From the NCBI GenBank assembly GCA_934613415.1, contig CAKTSY010000002.1, forward strand, positions 390,001 to 422,000: a stretch of DNA of 32,000 nucleotides, in the 5' to 3' direction. Source of the DNA: an uncultured Opitutales bacterium. GTDB lineage: Bacteria; Verrucomicrobiota; Verrucomicrobiia; Opitutales; Intestinicryptomonadaceae. Under the pieces are notes generated by a model that saw nothing but the letters and a program-made list of their open reading frames with translations, made no database searches and was not told the DNA's origin. Numbering within the stretch: position 1 is the stretch's first letter; each line of letters starts with the position of its first letter. This document shows positions 1 through 32,000 of this stretch, piece by piece. The translations under genes and the position numbers were made by a program.

Positions 1-1
1 T

Positions 2-154
2 GTGTGGCTTTGTCCTATATTTAAAAAGTGCAACAAACAAAAGCTTGCCGAGCTAAAGGCAAAGCACCTAAAAATTTTAGGTTTGCTTAGCAAAGAACAA
101 CGGCAAAAATACGACGAATTGCACAAGAAATACCCAGCAATTACAGATTTATAA
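2..154 (+). CDS. 3' end of a CDS entering from upstream of the window (hypothetical protein)
   Basis: The frame is open from the window edge to TAA at 152-154. The tail reads ...KQKLAELKAKHLKILGLLSKEQRQKYDELHKKYPAITDL. The L-x-x-EQ-R-x-K helix is only vaguely Spy/CpxP-like, so no firm family call is made. Confidence 0.3.
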   Translation: MWLCPIFKKCNKQKLAELKAKHLKILGLLSKEQRQKYDELHKKYPAITDL

Positions 155-165
155 CAAAAATTTTT

Positions 166-564
166 ATGGAAAATTCCGTTAAAAAAAGGTCTTTTAGAAT
201 TGAATATTTTGTAGGCTTGCTTGCCTTGGCTTTTGCAATTTTTGGCTACTATTGCGCGCTGGCGTTCTATTGGTCGGGCTTAAAAAACAGCCCATTCGGC
301 TACGAAACGTGCGGGCTAGAATTTATTGCATGGTTTTTGTGTATATATCCAGCCTACATTGTCTCTTTGCCATTAAAAGCTTTGCTTGTCTGGAAATTTG
401 ATTATCCAAAAATTTGGTTTTGGATTTCGTTTTTAATGATGCTGGCTGTTTCAATTCCCATAAAATCGCTTTATCTTGGATTTGCCGCAATTTTCTTTAT
501 TCTGCTAGAATTTGTTTTATATGTGTTTGCCGCAATTTCGGCAAACAAATCCAAAAAGTTATGA
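166..564 (+). CDS. small integral membrane protein, unknown function (132 aa, ~4 predicted TM helices)
   Basis: ATG ORF with four long hydrophobic stretches. Its stop overlaps the next gene's start in an ATGA (561-564), which suggests translational coupling. Confidence 0.5.
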   Translation: MENSVKKRSFRIEYFVGLLALAFAIFGYYCALAFYWSGLKNSPFGYETCGLEFIAWFLCIYPAYIVSLPLKALLVWKFDYPKIWFWISFLMMLAVSIPIKSLYLGFAAIFFILLEFVLYVFAAISANKSKKL

Positions 565-1121
565 AAAAACTATTCTTTAAAGAGCTTGGCAAAAGGTTTG
601 TTGTTTACATTGCAATTTTAGCCTGCGGCGCATTGTTTGGCGCAATTTACGGCGCGTTAAACGACCAAATTACATACACAATTTCGCCCGAATATTACAC
701 AAAATTTAAGTTTGAGCAGTTTGGCATAAAGGGAAGCTTTGCCAACGAATATCCGCGAATTGGGGCTGCATTTGTGGGTGTATTTGCCACTTGGTGGACA
801 GGACTTTTGTTGGCGGCAATACAGGGGCTTTTTGCATTTATGCAGCAAAGTTGCCAGCAAATGTTTAAATGCTTTTTGCGTTCGGCCGGCATTGCAATTT
901 TTACGGTTGTTGTTTGCACTTTTTTAGCATATTGCGGTTTTATCTTTACGGGGGTTTACGTTCCCAAATATATAAACGATAAAGACGCCTTTAAAACTGT
1001 AGGCAATATGCACAATGTAGCCTACATTGCGGGCGTTGCGGGGCTGATTTTGGGCGTGTTATATAACACAACATATAGAATTTTTTGCGACACAAAAACT
1101 TTGTGTGCGCAAAAAAAATAG
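561..1121 (+). CDS. integral membrane protein, unknown function (186 aa)
   Basis: The track ORF 414-1121 has an internal ATG at 561 (MKKLFFKELGKRF...) that overlaps the upstream stop as ATGA. Several TM segments are present, plus a conserved-looking NDQITYTISPEYY segment. The 414 start would overlap most of the upstream gene, so 561 is preferred. Confidence 0.55.
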   Translation: MKKLFFKELGKRFVVYIAILACGALFGAIYGALNDQITYTISPEYYTKFKFEQFGIKGSFANEYPRIGAAFVGVFATWWTGLLLAAIQGLFAFMQQSCQQMFKCFLRSAGIAIFTVVVCTFLAYCGFIFTGVYVPKYINDKDAFKTVGNMHNVAYIAGVAGLILGVLYNTTYRIFCDTKTLCAQKK

Positions 1122-1137
1122 CCCCGAAATTCGGGGC
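1111..1137 (-). terminator. rho-independent terminator between convergent genes (best on minus strand)
   Basis: Stem GCCCCG (1121-1126) / CGGGGC (1132-1137) with loop AAATT. The A8 run at 1111-1118 gives a U8 tail on the minus-strand transcript, directly downstream of the 1148 stop. Confidence 0.55.
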
Positions 1138-1147
1138 TAAACACAAA

Positions 1148-3634
1148 TTATTTTGCCGATTTTACGGCAAGGGCTATTGCCTTTCGCACTCTTTCTGCAA
1201 AATCGGCGTAGCTTTCGTCTTTTTCGGGGCGCATTTGCGGCAGATATTGCACCGAAATTTTTGCCCTAAAGTCGGGCATATTTGCTCCAGCTTTCAAGGC
1301 TTCGTACGCTCCCGAAATTGCAACGGGCACAACGGGCACACCAAGCTCTTTTGCCAAAATGGCAAAGCTTTGTTTGAATTCCGAAACTTCGCCGTCGGGT
1401 GTTCTTGTGCCTTCGGGGAAAATTACAAGAGTTTTGTTTTGCCTTAAAACCTCGGCCGCCTTTTGTATGGATTCTTTTACGCCGCTTTTAATGTCCATAA
1501 TAATAACGTTGCTGCAGTCTGCATATTTCCTGATAAGCCCGCTTTTTATTATGCCCCTTATTTTTGCAAAAAAGTAGGTGTTGTAGAGCTTTTTTGTTGA
1601 AAGTTTTTGCACCGCAAACACGCCGTCGAAATAGCATTGGTGGTTTGCCGCCAAAATGGCGGCTCCTTGCGGAATGTTGTTTTGCCCAGAAACCTTTACA
1701 GAGTATAAAAGCTTTGAAATCGTCTTAAAAATTGCCGCCGAAATGCAGTGTAAAAAGTTTGGTTTGCAGAGCATAGCCGCAGGTTTTTCGGCTATTATTT
1801 CGTTCCAACTGGGCTCTTTAATTTGCGTGTTAAAAGTTTCGCCTTTTGCAAGGCTTTCTACATATTCGGCAAGTTTGCGCAAAGTGGGGTATTTTTCAAA
1901 GTCAGCCTCTGTAATTTCAATACCAAAGCTTTCCTTTATAAAGCATTGCATTGCAATTTTGCCAAGCGAGTCTAGCCCCAAGTCCATCTCCATATTCGCG
2001 TCGCACCTAACTTGCCCCGAAATTTGAGCCGCCAAAGTTTTCTTTAAAAGTTTGTATGTTTGGCTTTCGGGCTCGGGGTTGGCGGGCTTTTCTTCGTCGG
2101 CAATGCCGTTCAGCAAATCGGGCAGCATATGCCTTTTTAATTTGCCTATTCTTGTGCGCGGCAATTCGCTGTTTGTTATGGTAAATTTTATAATGCGCTT
2201 ATATACGGCGTTTTTTCTGTTATACGGCAAAATGGCGTTGTTTTGCACAAACTCCATTGCCAAGGCGGGCGGCATATCGGCATATTCGCCCGAAAGGCGT
2301 ATTATGGCCTGCAAAACACCATCTTTATAGCATATACCTATTTCCGAAATTTGCGGGCATTCCTTTTTTACAAGGGCTTCCAAATCGGAGGGGTTAAACT
2401 TTTTGCCGTTGGGCAAAACTATAATTTCCTTGCACCTGCCAGTAATGAAAATAAAGCCCTGTTCGTCTATATAGCCTAGGTCGCCCGTGTGCAGATAGCC
2501 GTCTACTATCGTTTGGGCGGTTTCTTGCGGGCGCTTGTAGTAGCCGCTTGTAATGTTGCTGCCCTTTACGATAATTTCGCCGTTGTCTATCTTTACGTCT
2601 ATGCCGTTTAGGGGCTGGCCTACCGAGCCCGCCTTTATATTGTCGGGGCGCGGGAACGAAATTATGGGGGAGGCCTCCGTCATTCCGTAGCCCTCGCACA
2701 TCTTAAAGCCGAGGGCTGTTAAGTCTGCAAAAACGGTTTTGTTAAGGGCGGCCCCGCCCGAAACGTAAAAGTTTGCCCCGCCGCCTAGCGCGGAATGTAT
2801 TTTGCCGAAAATCTTTTTTGAAAGCCAAAGTTTGTTTGCGGTTTTTGCCGCGGCAAACAAAAGCTTTGCAATTTTAGATTTCGAAATTTTACCCATTATG
2901 CCAGCATGCAAAGTTTCGTAAAAGCGCGGCACGCTTATAAAAAGGTGGATTTTGCGCGCTTTCATTGCCGCCGAAATGTCTTCGAAAGTAAGCGATTTTG
3001 GCATTACAATTTCGCCTTCTACATAAAGGGGCACAATAACCGTGCCCGCAATGGGCAGAATGTGGTGGAATGGCAGCATTGCAAAGCATTTTAGCCCTTT
3101 GGGGAAATATTGCGTTTTGCAAACGGCGTCTATATTCGTATATATATTTTTAAACGTAAGCATTACGCCTTTGGGCGCGCCCGTTGTGCCCGATGTATAC
3201 ACAATAAGGGCAAGGTCGTCTAAATCGCGCTCTACCGAAAAGTCACTGCCTACATCTAAAAGAGGCTGTTCGGAAATTTGCGAAATGTCTATAACGCGAA
3301 TGTTGCGGTTTGTTTTTGCAACGGCCGACTTTGCTTTTTCGAGATTTTCGGGCGAAGCGAAAACGGTTTCGGTGTCGCTGTCGGTCAATAAAAACTGCAA
3401 CTCGCTTTCGGTTGAATTTGCATCTATTGGAATTACCGAGGCTTTAGCCGCCCAAGCTCCCTGCAAGGCTGCAATCCATTCGGGGCTGTTTGCCGCAAAA
3501 ATTGCAACTTTAGAGCTGTTTTGGCAAAGCAAAGCCGCCTTTTTTATGTAAGAGCAAAGTGTTTTGTACGAATAAGTTTTGCCGCCGAAATACACGGCGT
3601 TTTTATTCGAACATTTTATCAGCGTTATTTTCAT
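1148..3634 (-). CDS. tri-domain fusion: fatty acyl-AMP ligase (AMP-binding) + acyl/peptidyl carrier domain + PlsC-type lysophospholipid acyltransferase (828 aa)
   Basis: AMP-binding signature YTSGTTGAPKGV (aa 146-157), TGDLGYIDEQGFIFITGR and a terminal IGKLKR. Carrier-domain motif DLGLDSL with Ser556 (codon 1967-1969). Acyltransferase HX4D motif NHQCYFD (His665, codon 1640-1642) and FPEGTRT (aa 739-745). Confidence 0.85.
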   Translation of the reverse strand: MKITLIKCSNKNAVYFGGKTYSYKTLCSYIKKAALLCQNSSKVAIFAANSPEWIAALQGAWAAKASVIPIDANSTESELQFLLTDSDTETVFASPENLEKAKSAVAKTNRNIRVIDISQISEQPLLDVGSDFSVERDLDDLALIVYTSGTTGAPKGVMLTFKNIYTNIDAVCKTQYFPKGLKCFAMLPFHHILPIAGTVIVPLYVEGEIVMPKSLTFEDISAAMKARKIHLFISVPRFYETLHAGIMGKISKSKIAKLLFAAAKTANKLWLSKKIFGKIHSALGGGANFYVSGGAALNKTVFADLTALGFKMCEGYGMTEASPIISFPRPDNIKAGSVGQPLNGIDVKIDNGEIIVKGSNITSGYYKRPQETAQTIVDGYLHTGDLGYIDEQGFIFITGRCKEIIVLPNGKKFNPSDLEALVKKECPQISEIGICYKDGVLQAIIRLSGEYADMPPALAMEFVQNNAILPYNRKNAVYKRIIKFTITNSELPRTRIGKLKRHMLPDLLNGIADEEKPANPEPESQTYKLLKKTLAAQISGQVRCDANMEMDLGLDSLGKIAMQCFIKESFGIEITEADFEKYPTLRKLAEYVESLAKGETFNTQIKEPSWNEIIAEKPAAMLCKPNFLHCISAAIFKTISKLLYSVKVSGQNNIPQGAAILAANHQCYFDGVFAVQKLSTKKLYNTYFFAKIRGIIKSGLIRKYADCSNVIIMDIKSGVKESIQKAAEVLRQNKTLVIFPEGTRTPDGEVSEFKQSFAILAKELGVPVVPVAISGAYEALKAGANMPDFRAKISVQYLPQMRPEKDESYADFAERVRKAIALAVKSAK

Positions 3635-3676
3635 TATAACTTTGTTAAATCATAAAAAGGCAGTTATGTCAACAGT

Positions 3677-3694
3677 AATGAACGCTCGTTCATT
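3677..3694. promoter_or_regulatory. perfect 8+2+8 palindrome AATGAACG-CT-CGTTCATT, candidate operator upstream of the acyl-ligase fusion gene
   Basis: Read directly from the sequence. It lies 43-60 nt upstream of the ATG at 3634 (minus strand), adjacent to a TTGACA hexamer on the minus strand. The loop is too short and no U-tail follows, so it is not a convincing terminator. Confidence 0.3.
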
Positions 3695-3756
3695 GGGTGC
3701 GAACACATACGTCGCCTTGCCGAAATATGCCGAATTTTGCCCGTTTATATAAAAAC

Positions 3757-4779
3757 TTAAGAAACTTTTCTTTTGCGCAAAAAAACGAAGGCTAATGCCG
3801 AAAGTGCGGCAAACAAAGCGCATTGTGCGGCTTCTGGAACCTCGTTTAAAACGCCGACACCGCTTAGGTCGAACCCTGGCGTGCCCGAGGTGGGATACGC
3901 ATCGTAAATCGGGCAGCCGCGGCTGTCTAAAGTTGTGCCGTCGCCTACAATGTCGCCAATTCTAACGTAGTTTACATTGTCTAAATCAAGATAGTTGTAG
4001 CTGTCTAGAAAATCGCGCATATATTCTGCCGAAAACATACTGCTAGATTTTGCGGTGTTTGTGTCGAAATCGTAGTGGTCTAATATATAGTTGTAAACAT
4101 CTGCCAATTCCTGCAGGTCGTAGCCTGTGCCGTATCCAATTCTATATTTCGAGCCTAGGTTGTATATCAACGTAGGGTCGTTTACGCCGCCGCCAACATC
4201 GCCGTCGGAGCCTACGGGTTTTGTGCCCAAATAGAAATTGGGGAACCTTACAAAGTGGGTGGCGTCGGTAGAAACTTCAACAAAAGCCAATTCCAAAAAA
4301 GTGTCGTTTAGGGCGTTTTCGAACACGCAAAAGTCGTAGCCTGCGCCGTTGCGTATTGCCTTGTCGAAACCCAAAATTATAGAGCCGCCGTCGCCCAAAA
4401 CAAGAACGTCGGAAGTGTTGCTTGCTGTTGGTTTGCCAAGGGCTTTGCTTGTGTCGGTCCAATAGCCAACGTCGTAGTCGGTTTCGCTGCCCGTAATGCC
4501 GCTGCCTTGAACGTACGAAACGCATTTTGTTGCCCACCCTTTAAAGGTGTATTTGGGTTTCATTCCCGAGCTTGTCCAAACCTTGCCGCTAACGTGAATA
4601 GCCGCGCTATTTGCGTCGCCTACGCCCGGGGCAAAGCCTGTAACATAGCCGTAGTTAGAGTCGTACGAATAGTATTCGTTTGCGGGTAAAAAGCAGTCTA
4701 TGCCCAAACTTTGCGCGTATAGCGGTTGAAATGCCGCCGCCAAAATTGAAAGGGCCGAAAATATATTTTTTGCCTTCAT
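3757..4779 (-). CDS. secreted PEP-CTERM-type anchored protein, unknown function (340 aa), third gene of the B12-riboswitch operon
   Basis: N-terminal signal peptide MKAKNIFSALSILAAAFQPLYAQ. C-terminus VPEAAQCALFAALSALAFVFLRKRKVS has the PEP-CTERM-like layout of motif, TM helix and basic tail. It starts 4 nt after the TonB-receptor stop. Confidence 0.7.
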   Translation of the reverse strand: MKAKNIFSALSILAAAFQPLYAQSLGIDCFLPANEYYSYDSNYGYVTGFAPGVGDANSAAIHVSGKVWTSSGMKPKYTFKGWATKCVSYVQGSGITGSETDYDVGYWTDTSKALGKPTASNTSDVLVLGDGGSIILGFDKAIRNGAGYDFCVFENALNDTFLELAFVEVSTDATHFVRFPNFYLGTKPVGSDGDVGGGVNDPTLIYNLGSKYRIGYGTGYDLQELADVYNYILDHYDFDTNTAKSSSMFSAEYMRDFLDSYNYLDLDNVNYVRIGDIVGDGTTLDSRGCPIYDAYPTSGTPGFDLSGVGVLNEVPEAAQCALFAALSALAFVFLRKRKVS

Positions 4780-4783
4780 TTAT

Positions 4784-6868
4784 TTAATAAGTTAAAGTTA
4801 TGCCTGCGCTGAATGTTCTGCCAATTCCGGGGTAGTAGCCCGACTTCCACGCGCACGAGATATAGCGTTTGTCTAGCAGGTTGTCGACTGCAACAAAGCA
4901 GCTTGCGTATTTGCAGATTTTGTAGTTTGCCCTAATCGACAAAAGCGCGTAGGCCGGAATTTTTGCCGTTGTGTTTTCGTAGTCGCTGCCAACATATTGG
5001 TCGCTTAAAAAGCTTGCCGAAAACGAGAGCGTAAGAGGCTCAATAGGGCGCACAAAGGCCGACAGCGTGCCCGAAAAATTCGGGACAAGCGGAATTTCGT
5101 TTCCGTCGTTTTCGCCCTCTAAAAACTGCGCTTTTACCGCCGAAAACATTGCGCTAAAGCCCCAAATTTTTGCGTCGTATTCTAGCGAAATATCGGTGCC
5201 AAAGCGCATTGTGGGGTCTAAATTTGTATTTAGCCATTCAAGCCCGCTAGGCGTAAGTGTTTGGTAATACGAAATTTCGTCTACAAGCATATTTAAAAAG
5301 AAACTTCCCGTAAGCTTCCAATTTTCGTTTTCGAATTTTACGCCGATTTCGTAGTTTTGCCCCTTTTCGGGAGAAAGGTCTTTGTTGAAGGGCACGCTTA
5401 AGCCGCCGTAGGTTTGATACGAGCAAACTTCGTCGGCAACGGGATAGTGGTAAATTTGGTCGAACTTAAAGAACAAGGCGGTGTTGTTTTCTACCAAGTA
5501 TGTTGCGCCGAAGTTTGCGCCAAAGCCAGTAAACGAAACGTGTTCTTTATAGGTATTTGCGGGGTTTATCTGCGGCGGCCAATCGGGGTTTGGCACTAAA
5601 ATTGTTGTGCCGCCCACCGAAATTTCCCTAAATTCGTCTAGCGAGTTTTGCTTAAATTCGGTATTGTCTACACTAAGGCGCGAAAAGCTTACGCGGCCTA
5701 CGGCGTTTAAAATAAGCTTTTCAAACAAAGTGCAGTCGCCGCCAATGTAGGGTTCGGCAGAAATTTGCGAAGCGTCGGCATAGCCCTTGTAGGGGGCAGA
5801 GCCGTCGTGCAAACGCTTAAAGTCTATATTGCTATATTCGCCGTCGAAGCCCACAAGAATGTGGGTGTTTTCGGAAGTTTCGAATTTGTATTTAGGTGTA
5901 AAAGAGGCGGTATACTGAAAGTTTTTTGTCTTGCCGCCCATATCCCAAAATATGTCCCTAAAATTCCAGCCAAGGCCTACGTCGCCTTCGCCTGAGGCAG
6001 ATTGCGTGTCTAAGCTTAAGCTATACGAGCCGTCTCTTGAATACGACTTTGAATTGTAGAAACTTTGCTGCGGGTTTATGTTGCATTGCGCCAAGGTTAA
6101 GGGGCCAGCATACATTGTGTTAGAGTCGGTATAATTGCCCGAAAAAACAAGAGAGTTGTTTTCGTTTATGTCGTAGCCAAGGCTTAGGTTTGCGCTTATA
6201 GCATCGCTTGCCGAGTTGTCGCGCCAGCCCGCCGAATTAAAATAGTTTAGCCCTATGTTTGCAAAAAAGTCGCCCTCTACAAGAGAGGCTTGCGCCGCCA
6301 AATCGTAGGTTTGGTACGAGCCGTATAGCCCTTTAAATACATACGAATTTTCTTTGGGGCGTTTTGTCTTTATTTTTATAACACCAGCCGACGCCGCCGA
6401 GCCATACAACGCCGTTTGCGAGCCCCTTAGCACCTCCATGCTTTCTATGCTAGAAAGGGGAATTTGCAGCCAGTTAATTGTCCCCATATCTGGGCGGTTT
6501 ATCCTGTGGTTGTCTACAACAACCATTATTCTTGTTTGCGAATTTTCGCCAAAGCCGCGCATTGCAAAGTCGCCCGATGCCATAGACGATGTTACGCTTC
6601 TAAAATTTAGATTTGCAAAGTTTTTAAGGGCTTCGGCAACGTTTGTGTATTGCGAATTTTCAAGCTTTTCGGCCGAAATTTGAACCGTGTTTGCGGGGGT
6701 TTCCAAATTGGGGGTTAAAAACCTGTAGGCCGTAGCGTATACGGTGTCTAAAGTGCCTGCATATTGCGCTTCGTTTGCTTGGGGTTTTCCCTGCGCAAAA
6801 ATGGTGTTTTGCGCGCAAAAAAGCGCAATCAATGCAAAATTAAAGCAACATTTAGACACCGTGCTCAT
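4784..6868 (-). CDS. TonB-dependent outer-membrane receptor, BtuB-like (694 aa)
   Basis: Signal peptide, then a TonB-box-like LDTVYATA. Plug-domain motif MEVLRGSQTALYGSAASAGVIKIKTK. C-terminal beta-barrel ends in GRTFSAGITLTY with an aromatic terminus. It sits downstream of a cobalamin riboswitch. Confidence 0.9.
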   Translation of the reverse strand: MSTVSKCCFNFALIALFCAQNTIFAQGKPQANEAQYAGTLDTVYATAYRFLTPNLETPANTVQISAEKLENSQYTNVAEALKNFANLNFRSVTSSMASGDFAMRGFGENSQTRIMVVVDNHRINRPDMGTINWLQIPLSSIESMEVLRGSQTALYGSAASAGVIKIKTKRPKENSYVFKGLYGSYQTYDLAAQASLVEGDFFANIGLNYFNSAGWRDNSASDAISANLSLGYDINENNSLVFSGNYTDSNTMYAGPLTLAQCNINPQQSFYNSKSYSRDGSYSLSLDTQSASGEGDVGLGWNFRDIFWDMGGKTKNFQYTASFTPKYKFETSENTHILVGFDGEYSNIDFKRLHDGSAPYKGYADASQISAEPYIGGDCTLFEKLILNAVGRVSFSRLSVDNTEFKQNSLDEFREISVGGTTILVPNPDWPPQINPANTYKEHVSFTGFGANFGATYLVENNTALFFKFDQIYHYPVADEVCSYQTYGGLSVPFNKDLSPEKGQNYEIGVKFENENWKLTGSFFLNMLVDEISYYQTLTPSGLEWLNTNLDPTMRFGTDISLEYDAKIWGFSAMFSAVKAQFLEGENDGNEIPLVPNFSGTLSAFVRPIEPLTLSFSASFLSDQYVGSDYENTTAKIPAYALLSIRANYKICKYASCFVAVDNLLDKRYISCAWKSGYYPGIGRTFSAGITLTY

Positions 6869-6881
6869 TCAATAAATCCCT

Positions 6882-7733
6882 TTATTTACGCCTGCGGTAT
6901 ATTGCCAATGCCAAAGCCAATGCGCCGAATATTGCAGCGTATGTAGAAGGTTCGGGAACCGCCGCCGACGAGTAGGTTAGGTTGTCCATAGCAAAATACG
7001 AGGGTGCATTTGCGCCCCATTCGCCGTAGTCGTCGGTAAGGGTTTTAAAGTAAAGCCCGTAAATGCCTTCGGCTTCGTTTAGGGAGGAAAGGTCTACGTC
7101 TATCCAGCTATTTGTAACGGTGTCGGCGTTCGAAAGCTCGCATTCAATAAAGTTTTCGGAAAATTCGCCCATAGAGTCTATCGCATAGATTAGCACTTTA
7201 AACGAGTGGTAGTTGCCTTCTTCGGTAAGGGTTTTTGTAAGGTAGTCGTAGCTAACAAGCGTGTTTGCCAATTGAATTGAGCTTACGTTTATTAAGTCCG
7301 AAAACAAAATCTGCGCCATATCCGAGCTTGAATAGCCCGAATTTGCCGAGGTATTTCCGTAGTAAATGCCGTAGTAGCCGCCTGCTACGCCGCTGCCGTC
7401 GGTGCCGGTAACGGAAGTATATTGTCCAAGCTCGCCGGCTTCCCAATATTTTGAAATATCTACGGTTTTGTCGGAGCAGTTCGACACGCTTATGCCGTCC
7501 CACGAATAGTACCAAACTCCGCTATATTGGCTGTTGCTCCAATTAAAGCCAACTTGCGGGTTGTACATATAGCCTTCGTAATAATGTACACCGCTGTCCG
7601 TTGCCGTTGTAGAACGGTTGGCGTCGTATACGGGAGCTGCCCCCGAAAAATCGAACACATCGGCACTAAGGCCTTGTGCGGTTAGCGTTAAGGCGGTTAA
7701 AGCCGCCGCAATAGATAGTAGTTTGTTTTTCAT
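6882..7733 (-). CDS. secreted PEP-CTERM-anchored protein, unknown function (283 aa), first gene after the B12 riboswitch
   Basis: Signal peptide MKNKLLSIAAALTALTLTAQG from the ATG at 7733; the track ORF starts 9 codons earlier at 7760. Canonical PEP-CTERM end VPEPSTYAAIFGALALALAIYRRRK. The mature region is rich in Tyr, Gly, Ser and Trp. Confidence 0.75.
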   Translation of the reverse strand: MKNKLLSIAAALTALTLTAQGLSADVFDFSGAAPVYDANRSTTATDSGVHYYEGYMYNPQVGFNWSNSQYSGVWYYSWDGISVSNCSDKTVDISKYWEAGELGQYTSVTGTDGSGVAGGYYGIYYGNTSANSGYSSSDMAQILFSDLINVSSIQLANTLVSYDYLTKTLTEEGNYHSFKVLIYAIDSMGEFSENFIECELSNADTVTNSWIDVDLSSLNEAEGIYGLYFKTLTDDYGEWGANAPSYFAMDNLTYSSAAVPEPSTYAAIFGALALALAIYRRRK

Positions 7734-7920
7734 TTGTTGTTTTATCTTTCCGGTTTGCATCGAAGCGGTCGATAATCCCTAAATTTTCCGAAAAGAAACA
7801 ACAAAACGCCGCCTGCAAAATTCAGCAAAAGCCAAAGTTGCATACGGCAAAATTTTGTCCATATATAAAGGGAGGTTAACCCAAAATATATTCATAGTTC
7901 CTCTTCGGGAAGTTAGGACA

Positions 7921-8076
7921 TTTTTAACGCGCGTCTTCTGGCTATTTCCCATTTCGCTTTTGGGGCAAAAACCGCCTTTTACCTTCCCGCATGTGCAGTG
8001 GCTTAAAAGGCGTGTCGGAAAATTACAGCGGCGAGACCGCGCCCGAATTTAACGGGACTTCCGTTTGCGTTAAAAA
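7921..8076 (-). promoter_or_regulatory. cobalamin (B12) riboswitch
   Basis: The minus-strand RNA reads UUUUUAACGC-AAACGGAAGUCCCGUUAAAUUCGGGCGCGGUCUCGCCGCUGUAA...AAGCCACUGCACAUGCGGGAAGGU...AGCCAGAAGACGCGC-GCGUUAAAAA. It has a 10-bp closing P1 helix (8067-8076 pairs with 7921-7930). It also has the conserved GGAAG...AAAUyC...GCGG...CGCCGCUGUAA core, the GCCACUG...GGGAAGG element and a B12-box-like AGCCAGAAGAC (7928-7943). Confidence 0.85.
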
Positions 8077-8352
8077 CATTCGCCCAAAGTTTTTTGCATT
8101 GGGCGCATAGTATGGTAAGAACTATTCGGGCAATCTTTTATTAGCGTTTGATTATGTCAAGCGCATATTTCTATTTTTAGGGCTGCATATTGGGGTAAAA
8201 TTCGCAAAATTGTTTGACATAGTTATTCGATTTTTATACAGAGTTTGCCCACAAATGAAATGAACTGCGTTTTACGCGCTTAAATGGAATTTTGGAGGAA
8301 ACCCGTTGCTCTTGGCTTATATAGCCGTTGGGCGTTGATGTTTTTACAGACT

Positions 8353-10833
8353 ATGAAAAAGAAGTACATATTTATCTTTATAATTGCAGTGTGCGCTGTA
8401 TTTGCATTTTTTGCAAAAAGCAATTCGGATACCGACAAGCAAGCGGTTTGTTTGGACGGCGACGACTGGAAGCTTTCGTATGCAAAGCAGCCGTTTTCGG
8501 GAGCGGCAAAAAGCCCCGAAGAGTTTAAGCTGCTAAAAGACGTTAAAACCGTAAAGGCAAAAGTTCCCGGCAACTGCGAGCTGGATTTGCAAAAAGCCGG
8601 CGTTTTGCCCGACCTGCAAAAGGGCGACAATATATATTTGTTTAGACCTTTCGAGGGCTATCAGTGGCTGTATTCAAAGAAATTTAAAGCCCCCGATTTT
8701 AACGAAAAACAAAAGCTGTTTATAAACTTTGGCGGGATAGACACTTTGGGAGACGTTTTTGTAAACGGGCATCTTGTAGGCAGCAGCGACAATATGTTTG
8801 TTTCGCAAAAATTTGATATTAGCAATGTTGTAAACAAAGGCGTCGAAAATTTGCTAGAGGTTGTACTGCGCTCGCCCGTAATAGAAAGCGCAAAGTACGA
8901 CGACATTGCAGGCTCATCGGGCGGCAACCGTGCCGAGCTTATACATATAAGAAAAGCCCCTGCGTCTTTCGGGTGGGATATTCACCCTAGGCTTGTAAAC
9001 TGCGGCTTGTTTAAGTCGGTTTCTTTGCAGGAAGAAAACGAGATTGCGATTTCGGAATTTTACCCATTTACTTTGTATGTAGAGCCTTCAAAGAATAGGG
9101 CAATGCTGGCAATCGATTTAAAAATTCAAGCTCCTTTCGAAGAGCTAGACAAGCTTACCGTGAAAATTTCGGTTGGCAAAGACGGCAAGGAAATTGCTTC
9201 GTATACTAAAAAGCCTCTTTCGTACAATGTTAAAGACGCGCGCTGGATAAGCGGCGTAGACTTGTGGTATCCGCGCGGCTACGGCGAGCAACCGCTATAC
9301 GACATAAAAGTTGGGCTATTGGATAAATCCGGCAAAACGCTTGCCGAGTGCCAAAAGAAAATGGGCTTTAGAACCCTAAGGCTTGAATTTTCGGAAATAG
9401 AGCTAAGCGACGAGGCCTCTAAAAAAGTTACCACAAGCCGAAACGGCGAGGCCTTTGGCGATGTAGACGAAAATTCTCTTAAGGGCGAATTTAAGTTTTA
9501 TGTAAACGATGTTCCAATATTTATAAGGGGCACAAACTGGGTGCCGTTAGACGCCTCGCATAGCAGAGATTTGCAGCACGTTCAAAGCGCAATGGATATG
9601 CTTGTTGACTTAAACTGCAATATGGTTAGGTGTTGGGGCGGCAATGTGTACGAAAGCGAAAAGTTTTTCGACCTATGCGACAAATACGGCATTTTGGTTT
9701 GGCAGGACTTTGCAATGGGCTGCTCTGTTTACCCGCAAACCGAAGAGTTTTACAAAAAGATAAGAAAAGAGGTTGCCTTTCAGGTAAAGAGGCTAAGGCA
9801 CAGGACTTCGCTTGCATTATATGCGGGCAATAACGAAAACGACCAAGCCTATAACTGGCGCATAAGGGAAAAGATGTTTGCTCCGCAGCACGACACTTTA
9901 AGCCGCGATGTAATACCCGCGGTTATAAGGGAATACGACTGGATTATCCCATATTTGCCGAGCTCGCCGTATATGTCGGAAAAAACCGTTGTGCAAAATA
10001 AGAAATTTGCCCCGCCCGAAGCGCACTTGTGGGGGCCTAGGGGCTATTATAAAATTCCCTTCTACACAAACGCAATTTGCAGGTTTGTAAGCGAAATTGG
10101 CTATCACGGCTGCCCAAATAAAAGCAGCCTGCAAAAGATGATGGACAAAGATTATGTGTATCCGTTTGTAAAGGGCAAAGACTTTGAATTTAACAAGCAG
10201 TGGCAGTGCAAGGCGGTTATGCCCTATAGAGACGGCGACACCGAAGCTCGCCGCAATATGCTTATGGTAAACCAAATAAAGCACTTATTCGGCGAATGCC
10301 CAAAAGATTTAGACGAATTTATTTTTGCCTCGCAAAGCGTGCAAGCCGAGGCAAAAAAATATTTTATAGAGCACTGGCGCAGCCAAAAATTTGCCGCAAA
10401 AACGGGCATAATTTGGTGGAATTTGCGAGATGCCTGGCCCATTTTGTCGGACGCTATTGTAGACTACTACAATTCTAAAAAGCTTGCCTACTACTATATA
10501 AAGCGCGCGCAAAAAACGGTGTGCTGTATGGTAAACGACAAATTAGAGCTTGTTGCGGTAAACGATTCTTTAAAACCCGCAAAAGGAAGCGTAAAGGTTG
10601 TAGATATAGATTCTAACAAAGAATTGTTTAGCGGCGAATTTGCCGTAAATGCAAATTCTAAAGGCGTTATTGCAAAACTAAAGCAACCTACAGCGCAGGG
10701 AATGTTGCTTATAACGTACAAAGAGCAAAACGAAAAAGACGAAAATCTAAACCACTATATGTACGGCAAGCCGCCCTTTAAACTTGCCGGCTATAAAAAG
10801 TGGAACAAGGCTTTAAAGATAGTAAGAGACTAA
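8353..10833 (+). CDS. glycoside hydrolase family 2, beta-mannosidase-like (826 aa), secreted or membrane-anchored
   Basis: The start is taken at MKKKYIFIFIIAVCAVFAFFAKS (signal/anchor) rather than the track's 8284. GH2 beta-mannosidase-type motifs are present: CNMVRCWGGNVYESEKFFDLCDKYGILVWQDFAMGC, the acid/base region YAGNNEN and the nucleophile region FVSEIGYHGCP. Confidence 0.85.
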   Translation: MKKKYIFIFIIAVCAVFAFFAKSNSDTDKQAVCLDGDDWKLSYAKQPFSGAAKSPEEFKLLKDVKTVKAKVPGNCELDLQKAGVLPDLQKGDNIYLFRPFEGYQWLYSKKFKAPDFNEKQKLFINFGGIDTLGDVFVNGHLVGSSDNMFVSQKFDISNVVNKGVENLLEVVLRSPVIESAKYDDIAGSSGGNRAELIHIRKAPASFGWDIHPRLVNCGLFKSVSLQEENEIAISEFYPFTLYVEPSKNRAMLAIDLKIQAPFEELDKLTVKISVGKDGKEIASYTKKPLSYNVKDARWISGVDLWYPRGYGEQPLYDIKVGLLDKSGKTLAECQKKMGFRTLRLEFSEIELSDEASKKVTTSRNGEAFGDVDENSLKGEFKFYVNDVPIFIRGTNWVPLDASHSRDLQHVQSAMDMLVDLNCNMVRCWGGNVYESEKFFDLCDKYGILVWQDFAMGCSVYPQTEEFYKKIRKEVAFQVKRLRHRTSLALYAGNNENDQAYNWRIREKMFAPQHDTLSRDVIPAVIREYDWIIPYLPSSPYMSEKTVVQNKKFAPPEAHLWGPRGYYKIPFYTNAICRFVSEIGYHGCPNKSSLQKMMDKDYVYPFVKGKDFEFNKQWQCKAVMPYRDGDTEARRNMLMVNQIKHLFGECPKDLDEFIFASQSVQAEAKKYFIEHWRSQKFAAKTGIIWWNLRDAWPILSDAIVDYYNSKKLAYYYIKRAQKTVCCMVNDKLELVAVNDSLKPAKGSVKVVDIDSNKELFSGEFAVNANSKGVIAKLKQPTAQGMLLITYKEQNEKDENLNHYMYGKPPFKLAGYKKWNKALKIVRD

Positions 10834-10924
10834 ATTTTGCCGGACGCTTCGTCGAATTAAGGCGGGGCGTTTTTTTATAAAATTTATGCTTTAACAAACA
10901 AACTCAGCATGGCATAGTTCTTAT

Positions 10925-11503
10925 ATGGAATTAAGTTTGCCTTTGGTTTTCGAAATTTTGGGGTTGGCTGCGTTTGCAACGTCGGGAGCGTTGGCTGCTT
11001 TTAAGAAAGATTTGGACATTGTCGGCTTTATTTTTGTTGCCACTTTTACGGGCATTGGCGGCGGAACGATAAGAGACGTAATTTTAAATCGTAACGTGTT
11101 TTGGCTGCACGACGCCTATTTATATTCGCTTAACATTTGCATAGCTTGCGCGGTTTTAACCTACATTGTTTCAAGGTTCATTCAAAAGCGCGAAAATATA
11201 GTAAACTGGTTCGACGCCGCCGGTTTGGCGTTATTTTCGGTGCAAGGCTACATGATTTCGCAAAGCGTTGTAAATTCGGGCGAAGTTGCCGTTGTTATGG
11301 GCTTGTTTACGGGTTGCGGCGGAGGCCTTTTGCGCGACATTGCATTAAACAGGCGGCCGTTCATATTCAGAGGAGAATTGTATGCGACAAATTCCATTAT
11401 AGGGCTTTTGTTTTTGCATTTTACGAATATGCCGGTGCTTGCGTTCCTGATAATTTTTGCGTTGAGGGCGGCAACCATAAAATATAAATGGAGTTTAAAA
11501 TAG
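10925..11503 (+). CDS. TRIC / UPF0126 (YadS-type) trimeric cation channel family membrane protein (192 aa)
   Basis: Two internal repeats each carry the glycine-rich signature: GIGGGTIRDV and GCGGGLLRDI. About 7 TM helices. Confidence 0.8.
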   Translation: MELSLPLVFEILGLAAFATSGALAAFKKDLDIVGFIFVATFTGIGGGTIRDVILNRNVFWLHDAYLYSLNICIACAVLTYIVSRFIQKRENIVNWFDAAGLALFSVQGYMISQSVVNSGEVAVVMGLFTGCGGGLLRDIALNRRPFIFRGELYATNSIIGLLFLHFTNMPVLAFLIIFALRAATIKYKWSLK

Positions 11504-11608
11504 GCTTGTTTTGCCCTAAAAGCCGAAAAATAGCCTGAGCAAATTTCTTTATATATTGCAAATTGCGCAAATTGTGTGTTCTATTGCAAAACATAAAAAT
11601 TTTTTACT

Positions 11609-12835
11609 ATGGGAATTTTCGAAGAATTAAAGGCAAGGGGGCTAATTGCCCAACTTACAAACGAAAGCGAAATTAAAGAGCTTATAAACAAGGGCGGGGC
11701 GAAGTTTTACATAGGTTTCGACCCTACGGCAGACTCGCTTCACGTTGGGCACTTTATGGCTTTGTGCCTAATGAAACGCTTGCAAATGGCGGGCAACAAA
11801 CCCGTGGTTTTAATAGGCGGCGGCACGGGCTATATAGGAGACCCTTCGGGCAGAACCGATATGCGTTCGATGATGACTCCCGAAACCATACAGCATAATT
11901 GCGACTGCTTTAAAAAGCAGATGGAACGCTTTATAAAATTTGGCGACGACGCCGCCATTATGGTAAACAACGCCGACTGGCTTTTAAAACTAAACTACAT
12001 AGACCTGCTAAGAGATGTTGGCGCGTGTTTTTCGGTAAACAATATGTTGCGCGCCGAATGCTACAAGCAAAGGTTGGAAAAGGGGCTTAGCTTTTTGGAA
12101 TTTAATTATATGATAATGCAGTCGTACGACTTCTTGTATTTGCATAACAACTACGGGTGCAATATGCAGTTTGGCGGCGACGACCAGTGGAGCAATATGC
12201 TTGGCGGCACCGACCTTATACGCCGCAAAACGGGCGACGATGCGTATGCTATGACCATTACTTTGCTTTTGAACAGCGAGGGCAAAAAGATGGGCAAAAC
12301 CGCAAAGGGCGCAGTATGGCTAGATCCCGAAAAAACAACACCCTTCGAATTTTTCCAATACTGGCGCAATGTAGACGACGCCGACGTAAACAAATGCCTT
12401 AAAATGCTTACGTTTATATCGTTGGAAGAAATCGCCCAAATGGAGGCTTGGGACGATTCCCGCATAAACGAAAAGAAGGAAATTTTGGCCTATAGCCTTA
12501 CCGAGCTTGTGCACGGCAAGGAAAATGCCGACAAGGCAAAAGCCCTTTCGCATGCGCTGTTTTCTGGCGAGGGCGACGACGCAAATATGCCCTCTACCGA
12601 AATAGACGCTGCGGAGATTCCCGAAAGAGGCATAAGCATTACCGAACTTATGGTAAAGTGCAAGCTTGCCCCCAGCAAGGGCGAAGCACGCAGGCTTGTG
12701 CAGCAGGGCGGGGTAAGCGTGAACGGGCAAAAGATTTCGCTGCCCGAACCCTTCTATTTTGAAAAAGACTTGCGGGAAACACTTAAGATTAAAAAGGGCA
12801 AAAAGATATTCCACAAAGCAGTTCTTAAAAAATAG
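11609..12835 (+). CDS. tyrS: tyrosine--tRNA ligase
   Basis: GFDPTADSLHVGH (HIGH motif), KKMGKT (KMSKS variant), GGDDQWSNM, and a C-terminal S4-like domain (SKGEARRLVQQGGVSVNGQKI). Confidence 0.95.
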   Translation: MGIFEELKARGLIAQLTNESEIKELINKGGAKFYIGFDPTADSLHVGHFMALCLMKRLQMAGNKPVVLIGGGTGYIGDPSGRTDMRSMMTPETIQHNCDCFKKQMERFIKFGDDAAIMVNNADWLLKLNYIDLLRDVGACFSVNNMLRAECYKQRLEKGLSFLEFNYMIMQSYDFLYLHNNYGCNMQFGGDDQWSNMLGGTDLIRRKTGDDAYAMTITLLLNSEGKKMGKTAKGAVWLDPEKTTPFEFFQYWRNVDDADVNKCLKMLTFISLEEIAQMEAWDDSRINEKKEILAYSLTELVHGKENADKAKALSHALFSGEGDDANMPSTEIDAAEIPERGISITELMVKCKLAPSKGEARRLVQQGGVSVNGQKISLPEPFYFEKDLRETLKIKKGKKIFHKAVLKK

Positions 12836-12856
12836 GCGGAATTCAAAAATTTTCTG

Positions 12857-12890
12857 GCGCGTTAAGATATGTTTTTTAACGCGCTTTTTT
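12857..12890 (+). terminator. rho-independent terminator after tyrS
   Basis: Stem GCGCGTTAA (12857-12865) / TTAACGCGC (12876-12884), followed by T6. Confidence 0.6.
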
Positions 12891-12957
12891 GTGCTGCAGT
12901 TTCGGCTTAAGTTTGTCCAAGAAAGTCCGATTTTCATATATCAACAAAAGGAGATAT

Positions 12958-13500
12958 ATGGATTTAAAAGGCTCTAAAACCGAAAAAAATTTAATTGAGG
13001 CTTTTGCGGGCGAAGCAAAGGCGCGTACAAAATATACATATTATGCCTCCAAAGCAAAGGCCGAGGGCTTTGTTCAAATTGCGGCATTTTTTGAAGACAC
13101 TGCCGCAAACGAGAAGGAACACGGCGAAATTTGGTTTAAGTTGCTTAAAGGCGGCGAAATTCCCGATACAGCCGAAAATTTAAAAGACTGCATTGCGAGC
13201 GAAAATTACGAATGGACCGATATGTATGCTGGCTTTGCCGAACAGGCCCGCGCCGAGGGGTTCGACAACATTGCAACCTTGTTCGAAGGCGTAGCCAAGA
13301 TTGAAAAAGCGCACGAATTGCGCTATAGAAAATTGCTTGAAAATATAGAAAATAACAGGGTTTTTGAGCGCGAAGAAGAAGTTGAGTGGAAATGCTCCAA
13401 CTGTGGGCATTTGCAGAAGGGCAAGCGCGCCCCCGAAAAGTGCCCCGTTTGCTCTCACGCAAAGGCTTATTTTGAAATAGCCCCCTGCCAAAACTACTAA
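12958..13500 (+). CDS. rbr: rubrerythrin (180 aa)
   Basis: ATG at 12958 is preceded by AAAGGAG. The N-terminal ferritin-like diiron domain reads [30 protein letters not shown]...EKEH...EKAHE. The C-terminal rubredoxin-like pair is CSNCGH...CPVCSH. Confidence 0.9.
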
Positions 13501-13531
13501 AGTCCGCTTTTCCCCAATTTTAACAGGATAC

Positions 13532-13560
13532 AAAAAAAGCCCCCAATATGGGGCTTTTTT
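13532..13560. terminator. bidirectional terminator between convergent rubrerythrin and DASS transporter genes
   Basis: A7-GCCCC-(CAATAT)-GGGGC-T6: a short GC stem flanked by an A-run and a T-run, so it gives a U-tail on either strand. Confidence 0.55.
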
Positions 13561-13582
13561 GTTGTTCGGTTTTCTCTACATT

Positions 13583-15025
13583 TTACGAATTAAAATATTT
13601 TAGCGTTCCCAAGCCTATCAGCAATGCGAAGCTTGCAAGCAAGCCCACAACGGCGGCAAATATGCCGACAATGGCCATATCTTTTTGCTTAATCATATCC
13701 GTAGAATATGCAATGGCGTTGGGCGGTGTGCTTATGGGCAAAATCATTGCCAACGATGCCGACAAGGCCACGCTTATAAGCAAGGTGGGTATTCCGCCGT
13801 AGGGCGTTAGCGCGTCTTTCATGCCAACACCAACCGCAGCCAACACGGGAACAAGCAAGTTCATTGCAGCCGTATGCGACATAAACGTAGACATTGCATA
13901 GCACAAAAGCGAAGCGCCTATAATTGTCATAACGGGGCTCCATGTGCTAAGGGGAATAGATGCAACCAAGTGCTTTGCCAAGCCCGTTTGGTTTAGCCCA
14001 ACACCAAGCGCAAAACCGCCCGCTACCAACCAAAGAACGTCCCAACTAATGCATTTTAGGTCGCTTTTTGTAAGCACGCCGGTAACTGCAAACGCCGCAA
14101 TGGGTATTATTGCAATAATGTTTGAATTTAGCCCCGTTGCCTTGTCGAACATCCAAAGCAACACGGTAATTGCAAACACCGCATATACAATATACGCCTT
14201 TGTGCTCTTTTCGAACTTGCAGTCGAAATTAAGTTCAAGTTCCTTTCTTTTAAAGGGGAACATTTTTAAAAGGAAAAGCCACATAATTGTTATTAAAACA
14301 AGAACAAAGGGAGCCATTACAAGCATCCATTGCCCGAAGCCTATGCCCAAGTTTAACTGTTCGTTTAAGTAGCCTAGCGCTATTGTGTTTGGCGGCGTGC
14401 CTATGGGGGTTCCTATGCCGCCAATGTTTGCCGCAACGGGAATTGCCAAAATAAGAGCGGTTCTGCCCTTGCCGCTGTCGGCCGCGGGTTTTAAAAGCGG
14501 TGCCATAACGGCAAACATCATTGCGGTTGTTGCCGTGTTGCTCATAAACATCGAAAATACCGAAGTTACAAACATCAATCCCAAAAGAACTACGCCCGAT
14601 TTTTTGCCGAAGGGTTTAAACAAAACTCTTGCCAAGTTTTTGTCTAGTCCAACTTTTTCGGCACCTATAGCCAAAACAAAGCCGCCCATAAACAGAATAA
14701 TTATGGGGTCTGCAAAAGTAGCCATAAGGGTTCTATATTTAACCGCGTGCCCGAAAACTTCGGCCGAAACGCCTTCGGCTGGCTTAAAGCAAAATAGCGA
14801 ATAGTCGGAAACCGTAAACAGCATAAGTGCTATTGTTAAAACCGACGTTGTCCACGAGGGTATTGCTTCGGTAATCCACATTAAGGCGGCAAATAGGAAA
14901 ATTGCTATTACGCGCTGTTCTATTACTGTTAAATTTTGTATGTGGAATACTTCGGAGGGCAAAAACCACGCAGTTAGTGCAACCGCCATACAAATTATAA
15001 GGTATACAAGTTTTTTAGGGTTCAT
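13583..15025 (-). CDS. DASS/SLC13-family anion (di-/tricarboxylate or sulfate):sodium symporter (480 aa)
   Basis: About 12-14 TM segments and the duplicated hairpin-tip motifs SNTATTAMM and SHTAAMNLL typical of DASS transporters. Confidence 0.85.
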   Translation of the reverse strand: MNPKKLVYLIICMAVALTAWFLPSEVFHIQNLTVIEQRVIAIFLFAALMWITEAIPSWTTSVLTIALMLFTVSDYSLFCFKPAEGVSAEVFGHAVKYRTLMATFADPIIILFMGGFVLAIGAEKVGLDKNLARVLFKPFGKKSGVVLLGLMFVTSVFSMFMSNTATTAMMFAVMAPLLKPAADSGKGRTALILAIPVAANIGGIGTPIGTPPNTIALGYLNEQLNLGIGFGQWMLVMAPFVLVLITIMWLFLLKMFPFKRKELELNFDCKFEKSTKAYIVYAVFAITVLLWMFDKATGLNSNIIAIIPIAAFAVTGVLTKSDLKCISWDVLWLVAGGFALGVGLNQTGLAKHLVASIPLSTWSPVMTIIGASLLCYAMSTFMSHTAAMNLLVPVLAAVGVGMKDALTPYGGIPTLLISVALSASLAMILPISTPPNAIAYSTDMIKQKDMAIVGIFAAVVGLLASFALLIGLGTLKYFNS

Positions 15026-15202
15026 TGTGTTGGTGTGTTGTTCTACTGGCGCATAACTTTGTTTGCGAAAAAGAAAGCACGCAATAAAGCTTTTAAAGTT
15101 TGCCGAATAATGTACCTATTGCAAGATATTTTTGGGAATGTAAGTATAGCTAAGTGCGGTAAAGTGTGGGGGTTCGCATAGCTTTGTTTTTGAAATATAC
15201 AC

Positions 15203-15232
15203 AAAAAAGGACGCGGTGTTTTGCCGCGTCCC
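15203..15232 (-). terminator. rho-independent terminator after the P-type ATPase
   Basis: On the minus strand: GGGACGCGG-caaaaca-CCGCGTCC followed by UUUUUU (complement of A6 at 15203-15208). It lies 25 nt downstream of the stop at 15257. Confidence 0.65.
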
Positions 15233-15256
15233 AGAAATTTTCAATAGCTGCGTTTT

Positions 15257-17305
15257 TTAAAGTTTGCGCTTTAAAAGCGAGGCCGAATTCAGCACAACCG
15301 TTACCGACGACAAATTGTGTATCAGCGCGCCCCATACGGGGGTAACAATTCCAAAAAACGCCAGCACAACTGCGCTTATGTTTACGCAAACCGAAAATAC
15401 CATATTCGCCTTTGCGGTAAATATTGTGGTTTTCGAGAATTTTATAAGGTTGGCTATTTTTGTAAGGTCGCCTCCCAACAGCGAGGCTTGCGCCGTAGAC
15501 AATGCAATGTCGTTCTTTAAATCTGCAACGGCTATTGAAGCATTTGCAAGGGCAAGGGCGGGAGCGTCGTTTACGCCGTCGCCAACCATGCATACGTTTT
15601 TGCCCGAAGCTTGGGTTTTAGAAACAATGTCTAGCTTGTCTTGCGGCAGCAGTTCGGCAAAAACCTTTTTTATGCCTGCAATTTTTGCAATGTTGTAGGC
15701 TGCCGCCTTGTTGTCGCCGCTAAGCATTGCGCAGTCTATGCCAAGTGTTTTTAATTGCTCTATTGCAGCTTTTGCAGTAGGCCTTATTGTATCAGAAAAT
15801 TCCAGATAGCCGACAGTGTTGCCGTCTACCTTAACTTCCGAATAGGTAGCCGCCTTTTCTGCAAGTGTTTCGTTTTTTTTGTCGGGTTTACCTACAAACA
15901 CGTTTTTGTTTTCTACAGTTGCCTGCGTGCCAAAGCCCGCAATGTTTTTAGAATGGGTTGCCTTTTTTAATTCTATATTTTTAGATTTTGCGTAGGCTAC
16001 AACCGCTTTTGCTATTGGGTGGTCGCTAAATTCTTCTGCCGAGGCCGCAAGCGACGCTATTTCGCTTTCGCTTAGGTTTGAGCTGGGCACAATTTTAGAA
16101 AGTGATATTTCACCCATGGTTAAAGTGCCGGTCTTGTCGAAAAATACGGTGTTTGTTTTTGCTAGGCGTTCCAAGGCTTCGCCGCTTTTTATCAATATAG
16201 AGTGCTTGGCTCCGTTGCCTATTGCCGCCGCTATGGCTGTGGGCGTTGCAAGCACAAAGGCGCACGGGCAAAATACAACCAAAATTGTTATACCTCTAAT
16301 CAACGCTTGCTGCCAACTAATCGAGAAACAGAACATTGAAAGCAGGAAAACCAAAACAGACAATATTATGGCGCTTGGCACTATGAAAGTTGCCCATTTG
16401 TTTGCCAACCTCGAAATTGGGGCTTTTTTGCCTTCGGCTTCTTCTACCAGCTTTACAAGCTTAGCCAGCGACGAGTTTGCCGCGCTTTTTTGCACCAAAA
16501 CTTCGGCATATTCCGAAACGTTGAATGTGCCCGACATAATAGAGTCGCCCGCCTTTTTAGATACGGGCAGGCTTTCGCCCGTCATATTGGCTTCGTTTAC
16601 GCTTGCGCTTTCGCTAAGCAAAACGCCGTCGGAGGCAAACATTTCGTTGCTGCGTACGCACAGAATGTCGCCCTTTGCAATTTCCGAGGCGGGTATTTCC
16701 ATTTCGCGGCCGTCGCGCTTTATTTTTGCAATTTTGGGCATCATTGCCGAAAGCGCGTTTATGCCCGACCTTGCCTTTTGCACGGTGCGCTCCTCCAAAA
16801 ATTCGCCCAAAGCCATCAAAAAGGCTATTTCGCCCGCAACAAATATGTAGCTGTGGCCGTGTTCGCCTTCGCCCGAATAGCCGAAAGCGCATAAAATCTG
16901 CAGCGCAAGCGAGGCGAATATTGCAACCGTTACCAGCACAGGGCTTGATATTTGCCTATTTTTTAACATATTAAAAGCTTCGCTAACTATGGGCAAAGCG
17001 CAAAAATATATTGCAACCCAAGAAGGGTCTGCAAAGCCCATAAGCGGGAATTCATAGCCGTAGGCAACGCAAATAAAACTTGCAGCCAACGCCAAAAACG
17101 AAATCCACAATTGCGACTTTTCGCTTAAAAGTCCTTCGCTTTTATGTGTAGAGCAGCACGAATGCGATTCGTCTTTGTGCTTGTGGTTGCCGCAACAGCA
17201 GCACGAATGTTCGTGTTCGGCTTCGCTGTGGCAGTGTTCATGTTCCTTTGCCGCCGCGTTGTGCTTGTGGCAGCAGCAGTGTTCGCTATGATTTTCGTCT
17301 TTCAT
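15257..17305 (-). CDS. heavy-metal-translocating P1B-type ATPase with a His/Cys-rich N-terminal tail (682 aa)
   Basis: Motifs DKTGTLT, CPC in TM6 (VVFCPCAFVLATP), GDGVNDAPAL and TGES. The N-terminus is HSEHCCCHKHNAAAKEHEHCHSEAEHEHSCCCCGNHKHKDESHSCC rather than a ferredoxin-fold GMTCxxC domain. Confidence 0.9.
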   Translation of the reverse strand: MKDENHSEHCCCHKHNAAAKEHEHCHSEAEHEHSCCCCGNHKHKDESHSCCSTHKSEGLLSEKSQLWISFLALAASFICVAYGYEFPLMGFADPSWVAIYFCALPIVSEAFNMLKNRQISSPVLVTVAIFASLALQILCAFGYSGEGEHGHSYIFVAGEIAFLMALGEFLEERTVQKARSGINALSAMMPKIAKIKRDGREMEIPASEIAKGDILCVRSNEMFASDGVLLSESASVNEANMTGESLPVSKKAGDSIMSGTFNVSEYAEVLVQKSAANSSLAKLVKLVEEAEGKKAPISRLANKWATFIVPSAIILSVLVFLLSMFCFSISWQQALIRGITILVVFCPCAFVLATPTAIAAAIGNGAKHSILIKSGEALERLAKTNTVFFDKTGTLTMGEISLSKIVPSSNLSESEIASLAASAEEFSDHPIAKAVVAYAKSKNIELKKATHSKNIAGFGTQATVENKNVFVGKPDKKNETLAEKAATYSEVKVDGNTVGYLEFSDTIRPTAKAAIEQLKTLGIDCAMLSGDNKAAAYNIAKIAGIKKVFAELLPQDKLDIVSKTQASGKNVCMVGDGVNDAPALALANASIAVADLKNDIALSTAQASLLGGDLTKIANLIKFSKTTIFTAKANMVFSVCVNISAVVLAFFGIVTPVWGALIHNLSSVTVVLNSASLLKRKL

Positions 17306-17306
17306 A

Positions 17307-17579
17307 CTACGATACTTTCTTTAAATGTTCTATCAATTCGTCTACAAGCTTTGTGTCTTTGTGGGCTAGGGCGTTGGATATGCAGCCTTTCATATGCGCG
17401 CTTAAAACTTCTAGCCATACGCCGTGCAACGCGCCCGATGCCGAGTTTATCTGGCGCAGAATGTCTATGCATTCAGCATCTGTATCTATCATTTTTTGAA
17501 GTCCCCTCATTTGGCCTTCAAGCCTTTTAAGGCGGGTTATAAGTTTTTTCTTTTCTTCGGGTGTTCTACAGTGCGACAT
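17307..17579 (-). CDS. CsoR/RcnR-family (DUF156) metal-sensing transcriptional repressor (90 aa)
   Basis: Typical length and helices (LKRLEGQMRGLQKMI, AECIDILRQINSASGAL). Candidate ligand set is His3-Cys37-His62-Cys66. Its stop lies 1 nt before the ATPase start codon, so the two form an operon. Confidence 0.85.
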   Translation of the reverse strand: MSHCRTPEEKKKLITRLKRLEGQMRGLQKMIDTDAECIDILRQINSASGALHGVWLEVLSAHMKGCISNALAHKDTKLVDELIEHLKKVS

Positions 17580-17619
17580 AACTATTTGTTTTTTAATAAC
17601 AGTTTTTTCTGAAATTATT

Positions 17620-17645
17620 TATAGGGTATGGGGGTATACCCTATA
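17620..17645 (-). promoter_or_regulatory. candidate CsoR/RcnR operator: TATAGGGTAT-GGGGGT-ATACCCTATA
   Basis: Perfect 10-nt inverted arms flank a G5 tract, 41-66 nt upstream of the repressor ATG (17579). The layout is the same as G-tract type-1 operators described for RcnR (TACT-G6-N-AGTA). Confidence 0.5.
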
Positions 17646-17713
17646 AAACGGAAAGTCAACAAATTTTAAAAAATTTTTTGAGGAAAAACAAAATTTCGGT
17701 TGCAACTGAATGC

Positions 17714-17742
17714 AAAAAAACGCCCGAAATATTGTTCGGGCG
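17714..17742 (-). terminator. rho-independent terminator after the nucleoside hydrolase gene
   Basis: On the minus strand: CGCCCGAA-caatat-TTCGGGCG followed by U7 (complement of A7 at 17714-17720). It lies about 30 nt downstream of the stop at 17773. Confidence 0.6.
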
Positions 17743-17772
17743 TTAAATGTGCAAGCTTCGCTGGATTTTAAG

Positions 17773-18789
17773 TTAAGGCTCTTTGGGCGATAAAACCGCG
17801 GCGTCTAGCGCATCGGTAACAAGAGGTTCTGAGCCTTTCTTTAGTATAAGGAAGCGGTGTTTGCCGTCTTTGTTTGCCGTAAAATCGGTTCTAATTTTAT
17901 CGTTTACGCAAACAGTTCCTCGTTCCGATATGTCGAAAATTTCGGGGTTAAAGACGTATAACACGCTTGTTAAGTCCCACGTTCTGGCGTTGCCGTGCAC
18001 GCCTGCATACAGTATATAGGCTTCCTTTAAGGGGTTCTTATCGGAAAGGGCATTTAAAATTTTCTTGCCCGTAACGCCCACTTCTTCGCCCACTTCAAAG
18101 CCGCTAAAAACAATGTCTACAGGGCAGTTTTGCACGAAATAGCGTGCTGAATTGGGGTCGTTATAAACGTTAAATTCGGGATTGTTGCGCTTAGCTCTTT
18201 TAGAAAGCCCGAATTGTCCCGCCATAACCGAAAAAAACTTTACTTTTTTTGCAACAAGTTCTGTTCCGCTTAGGGGGGAAATGTCGTCGGGGGCGGACTT
18301 AAGCAGGGCTGCAACGTTTGTAGAAAAGCCAACGCTAATATATACAACGGAGTTGTCGGCACACTCAGACAATGTTTTTCTTGCAAGTTTTACGGGGTCT
18401 ATTAGCTCGTATCCGTTAAATATGGTGCGCTTGTATTTGTAGGAGTTGTCGGCATTTTTTGCGTTCGCAATTTTGCCTATAAACTTTCCGTTTGGGTGCT
18501 CGTTTTTGTGTGCCGTGTTTTTTGGGGCATTTTTTGCTGCCGCTATGGGAACGTTTATGTTGTAGTGGCAGTTTTGTATGGAAACGTATACCGCAGAATA
18601 GGGGTTGTCTTTATTGATAAGAATTGCCTTTATGTCGGCAAGGCCCTTTTGCTGGTAGCCGTATAGCATATTTAAGGCCAATGCATCGTCTACGTCGTTG
18701 CCCATATCGGTGTCGAAAATTATGTTTGTTTTAGCCTGTGCAAGCGCGCAAACAAAGCACAATGCAAATGTAAAAAAAATCTCTTTCAT
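17773..18789 (-). CDS. secreted inosine/uridine-preferring nucleoside hydrolase family protein (338 aa)
   Basis: Signal peptide MKEIFFTFALCFVCALAQA, then the family N-terminal Asp cluster IIFDTDMGNDVDDALAL (DxDxxxDD). Confidence 0.8.
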   Translation of the reverse strand: MKEIFFTFALCFVCALAQAKTNIIFDTDMGNDVDDALALNMLYGYQQKGLADIKAILINKDNPYSAVYVSIQNCHYNINVPIAAAKNAPKNTAHKNEHPNGKFIGKIANAKNADNSYKYKRTIFNGYELIDPVKLARKTLSECADNSVVYISVGFSTNVAALLKSAPDDISPLSGTELVAKKVKFFSVMAGQFGLSKRAKRNNPEFNVYNDPNSARYFVQNCPVDIVFSGFEVGEEVGVTGKKILNALSDKNPLKEAYILYAGVHGNARTWDLTSVLYVFNPEIFDISERGTVCVNDKIRTDFTANKDGKHRFLILKKGSEPLVTDALDAAVLSPKEP

Positions 18790-19172
18790 GCAAAAAATTT
18801 TTGGCTACTTTAAAAAGATAGTCAAATTCAATAATGCAAAAATTTGGCATACATTTTATAGTTGAAAAAAGACGAAGCAAAAAAGTTAGACAAATCTAAT
18901 ATTTTTTCTTGACAAGTTAGAAGCGCCTAATTTTATTTGGCGGGAAAATGAAATTCGACTCCGACAAAAAGGCAGAAAACTGTGCGGCGCAAAACAAAGG
19001 CAGCAGCAGCAGTGCCTGCGCAAATTGCAAAGGCGGCGTTGGCATTGTAAAAAGCCCTCTGGGAAAACTTGTCTCGGCAATGGGGGCTAGGGCAACATTC
19101 GGCGGCCTGAAAATTTTTTGCAAATAAAGTTAGATTAACCTAATAAATTTTTATAATACAAAACCAACAAAA

Positions 19173-20435
19173 ATGAACAGCATAAACAACAAAGTTATAG
19201 CAGCCTCGCTAGGCTCGATTTTAACTATGGCTACTTTTGCCAATGCACAAGAAGCCGTACAAACTCTGGCAAAAGAGGAAGCGCCGCAGTCGTGGTACGA
19301 ACGCGACAGCCTCTTTTTGGCTTCGGCAACCGAAAGCGTTTCCGAAAAGACGGGCTTTACCCCCGCCCTTACCTGGACGGGAGAAGTTTGGGGCGACGTT
19401 TCCAATAAAAACAATATGAATTCGTTTGTAGACTCGCTCTTTACTATAGAAGTAGAGCAGGATTTGTCGGTATTGTCGGGCAAAGACAATATGGGCAGAA
19501 TCGGCGTTAGCGCATTCTACTACAACCAAACCCACGGCGGCGCGTTGGAAAATGTAGACTCTTCGCAAGGCTACATAAGCAACATTGTTGCCGGCGATAT
19601 GGCAAGGGTTTTCGAAATCTACTACGCCAACGAATTCGAAACAAAGGCTGGTACTTTCGGCTTTAGAATAGGCCAGCTTGCAGCCGACGAAGACTTTATG
19701 GGTATGGATTATTCCGACACATTCTTGAATTCGTCTTTCGGCGCAATGCCCAACATTGCTCCCGGCAATTTGTTCTCGCAATACAACGTTGCAACTCTTG
19801 GTTTGGTTGTATACTACACCTACGACAATTTCGACGCAACGTTCGGCGTATATAACGGCAACATCGGCGAAGACATTTCTTCGAACAACGGTTTCGACTA
19901 TAAAAATACTTTCGACACGGTTGCATTTTGGTATCAGTTCGGCTACAACTACAAAGTTGGCGGATTGGACGGCCGCGTAATGGTTGGTGGCAACTATCAC
20001 AGCGACCCGAGCAAGGCTAACTTCGAACAAGGCACAAAAAGCAACTTCTATTCGTTCTATGCAGGCATTCAGCAGGCACTGGTTAACGACGACGAAGGCA
20101 ACGCAAAATTCGGCGTATACGGCAGAGTTGGCTTCGTTCCCGATGCAGAACAATCGGACAACAACTTCTATGCCGACTTCGGCTTTAACTGGTTTGCCCC
20201 CATTCCCTGCAGAGAAAACGACGTATTTGCGGCAGGCTTTTCGGTTATAGAAAACGAAAGAACGGCCCGCGACGACTATGCGCACTACGAAGGTACTTTG
20301 GAAGTTACATACAGATGCCAAATTACCCCCGCAATCTCGTTCCAGCCCGATTTCCAAATTTACTTTAACCCGGCAACTCGCGACGACTGCGGCGCAGTAT
20401 ATGTAGCGGGCGCAAGGCTTGAAGTTGTATTCTAA
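19173..20435 (+). CDS. outer-membrane beta-barrel porin, OprB (carbohydrate-selective) family-like (420 aa)
   Basis: Signal peptide ...LTMATFANAQE, alternating aromatic/Gly beta-strand pattern and terminal ...ARLEVVF (C-terminal Phe). The OprB assignment rests on overall resemblance only. Confidence 0.6.
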   Translation: MNSINNKVIAASLGSILTMATFANAQEAVQTLAKEEAPQSWYERDSLFLASATESVSEKTGFTPALTWTGEVWGDVSNKNNMNSFVDSLFTIEVEQDLSVLSGKDNMGRIGVSAFYYNQTHGGALENVDSSQGYISNIVAGDMARVFEIYYANEFETKAGTFGFRIGQLAADEDFMGMDYSDTFLNSSFGAMPNIAPGNLFSQYNVATLGLVVYYTYDNFDATFGVYNGNIGEDISSNNGFDYKNTFDTVAFWYQFGYNYKVGGLDGRVMVGGNYHSDPSKANFEQGTKSNFYSFYAGIQQALVNDDEGNAKFGVYGRVGFVPDAEQSDNNFYADFGFNWFAPIPCRENDVFAAGFSVIENERTARDDYAHYEGTLEVTYRCQITPAISFQPDFQIYFNPATRDDCGAVYVAGARLEVVF

Positions 20436-20478
20436 AATTTCCTTTTTTGGTACGATTTTTATCTGTTGAACAATCTTC

Positions 20479-20510
20479 ATGCGCACTCTTTTAGGGTGCG
20501 CATTTTTTTT
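20479..20510 (+). terminator. rho-independent terminator after the porin gene
   Basis: Stem ATGCGCAC (20479-20486) / GTGCGCAT (20496-20503), running into T8. Confidence 0.65.
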
Positions 20511-20556
20511 GTTGCGTTTGCCCGCCTAAGGCGCAAAAAATTCATTAAAAAAAGAT

Positions 20557-20946
20557 ATGTGGCAAATATATGCATTGCTTTCGGCGTTTTTTGCGGCGCT
20601 TACCGCCATATTGGCAAAAGTCGGCGTATAAAACGTAAATTCCAATTTGGCTACGGCCGTAAGAACAACCGTTATTTTGGCCTTTACATGGGGCATTGCC
20701 CTTTGCACCGTGCCGCTAAAATCCGGTTCGGCAATAAGCTGGCACACCATGCTTTTTTTGGTGTTGCTGGGTTTTGTAACTGGGGCATCGTGGTTGTTCT
20801 ACTTTAAGGCGCTGCAGTTGGGCGATGCCTCTAAAGTTGCCCCTGTAGACAAGCTTAGCGTTGTTGTGTTGGGTGAACCTTTAAGCTGCAAAACGCTTGT
20901 AGGCGGGCTTTTAATAGTTGCAGGCCCGCTTGTTTTTGCATTGTAG
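20557..20946 (+). pseudogene. small single-EamA-domain (DMT superfamily) transporter interrupted by an in-frame TAA
   Basis: ATG at 20557 gives MWQIYALLSAFFAALTAILAKVGV, then TAA (20629-20631). The same frame continues NVNSNLATAVRTTVILAFTWGIAL...GASWLFYFKALQLGDASKVAPVDKLSVVVLGEPLSCKTLVGGLLIVAGPLVFAL. The track only shows the TTG-initiated distal part (20647-20946). Confidence 0.7.
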
Positions 20947-20961
20947 ATGCGCCGCGCGCTA

Positions 20962-22173
20962 TTATTTGCCCAACAAAGTTTCGTAAAGTTTTATATAGTC
21001 TAAAAACCTGTCTTTTTCGTCGAATTCGGCAAGTGCCTTTTTTCGGCAAGCTTCGGCGTAGTTAGATTTGCCATTTTTTAATATTTCGCCTATTGCATTC
21101 AACAAGGCGGTTAAGTTGCCTTGTTCAACTATAATCCCCGTCTTAGCGTTTATAGATTCTGGGCAACCGCCCGTGTTGTACGACACAACTGGTGTTGCGC
21201 ACGAAATCGCCTCGCGATTCACCATTCCAAGAGCTTCAAGGTAGGTCGGGTTTGCAAATACATCGGCAATCGAATATAGCTTTGCCAGTTCAGCTTGGTT
21301 TTCGGTACGTTCTATGCCTATTATATTGTGTTTTGCCAGCTCGCTTTTTTGGGATTTATTTACGCCCACTAAAACTATTTGCGCGTCGTTTAGCCTTTGG
21401 GCAAGATTTATAAAATCGTTGTAGCCTTTGCTTTGGCTCCACACATTGGCAACGCCCAAAACTATTTTTTTATCGGGCAAGGCAAACTTTGCTTTTATAT
21501 TTTTTAAGTCTGTTTGCGGTGCAAAAAGTTTGGTGTTTATGCCGTTGTGTATTACAACGCTTTCGCGGTTTGAAAAAATCGACTTTTTAAGAAGATTGTC
21601 TAGCCAGTGCGAAACGGGCACCATTGTAAGATTTTTTGCATTTTGCGCAAAACGCTTTTTGCATAGAAAATTGTTTTTTGAATTGTCGAACAAAAGCGAT
21701 TTTGGGTAGTCGTGCTTTTTGGGGCAGTTGTGGCAAAGAGTTTGCCACTTTTTGCAGTTGTCAAAATGCGCGCAATGCCCCGTAAACGACCAGCAATCGT
21801 GCAAAGTCCAAACAACTTGGGTGTCGATTTTTAAAAGAAATTCGAATAAGTCGGGGCAGTTTAAATAATATCCGTGCAGGTTGTGAAGGTGTATTATGTC
21901 GGGCTTTTCGGCTTTTATAAGGCTAATTAAACGCTTTGTTGCAAGTTTGGAAAACGGCGAATCGCTGTCGAAAAAGCGTGTCCAAGCAACATTTGCAAAA
22001 ATTTCGGCATTGCTTGCCAACTTTGCTTTTTTCAGCCGGCTAATTCTTTCTTTTCTGCCGAATGCCGATATTGCCTTCCAGCCGAGATTTTGGGCTGCAA
22101 CGCCAATGCTTTCTACAATCTTTCCCGTAGAGCCGCAGTTGCCAACCGTATTTACCTGTAGCAAAGTTTTCAT
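20962..22173 (-). CDS. glycosyltransferase, GT4 (GT-B fold) family (403 aa)
   Basis: Start taken at MKTLLQVNTVGNCGSTGKIVE (ATG at 22173). The C-terminal half has the GT1/GT4 pattern ...ADVFANPTYLEALGMVNREAISCATPVVSYNTGGCPE. The 69-codon upstream extension in the track ORF has no homology-like features and crosses the divergent promoter. Confidence 0.8.
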   Translation of the reverse strand: MKTLLQVNTVGNCGSTGKIVESIGVAAQNLGWKAISAFGRKERISRLKKAKLASNAEIFANVAWTRFFDSDSPFSKLATKRLISLIKAEKPDIIHLHNLHGYYLNCPDLFEFLLKIDTQVVWTLHDCWSFTGHCAHFDNCKKWQTLCHNCPKKHDYPKSLLFDNSKNNFLCKKRFAQNAKNLTMVPVSHWLDNLLKKSIFSNRESVVIHNGINTKLFAPQTDLKNIKAKFALPDKKIVLGVANVWSQSKGYNDFINLAQRLNDAQIVLVGVNKSQKSELAKHNIIGIERTENQAELAKLYSIADVFANPTYLEALGMVNREAISCATPVVSYNTGGCPESINAKTGIIVEQGNLTALLNAIGEILKNGKSNYAEACRKKALAEFDEKDRFLDYIKLYETLLGK

Positions 22174-22309
22174 AATACTTATAATAAGTATGCAAAATTG
22201 CACTTTACAATGCAAGCAATCTATGGCGCAATTATTTATTGCATTTTTAAAAATTTGCCGGTGAAATGCGAAAACTATAACACAAGCTTGCACTCTAAAT
22301 TTGTTTTCT

Positions 22310-23424
22310 ATGTACAACAAAAACACCCTAGCTCGCCAAAGCAATTTCGAATTGTTGCGGCTTCTTGCCATTTTCAGCATTATTATTTCGCACGTTGCAT
22401 TCCACGGGTGCGATATACGGTCTATAGATTATATGATGCCTTCGGCGAGCGCGCTGTTTGCAAAACTATGTACTCTTGGCGGCGAATTTGGCGTGGATTG
22501 CTTTATTTTGATTTCGGGATATTTCCTTTGCGGGCAACAGTTTAAGCTTTCAAGGCTGGTAAATTTGTTTGTGTTTGTATTTTTATATTCGGTTTCGTTG
22601 CTGTTGGTTTATATCGTAATAGTCAAATGGTTTAATTTGCCCCTTACATTTTCTGGCAAAGACATTCTAAAGTGCGTTTTCCGATATCTATGTGGACATA
22701 TTGGTTTATAACGGCATACGCAATATTGTATGCAATGTCAGCACTGTTAAACGCTGTTATCGACAATATAGACGAAAAGGTTTACAAGACGCTTTTGGTA
22801 GTTGGTTTTTTATATGTTTGCATAAGACCAATGCTTTTTGTTTCCGATACTTCTGCTATTGTCACTTTTGTTTTCCTATATCTGCTCGGCGCATTTGTTA
22901 AGAAACATAAAATAAAGATGCTTGAAAAGCGACCGCTTTGCATAAATATTTGCACGCTTTTTTGTGCGGTTTCATTTACCTTGCTTGCAATATGTTTGGC
23001 CGTTGTGTTTGGTCAAAGGCTTTTGCTTAAAGCAGCATCGTATCCTATGGCAAACTACAGCTTTTTTATGGTTGTATTGTCGCTTTCAATATTTGCGGTG
23101 TTTAGCAGATTGCAGATTAGTTCACATTCTGTAAACTATGTAGCAAAATCGGTTTTTGCGGTTTACATAATACACGAACACCCCTTGCTTAAAGAGATTA
23201 TCTGGCAATATATTTTCCCTTTAAAAGATTATATGGGTTCAAAATGGTTTCTTTTTGAATTTGTGTTTGCTTGCGCGGCTTTGTTTATTGCTTGCTTTGC
23301 GGCTGATTTGCTGCGGCGAAAGGTTGCGGAAATTTTGCGCATAAATGTTTTATATTCAAAACTTATCCAAAAAATAACCCACGTTATAGAAGCTTTTTTC
23401 GGGTTTTTAACGTCTAAAATTTGA
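22310..23424 (+). pseudogene. acyltransferase family 3 (membrane O-acyltransferase, OafA/WecH-like) with a 1-nt frameshift
   Basis: The N-terminus MYNKNTLARQSNFELLRLLAIFSIIISHVAFHG is typical of acyltransferase-3. The frame changes at the T4C2 tract 22677-22682: ...KDILKCVF | PISMWTYWFITAYAILY.... The two track ORFs (22301-22711 and 22672-23424) join into one ~371-aa, ~10-TM protein if one base is added. Confidence 0.7.
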
Positions 23425-23533
23425 GGCTGCAAAATTTTAGAGTGAGTTTTTTAACATATTGCATATAAATAAGTTAAAAATATTTAATTTTTTTGTTGAT
23501 GTGGGCAAATCGCTTGGGTAGAAACTCTCGCGT

Positions 23534-24250
23534 ATGAAAAAAACTGTTATATTTTGTTCGGTGGTAGTTGCCCTCGCTTTGATAGCGTGTGCTGCAATTT
23601 TGGTTAAACCTAGCATTGTTTTGCGCAATGGTAGCGGGGTAAGGGTAAAGGGAACGGCTGTTGCACGCGTGCAAAGCGACGCTATGGCGTGGTCGGGCTC
23701 GCTAGACGGTGAACTAAAACCCACAATAAAAGAGGCGGTTTGCCAGGTGGAAAAGCACGCCGCTTTGGCAAAAGAGCTTTTTGCAAAAAACAAACTGGGC
23801 AATGTGGAATTTAGCACAACCCGTTGGTTTACAACCTACAAAAAAGTTGACGGCAAAGAGACAAACGAAATAGAAGGATATACCGCTTCAATATATCTTT
23901 CGTTTAAGCCCAAAACTTTGGAGCAGGCAAAAAAACTTTCCGAGTGTATTGGCGAATTGCTTAAAAACAACGTTTCGGCATATGACAACGGAACAAGCTA
24001 CTTCTATACAAAGCTTGAATCGCTTAAAATGCAGTTGCTTGAAAAAGCCGCCGCCAACGCAAAGGAAAGGGCGCAAAAACTGGTTTCGGGCAGCGGTTCT
24101 AAATTGGGCGGCGTAATTTCGGCCTCGCAGGGCGTATTTCAAATCACTCCCCCGCTTTCGACCAATACAAGCGATTGGGGCACCTACGATACTACTACCT
24201 GCGAGAAAGACGTAAAGTGCGTTGTAACTATGGAGTTTGCCACAAAATAA
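23534..24250 (+). CDS. SIMPL/DUF541-like periplasmic protein (238 aa)
   Basis: N-terminal anchor/signal MKKTVIFCSVVVALALIACAA. The overall pattern, including ...AAANAKERAQKLVSGSGSKLGGVISASQGVFQITPP, resembles SIMPL-domain (BP26-like) proteins. The assignment is tentative. Confidence 0.45.
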   Translation: MKKTVIFCSVVVALALIACAAILVKPSIVLRNGSGVRVKGTAVARVQSDAMAWSGSLDGELKPTIKEAVCQVEKHAALAKELFAKNKLGNVEFSTTRWFTTYKKVDGKETNEIEGYTASIYLSFKPKTLEQAKKLSECIGELLKNNVSAYDNGTSYFYTKLESLKMQLLEKAAANAKERAQKLVSGSGSKLGGVISASQGVFQITPPLSTNTSDWGTYDTTTCEKDVKCVVTMEFATK

Positions 24251-24272
24251 TTTAAAAAAATTGGGTACACTT

Positions 24273-24311
24273 GGCGGCATATCCGTTTTTTTTTGATATG
24301 CCGCTTTTTTT
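24273..24311 (+). terminator. rho-independent terminator
   Basis: Stem GGCGGCATATC (24273-24283) / GATATGCCGC (24295-24304), followed by T7. Confidence 0.65.
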
Positions 24312-24428
24312 GCGCGCCAAATTTTGGAAAAAGGCACAAAAAGGCAAGTTTTTGAAAGGAACAACTATTTACAGCTTTGAAAATTTTTTGTACCATATTG
24401 CGAAAACAAAAATTCAAGAAAACAAACT

Positions 24429-24995
24429 ATGGAGCTTAAGGAATTTTTAGATTATGTAAAACTGCAAAAACCGCTTAATACGTCCGAAATTTTTGCCTTT
24501 ATGAACAAGGCAAGCGAAAGGGCGCGCAGCATTACTTTTAAGCTTAATTCGGCATACAAAACGCAAGGCGAAATTAGGGAAATTTTGTCGGAGTTGTTCG
24601 GGTATAAGGTAGAAGAAATCCTTAGGGTATTCCCTCCTTTTTACAGCGACTTTGGGCAAAATATAAAGATTGGCAAAAACGTTTTTATAAACGCGTGCTG
24701 CCAGTTTCAAGACCACGGCGGCATAAGCATTGGCGACGGCTGCCAAATTGGCCACAGCGTTGTTTTTGCAACGCTTAACCACGGCATTTTGCCCGAGCAA
24801 AGGCAATATACAATTCCGGCTTTTATAACGCTTGGCAAAAATGTGTGGGTAGGCTCTAACAGCACAATTTTACAGGGCGTAAATATTGGCGACAACGCCA
24901 TTGTGGCCGCAGGGGCAGTTGTTGTAAAAGACGTTCCAGCAAACACAATAGTTGGCGGCGTTCCTGCAAAAGAGATACGGAAAATCTGCCAATAG
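24429..24995 (+). CDS. sugar O-acetyltransferase, maltose/galactoside acetyltransferase (Maa/LacA)-like left-handed beta-helix (188 aa)
   Basis: Mac-type N-terminal region, then hexapeptide repeats ([75 protein letters not shown]). Confidence 0.85.
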
Positions 24996-25080
24996 TTTTT
25001 TTGCTTTTTACGAAACCTTTTTGTTTATTGGGTGTTTTATTGGGCATAAACCAATCCCAAAAAAATAAAAAGGTTTTTAT

Positions 25081-26052
25081 ATGAAGATGAAAAAATATGT
25101 ATTGTTCGCGGTTGTTTCTGTCTTTGCATGCTGCGCTTTTGCAGGGCAAATCAACAAAGAGGCAAAGCAGTTTAAATATAGCACAACAATAGAAAAGGAG
25201 CGCCCGCAACTAAACGAAGCCACAAAAAAGCTGATTGCGGCATATCGCAAAAACCCCACAAAGGAAAATTACAACGCGCTTAAAAAGCAGGTAGAGCTTA
25301 ACTACGACGCCGTTATTGCGCGCAAGCAGGCAAAGTTGCAGGAATTGAAAAAAACGGCAAAACATGCAAGCAAAATAGCCGAGATGGAGGAGATTGTAAG
25401 CGACGTTATTAAAGACCGCCAAAACCGCATAGAGCAAAGTATGCGCCGTTTTACAGACCCCCGCTTAAGGCCTAACGCCCGCAGTGTAAGCGGCGGATTT
25501 TTGCCCGTGTTGGGCGCGGCGCAAAACGTTAACATTGCCTATACGCCCGTTACAAACGCGCAATTTGCAGAATTTGTAAAGGCGACAAACGCAAAAGCTC
25601 CAAAAGATTGGCAAAACGGCGCAGTTGCTTCGGGTAAGGAAAATTTGCCCGTTGTAAACGTTTCGTACGAAACTGCGGTAAAATATTGCATCTGGCTTTC
25701 CGAAAAAGACAAAGGCGCAACATACCGCTTGCCAACCGAAACGGAATGGGAATATGCCGCGGGCCACATGCCCAAAGACGCCGATTTTAACTGCGGCGTT
25801 CAAAAGTCGCTAAGCAATGTGTTTGCATACTCGAAAACGCTTTCGGCAAGCGGCGCAATAGATATGTGGGGCAACTGCTGGGAAATGACTTCTACTTGTG
25901 TAAGCAAAAACGGCAAAACGCAAATAAAGGTAAAAGGCGGCGCATTCGATTCGCCCAGAATGAGTTGCAGAACCGAATATAGAGACGAAACGCGCGATGC
26001 AAATTCGGCCTACGGCAATGTAGGGTTTAGGGTTGTGCGCCAAACCAAATAA
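25081..26052 (+). CDS. formylglycine-generating-enzyme (SUMF1/FGE-sulfatase, DUF323) domain protein with N-terminal signal and coiled-coil region (323 aa)
   Basis: Signal MKMKKYVLFAVVSVFACCAFAG. FGE-domain motifs are YRLPTETEWEYAA, MWGNCWEMT, KGGAFDS and NVGFRVVR. Confidence 0.75.
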   Translation: MKMKKYVLFAVVSVFACCAFAGQINKEAKQFKYSTTIEKERPQLNEATKKLIAAYRKNPTKENYNALKKQVELNYDAVIARKQAKLQELKKTAKHASKIAEMEEIVSDVIKDRQNRIEQSMRRFTDPRLRPNARSVSGGFLPVLGAAQNVNIAYTPVTNAQFAEFVKATNAKAPKDWQNGAVASGKENLPVVNVSYETAVKYCIWLSEKDKGATYRLPTETEWEYAAGHMPKDADFNCGVQKSLSNVFAYSKTLSASGAIDMWGNCWEMTSTCVSKNGKTQIKVKGGAFDSPRMSCRTEYRDETRDANSAYGNVGFRVVRQTK

Positions 26053-26097
26053 GCTTATTACCCAAAAGCATTAAAAAACATTCAAAGCGTGCAAAGT

Positions 26098-26631
26098 TTA
26101 TTTGCGCGCTTTTTTTGGCATTGTAAAGTGCGTTGTGTCTATATGCTCGGTTTTAAGCAGCTTTATTTTGTTTTCCAAGCCGCCGGCATAGCCCGTAAGG
26201 TTGCAGTTTGCACCCATCACCCTGTGGCAGGGAACTATAATAGAAATATTGTTTTTGCCGACCGCGTTGCCCACGGCCTGTGCCGACATCTTTTTTATGC
26301 CGCATTCCTTTGCGATTTCTTCGGCAAGGCGGCCGTATGTTGTTGTTTTTCCGTAGGGAATTTTCTGCAAAAGCTTCCAAACTTTTAGCTGAAACTGCGT
26401 GCCCGACATCTTAATTGGAACCTTAAAATTCGGCTCTTTGCCCGAAAAGTAAATATCCAGCCATTTTTTTGAAAGGCTCAATATTTTCGAATTTTTTTCG
26501 GGAAGGCCTTTCAAATTGCAAGGGTAGTGTTTTTCGTCGGCAATCCAAAGCCCGCATAATGCACAGTCTTGGGCGGCTAAAAGCAGCTCGCCTAAAATGC
26601 AATCGTACCTGCATAAAGAAATATTCAGCAT
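26098..26631 (-). CDS. ogt: methylated-DNA--protein-cysteine methyltransferase (177 aa)
   Basis: Active site IIVPCHRV, plus TYGRLAEEI and VGNAVGKN. ATG at 26631 is preferred over the TTG-initiated extension to 26718. Confidence 0.9.
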   Translation of the reverse strand: MLNISLCRYDCILGELLLAAQDCALCGLWIADEKHYPCNLKGLPEKNSKILSLSKKWLDIYFSGKEPNFKVPIKMSGTQFQLKVWKLLQKIPYGKTTTYGRLAEEIAKECGIKKMSAQAVGNAVGKNNISIIVPCHRVMGANCNLTGYAGGLENKIKLLKTEHIDTTHFTMPKKARK

Positions 26632-26879
26632 GCCCGAAATTTTTTTAATGGCAGGCACAATGGCAACAAAATTTTTATTTGTTGGTTTTACAAAAAATTT
26701 TTGTGTTATTTCGCACAAACCCCAAACTTTTTAAGCTAAAAGCGAAAGTTTTTCGCAATTTTATGGATAGTTTTTTCCAAAAAAAAGCCACATGCAAAAC
26801 TGCCAATAAAGCTGATAAATAGGCAGATTAATCGTTTTTTGTTGCAAATGGAAATTTTTAGCCCAAACTCTGGTCGTGT

Positions 26880-29258
26880 ATGAAAATATTTAAGCTTAAA
26901 AAAATGTTTGTTGCCGCAATTTTTGCGGTGCTTTGCATGGGGTGTTCCGATTTGCAAAAGGCGGATATTGCCGCCGAAAAAAAGGCGGTTGAGTCTGCAT
27001 ACCTATGCCCGCAAATGTACGAAACCGCAGATTTTGCCGAGTTTAAAGACGGCAAGATTTTTGCCACAAACGAAAAGTCGGCAAAAGAATACGACGTTAT
27101 GTTTAAAACAAAGCCCGTAAAATTTAAGCCGAACACGCACTATGTTTTTAATATGCTTTCCGACGTAAAATCGCTTAAGGGCAAAAGCCGTTTGCAGATT
27201 TTTATTTGGAAGATTGCGCCCAATAAAAAACCCGAATTGGTAATGGACATTTCGCAGCACGATAGCGACGGCGAATTTTTGCCGCGACGCGCCGAATTTT
27301 TTACGGGCGACGGCGACGCAAACTTTAAAATATCCTTTAACGCCGCGGGTAAAATTTCGGCAAAGGTTAAGGATATAGAAATTAAAGAGGGCAAAATAGA
27401 GACCTTTTATGCCGCAACAAAAAACCCGAAGCCCTACAAGCTAAACCGCAAAACATTGCCTACGGGCGCAAGGGACTTTGTTGTCGATATGCCAAACAAC
27501 CCGAAGGGCGCAACGGTTAACGCCGCCGATTTCGGCGTAAAAGCGGGCGAAAAAGATTTGATTACAAAACTGAACAATGCAATAGCCCACTGCAAAAAAA
27601 TAGGGGCGGCAAAGCTTGTTTTAGACAGGGGCACCTATTATTTCGACGAGGAAAAGTCGGTTGAAATGAAGGGTATAAGCGACTTCGAATTCGACGGCGG
27701 CGGCTCTACGTTTGTCTACTACAAAACAAACGGCAAAGTAAACAATATGAACATACAAAACTGCCAACGCATTAAAGTGCACAACTTTAATATGGATTGG
27801 GACTGGCAAAAGTCGCCGCTGGCAAGCATTGTAAAACTTGTTGCAATAAACGACAAAGGCAAAGACAAGTATGTGGATTTCGAATTTACCGAATACGACG
27901 ACTTCCCAAAAAAAGACTGCAAAATAATAAATTTGTCGCTGTATAACGAAAAAACGCAGACGGTAGGCATGGAGGGGTCTTTCGACGTATATTACGATTT
28001 CGGCGTAGGCAACGAGGTTATAGTTCCGAAAAAGGAATGGCTAAAGGGCAATTTGCTTAGGCTGCATTTGCCCAAAATACATAAAAAATACAGGGTAGGC
28101 CAGTTCTTTAGAATGCAGCACTACTACTATACAATGGGCGGCATTCACATGAAAAACAACAGGCACCTTACGCTTGAGAATGTAAATATATGGTCGTGCT
28201 GCGGCTTTGCCTTGGCCGTTTACGACTACCAGCAGTATTGGCAGTTTAAAAACGTAAATATTGTAAAGCCCAAAAATGCCCATCGCAGAGCCATAACATG
28301 CACGGCAGACCACTGCAACATAAGCAACACATTGGGCTTTTTTAAGATGGAAAACTGTGAAATTTCTTTCGGCGCCGACGACTGCATTAACTTTAACGAC
28401 AAGTCGGCATACGCCACCCGAAAAGACGACTACACTTTGCAGACCCGCGGCATGATGGGCTTTACAAAAAGCGCCTACAACAAGGGCGCAAATGTGGAAC
28501 TAAGGCACGACGATTTTTCGCCGGCAAACTATACGGGCAGGATTGTGGACAGAAAAGAAATAGACGCCAAAAAGGGCATATATTTGCTTTGCTTCGACAG
28601 AAAACTGCCAAAGGCGAAAAACACGGGCTTTGTTTTGTTCAACCGCAATTTCGGCACAAGGAATATGATTGTGCGCAACTGCTATTTCCACGACAACAGG
28701 GCAAGGGGCGTAATTATAGAGTGTAGCGACGTAACTTTGGAAAACTGCCGCTTTAAGCATAACGAGCACGGAGCCATGAAAATAGAGTCGGGCTACACAA
28801 ACCACTTGTGGAGCGAGGGCTTTGGCGCAAACAACATAGTAATACGCAACTGCACTTTCGAAGACGGCTGCCCCGACGGCGTTGTAGACTACAAAAAGGC
28901 AAGGGATATTTTTATAGGCTCGTATTCAAGGCGCAATTCGTTCCAATACCAAACAATGTACCCGATTGTAGACGGGCTTTTGTTCGAAAACAACACCTTT
29001 ATAGACACATACGGTGTTATGGCAACGGTTTCGTCGGCGGGCAATGTTGTGTTTGCAAACAACACGTTTATTGCCAAAACGCCGCGCAAAAACGAAAAAG
29101 ACTACAGGGGCTCTATCTTTGTGGCGTTTGCAAGCAATGTAAAGGTGGTAAACAACACTTGGGTGGAATCGCCTTTGGTGAAAACCCCCGGGGTGTTTGT
29201 AGACAAAGACAAAGTTAAAGGCTTTGTTTTTGAGGGCAACAGGCTTGTAAAACCCTAG
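26880..29258 (+). CDS. large lipoprotein with right-handed parallel beta-helix (pectate-lyase-3 / NosD-like) domain; putative glycan depolymerase (792 aa)
   Basis: Lipobox-like ...AVLCMGCSD. Pectate_lyase_3-like entry VNAADFGVKAGEKDLITKLNNAIAHCKKIGAAKLVLDRGTYYF. Repeated beta-helix rungs follow (NVNIWSCCGFA, NCYFHDNRARGVIIECSDVTLENCRFKH, NIVIRNCTFEDG, LLFENNTFID, VVFANNTFIA, VKVVNNTW). Confidence 0.65.
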   Translation: MKIFKLKKMFVAAIFAVLCMGCSDLQKADIAAEKKAVESAYLCPQMYETADFAEFKDGKIFATNEKSAKEYDVMFKTKPVKFKPNTHYVFNMLSDVKSLKGKSRLQIFIWKIAPNKKPELVMDISQHDSDGEFLPRRAEFFTGDGDANFKISFNAAGKISAKVKDIEIKEGKIETFYAATKNPKPYKLNRKTLPTGARDFVVDMPNNPKGATVNAADFGVKAGEKDLITKLNNAIAHCKKIGAAKLVLDRGTYYFDEEKSVEMKGISDFEFDGGGSTFVYYKTNGKVNNMNIQNCQRIKVHNFNMDWDWQKSPLASIVKLVAINDKGKDKYVDFEFTEYDDFPKKDCKIINLSLYNEKTQTVGMEGSFDVYYDFGVGNEVIVPKKEWLKGNLLRLHLPKIHKKYRVGQFFRMQHYYYTMGGIHMKNNRHLTLENVNIWSCCGFALAVYDYQQYWQFKNVNIVKPKNAHRRAITCTADHCNISNTLGFFKMENCEISFGADDCINFNDKSAYATRKDDYTLQTRGMMGFTKSAYNKGANVELRHDDFSPANYTGRIVDRKEIDAKKGIYLLCFDRKLPKAKNTGFVLFNRNFGTRNMIVRNCYFHDNRARGVIIECSDVTLENCRFKHNEHGAMKIESGYTNHLWSEGFGANNIVIRNCTFEDGCPDGVVDYKKARDIFIGSYSRRNSFQYQTMYPIVDGLLFENNTFIDTYGVMATVSSAGNVVFANNTFIAKTPRKNEKDYRGSIFVAFASNVKVVNNTWVESPLVKTPGVFVDKDKVKGFVFEGNRLVKP

Positions 29259-29283
29259 CATACAAAAGCGCAAAATACTATGC

Positions 29284-29322
29284 AAAGCGGCTCGGCCTTT
29301 AAAAGGGCAAAGCCGCTTTTTT
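29284..29322. terminator. terminator hairpin between convergent genes
   Basis: Stem AAAGCGGCT (29284-29292) / AGCCGCTTT (29311-29319), extending into T6. The A-rich left flank allows function on both strands. Confidence 0.5.
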
Positions 29323-29336
29323 GCGTTTAGCTTGGG

Positions 29337-29855
29337 TTAGCCCATTGCTATGGTCAGCAAACTGTGGTAAAAATCGGCATACTCGCTTTCGCTTATTGGG
29401 CGTTGGGTGCTTAAAATTGCCATAGGGCACTTTGGCCCATTGCCGTAGCCTGGGTGGGCGTGCTTGTGCGGCGTTTCAAAAAAGCCGCAGCGTTTGTAAA
29501 AGCGCAGCCTTTTTGCCGAAATTTCGTCTACAACATAGTCTACTTCAAGCACAAAAATTTTGGGGCTGCCTGCCAAAACATCTTGCATAATTTTGCCGCC
29601 AATGCCGCAGTTTCGCATAGTGTCGTTTACTGCAAGGTGCTCTATATACACGCAGTTTTTAAAATCCCAAAACGACACAAACCCCAAAAGCGCGCGGTTT
29701 TGCGTATAGCAAAAAAGCGAAAATTTTTTGTCGGCTATTGCCTTTTGCAACTCGGCGTCTGTTCTTTGCTCGCAAATAGGGAAGCTTTTTTTGTAAAGCT
29801 CTAAAAATTGCGGGTAAATTTGGTGCAGGGTGCTTTCTATCTTAATTTTTTGCAT
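29337..29855 (-). CDS. GNAT-family N-acetyltransferase (172 aa)
   Basis: Acetyl-CoA binding motif A: IEHLAVNDTMRNCGIGGKIMQ (R/Q-x-x-G-x-G/A), followed by ...RLRFYKRCGF. Confidence 0.8.
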   Translation of the reverse strand: MQKIKIESTLHQIYPQFLELYKKSFPICEQRTDAELQKAIADKKFSLFCYTQNRALLGFVSFWDFKNCVYIEHLAVNDTMRNCGIGGKIMQDVLAGSPKIFVLEVDYVVDEISAKRLRFYKRCGFFETPHKHAHPGYGNGPKCPMAILSTQRPISESEYADFYHSLLTIAMG

Positions 29856-29965
29856 GGAATGGAATATATATTCTTAATATCCGCAAAACTTGGTCAACAA
29901 GATTAAGCTAGTATGTTTGCCCAAAAAACCTTGCAAGAACTCGCATTTGCCCCTACGCTTTTTGC

Positions 29966-30634
29966 ATGAAAGCTATAATGTTTGCCTTGTCTTTTCTTGT
30001 GTATTTTTCGCTAAATGCCGCGCAATTTTTGGGGCAAAAGGGTGGCGAGTTTGAATTTTGCGAAACTTTAGAAATTGCCTATCCCGAAAATATGCCAGAT
30101 TCCGAAAAGCCCGAATTTGCAAAAAAAGCCATAGCCCAAATAAATTCGCCTATTGTAAGGCAGCTTATTGTTTGGGCGGAAGGCGTAAAATGCGAAAGTT
30201 CAAAAAATTTCACAAAAGATTACGGCAACTTGTCTGCCTGCGATATAATCGAAAAAAACTTTTCAATTTGCGTAGATAAAAAATTGCAAATCGCCACAGT
30301 GATTTTTCGCCACAAAAATAAGAACACCGCAAGTTTTATATGTTTTGACTTGGCAAGGGCTGCTGCTTTTCACTCAAAAAACGCATCTAACGAATGCCTA
30401 ACAGCCCAGCTAGAGCTTACAAAAAAAGCCTACAAGCTTTTGGCAGAGCGCAAAAAACTTTTTAGCGAATTTAAACAGGCAAAGGCCGAAAACAATGCGC
30501 AAAAGGTTGCCGAGCTAGAAAAGAAATTGCGCCAAGAACCATTCTCGCGCGAAAAAACAAAACAAATAAAAGAACAATTTAAGACGTTTAAAAATGCGCC
30601 GCAATTTTGGCTGCTGCAAAATGCAAAGCCCTAG
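29966..30634 (+). CDS. secreted hypothetical protein with Lys/Glu-rich C-terminal helical region (222 aa)
   Basis: Signal peptide MKAIMFALSFLVYFSLNAAQ. No recognisable motif. Its TAG overlaps the convergent integrase-remnant stop in a shared CTAG (30631-30634). Confidence 0.5.
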   Translation: MKAIMFALSFLVYFSLNAAQFLGQKGGEFEFCETLEIAYPENMPDSEKPEFAKKAIAQINSPIVRQLIVWAEGVKCESSKNFTKDYGNLSACDIIEKNFSICVDKKLQIATVIFRHKNKNTASFICFDLARAAAFHSKNASNECLTAQLELTKKAYKLLAERKKLFSEFKQAKAENNAQKVAELEKKLRQEPFSREKTKQIKEQFKTFKNAPQFWLLQNAKP

Positions 30635-30943
30635 TTAAAAAACTTTTCGGACTCAAAGCGCGAAATGTTGCGCATGTTAATGTAGCGACTGCATAAAAGC
30701 ATTTGGTTGCTGTGCCCCATGTTTAGCTGTAGCCTTGGCAGGTCTTTAAAACGTTTGGCAAAAAAGCTGGCGTAGGTGTGGCGCAAAACGTCGGCCTGCC
30801 ACGGCAACGCTTTGCGGCTAAAACCGCTGTTTTGCCTTATGTTCTGCCAACGGCGTTCCCAGTTTTTCGGGCATATTTTGCCAAAACCTGTGCCACGCGT
30901 AAAAATCACCCGCAAACCCTTTGTTTATCCCGTAATCTTCCAT
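30631..30943 (-). pseudogene. remnant (C-terminal ~95-105 codons) of a tyrosine recombinase / phage-type integrase
   Basis: The catalytic-domain tail reads ...NWERRWQNIRQNSGF...WQADVLRHTYASFFAK...LQLNMGHSNQMLLCSRYINM, giving the R-H-x-x-R/H...GH...Y pattern. An in-frame stop lies at 30925-30927. A further short piece reads in another frame across an A5 tract (~30865). The N-terminal 150-250 codons expected for an integrase are absent. Confidence 0.7.
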
Positions 30944-31016
30944 AATCTCCCCCTATATCCCGTTATTCAAACCTTCTGTCACTGATCATTGTGGAGCGGA
31001 TTGGCGGCGAATGGGC

Positions 31017-31048
31017 AAAAAAAATTTCACACGGGTTCGTGTGAAATT
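31017..31048 (-). terminator. strong 12-bp hairpin with U-tail on the minus strand (orphan terminator-like element at the compositional boundary)
   Basis: AAATTTCACACG (31021-31032) - GGTT - CGTGTGAAATTT (31037-31048) is a perfect stem. On the minus strand the stem is followed by the complement of the A-run 31017-31023. No minus-strand ORF lies upstream of it. Confidence 0.45.
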
Positions 31049-31247
31049 TAAAACGCGGAGAGAGAGAGGGAATACACTGAAATTCACAAGTCGTTTATTA
31101 CCAGCAAGCAAATTTTAACGGCAAGCGTCAGTTGCATTTAGTTGTTTCATTCTTATTTAAGTAATTGTTTAATGTAGTAAAAAAGAGTCTATAACTTGAC
31201 GTTCAAAAAAAATCTGCTATTTTTGAGATTGCGATAAAGAAAGAGAG

Positions 31248-32000
31248 ATGGCATCTAAAGACCTAAATTTTCAGATAGAATTTTGCGCTGATTCAAAAGG
31301 ATATTTTGATAGAAAATGCCCTAAATGTGGATTGATTTTCGGAATAAAGTTAGCGGATTACAAATTACATAAAGGCAATATATTTTGCCCAATGTGTGGT
31401 TATTCGGAATCTTACAATAATAAAATATGGTTTACAGATAGACAAATATCTGAGATGAATGATCGAATTCGCAAACAAGCTACAGAATGGATTCACGATC
31501 GATTTAATGCTATTTTTAACAAATATCGGCATAATAGGAACGATATTATCAGTATATCGTATAAGCCAGAAAGACGTCCTATATTTAAAAATTATCCAAT
31601 TTTACAACCCAAAGAGTGGGATATAGAGATAAAATGTCAAAAATGCGGAAAGTCCTATAGTGTTATTGGGTCTGCTTTTTTCTGTCCGTTTTGTGGAGAA
31701 AACAATATAGAAGATATCTTTGAAAAGTCACTTATTGTAATTCGCCATAAGTTAAATTTTGAAAAAATATTTTATCATGACCTAAATAATATGACAGGAA
31801 ATGTCGCAATTGATTTTTCCAGATCTATTTTGGAACATTGTATATCTGAAGTCGTTTCATGTTTTCAGAAATTTGCTGAAACAATATTAAAAAACTTCAC
31901 TCAAGATCCTATACGTGTAAACGATTTTCAAATTATAAGAAGAGGGAATGAATTGTATGATAAATATACTGGGCATTCATATTTAGATTATATTTCCAAA
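31248..32000 (+). CDS. 5' part (251 codons, open at window end) of a protein with two CxxC...CxxC zinc ribbons and an alpha-helical continuation; unknown function
   Basis: It is absent from the supplied ORF track because it has no stop in the window. I translated ATG 31248 onward with no stop to 32000: MASKDLNFQIEFCADSKGYFDRKCPKCGLIFG...IFCPMCGYSE...IKCQKCGKSYSVIGSAFFCPFCGENN...FQIIRRGNELYDKYTGHSYLDYISK. A purine-rich AAAGAAAGAGAG lies just upstream, and a possible promoter is TTGACG (31196-31201)-N16-TATTTT. GC is about 27-30%, against about 48% for the rest of the window. Confidence 0.6.
   Translation, partial: MASKDLNFQIEFCADSKGYFDRKCPKCGLIFGIKLADYKLHKGNIFCPMCGYSESYNNKIWFTDRQISEMNDRIRKQATEWIHDRFNAIFNKYRHNRNDIISISYKPERRPIFKNYPILQPKEWDIEIKCQKCGKSYSVIGSAFFCPFCGENNIEDIFEKSLIVIRHKLNFEKIFYHDLNNMTGNVAIDFSRSILEHCISEVVSCFQKFAETILKNFTQDPIRVNDFQIIRRGNELYDKYTGHSYLDYISK

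Follow-up and report, generated by a model that had tools for sequence, protein, structure and literature searches.

A cobalamin riboswitch-controlled operon of an uncultured Opitutales bacterium encodes a probable corrinoid uptake system with PEP-CTERM-type tails on its BtuJ-like and BtuH-like proteins

Introduction

In gut, marine and soil communities, competition for B12 is a shaping force. Up to now the BtuJ/BtuH/BtuG/BtuB capture relay has been regarded as, in essence, an invention of gut Bacteroidota, and in Bacteroides thetaiotaomicron the BtuJ- and BtuH-type domains are surface-exposed lipoproteins. BtuJ1 and BtuJ2 of this species and D5EK51 of Coraliomargarita akajimensis have a common Pfam domain, DUF4465 (PF14717), and a jellyroll fold (PDB 9FCT, 9I2L and 9HMU), and are exported by means of an N-terminal signal peptide. 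The HI loop of DUF4465 contains a conserved motif, GTPAYF/NTPAY, with a B12-binding tyrosine, and six further divergent DUF4465 proteins, two of them from Verrucomicrobiota, have been found experimentally to bind B12 (PMC13398666). More than 70% of DUF4465/BtuJ members are lipoproteins, and the members that are not have been described in the published survey of the domain only as 'periplasmic targeting'. Linkage of a riboswitch, a receptor and a DUF4465 gene is a published signature of B12 transport loci.

BtuH is also lipid-anchored, and its published homologues comprise 37 from gut Bacteroidota and three from Firmicutes. In BtuH2 the phosphate is contacted by Asn399, a residue of the phosphate/metal site, and the ribose by Gln333 and Phe334 of a PAPGQF motif; the corrin ring is contacted by His476, Tyr510/Trp511 and Trp577, and Asp522, Ser582 and Glu584 are metal ligands. 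BtuB of Escherichia coli and of the BtuB-BtuG pair of Bacteroides has a plug and a TonB box and lies under a cobalamin riboswitch. PEP-CTERM proteins, in which Verrucomicrobiota is a rich phylum, are usually discussed in connection with exopolysaccharide or biofilm functions, and a full-text search of the literature returned no paper linking them to a cobalamin riboswitch.

Results

The operon and its leader

The locus lies in a window of 32 kb, the whole stretch of DNA analysed, from an uncultured member of the Opitutales (Verrucomicrobiota). Its features are as follows.

3757-7760, minus strand: operon of three genes, downstream of a cobalamin riboswitch
7911-8087, minus strand: cobalamin riboswitch aptamer, RF00174 (cmscan)
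7790-7848, minus strand: candidate expression platform between aptamer and start codon (inferred element)
6882-7760, minus strand: protein 1, BtuJ-like DUF4465 protein, predicted to bind corrinoids (PF14717 and fold matches)
6885-6962, minus strand: PEP-CTERM sorting tail of protein 1, VPEPSTYAAIFGALALALAIYRRRK (TIGR02595)
4784-6868, minus strand: TonB-dependent outer-membrane receptor of 694 aa, presumed corrinoid transporter (plug and barrel domains)
3757-4779, minus strand: protein 3, BtuH-like, 340 aa (AF2 model, Foldseek and profile-profile comparison)
3760-3840, minus strand: C-terminal tail of protein 3, VPEAAQCALFAALSALAFVFLRKRKVS (motif, hydrophobic helix and basic cluster)

A preliminary description had recognised a riboswitch at 7921-8076 on the minus strand and proposed that it controls a three-gene operon. 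The first is upheld and the second fits the evidence: cmscan matched RF00174 over model positions 1-189 of 189 with 56.3 bits (E 1.3e-11; gathering cutoff 31.5 bits), extending the bounds to 7911-8087, and no other Rfam family exceeded its gathering score anywhere in the window. Protein 1, the receptor and protein 3 follow in that order from 5' to 3', and the ORF coordinates confirm the tight packing reported earlier, with gaps of 13 and 4 nt. The same description is also accurate in assigning signal peptides to both flanking proteins (Sec type in each), in the C-terminal tails quoted for them, which are present in the translated ORFs, and in finding neither btuFCD nor an exosortase gene in the window, as our own search did. 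The length of 283 aa given for protein 1 needs revision, as the first ATG yields 292 aa; 283 aa corresponds to a second ATG at 7733, which is the start position of two more distant homologues.

A minimum free energy fold of the leader (7725-7945, minus strand) contains a terminator-like hairpin (7848-7808) followed by a U-rich tract, GUUUUGUUGUUUCUUUU. The region folds more stably than shuffled sequences (z = -3.25), and a simple terminator scan did not flag the hairpin. We regard hairpin and U-tract as a candidate element through which the leader may exert control.

Domain identity of the flanking proteins

The preliminary description found no motif by which either flanking protein could be tied to a characterised family, a view that did not survive Pfam and structure searches. 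Protein 1 matches PF14717 over residues 84-261 with 52.6 bits (E 9.4e-14), the gathering cutoff being 25, and matches PDB 4e9k by sequence (E 3e-4). Its structure model reaches only a moderate pLDDT of 66.5, and the top seven Foldseek matches of this model in the PDB are all DUF4465, BtuJ1 or BtuJ2 (E 9e-9 to 1.5e-6). Residues 251-256, NAPSYF, match the HI-loop contact motif and retain its tyrosine. With BtuJ and D5EK51, protein 1 has in common the domain and fold, the loop tyrosine, export by a signal peptide, and a linked riboswitch and TonB-dependent receptor; unlike them it has no lipobox cysteine and ends in a PEP-CTERM tail, which is conserved among its relatives. Judged by the cobalamin binding of other DUF4465 members, protein 1 is a predicted B12-binding jellyroll of the DUF4465/BtuJ type.

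In protein 3 the signal peptide is followed by a globular domain spanning roughly residues 30-312, and the C-terminus is a degenerate PEP-CTERM tail; no Pfam or NCBIfam model matches the protein. The AF2 model is confident (pLDDT 92.6), and its three best Foldseek matches in the PDB are 8blw_B (BtuGH) and chains A and B of 7biz (BtuH2), with E-values of 2.7e-5 to 2e-4 and a probability of 1.00. TM-scores are low (0.32-0.35), partly because query and targets carry extra segments, and identity over the alignments is 13-16%. When a profile of the protein 3 family was compared with 177,635 PDB sequences, the only match was BtuGH (8blw_B residues 369-473, E 0.003), within its BtuH-type domain, and hhalign aligned the family with BtuH sequences at 94.5% probability (E 8e-8). 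This sequence-level likeness extends over the N-terminal half only, and no BtuH was found with a profile made from the C-terminal half of the family.

The B. thetaiotaomicron proteins BtuH1, BtuH2 and BtuGH (PDB 7BIZ; 8BLW chain B) are thus the best structural matches of protein 3. Both families have a core motif, LG.GG.I...F...I.N..G.DF...N, that includes the equivalent of Asn399, which in protein 3 is N155, conserved without exception in the 40 family members compared. Both also include PKD fusions, and their genes accompany that of a TonB-dependent receptor downstream of a B12 riboswitch. They differ in that identity is very low, PAPGQF is not conserved (the aligned segment of protein 3 reads YVQGSGI), and a helical segment of roughly residues 222-261 is inserted in protein 3 and its close relatives. 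The family has invariant acidic residues at E163, E168, D221, D276, D285 and D304. [quoted passage not shown]

Anchoring of proteins 1 and 3

The earlier assignment of both flanking proteins to the PEP-CTERM class stands for protein 1, whose tail scores 21.7 bits with TIGR02595 (cutoff 16) and 20.5 bits with Pfam PF07589 (cutoff 20.7). All 10 aligned sequences retain its VPE motif and RR cluster, and one reads VPEA. The assignment does not hold by model score for protein 3: no PEP-CTERM model recognises its tail (VPEA...) at E<=1. Its orthologues read VPEP or IPEP at this position, so the tail is a degenerate copy; TIGR02595 recognises three of 40 family members at E<=0.01. Among the 33 DUF4465 neighbours at related loci, 20 also carry PEP-CTERM tails. 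The layout of motif, transmembrane helix and basic cluster is that of the PEP-CTERM/exosortase system (Haft et al. 2006, 2012). Given such tails, where BtuH has a lipid anchor, exosortase-dependent processing probably displays both proteins at the surface, the inferred site being also that of the lipoprotein homologues.

It is also conceivable, but unlikely, that the tails stay unprocessed and fix both proteins to the periplasmic face of the inner membrane; their role would then be that of BtuF-like acceptors, a step downstream of the receptor, rather than of surface scavengers. Such an arrangement would be in keeping with the lack of btuF in the operon or window and of an exosortase in the window, with the failure of the protein 3 tail to match PEP-CTERM models, and with the poorly established final location of PEP-CTERM proteins, which in Akkermansia gave more signal in intracellular than in outer-membrane fractions (PMC4960237). 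Against it, the homologous domains of B. thetaiotaomicron are on surface-exposed lipoproteins, and Bacteroidales relatives have instead T9SS secretion tails, by which cargo reaches the cell surface. The planctomycete relatives are giant proteins of many domains, which in some include the dockerin or PKD modules typical of extracellular proteins.

The protein 3 family across genomes

The family of protein 3 is unnamed and, when grouped at 50% identity, comprises about 3,500 clusters. It includes Bacteroidales members and, unlike the published BtuH homologues, spans many phyla beyond Bacteroidota and Firmicutes: Verrucomicrobiota, Planctomycetota, Proteobacteria, Desulfobacterota, Spirochaetota and others. 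Gene neighbourhoods were sampled at 80 loci from independent genomes of different species. A riboswitch of the cobalamin clan lies upstream on the same strand at 58 of these, or 85% once only loci with sufficient upstream sequence are counted. Among the 22 negative loci, 12 have less than 3.5 kb of upstream sequence; no riboswitch was detected at the 10 with at least 3.5 kb, and a second search of five of these at E<=0.1 found none either. Of the 80 loci, 42 have a receptor homologue and 33 a DUF4465-like gene, and the gene order of the window (DUF4465, receptor, BtuH-like) recurs at 14. DUF4465 is the commonest fusion partner of the protein 3 domain, joined to it in 12 of 66 diverse representatives and also at one sampled locus (L077), and four of the 66 combine PKD with this domain, as BtuH2 does. 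The riboswitch, the receptor and both flanking families thus recur together across genomes, a co-occurrence the preliminary description had proposed as a check.

This linkage bears on the idea that protein 3 serves generically in carbohydrate binding or adhesion, as a module of the discoidin/CBM32 kind, without affinity for corrinoids and resembling BtuH in scaffold only. Lower-ranked Foldseek matches are indeed to discoidin, CBM32 and F5/8-type C domains, and some family members have dockerin or cellulose-binding partner domains; the missing PAPGQF contact motif and the want of a sequence link to BtuH in the C-terminal half would also suit it. We nevertheless consider it quite improbable, given a cobalamin riboswitch upstream in many phyla, the prevalence of DUF4465 as fusion partner, best fold matches that are specifically the two solved proteins with a BtuH domain, and the invariance of the Asn399 equivalent.

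The receptor

The receptor matches Plug (PF07715, 79.6 bits) and TonB_dep_Rec_b-barrel (PF00593, 92.1 bits), and the length of 694 aa and the TonB-box-like LDTVYATA near its N-terminus are both as first reported. Its description as BtuB-like is sound as regards plug, barrel, TonB box and position under a cobalamin riboswitch, but by sequence it is not BtuB: it falls below every equivalog cutoff among the NCBIfam models, those for BtuB included (TIGR01779, 100.6 bits against 599.7; NF007926, 73.5 against 836). In a sequence search of the PDB the best match was YncD/PqqU (about 1e-21), followed by E. coli BtuB (6e-13). The operon also differs from Bacteroides BtuB-BtuG in that no gene for a BtuG beta-propeller partner was found in it.

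These scores might suggest that the receptor imports some other substrate under B12 control, such as cobalt, a precursor or another cofactor, and that the flanking proteins serve the same substrate. We think this very improbable, since DUF4465 proteins bind cobalamin itself (PMC13398666) and the linkage of riboswitch, receptor and DUF4465 is that of B12 transport loci. The receptor would be specific for corrinoid.

Discussion

The riboswitch, the domain identities and their conserved linkage across genomes point to a probable reading of the locus as a module for B12-repressed corrinoid uptake at the outer membrane, in which a BtuJ-like protein, a receptor and a BtuH-like protein act together, the first and last displayed at the surface through PEP-CTERM-type tails. 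When intracellular cobalamin is low, the riboswitch would allow transcription, probably by blocking the terminator-like hairpin of the leader, and the derepressed operon would give rise to all three proteins. Proteins 1 and 3 would be exported by Sec to reach the cell surface, where the lipid-anchored homologues of Bacteroides act. There the BtuJ-type jellyroll of protein 1 would bind corrinoids, as most likely would the BtuH-like domain of protein 3, and the receptor would take the captured corrinoid and import it with energy from TonB, which is the presumed direction of hand-off among the three proteins. The periplasmic and inner-membrane steps, whether by BtuF/BtuCD or an equivalent, would have to be encoded elsewhere.

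The surface corrinoid-capture apparatus envisaged in the preliminary description fits this evidence, but its characterisation as analogous and evolutionarily separate does not. Since protein 1 belongs to the DUF4465/BtuJ family and protein 3 is a remote homologue of BtuH, the system is homologous to the BtuJ/BtuH relay of Bacteroides rather than convergent with it. An independent origin of surface B12 scavenging, to which the different anchoring, the absent BtuG propeller and the lack of a Pfam or NCBIfam assignment for protein 3 might appeal, is scarcely credible beside a DUF4465 score at twice the Pfam cutoff, uniformly DUF4465/BtuJ fold matches for protein 1, the fold and profile-profile ties of protein 3 to BtuH, and the Bacteroidales members of its family. 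The departures from the Bacteroides system are only the anchoring, by PEP-CTERM in place of a lipobox, and the absence of BtuG. As a kind the system is not, as first proposed, undescribed; what is new is the PEP-CTERM anchoring and the protein 3 family, with BtuH-like domains occurring far beyond Bacteroidota.

The balance is even on whether the protein 3 family is a large, pan-bacterial branch of the BtuH superfamily of corrinoid-binding domains that forms with DUF4465 a portable two-domain module for B12 capture, brought to the cell surface in different phyla by interchangeable C-terminal sorting. Its routes, on the same even footing, could include PEP-CTERM/exosortase, T9SS, a 'GCF[IV]' tail in Desulfobacterota, and lipidation. 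The BtuH-like domain is common in the five phyla named above, is mostly linked to riboswitches and is repeatedly fused or adjacent to DUF4465. If this wider reading is true, exosortase sorting would gain a role in micronutrient acquisition, and extracellular B12 scavenging by BtuH and BtuJ would be a general bacterial strategy rather than a speciality of Bacteroidota. The findings offer an annotation for thousands of 'hypothetical' proteins of B12 regulons, and new scaffolds for B12 capture, and they suggest a physiological class of cargo for the poorly understood PEP-CTERM/exosortase system.

Organisation of the operon and its leader

The operon consists of three tightly packed genes on the minus strand, separated by gaps of 13 and 4 nt and preceded by a cobalamin riboswitch:

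7911-8087, minus strand: RF00174 cobalamin riboswitch
6882-7760, minus strand: protein 1, DUF4465/BtuJ-like, 292 aa
4784-6868, minus strand: TonB-dependent receptor, 694 aa
3757-4779, minus strand: protein 3, BtuH-like, 340 aa

The match to the Rfam covariance model is full length (56.3 bits against a cutoff of 31.5, E 1.3e-11), and no family other than RF00174 reaches its gathering score anywhere in the 32 kb window, which bears out the riboswitch that the preliminary description had placed ahead of these genes. The three ORFs, their spacing, the C-terminal sequences quoted for them and the LDTVYATA motif of the receptor are all present as well. The length of 283 aa given for protein 1 corresponds to a start at the second ATG (7733), where two of its more distant homologues also begin, whereas the ORF from the first ATG gives 292 aa. 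The aptamer is separated from the start codon by approximately 150 nt, and folding places in this interval a long hairpin (7848-7808), with GUUUUGUUGUUUCUUUU after it. The leader region folds more stably than its shuffles (z = -3.25), and we infer that the hairpin and tract, which look like a terminator-type expression platform, could act as one; a simple terminator scan passed over the hairpin and gave no clear terminator past protein 3 either.

The receptor, previously described as BtuB-like, carries Plug and barrel domains, and its TonB-dependent character stands together with its motif. However, its score falls far under the BtuB equivalog cutoffs, and its closest solved relatives by sequence are YncD/PqqU, with E. 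coli BtuB next.

The absence of btuFCD and exosortase genes from the window was confirmed, there being no other B12- or exosortase-related gene in the 32 kb. Neighbours of the operon include a GH2 glycosidase, a tyrosyl-tRNA synthetase, a rubrerythrin and an acyl-ligase/acyltransferase fusion, among others, and the nearest match among genomes, an Opitutales MAG, shows 94% protein identity. The fusion (1148-3634, minus strand; 828 aa, AMP-binding/PP-binding/acyltransferase) follows the operon at a distance of 122 nt; in L001, a near-identical metagenome contig, it is broken into ORFs of 684 and 174 aa, pointing to either a frameshift or a difference between strains. Two nearly coextensive ORFs lie on opposite strands elsewhere in the window. 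The plus-strand ORF (19173-20435) encodes an OprB-family porin (126 bits), and the minus-strand ORF (19221-20486) has no family match and is probably spurious.

Identity of the flanking proteins

Neither flanking protein had been tied to a characterised family, and for both this is contradicted here. Protein 1 belongs to DUF4465 (PF14717, 52.6 bits, E 9.4e-14), a family now characterised, in which an augmented beta-jellyroll binds B12; this holds for BtuJ1 and BtuJ2 of B. thetaiotaomicron and for six further divergent members, two of them from Verrucomicrobiota (PMC13398666). The HI loop of the family (GTPAYF/NTPAY) retains its tyrosine in 97% of members (PMC13398666), and the corresponding position in protein 1 reads NAPSYF. 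The AlphaFold model of protein 1 has moderate quality (pLDDT 66.5), but the best seven PDB matches are without exception DUF4465/BtuJ structures (E 9e-9 to 1.5e-6).

Protein 3 has no match in Pfam and a single weak, sub-threshold match in NCBIfam, to the LIC_13355 lipoprotein, and a direct sequence search of the PDB returned noise only. Its family is nevertheless large, with 2,652 clusters at 90% identity (E<=1e-3) and 3,484 representatives at 50% identity (E<=1e-3), 1,293 of which reach E<=1e-30. The motifs LG.GG.I, NG.G.DF.VFEN, ELAFVEVS.DG and YG.G.DL are sharply conserved, as is DI.GDG...DS.G..IYDPYPT.G..GFDL.

Four lines of evidence from sequence and modelling point to a relationship between protein 3 and BtuH. 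Firstly, the AlphaFold model built from 40 family members is confident (pLDDT 92.6, pTM 0.87), and its three top PDB matches (E 2.7e-5 to 2e-4) are to BtuGH (8BLW chain B) and BtuH2 (7BIZ), which alone among BtuH-domain proteins have solved structures. The matches that follow, to discoidin/CBM32-type modules, are about 100-fold weaker; the authors of the BtuH2 structure saw a similarly faint likeness, to an alginate-lyase domain (AlyQ). Secondly, a profile of the family searched against 177,635 PDB sequences matched BtuGH alone, at residues 369-473, which sit past the beta-propeller (E 0.003). Thirdly, profile-profile comparison (hhalign) with a BtuH-domain alignment, assembled from short gene fragments found with a BtuGH fragment query and covering the N-terminal half, gave 94.5% probability (E 8e-8, 97 columns). 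Finally, in a register set by a bridging profile (chain numbering offset 100, two landmarks in agreement), the family-invariant N155 aligns with Asn399 of BtuH2, a residue of the Na/Ca site that also contacts the phosphate of B12; protein 3 does not conserve the PAPGQF motif of BtuH2 (Gln333/Phe334). The acidic residues E163, E168, D276, D285 and D304 are invariant too. When the profile was restricted to the family's C-terminal half, it retrieved no BtuH sequence from the PDB, so the homology has its sequence basis in the N-terminal half and its fold basis in the whole domain. The BtuH-domain fragments find no model in Pfam or NCBIfam either.

Assignment of protein 3 to the BtuK or BtuG type, both beta-propellers, was rejected because the modelled fold is a beta-sandwich with helices. 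The LIC_13355 match (NF033170, a Leptospira lipoprotein; protein 3 residues 129-186) is weak and gives no functional clue; it turns up in 28 of 40 family members, and the lipoprotein family may share the core domain.

Conservation of the gene linkage

A scan of one genome per species found at least 566 loci encoding the protein 3 domain, and 80 were kept, from Verrucomicrobiota, Kiritimatiellota, Planctomycetota, Beta- and Gammaproteobacteria, Desulfobacterota, Spirochaetota, Bacteroidota and others. In full Rfam scans, which covered every locus kept, 58 of the 80 have a cobalamin-clan riboswitch upstream in the same orientation; the scans took the place of a riboswitch-core regular expression, which picked up only 31 of 83 loci (28 of 80 independent). 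Twelve of the 22 negative loci have less than 3.5 kb of upstream sequence, and among the 68 assessable loci the positive fraction is 85%. The ten negatives with at least 3.5 kb upstream are mostly marine Puniceicoccaceae/Opitutales operons, and a permissive rescan (E<=0.1) of five of them still gave no riboswitch. Such operons (L011, L014, L016, L022, L047, L065 and others) contain DUF4465, receptor and BtuH-like genes, and may be regulated another way.

Homologues of the window receptor occur in 42 of the 80 loci and DUF4465-like genes in 33. The co-occurrence of riboswitch, receptor and partner families, raised in the preliminary description, is found in other genomes, with receptor, DUF4465 and BtuH-like genes in conserved linkage behind B12 riboswitches.

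Gene order at comparative loci (J, DUF4465; B, receptor; H, BtuH-like)
J-B-H, as in the window: 14 loci
B-H: 11 loci
H-J-B: 6 loci
H and J as a single polypeptide: 6 loci

DUF4465 is also the commonest partner domain in 66 diverse family representatives (12), and PKD, as in BtuH2, occurs in four. One Bacteroidales protein (L077, 5941-7641) joins a BtuH-like domain to DUF4465 (176.5 bits) and a T9SS tail, and the two domains share a polypeptide at L033, L039, L044, L045, L049 and L054 as well, the fusions of Planctomycetota ranging from >1,100 to ~2,000 aa.

Some loci have features of their own. In a MAG labelled Akkermansia muciniphila (L035, 4983-10121) a cobalamin riboswitch (53.7 bits) is followed by a 697-aa protein with an N-terminal BtuH-like domain, and the next protein (775 aa) has a far weaker second copy near its C-terminus (E 9e-7). 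A Desulfobacula locus (L017) has no cobalamin riboswitch and carries a c-di-GMP-I-GGC riboswitch (502-585, 64 bits), with about 5.3 kb between it and the BtuH-like gene downstream. Two betaproteobacterial loci have 6S RNA genes a few kb from the B12 operon (L043, 8639-8823; L052, 4586-4768), probably by coincidence.

Sorting signals and a possible mechanism of uptake

PEP-CTERM tails had been proposed for both flanking proteins. For protein 1 this holds: its tail scores above the cutoff of the model (TIGR02595, 21.7 bits against 16), and such a tail ends all ten sequences of its alignment (the window protein and nine relatives). The VPEA tail of protein 3 passes no PEP-CTERM model, although its orthologues have VPEP or IPEP at the matching position. 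C-terminal signals of the protein 3 family differ by lineage:

PEP-CTERM-like tails: Verrucomicrobiota, Proteobacteria, Planctomycetota
T9SS Por_Secre_tail: Bacteroidales
Other long C-terminal extensions: elsewhere

Neighbouring DUF4465 proteins have PEP-CTERM-like tails in 20 of 33 cases. In Desulfobacterota (L038, L040, L056, L058, L061, L062) the BtuH-like and DUF4465-like ORFs end alike, in a short motif made up of a linker rich in Gly or acidic residues and then C-F-[IV]-x-x (examples are GGCFVTAIFD, SGCFIETAAFGL, NTCFINCLK and GGGCFIRTLI), which looks like another C-terminal sorting signal, distinct from PEP-CTERM and T9SS.

The riboswitch and the domain identities, taken with the conserved linkage, suggest a path of uptake. 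When B12 is low the operon would be de-repressed, and proteins 1 and 3 would be Sec-exported and, after processing of their PEP-CTERM tails, come to be displayed on the cell surface. There they may bind corrinoids and hand them over to the receptor for TonB-driven import, and a BtuF/BtuCD equivalent encoded elsewhere would complete uptake. The main alternative is topological: unprocessed tails might anchor both proteins on the periplasmic side of the inner membrane. The localisation of PEP-CTERM proteins is poorly documented, which leaves room for such an arrangement, but the T9SS-tailed and lipoprotein homologues favour the surface.

Relationship to known systems

The window system is homologous to, and is predicted to bind corrinoids and work like, the Bacteroides BtuJ/BtuH/BtuB relay (PMC13616437, PMC8941943), and the earlier proposal that it is evolutionarily separate is contradicted by the homology of its components. 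It differs from that relay in having neither BtuG nor lipid anchors. The position of DUF4465 beside TonB-dependent receptors and B12 binding by Verrucomicrobiota members have already been published, with non-lipoprotein members called periplasm-targeted and nothing more (PMC13398666). The same paper mentions unnamed associated DUF families that are structurally similar to Bacteroides accessory proteins, so the BtuH-like family may already have been glimpsed.

A literature search for PEP-CTERM together with cobalamin riboswitches gave no paper linking the two, only an unrelated c-di-GMP riboswitch case, and the predicted PEP-CTERM-type anchoring of B12-capture homologues is new. Reported BtuH homologues are confined to gut Bacteroidota and three Firmicutes; the superfamily extends far beyond these groups and is largely unannotated. 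With its homologous components, its new anchoring and a wider BtuH superfamily behind it, the operon represents a known kind of system in a new form.

Follow-up and report, generated by a model that had tools for sequence, protein, structure and literature searches.

Our analysis of the window (the whole 32,000-nucleotide stretch of DNA studied here) supports, with a probability of roughly 0.7, the following reading: a defence cassette of 3.2 kb, acquired horizontally, is lodged in a tRNA-Ser gene, at its 3′ end, in a gut member of the Opitutales (Verrucomicrobiota), and the left end of this cassette occupies the window from position 31,075 onward. For a gut phylum that has received little study, the locus would provide a base-resolved example of layered defence DNA at a tRNA gene, the layers being, in order, an old integrase relic, a restriction-modification (R-M) cassette, and a prophage that cuts the rebuilt tRNA. 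Integration hot spots of this kind are ordinary, and one gene at the site is of modest interest.

Composition and Extent of the Low-GC Segment

The last 934 bases of the window (31,067-32,000) have a GC content of 30.0%, compared with a mean of 43.9% (sd 2.7%) for windows of the same size over 1-31,066 (z = -5.1), and form the GC minimum of the window; the runner-up, at about 22,561, has 34.0%. The GC drop that the original prediction placed at this end is therefore real, and its hand counts for three lines of sequence (48.3%, 23.3%, and 26.7%) are accurate.

A metagenome contig (L001) that is 100% identical to window positions 21,248-32,000 adds 10.2 kb past the window end. In this extension the cassette measures 3.2 kb (window-equivalent 31,075-34,300; 31.9% GC), and the identity to L001, together with the deviation in GC and tetranucleotide usage, marks 31,075-32,000 (plus strand) as its left 926 bases. 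The tetranucleotide distance of the cassette to the host is 0.596, compared with 0.265 ± 0.028 (maximum 0.359) for host windows, and the deviation in both measures is restricted to 31,067-34,247 of the extended sequence. Sliding-window GC and k-mer usage, which had been proposed as a check, thus both deviate, the latter far beyond the host range, and the core of the prediction stands: DNA of foreign composition, variable among strains, starts at 31,067-31,075, exactly where GC falls. Extension downstream and annotation (PADLOC included), likewise proposed, reveal a 3.2-kb cassette with R-M genes and a candidate defence gene.

The tRNA-Ser Border

The sequence at 30,989-31,054 (minus strand) is native DNA directly downstream of tRNA-Ser and is conserved across the Opitutales; among 22 loci fetched from genomes and metagenomes of Opitutales/Verrucomicrobiota, 20 match it at 91-99% identity over 67-80 bp (the exceptions are L026, at 79.7%, and L027, over only 40 bp), and most of the homologues directly adjoin an intact tRNA-Ser. 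Within it, a terminator scan and folding predict the intrinsic terminator of the tRNA (31,022-31,049, minus strand), with a perfect 12-bp stem, a 4-nt loop, and then T8 on the minus strand (ΔG -17.4 kcal/mol; z = -6.5 versus shuffles). The adjoining 31,055-31,074 (minus strand; GCGGAGAGAGAGAGGGAATA on the plus strand) holds the displaced 3′-terminal ~20 nt of tRNA-Ser, as indicated by comparison with an intact tRNA-Ser(TGA) (L018, 4564-4651, ending ...GGGTTCGAATCCCTCTCTCTCCGCCA), and constitutes the att-type repeat that bounds the cassette on its left side.

Thirteen non-redundant empty sites were identified at other Opitutales loci (6 genome and 9 metagenome loci, 2 of the latter duplicating genome loci; none of the 13 is from the identical strain). 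In these the hairpin directly abuts an intact tRNA-Ser, and the position equivalent to 31,055-31,074 runs on as complete tRNA. The suggested comparison with strains lacking the island accordingly gave intact tRNA-Ser at the empty sites, and different DNA in other strains.

The hairpin and a (GA)n run (31,058-31,068) had both been noticed in the original prediction and are both present; they had been assigned to the AT-rich side, but both lie on the host side. On sequence comparison they are the true border markers, the GA run being the displaced tRNA-Ser 3′ end and the hairpin the tRNA-Ser terminator. Rfam contains no family matching the hairpin region or a ~190-nt conserved element in relatives. 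An integron-like reading, with a recombinase and hairpin cassettes, was dropped, since the hairpin is a tRNA terminator that the empty sites share, and the recombinase is present only as an incomplete fragment.

The cassette opens with a left-end sequence conserved in its family (31,075-31,145, plus strand), ~90% identical to L029, L048, and L051, 88% to L056, and 75% to L026. It includes a repeated motif (AGTTGCATTTAGTTG) at 31,130-31,144, and AGTTGC..AGTTG-like motifs are also found in L018, L023, and L055. A consensus scan indicates a promoter-like site (TTGACG, 16-nt spacer, TG, TATTTT) at 31,196-31,223 (plus strand), 5′ of the first cassette gene.

Integrase Relic

The integrase relic, the tRNA terminator, and the tRNA-Ser 3′ remnant make up a conserved 465-bp module (30,604-31,074, minus strand), delimited by contig comparison, that is present at two loci in the species and adjoins different cargo in different strains. 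L018 and L023 match 30,604-31,074 and 30,604-31,066 (94.5% and 92.7%, respectively) and sit in another chromosomal setting; the divergence of L005 and L021 from the window starts exactly left of 30,604; and L015, L017, and L019 track the window up to 31,066-31,073 and diverge beyond. Contig ends cluster at 30,724-31,037, approached from both sides. The GNAT genes beside the two loci were rejected as close paralogues on comparison.

The relic itself (30,634-30,921, minus strand; Pfam and tblastn) consists of the C-terminal ~96 codons of a tyrosine recombinase (ICPKNW...LRHTYAS...GH...Y...FFN) in one frame. The corresponding ORF (30,631-30,915, minus strand) matches PF00589 with E = 3.7e-4 over profile positions 105-167 of 172, at 20.8 bits, under the 27.1 cut-off; tblastn with longer family members (P0034, P0041, and P0048) gives E = 1e-39 to 2e-34 and 54-57% identity over 30,634-30,921. 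The N-terminal (core-binding) domain, the first catalytic Arg, and the Lys are missing, leaving LRHTYAS...GH...Y of the complete catalytic set (R-K-H-R-H/W-Y). A search for full-length relatives returned 24 database matches, all of 56-167 aa. The contexts of relatives in L038 and L040 show no clear pattern. Descent of the fragment as a copy of the L015 integrase was rejected, with only 28% identity to the C-terminus of that protein (E = 1e-5).

A 41-aa ORF at 30,818-30,943 (minus strand), an annotated gene in public assemblies, overlaps the relic in another frame; it has no Pfam match and no similarity to an intact integrase, and it is probably not a real gene. A decayed integrase lacking its N-terminal part had been predicted here, and the relic is real; the internal frame problem ascribed to it is not, as the homologous codons form one unbroken frame and the overlapping ORF does not resemble an integrase. 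Nor does the integrase mark this island as proposed: it is part of the recurring module, which places it beyond the cassette and chromosome-side of the tRNA remnant, and is not the cassette's own integrase. It is probably what is left of an earlier element that used this tRNA (tandem accretion).

Cassette Cargo

The cassette encodes an EcoRI-like endonuclease, an M.RsrI-like methylase, and an intact 317-aa protein, so the guess that the island would hold defence genes was a good one, with an R-M system and a candidate defence gene found. The endonuclease matches PF02963 (E = 7e-111); after removal of one A it aligns over positions 1-275 with EcoRI (E = 4e-115) and contains PD...EAK and AGNAIERSHKN, the frameshift falling in an A7 tract at codon 5. 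The methylase, after addition of one T, aligns with M.RsrI (E = 1e-99), and its frameshift lies in a T7 tract just before motif I (FxGxG). Of the features of the EcoRI/RsrI family, full-length homology of the endonuclease to EcoRI, with PD...(D/E)xK, is present and intact frames for both genes are absent. The A tract is A7 in 12 of the 12 contigs examined; phase variation of the R-M genes was rejected on this ground, there being no evidence of switching. As read from the sequence, the pair is most likely inactive through the one-base homopolymer frameshifts; it would be a dead copy of a textbook system, and nothing new.

The gene for the 317-aa protein (31,248-32,201, plus strand; its first 251 codons, at 31,248-32,000, are in the window) has two zinc ribbons and a C-terminal HEPN-like domain, and P0001 (317 aa) is 100% identical to it. 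A new ORF had been predicted on the AT-rich side, and it is indeed complete, with an ATG at 31,248. The PADLOC profile PDC-M14A matches residues 5-152 end to end (E = 7e-18). Across 25 sequences, with identities as low as 29%, eight Cys residues and R264/H269 (Rx4H, conforming to the HEPN Rx4-6H motif) do not vary. In an AlphaFold2 model (pLDDT 85) the top Foldseek matches in the PDB are HEPN proteins, with weak E-values of 0.04-0.4; no Pfam HEPN family matched at E ≤ 1, and a sequence-profile search of the PDB returned no HEPN chain. We therefore term the domain HEPN-like, an assignment that draws on these weak Foldseek E-values and a short motif.

The family is large, with 379 cluster representatives at E ≤ 1e-30. 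A scan of the genome contigs with the 317-aa protein gave no relative. The family adjoins R-M systems in five of the six contexts read (the neighbours being EcoRI-like, type I, MmeI-like, MjaI-like, and NspV-like), and a close homologue, 69% identical, is embedded between hsdS and hsdR of a type I system. These associations suggest that the 317-aa protein may be an R-M-linked RNase acting as a back-up, abortive-infection-type defence, and they flag a widespread, uncharacterised protein family that accompanies several R-M types as candidate RNase defence. The hope of a novel system at this site is met in part: the first ORF is uncharacterised, but the cargo is mostly known, being an EcoRI/M.RsrI-like pair with both genes frameshifted.

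Right Border, Downstream Prophage, and Related Cassettes

The right border of the cassette is a cassette-borne terminator followed by a replacement tRNA 3′ end; this 64-bp right end (terminator plus TGGCGGAGAGA) is 100% identical between the window locus and L018. Beyond it, a prophage with a large serine recombinase interrupts the rebuilt tRNA, the cut lying 11 nt before the tRNA 3′ end. The recombinase has Resolvase, Recombinase, and Zn-ribbon recombinase domains (Pfam) and adjoins phage genes; it matches the phrog_95 integrase (1.6e-95), tail-fibre matches are at 1e-6, and a scan of viral contigs with the recombinase gave no match. The prophage is known here from its left junction, and its insertion would place the 5′ 77 nt of tRNA-Ser beside phage DNA at ...|GAGGGATTCGAACC. 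In L050 the hairpin is followed by GCGGAGAGA|ACATTTGG and then by the serine recombinase, with no cassette, so cassette and prophage are separate elements.

A 15-bp exact direct repeat (TCCCTCTCTCTCCGC) lies on both sides of the 5.2-kb type III R-M cassette of L018. At the window locus, where the prophage has truncated the tRNA, a flanking repeat of only 9 bp (GCGGAGAGA) remains. The att-type direct repeats that the prediction proposed to look for thus exist as tRNA 3′ ends at both borders; repeats of 15 bp also arise by chance in AT-rich DNA, and the argument for the borders therefore rests on position, not length.

The same junction carries AlwI-type R-M genes with an intact tyrosine integrase (L015, L017, L019, and L022), type III R-M (L018), another type II pair (L029), or McrB-like, Dcm, and N6 methylase genes (L026), and cassettes with different cargo share conserved ends over ~80 and ~170 bp. 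Location at a tRNA 3′ end, border repeats, and presence or absence with an empty site are all as expected of a tRNA-targeting island; an integrase of its own is missing, none of the three cassette genes being a recombinase.

Origin of the Cassette

We propose that the cassette recombined into the last ~20 nt of the tRNA in a tyrosine-integrase-type reaction; since the cassette encodes no integrase, the enzyme was presumably supplied in trans. The serine-recombinase prophage cut the rebuilt tRNA later. Counting against this account, no cassette-acting integrase, excised circle, or same-strain empty site was seen, and cassette and prophage are contiguous in all 12 cassette-bearing contigs. The contiguity, which holds at both chromosomal loci, would also be expected if the AT-rich genes were "moron" cargo of the prophage and the GC drop its end, and the interval from att site to integrase gene is a frequent place for defence genes in prophages. 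However, a terminator and tRNA 3′ end separate the cassette from the recombinase region, the identical terminator and tRNA 3′ end adjoin an intact tRNA in the prophage-free L018, and the cassettes of L018, L029, and L056 occur without this recombinase; L050, with GGAGAGA|ACATTTGG directly on the native tRNA end and no cassette, already contradicts the moron origin, which we regard as very improbable. That nothing was acquired, the last kilobase being a native low-GC gene, might be argued from a second low-GC stretch in the window (22,501-23,500; 33-35% GC). Against this, same-species strains whose flank is 98.7% identical hold entirely different DNA from 31,067-31,074, relatives have an intact tRNA at the equivalent position, and the tetranucleotide distance of the cassette is far outside the host range; at the level of sequence, the strain comparison already refutes a native gene.

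A rather unlikely alternative, though a more serious one, is that the cassette is the remnant of a larger tRNA-Ser-integrating prophage or ICE, deleted except for both att ends and the adjacent defence genes, with cargo varying as the conserved flanks (module to the left, tRNA with terminator to the right) undergo homologous recombination. It differs from a mobile cassette on mobility and agrees with it on everything else. The left end in L026 (75% identical) joins defence genes, beyond which come lysis and tail-fibre genes of phage type that share 91% identity with their counterparts downstream of the window; in L015-type strains, R-M genes lie between the shared junction and an intact tyrosine integrase, and phage-like genes follow; the 465-bp module and 64-bp right end offer ample homology for exchange; and L005 and L021 join the window cargo to the flank of the other locus, as recombination between modules predicts. 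At least four loci (the window, L018, L029, and L056), however, have cassettes of 3-5 kb with related ends, different R-M genes, and zero phage genes, and a lineage of small elements accounts for them more economically than reduction that occurred independently each time. The acquired cassette remains our preferred reading. A bolder and distinctly doubtful extension of it is that these cassettes of gut and rumen Verrucomicrobia make up an undescribed family of small defence elements that target tRNA-Ser and lack an integrase, with AGTTGC repeat motifs at the left end and a self-supplied terminator and tRNA end on the right. Their R-M cargo would be swapped, and integrases of co-resident prophages would mobilise them in trans; the recurrent zinc-ribbon/HEPN gene would then be a new stand-alone RNase that backs up its R-M system in a PrrC-like manner.

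Comparison with Known Systems

The cassette pair is homologous to EcoRI, over its full length, and to M.RsrI (type II R-M, GAATTC), and the same specificity may be supposed for it from sequence, but both genes are out of frame. The anticodon nucleases PrrC and RloC are latent RNases whose genes lie within type I R-M loci. The 317-aa protein shares with them a predicted HEPN-type RNase beside R-M genes, and its 69%-identical homologue sits exactly at the prrC position (hsdS-hsdR). In contrast to PrrC and RloC, it has two N-terminal zinc ribbons and no ATPase/NTPase domain, no sequence similarity to them was detected, and its family is found beside type I, II, and IIL systems alike.

PDC-M14 is a PADLOC "phage defence candidate" whose profile of 152 positions leaves the HEPN-like C-terminal half of the 317-aa protein uncovered. 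The system is incomplete here, in that only component A matches and the neighbouring genes match R-M models only (PADLOC); no paper text mentioning the name was found. HEC-08, a HEPN and zinc-finger protein found by embedding in defence loci, loses its defence on mutation of the Rx4-6H histidine (Payne et al., bioRxiv 10.1101/2024.01.29.577857). Both proteins combine HEPN and zinc-ribbon/zinc-finger modules, but the domain order of HEC-08 is the opposite, with an N-terminal HEPN domain (DUF3644) and C-terminal zinc fingers. The 317-aa protein had no match to Pfam DUF3644 or to a PADLOC HEC-08 model.

The closest parallels to the locus as a whole are tRNA-linked islands with tandem accretion and CIMEs, the latter reportedly integrase-less, cis-mobilisable elements beside ICESt1 and ICESt3 of Streptococcus thermophilus. 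Insertion at a tRNA 3′ end, a repeat of the tRNA end at the distal border, an older relic integrase alongside, and a small, att-bounded cassette with R-M cargo and no recombinase are common to these and to the window locus. The window locus differs from them in its host, a gut member of the Opitutales, in its target, tRNA-Ser, in a mobilisation that is only putatively in trans, and in having ends that stay conserved (~80 and ~170 bp) around differing R-M genes.

A tRNA-Ser Integration Site with Foreign Cargo

The original prediction, that an abrupt GC drop beside a decayed integrase marks the edge of a horizontally acquired island, is right in its central interpretation and rests on a real feature, a tRNA integration site with foreign cargo. 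Sliding-window composition gives a window mean of 43.4% GC and 33.4% and 28.6% in the final two 500-base windows; the lowest value anywhere in the window is that of 31,067-32,000, at 30.0% (43.9 ± 2.7% in equal-length windows elsewhere; z = -5.1). Three GC values counted by hand were accurate on recount. In the extended window the low-GC patch is limited to 31,067-34,247 (31.9% GC), and its tetranucleotide distance to the host, 0.596 (host windows 0.265 ± 0.028, maximum 0.359), bears out the compositional break; GC content is 43-50% in the recombinase region and 51% in the phage late genes.

The extension comes from a contig (L001) that is 100% identical to window 21,248-32,000 and then runs on for 10.2 kb; coordinates above 32,000 are window-equivalent (L001 coordinate + 21,247). 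The new open reading frame (ORF) described on the AT-rich side does start there, at ATG 31,248, and extends past the window end; this truncated ORF is 100% identical to a full-length 317-aa protein (P0001; 17 contigs on record, 19 carriers in a later look-up), whose gene occupies 31,248-32,201 (+). Next come an EcoRI-family endonuclease gene (+; ATG 32,329, frameshift at codon 5, called ORF 32,519-33,160), an N6/N4 methyltransferase gene (+; 33,163-34,020, frameshifted, restored ORF to about 34,110), about 1,010 non-coding bases (34,021-35,027), a 649-aa large serine recombinase (35,028-36,977, +), an AAA_14/DUF4143 ATPase (37,151-38,407, +; PADLOC PDC-S01, E = 1.5e-118), a Dam-type methylase (38,419-39,297, -) and, from 39,455 (-), three small genes followed by a tail-fibre-like protein.

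Contigs with the flanking 222-aa gene and a 41-aa ORF were collected and aligned to the extended window, revealing a conserved 465-bp module (30,604-31,074) whose adjoining cargo varies with context. Four contigs with a 98.7% identical flank (L015, L017, L019, and L022) track the window up to 31,066-31,073 and then diverge; in this comparison with other strains, other DNA lies beyond that point: an AlwI-type endonuclease, two Dam-class methylases, two unknown genes, an intact tyrosine integrase, and then phage-like genes. A second chromosomal locus (L018; L023 is similar) has the module at 92.7-94.5% identity, followed by a type III restriction-modification (R-M) pair (PADLOC E = 1.9e-154 and 6.4e-136); the sample source of L018 also yielded a window-type contig. 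Directly after the 5.2-kb cargo of L018 lies an intact tRNA-Ser(TGA), and the last 15 nt of its tRNA body (TCCCTCTCTCTCCGC) have an exact copy at the module edge, 5,240 bp away. Judged by this exact recurrence, the (GA)n run noticed earlier (31,058-31,068) is the displaced 3' end of a tRNA-Ser gene (minus strand, 31,055-31,074). The accompanying hairpin, which has the perfect 12-bp stem originally described and a 4-nt loop (31,022-31,049) and is followed by T8 on the minus strand, is the intrinsic terminator of that tRNA-Ser.

Two contigs (L005 and L021) have the window's cargo attached to the flank and module type of the other locus, an arrangement that fits recombination between two module copies. 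Many assemblies break at 30,724-31,037 because the module is present in two copies. The 222-aa hypothetical gene (29,966-30,634) has its final ~10 codons inside the module, which starts at 30,604; arrival of the module therefore altered the C-terminus of the gene product.

Scanning for the hairpin in species-representative genomes, and then in metagenomes, gave 9 genome loci, spread over 6 Opitutales/Verrucomicrobiota assemblies of human-gut and sheep-rumen origin that also reveal the host lineage, and 13 metagenome loci. A complete tRNA-Ser (GGA, TGA, or CGA anticodon) abuts the hairpin and its ~45-bp left flank in 13 non-redundant loci, which are unoccupied versions of the insertion site. 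Six more are occupied, five by a tRNA remnant and then foreign DNA (L026, L029, L048, L051, and L055) and one by a serine-recombinase element (L050). A ~190-nt sequence left of the hairpin, with no Rfam match, is kept downstream of all three tRNA-Ser isoacceptor genes (GGA, TGA, CGA) in several Opitutales species (loci L024, L025, L028, L030, L032, and others; equivalent to window ~30,800-30,988); in the window's species the integrase relic takes its place left of 30,989.

The decayed integrase of the original prediction stands as a C-terminal fragment, but the internal frame problem ascribed to it does not. A 94-codon ORF (30,631-30,915, -) weakly matches the phage-integrase family (PF00589, E = 3.7e-4, profile positions 105-167 of 172), and tblastn with longer family members aligns ~96 homologous codons in a single frame, without frameshift, at 30,634-30,921 (54-57% identity, E = 1e-39 to 2e-34), corresponding to the C-terminal third of the catalytic domain. 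The overlapping 41-aa ORF shows no relation to integrases by sequence comparison. The fragment lies on the chromosomal side, outside the tRNA repeat, in the same reading direction as the tRNA, and shares only 28% identity with the intact integrase of the L015 element; the simplest reading is that an earlier element at this tRNA left it behind as a relic. The 24 relatives in the database (P0032-P0055, from Opitutales and Akkermansia, 54-77% identical to the query) are all short (56-167 aa), even those from contigs of 100-480 kb, and no full-length member was found among them, the family so far being seen only as fragments.

Layered Elements and a Cassette Family

At the right border, 64 bp (34,248-34,311) align with 100% identity to L018. 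They consist of a second terminator hairpin and TGGCGGAGAGA, which is the 11-nt 3' end of the tRNA with CCA included. The tRNA continues past this piece in L018; at the window locus it is interrupted by ACATTTGGCATAAC..., and the serine recombinase gene starts 717 bp after the cut. The low-GC insert (a cassette of ~3.2 kb, 31,075-34,300) thus supplies, on its tRNA-proximal side, both a terminator and a replacement end for the tRNA, the classical layout for elements integrating into tRNA 3' ends.

The L050 locus is decisive in separating cassette from recombinase element: its order is hairpin, AAAAC, the junction GCGGAGAGA/ACATTTGG, and the recombinase region (95.9% identity across 2.7 kb); the cassette is absent. 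The recombinase element thus hits the same tRNA point with or without the cassette, and each is an element independent of the other. The cassette arrived first in the window lineage; its left remnant retains ~20 nt of tRNA, more than is left at the prophage junction. By its match to phrog_95 (E = 1.6e-95), the recombinase is an integrase of phage type, and the 578+ aa protein has tail-fibre matches.

The 717-base non-coding stretch between cut tRNA and recombinase gene (34,312-35,027; L001 13,065-13,780) is GT-rich, and within it CTAACTACCCCCC ... GGGGGGGGTAGTTG form an inverted pair; the attachment sequence of the phage side, or regulatory sites, may lie here. Between the recombinase and the lysis/tail genes, the ATPase (PDC-S01) and a 30%-GC orphan Dam-type methylase (together 37,151-39,297) are a second small defence or moron patch within the prophage. 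At the start of the tail-fibre gene, one assembly (L004 9,467-9,568; window-equivalent 40,424-40,478) has ~100 extra bases and a 55-bp overlap, suggesting repeat-length variation.

The cassette's initial ~80 bp (31,067-31,145, with AGTTGCATTTAGTTG among them) show good conservation at other loci, with about 90% identity to the window in L029, L048, and L051, 88% in L056, and 75% in L026; similar AGTTGC..AGTTG motifs occur in L018, L023, and L055. Near the other end, the ~110 bp preceding the 64-bp piece share 82% identity with L029 and a recognisable similarity with L056. The cargo differs: EcoRI-like R-M and the 317-aa gene in the window, a different type II pair in L029, in L056 (host flank 58% GC) MjaI-like R-M together with a homologue 86% identical to the 317-aa gene, and type III R-M in L018. 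L026 has McrB-like, Dcm, and N6 methylase genes and, beyond them, phage late genes that match those downstream of the window at 91% identity. No recombinase is encoded by any of the short cassettes; we infer that they are either mobilised in trans or derived by reduction from tRNA-Ser prophages, swapping cargo via conserved flanks.

In the cassette at the window locus, the endonuclease matches Pfam EcoRI (E = 7e-111) only from profile position 49, with ATGGCAAAAAAAGAACC upstream. Deleting one A from an A7 tract (32,329; L001 11,082) gives a 276-aa protein aligned over 1-275 with EcoRI (E = 4e-115). The methylase goes out of frame at a T7 tract (33,902-33,908; L001 12,655-12,661) just ahead of motif I; with one T added, the frame again encodes DFFSGSGTTG, and the resulting 316-aa protein can be aligned with M.RsrI (E = 1e-99). 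Each gene is thus inactivated by a single-base change in a homopolymer tract, so the pair, with GAATTC as its presumed specificity, is a dead copy of a well-known system. The A7 tract has the same length in 12 of 12 contigs, and so the frameshifts look like fixed decay rather than phase variation.

The overall structure is of an ordinary kind: a hot spot for integration at a tRNA, with elements in layers and R-M genes as cargo. The locus offers a textbook R-M system that is dead, a single candidate defence gene still to be characterised, and a family of integrase-less cassettes of modest interest.

Other Features of the Window

A 1.5-kb segment (24,289-25,794) encoding a hexapeptide acetyltransferase and the N-terminal part of an FGE-sulfatase-domain gene is the second strain-variable indel of the window; L015-, L017-, and L019-type strains have a 103-aa remnant instead. 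The Acyl_transf_3 gene at 22,301-23,424 lies in the one other low-GC stretch of the window (33-35% GC) and consists here of two overlapping ORFs (136 and 250 aa); L015 and L017 have one gene of 371-373 aa. A cobalamin riboswitch (Rfam RF00174, 56 bits; 7,911-8,087, -) lies upstream of minus-strand genes at 6,882-7,760 and beyond. Two nearly full-length antisense ORFs overlap at 19,173-20,486 (420 aa, +; 421 aa, -); public annotation names the plus-strand ORF an OprB porin, so the minus-strand ORF is probably a shadow ORF.

A Candidate Defence Protein

The 317-aa protein is intact, with the same sequence in every contig. Across 25 aligned relatives, as distant as 29% identity, two CxxC...CxxC zinc ribbons are invariant, as is R264-H-x3-H269 (in FQRRHLLEHN), which fits the HEPN Rx4-6H motif. 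Its AlphaFold2 model (pLDDT 85) has a helical C-terminal half, and HEPN/DUF86 proteins, including the toxin SO_3166, make up eight of the nine top Foldseek PDB matches, at weak E-values (0.04-0.4); Pfam and PDB sequence-profile searches returned no HEPN match. The PADLOC candidate PDC-M14A, itself untested, spans only residues 5-152. The family is large, with 379 cluster representatives at E <= 1e-30, and in five of six contexts read an R-M system, of five different kinds, adjoins the gene. One homologue lies within a type I system, flanked by hsdS and hsdR, at the site where prrC, which encodes an anticodon nuclease, is located.

A parallel is offered by HEC-08, whose phage defence requires the HEPN histidine (bioRxiv 10.1101/2024.01.29.577857). 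From the motif, fold matches, R-M adjacency, and this parallel we infer that the 317-aa protein is a predicted R-M-linked RNase defence, the odds of actual enzymatic activity being roughly even. HEC-08 and the 317-aa protein have the same two domain types, in reversed order.

Follow-up and report, generated by a model that had tools for sequence, protein, structure and literature searches.

The gene that runs off the end of the window, i.e., the stretch of 32,000 nucleotides analysed here (GenBank assembly GCA_934613415.1 of an uncultured Opitutales bacterium, contig CAKTSY010000002.1, positions 390,001 to 422,000), encodes a protein, P0001, in which two zinc ribbons precede a helical HEPN-like domain. 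By analogy with characterised systems, P0001 is probably a single-gene, restriction–modification (R-M)-linked anti-phage system, a candidate abortive-infection HEPN RNase with a zinc-ribbon sensor.

The gene and its product

The open reading frame begins with the ATG at position 31248 on the forward strand, with no other start codon between it and a preceding in-frame TAA (31236–31238), and stays open to base 32000. A frame of at least 251 codons open to the window end had been described by an earlier sequence-only reading, and the search of 5.8 billion proteins supplied the rest of it: the full-length product, P0001, comprises 317 amino acids and is 100% identical across the part encoded in the window. 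Direct reading and this database match place codons 1–251 of the 317 of the double zinc-ribbon HEPN protein gene at 31248..32000 (+ strand), and the last 66 codons fall outside the window. Given the length of P0001, the stop codon is expected approximately 200 nt past the window end, at window-equivalent positions 32199–32201. In the locus L001 the same gene occupies positions 10001–10954 (window coordinate = L001 coordinate + 21247). Obtaining the full-length sequence was a check that the sequence-only reading had proposed, and the recovered protein includes an Rx4H motif.

The exact P0001 protein is present on 17–19 contigs, all of them from ENA metagenome assemblies and 2 of them labelled Hadza. 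Public gene callers call the gene, and its relatives are named ‘hypothetical protein’ at NCBI. The GC content is approximately 0.29–0.31 across the frame vs. 0.42–0.48 upstream, which agrees with the AT-rich character that had been ascribed to this region. A scan for sigma-70 promoters and terminators yielded nothing informative.

The double zinc-ribbon module

The first ribbon, C24-x2-C27...C47-x2-C50, is encoded at 31317..31397 on the + strand (C24, 31317–31319; C47, 31386–31388; C50, 31395–31397), and the second, C130-x2-C133...C146-x2-C149, at 31635..31694 on the same strand (C130, 31635–31637; C146, 31683–31685; C149, 31692–31694). Two four-Cys ribbons had been read from exactly these positions beforehand, with a separation of about 80 residues; the spacing from C50 to C130 is 79 residues. 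All eight cysteines are invariant in 28 homologs with identities down to 29%, and each of them is kept in 132–135 of 135 near-full-length representatives (at least 132 of the 135 in every case), which argues that the ribbons are not a product of chance. These representatives were taken from an exhaustive HMMER search.

Ribbon 1, which is assigned from the conservation of its cysteines, the structural model and weak zinc-ribbon matches in Pfam, is preceded by a conserved GYFDRxCP motif, and it forms β-hairpins at residues 19–55 in the AlphaFold2 model. It is followed in the same model by a long connecting helix of residues 64–96 (31437..31535, + strand) and then by a low-confidence linker of approximately residues 97–125, with pLDDT values of 63–65 for residues 91–110. 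Ribbon 2, assigned from cysteine conservation, is modelled at residues 126–150 and contains the family signature SVIGSAFFCPxCG. By analogy with RAZR/PD-T7-4, the two Cys4 ribbons and the long helix probably constitute a sensor or interaction module.

In the profile libraries, the window protein gives weak generic zinc-ribbon matches alone in Pfam and NCBIfam, neither of which holds a model for the P0001 family. The PADLOC candidate model PDC-M14A matches residues 5–152 with E-values of 7.1e-18 and 1.3e-17, spanning profile positions 3–150 of 152 (148 positions). This is the sole library match beyond the weak ones, and it covers the ribbon half alone, the C-terminal domain being without a model in the libraries searched. 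No PDC-M14B partner was found among 27 neighbour proteins scanned against PADLOC, and no mention of PDC-M14 was found in the literature. Since the name implies a multi-gene candidate, yet no M14B was found, the PADLOC definition of PDC-M14 may differ from the present case.

The HEPN-like C-terminal domain

A survey of HEPN domains defined them by a core of four helices that often has an insert between the second and the third, by an Rx4-6H motif where helix 3 ends and the loop to helix 4 starts, by a polar residue (N, H or D) right after the arginine, and by an acidic residue that is conserved in helix 2 (PMC3710099). The C-terminal domain of P0001, whose N-terminal two-thirds are encoded at 31707..32000 (+ strand; AlphaFold models, conservation and Foldseek), shows each of these features. 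An AlphaFold2 model of the full protein, calculated from the family alignment, reached a pLDDT of 86.1 and a pTM of 0.70 with an all-helical C-terminal domain, and the C-terminal domain alone, modelled from 36 diverse sequences, reached a pLDDT of 96.1 and a pTM of 0.90. The helical region that had been predicted after ribbon 2 is thereby borne out. Helix 1 (approximately residues 154–180) is followed by helix 2 (184–215), which carries the acidic residue E196 (codon 31833–31835), then by a conserved helical insert at residues 224–241 with N225, F227 and Q228, which lies between helices 2 and 3 as in the HEPN core, by helix 3 (251–269), which ends in R264-H265-x3-H269, and, after a loop, by helix 4 (297–315). 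R264...H269 corresponds to the Rx4-6H motif of the definition, and H265 is the polar residue after the arginine. For the part encoded in the window, helices 1 and 2 were delimited as residues 154–168 and 184–214. Helices 3 and 4 are encoded beyond the window end; the motif itself, R264-H265-L-L-E-H269 in the context FKR-R264...H269-NMGIVD, begins 13 codons past it, at window-equivalent positions 32037–32054. The sequence-only reading was accordingly correct that no Rx4-6H motif is visible in the part available to it.

The putative catalytic residues are strongly conserved. R264 is kept in 135/135, H265 in 134/135, H269 in 134/135 and E196 in 130/135 of the near-full-length representatives, and R264, H265 and H269 are invariant in the 28 aligned homologs (identities down to 29%). 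The string ‘HLLEH’ was also considered as an inverted zincin HxxEH motif; this reading was dropped on account of position 268, which may be E, Q, S or A, in contrast to the fixed residues R264, H265 and H269.

The same conservation bears on the question of whether the domain is catalytic at all. P0001 might be a non-catalytic nucleic-acid-binding or regulatory accessory of R-M, e.g., a restriction controller or a specificity cofactor, in which the helical domain is a scaffold and the ribbons bind DNA. Zinc ribbons often bind nucleic acids, a subfamily of approximately 500 residues has winged-helix-like C-terminal extensions, and the HEPN evidence is sub-threshold at the sequence level, all of which would suit such a role. 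However, R264, H265, H269 and E196 are near-absolutely conserved across phyla, and inactive HEPN domains lose those residues (PMC3710099); many loci, moreover, are without any R-M system. Catalysis is favoured over a scaffold on the basis of that conservation, and an accessory of this kind is considered most unlikely.

Foldseek searches of the PDB with both models ranked HEPN toxins highest (7ae6, 5yep, 7ae2, 7bxo, 6m6u and 2hsb, the last being AF_0298), with probabilities of 0.54–0.99, target-normalised TM-scores of 0.49–0.58 and E-values of 0.04–0.5, which on their own carry no significance; four-helix bundles are, moreover, easily matched. Further matches were the sacsin HEPN domain 3o10 and HI0074 (1jog), and the non-HEPN helical bundles among the matches mostly had probabilities below 0.4. 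Foldseek had been named beforehand as a check, and its outcome is HEPN toxins on top, with probabilities up to 0.99 and weak E-values.

At the sequence level, sub-threshold matches to two Pfam HEPN families of one clade, RiboL-PSP-HEPN and Swt1-HEPN, were observed, and no other interpretable family was recurrent. RiboL-PSP-HEPN matched the motif-bearing half of one family member (P0025) with E 0.0075 and 2 of 36 C-terminal domains with a best E of 6.5e-4, and Swt1-HEPN matched one member with E 0.016; these matches scored 16–20 bits vs. a gathering threshold of 28. No HEPN model passed its curated threshold in Pfam scans of family members, and sequence profile searches of the PDB, both full-length and domain-only, gave no HEPN link. 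The PDB profile matches that did appear were a zinc-ribbon protein, 6htj (E 0.007), and designed PPR-repeat proteins, which are spurious and arise from many weak repeats. A search of the 5.8 billion proteins with the domain profile revealed no bridging sequences with a Pfam HEPN annotation, and when an HMM of the C-terminal domain was applied to 829 neighbour ORFs, among which are bona fide Pfam HEPN proteins, nothing beyond the family itself was detected. Since no sequence-profile match passes a curated threshold, the assignment to HEPN is based on the motif, on the fold (its topology and the ranking of structural matches) and on the genomic context, which together make it very likely that the C-terminal domain is of HEPN type. 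The Abi/HEPN-like effector that had been suspected from the window part alone is therefore supported by the Rx4H motif just past the window, by the four-helix fold and by the HEPN toxins among the best Foldseek matches.

Size, spread and variants of the family

The exhaustive HMMER search delineated a family of 2,630 clusters at 50% identity with E ≤1e-3, 379 of them with E ≤1e-30, and 175 relatives were found in a scan of species-representative genomes. Relatives occur in Clostridia, Bacilli, Bacteroidota, Proteobacteria, Akkermansia and Victivallales, as well as in Kiritimatiellota, Spirochaetes, Gastranaerophilales, Chloroflexi, Cloacimonadota and one ANME-1 archaeon. Distant relatives are carried by 7 IMG/VR viral contigs, and a tblastn search of 50,697 deposited phage genomes found no relatives.

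Ribbon 2 stays joined to the C-terminal domain in members with a different N-terminus (P0179, P0172), e.g., P0179, where a ParB-like N-terminus takes the place of ribbon 1. Such variants suggest that ribbon 2 and the helical domain form the conserved core. In the subfamily of approximately 500 residues, the C-terminal extension is uncharacterised, resembles winged helices and has no Pfam match. Several apparent variants were set aside: matches to the N-terminal half only (P0139, P0149 and P0160) are mostly frameshifted reads, and the seeming fusions in P0172 (to a biotin carboxylase) and P0174 (to a GGDEF fragment) look like assembly chimeras.

Genomic neighbourhoods

An EcoRI-like R-M system, with a restriction gene and an N6/N4 methyltransferase gene on the same strand, lies 127 nt downstream of the window copy. 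Further downstream are genes for a 649-aa large serine recombinase, an AAA_14/DUF4143 ATPase (PADLOC PDC-S01) and a Dam-like methylase, together with small unknown genes. The genes upstream are ordinary metabolic and cell-envelope genes of higher GC content, so that, with R-M and recombinase genes on the other side, the P0001 gene is the first of an AT-rich mobile defence island. The sequence-only reading had placed the frame in an AT-rich, integrase-flanked defence locus, and the EcoRI-like R-M, the large serine recombinase, the PDC-S01 ATPase and the Dam-like methylase are what one finds there. In every assembly the EcoRI-like nuclease gene carries a frameshift, which makes functional coupling to R-M uncertain at this locus.

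For the relatives, ORFs were called in 80 genome loci and 829 neighbours were clustered. The two largest neighbour clusters correspond to type I HsdM/HsdS and HsdR by Pfam, and an R-M gene (type I, IIG, III, or IV McrB/GmrSD) directly adjoins the family gene in at least 27 of the 80 loci. A gene of the HsdM/HsdS cluster lies directly upstream in 15/80 loci, 14 of which have a gap of −11 to +3 nt, and HsdR lies directly downstream in 10/80, at gaps of −25 to +17 nt, and directly upstream in 2; the typical overlap between the family gene (X) and hsdR is 4–25 nt. Two close relatives, P0006 (69% identity) and P0008 (52%), have the layout hsdM-hsdS-X-hsdR with 28-nt and 4-nt overlaps; this embedding is that of the loci L103 and L104, the former with a Fic gene after hsdR. 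Another relative, P0003 (86% identity), adjoins an MjaI-like type II R-M system. An EVE-domain AAA_5 (McrB-like) ATPase gene directly adjoins in 3 loci with an 8-nt overlap, and the other direct R-M neighbours are type IIG Eco57I/MmeI-like enzymes (2 loci), a ResIII helicase (2), a type III restriction enzyme (2) and a GmrSD/HEC-06-like type IV enzyme (2). The remaining direct neighbours include Schlafen/AlbA_2, TIR, DUF4238, AbiH, Vsr, DUF499, AAA_13 and three other HEPN families, and further loci show an MmeI-like R-M system, Gabija together with a reverse transcriptase, or a PIN toxin–antitoxin pair with a serine recombinase. Many loci are without an R-M neighbour, e.g., that of P0027, whose gene lies between dnaK and an unknown gene. 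Inspection of the neighbouring genes, another check proposed beforehand, has thus revealed a defence or mobile island at the window locus and R-M operons and defence islands around the relatives.

The translationally coupled position between hsdS and hsdR mirrors that of prrC, which raises R-M status as an alternative for the trigger that is sensed. P0001 would then be a PrrC-like guard of R-M, in which the ribbon module binds the neighbouring R-M enzyme and the HEPN RNase is held inactive until phage anti-restriction proteins that disable this enzyme release or activate it. The position of the gene, with hsdS before it, hsdR after it and stop and start codons that overlap, is found in approximately 10–15 of the 80 loci and in close relatives and is the same as that of prrC in the EcoprrI locus; the Fic gene after hsdR is an association also noted for PrrC/RloC (PMC3710099); and the R-M linkage spans types I, II, IIG, III and IV. 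However, R-M enzymes of five types that are unrelated to each other are unlikely to be bound by a single conserved module, loci such as that of P0027 offer no R-M enzyme to guard, no ABC-ATPase domain is present, unlike in PrrC, and the R gene at the window locus is frameshifted. Such a guard is considered rather unlikely. It would amount to a special case of the preferred explanation, with R-M status as the trigger instead of a phage structural protein, and in that narrower form, too, its likelihood is judged to be low.

A conserved small neighbour or partner gene, e.g., for an antitoxin, was not found across the 80 genome loci, and the lack of a conserved partner suggests a single-gene system. 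This result also bears on a different proposal, namely that P0001 is the toxin of a toxin–antitoxin or addiction module that stabilises an R-M island or a mobile element, with phage defence not its primary role. The HepT toxins of HEPN-MNT systems are the best structural matches, the gene itself is on mobile DNA (the serine recombinase here, relaxase/T4CP genes in four loci), and relatives are present on the seven viral contigs, which are points in favour of such a module. On the other hand, more than 90 loci contain neither an MNT nucleotidyltransferase nor a conserved small antitoxin-like neighbour, and HepT is only half as large as the family proteins, which also possess a sensor-like module. 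Gene tables with precomputed Pfam annotation list no MNT nucleotidyltransferase beside a family gene, and no nucleotidyltransferase was found among the 25 most frequent of the 62 Pfam families matched by 83 direct-neighbour representatives. An addiction toxin is therefore very unlikely, and the single-gene abortive-infection RNase is retained as the preferred explanation.

Proposed function

The architecture, conservation, fold and genomic association described above suggest, for that preferred explanation, a putative RNase activity, trigger and abortive outcome that would be connected as follows. By analogy with characterised HEPN defence enzymes, P0001 would be latent in uninfected cells. 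The ribbon module, which probably acts as the sensor, as does the ribbon domain of RAZR/PD-T7-4, would respond to phage infection or to the loss of the adjacent R-M function. Two HEPN domains would then dimerise to create a composite, metal-independent RNase site from R264 and H269, helped by E196 and H265; for a HEPN enzyme, the cut RNA would be expected to bear 2',3'-cyclic phosphate and 5'-OH ends. Cleavage of RNA (tRNA, rRNA or mRNA) would stop translation, and the infection would be aborted. More speculatively, the double ribbon could be a general guard that monitors whether the co-encoded R-M enzyme, of type I, II, IIG, III or IV, is intact, or a binder of phage anti-restriction or ring-forming proteins, and it would switch on the HEPN RNase once restriction is subverted; this is offered as a tentative idea of low plausibility.

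Significance

The fusion of a HEPN RNase to a sensor is a proven design for abortive infection, as in RAZR, PrrC, Cas13 and Csm6. The P0001 family, with approximately 2,600 clusters from numerous bacterial phyla as well as at least one archaeon, is without a Pfam or NCBIfam model and no literature on it was found, and the sole library model covers the ribbon half and misses the putative catalytic half. What is new is an uncharacterised, unnamed and widespread HEPN family with a distinctive double-ribbon module; the concept of zinc-ribbon fusion and R-M embedding in the HEPN group is already known and is no surprise to a specialist. Recognition of the HEPN domain and of the tight embedding in R-M operons yields a concrete hypothesis, testable by point mutants, and would allow defence islands to be annotated better in genomes from the gut and the environment. 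The PrrC paradigm so far comprises a handful of examples, and it would be extended if the link to R-M status were true; if P0001 were indeed a guard, its family would represent a PrrC-like second line of defence without an ATPase, across R-M types and phyla.

Comparison with known systems

RAZR (PD-T7-4) is a ring-activated zinc-finger RNase with a validated abortive-infection mechanism (Zhang et al., Nature 2026, PMC13017515). Its Cys4 ribbon domain recognises phage ring proteins and determines the specificity, activation proceeds by assembly around these rings with formation of a 24-mer, and ssRNA is cut by its divergent HEPN domain. P0001 is likewise a single polypeptide with an N-terminal Cys4 ribbon, a linker and a C-terminal divergent HEPN domain with Arg and His, residues that are essential in RAZR, and both are encoded by stand-alone genes that are widespread across phyla. 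However, RAZR has one ribbon, whereas P0001 has two, separated by a 33-residue helix; the RAZR motif is R146...H154, whereas that of P0001 is R-H-x3-H (Rx4H); P0001 is approximately 100 residues longer; and the embedding in R-M operons, which is strong in the P0001 family, is not reported for RAZR. A relationship at the sequence level was not detected: no match to PADLOC PD-T7-4 was found at E up to 10, Pfam DUF4145 (PF13643) matched none of six full-length proteins at E up to 1 and was absent from the 25 listed of the 33 Pfam families matched by the 36 C-terminal domains (E up to 1), and the RAZR structures 9Y9C and 9Y6U are not among the best 50 fold matches. Another validated defence protein with a HEPN domain and a zinc finger is HEC-08.

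Two candidate relationships concern one half of the protein each. PDC-M14, a candidate system in PADLOC, resembles P0001 in that its component A model is matched by the ribbon half, and differs in that the HEPN half lies outside that model and the neighbours scanned include no M14B partner. The HepT toxins (7ae6, 5yep and 7bxo) are the best structural matches to the other half, with probabilities up to 0.99 and target-normalised TM-scores of 0.53–0.58, and their active site is likewise of the Rx4H type and located where helix 3 ends. In contrast to this structural likeness, the sequence identity is 13–15%, there is no DUF86 sequence match and no adjacent MNT antitoxin, and P0001 adds a 150-residue ribbon module and the conserved helical insert. 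Because an MNT gene is absent, P0001 is not regarded as a HepT–MntA toxin. The components of CoCoNuT (wHTH-HEPN CnuE) were also compared and were rejected, as their architecture differs.

The only Pfam HEPN models with recurrent, though weak, matches are those of the Abi2/Swt1-like and RiboL-PSP HEPN families (PF18731 and PF18735), so that the nearest sequence affinity of the P0001 family would be, at a sub-threshold level, with the Abi2/Swt1/RiboL-PSP group. In this group, zinc-ribbon and ParB fusions and embedding in R-M operons were described in the survey of Anantharaman et al. 2013 (PMC3710099), and the ParB-like N-terminus of P0179 is a corresponding likeness. P0001 differs in having no L-PSP domain, and its matches fall below the gathering threshold.

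PrrC/RloC is a HEPN-type RNase whose gene is embedded in a type I R-M operon, with hsdS on one side and hsdR on the other (PMC3710099). The hsdS-X-hsdR position of the relatives is the likeness here, and it suggests an R-M-coupled latency with activation on phage attack. In contrast to prrC, the window copy adjoins a type II R-M system rather than lying inside a type I operon, and the family is also found beside type II, IIG, III and IV systems and often without R-M. PrrC/RloC, furthermore, has an N-terminal ABC-ATPase, whereas P0001 has zinc ribbons in its place and shows no ATPase in Pfam and NCBIfam scans. P0001 resembles both RAZR and PrrC, and it is a member of neither family.

Possible boundary mark and gene content of the island

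Upstream of the gene of the double zinc-ribbon HEPN-like protein, with which the AT-rich island begins, a hairpin with a perfect 12-bp stem, AAATTTCACACGGGTTCGTGTGAAATTT, lies at window 31022-31049 (9775-9802 of L001, a contig carrying the same gene), coinciding exactly with the fall in GC content, and is followed by a short (GA)n run at ~31058-31069. The hairpin is terminator-like on the minus strand, on which no gene lies upstream of it, and the region may be a boundary mark of the island or an attachment-site remnant.

Directly downstream of the family gene, ~330 nt past the window end, an EcoRI-like restriction gene (L001 11082-11913) carries a frameshift in the A7 run of its codons 3-5. 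This frameshift is present in all six independent assemblies, the sequence of L002-L006 at this gene being identical to that of L001. Removal of one A from the run yields an EcoRI-like ORF of full length (~277 aa; MAKKNQSNRLT...), and the true spacer between the stop codon of the family gene and the ATG of the restriction gene is 127 nt. The adjacent methyltransferase is intact, and the EcoRI-like nuclease could be phase-variable or inactivated. Further downstream, an AAA_14/DUF4143 ATPase (L001 15904-17160), matching the PADLOC candidate PDC-S01 (E 1.5e-118), is flanked by a large serine recombinase (649 aa) on one side and a Dam-like methyltransferase on the other; the island therefore holds several defence candidates.

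Elsewhere in the window, an ORF of ~420 codons on the plus strand (19173-20435) is overlapped over nearly its whole length by another of about the same size on the minus strand (19221-20486), and probably no more than one of the two is a genuine gene.

Neighbours and architectures of the relatives

The genes of two close relatives, P0006 (L103 5001-5987) and P0008 (L104 3515-4516), are embedded in the order hsdM-hsdS-X-hsdR, where X is the family gene, overlapping hsdS by 28 nt and hsdR by 4 nt; in L103, the gene after hsdR encodes a Fic-domain protein. At three loci from Kiritimatiellota or uncultured bacteria (L066, L069 and L077), the family gene is directly preceded, at a gap of 24 nt, by the gene of a 139-aa protein matching the PADLOC candidate PDC-M11B (E 1.5e-38), and the two may form a lineage-specific partnership.

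A subfamily of ~500 aa (P0048, P0059, P0083, P0108, P0115, P0132, P0148 and P0152) carries an extra ~190 C-terminal residues, in which two segments resemble winged helices (e.g., LEILEDKGLIGLSY), an extension for which no Pfam match was found except a weak MarR_2 in P0115. In P0179 (495 aa), the first zinc ribbon is replaced by a ParB-like N-terminal region (motif DGRHRF), and the second ribbon and the HEPN-like domain are retained; the 2013 HEPN survey lists similar fusions, ParB-HEPN, within the Abi2/Swt1 group.
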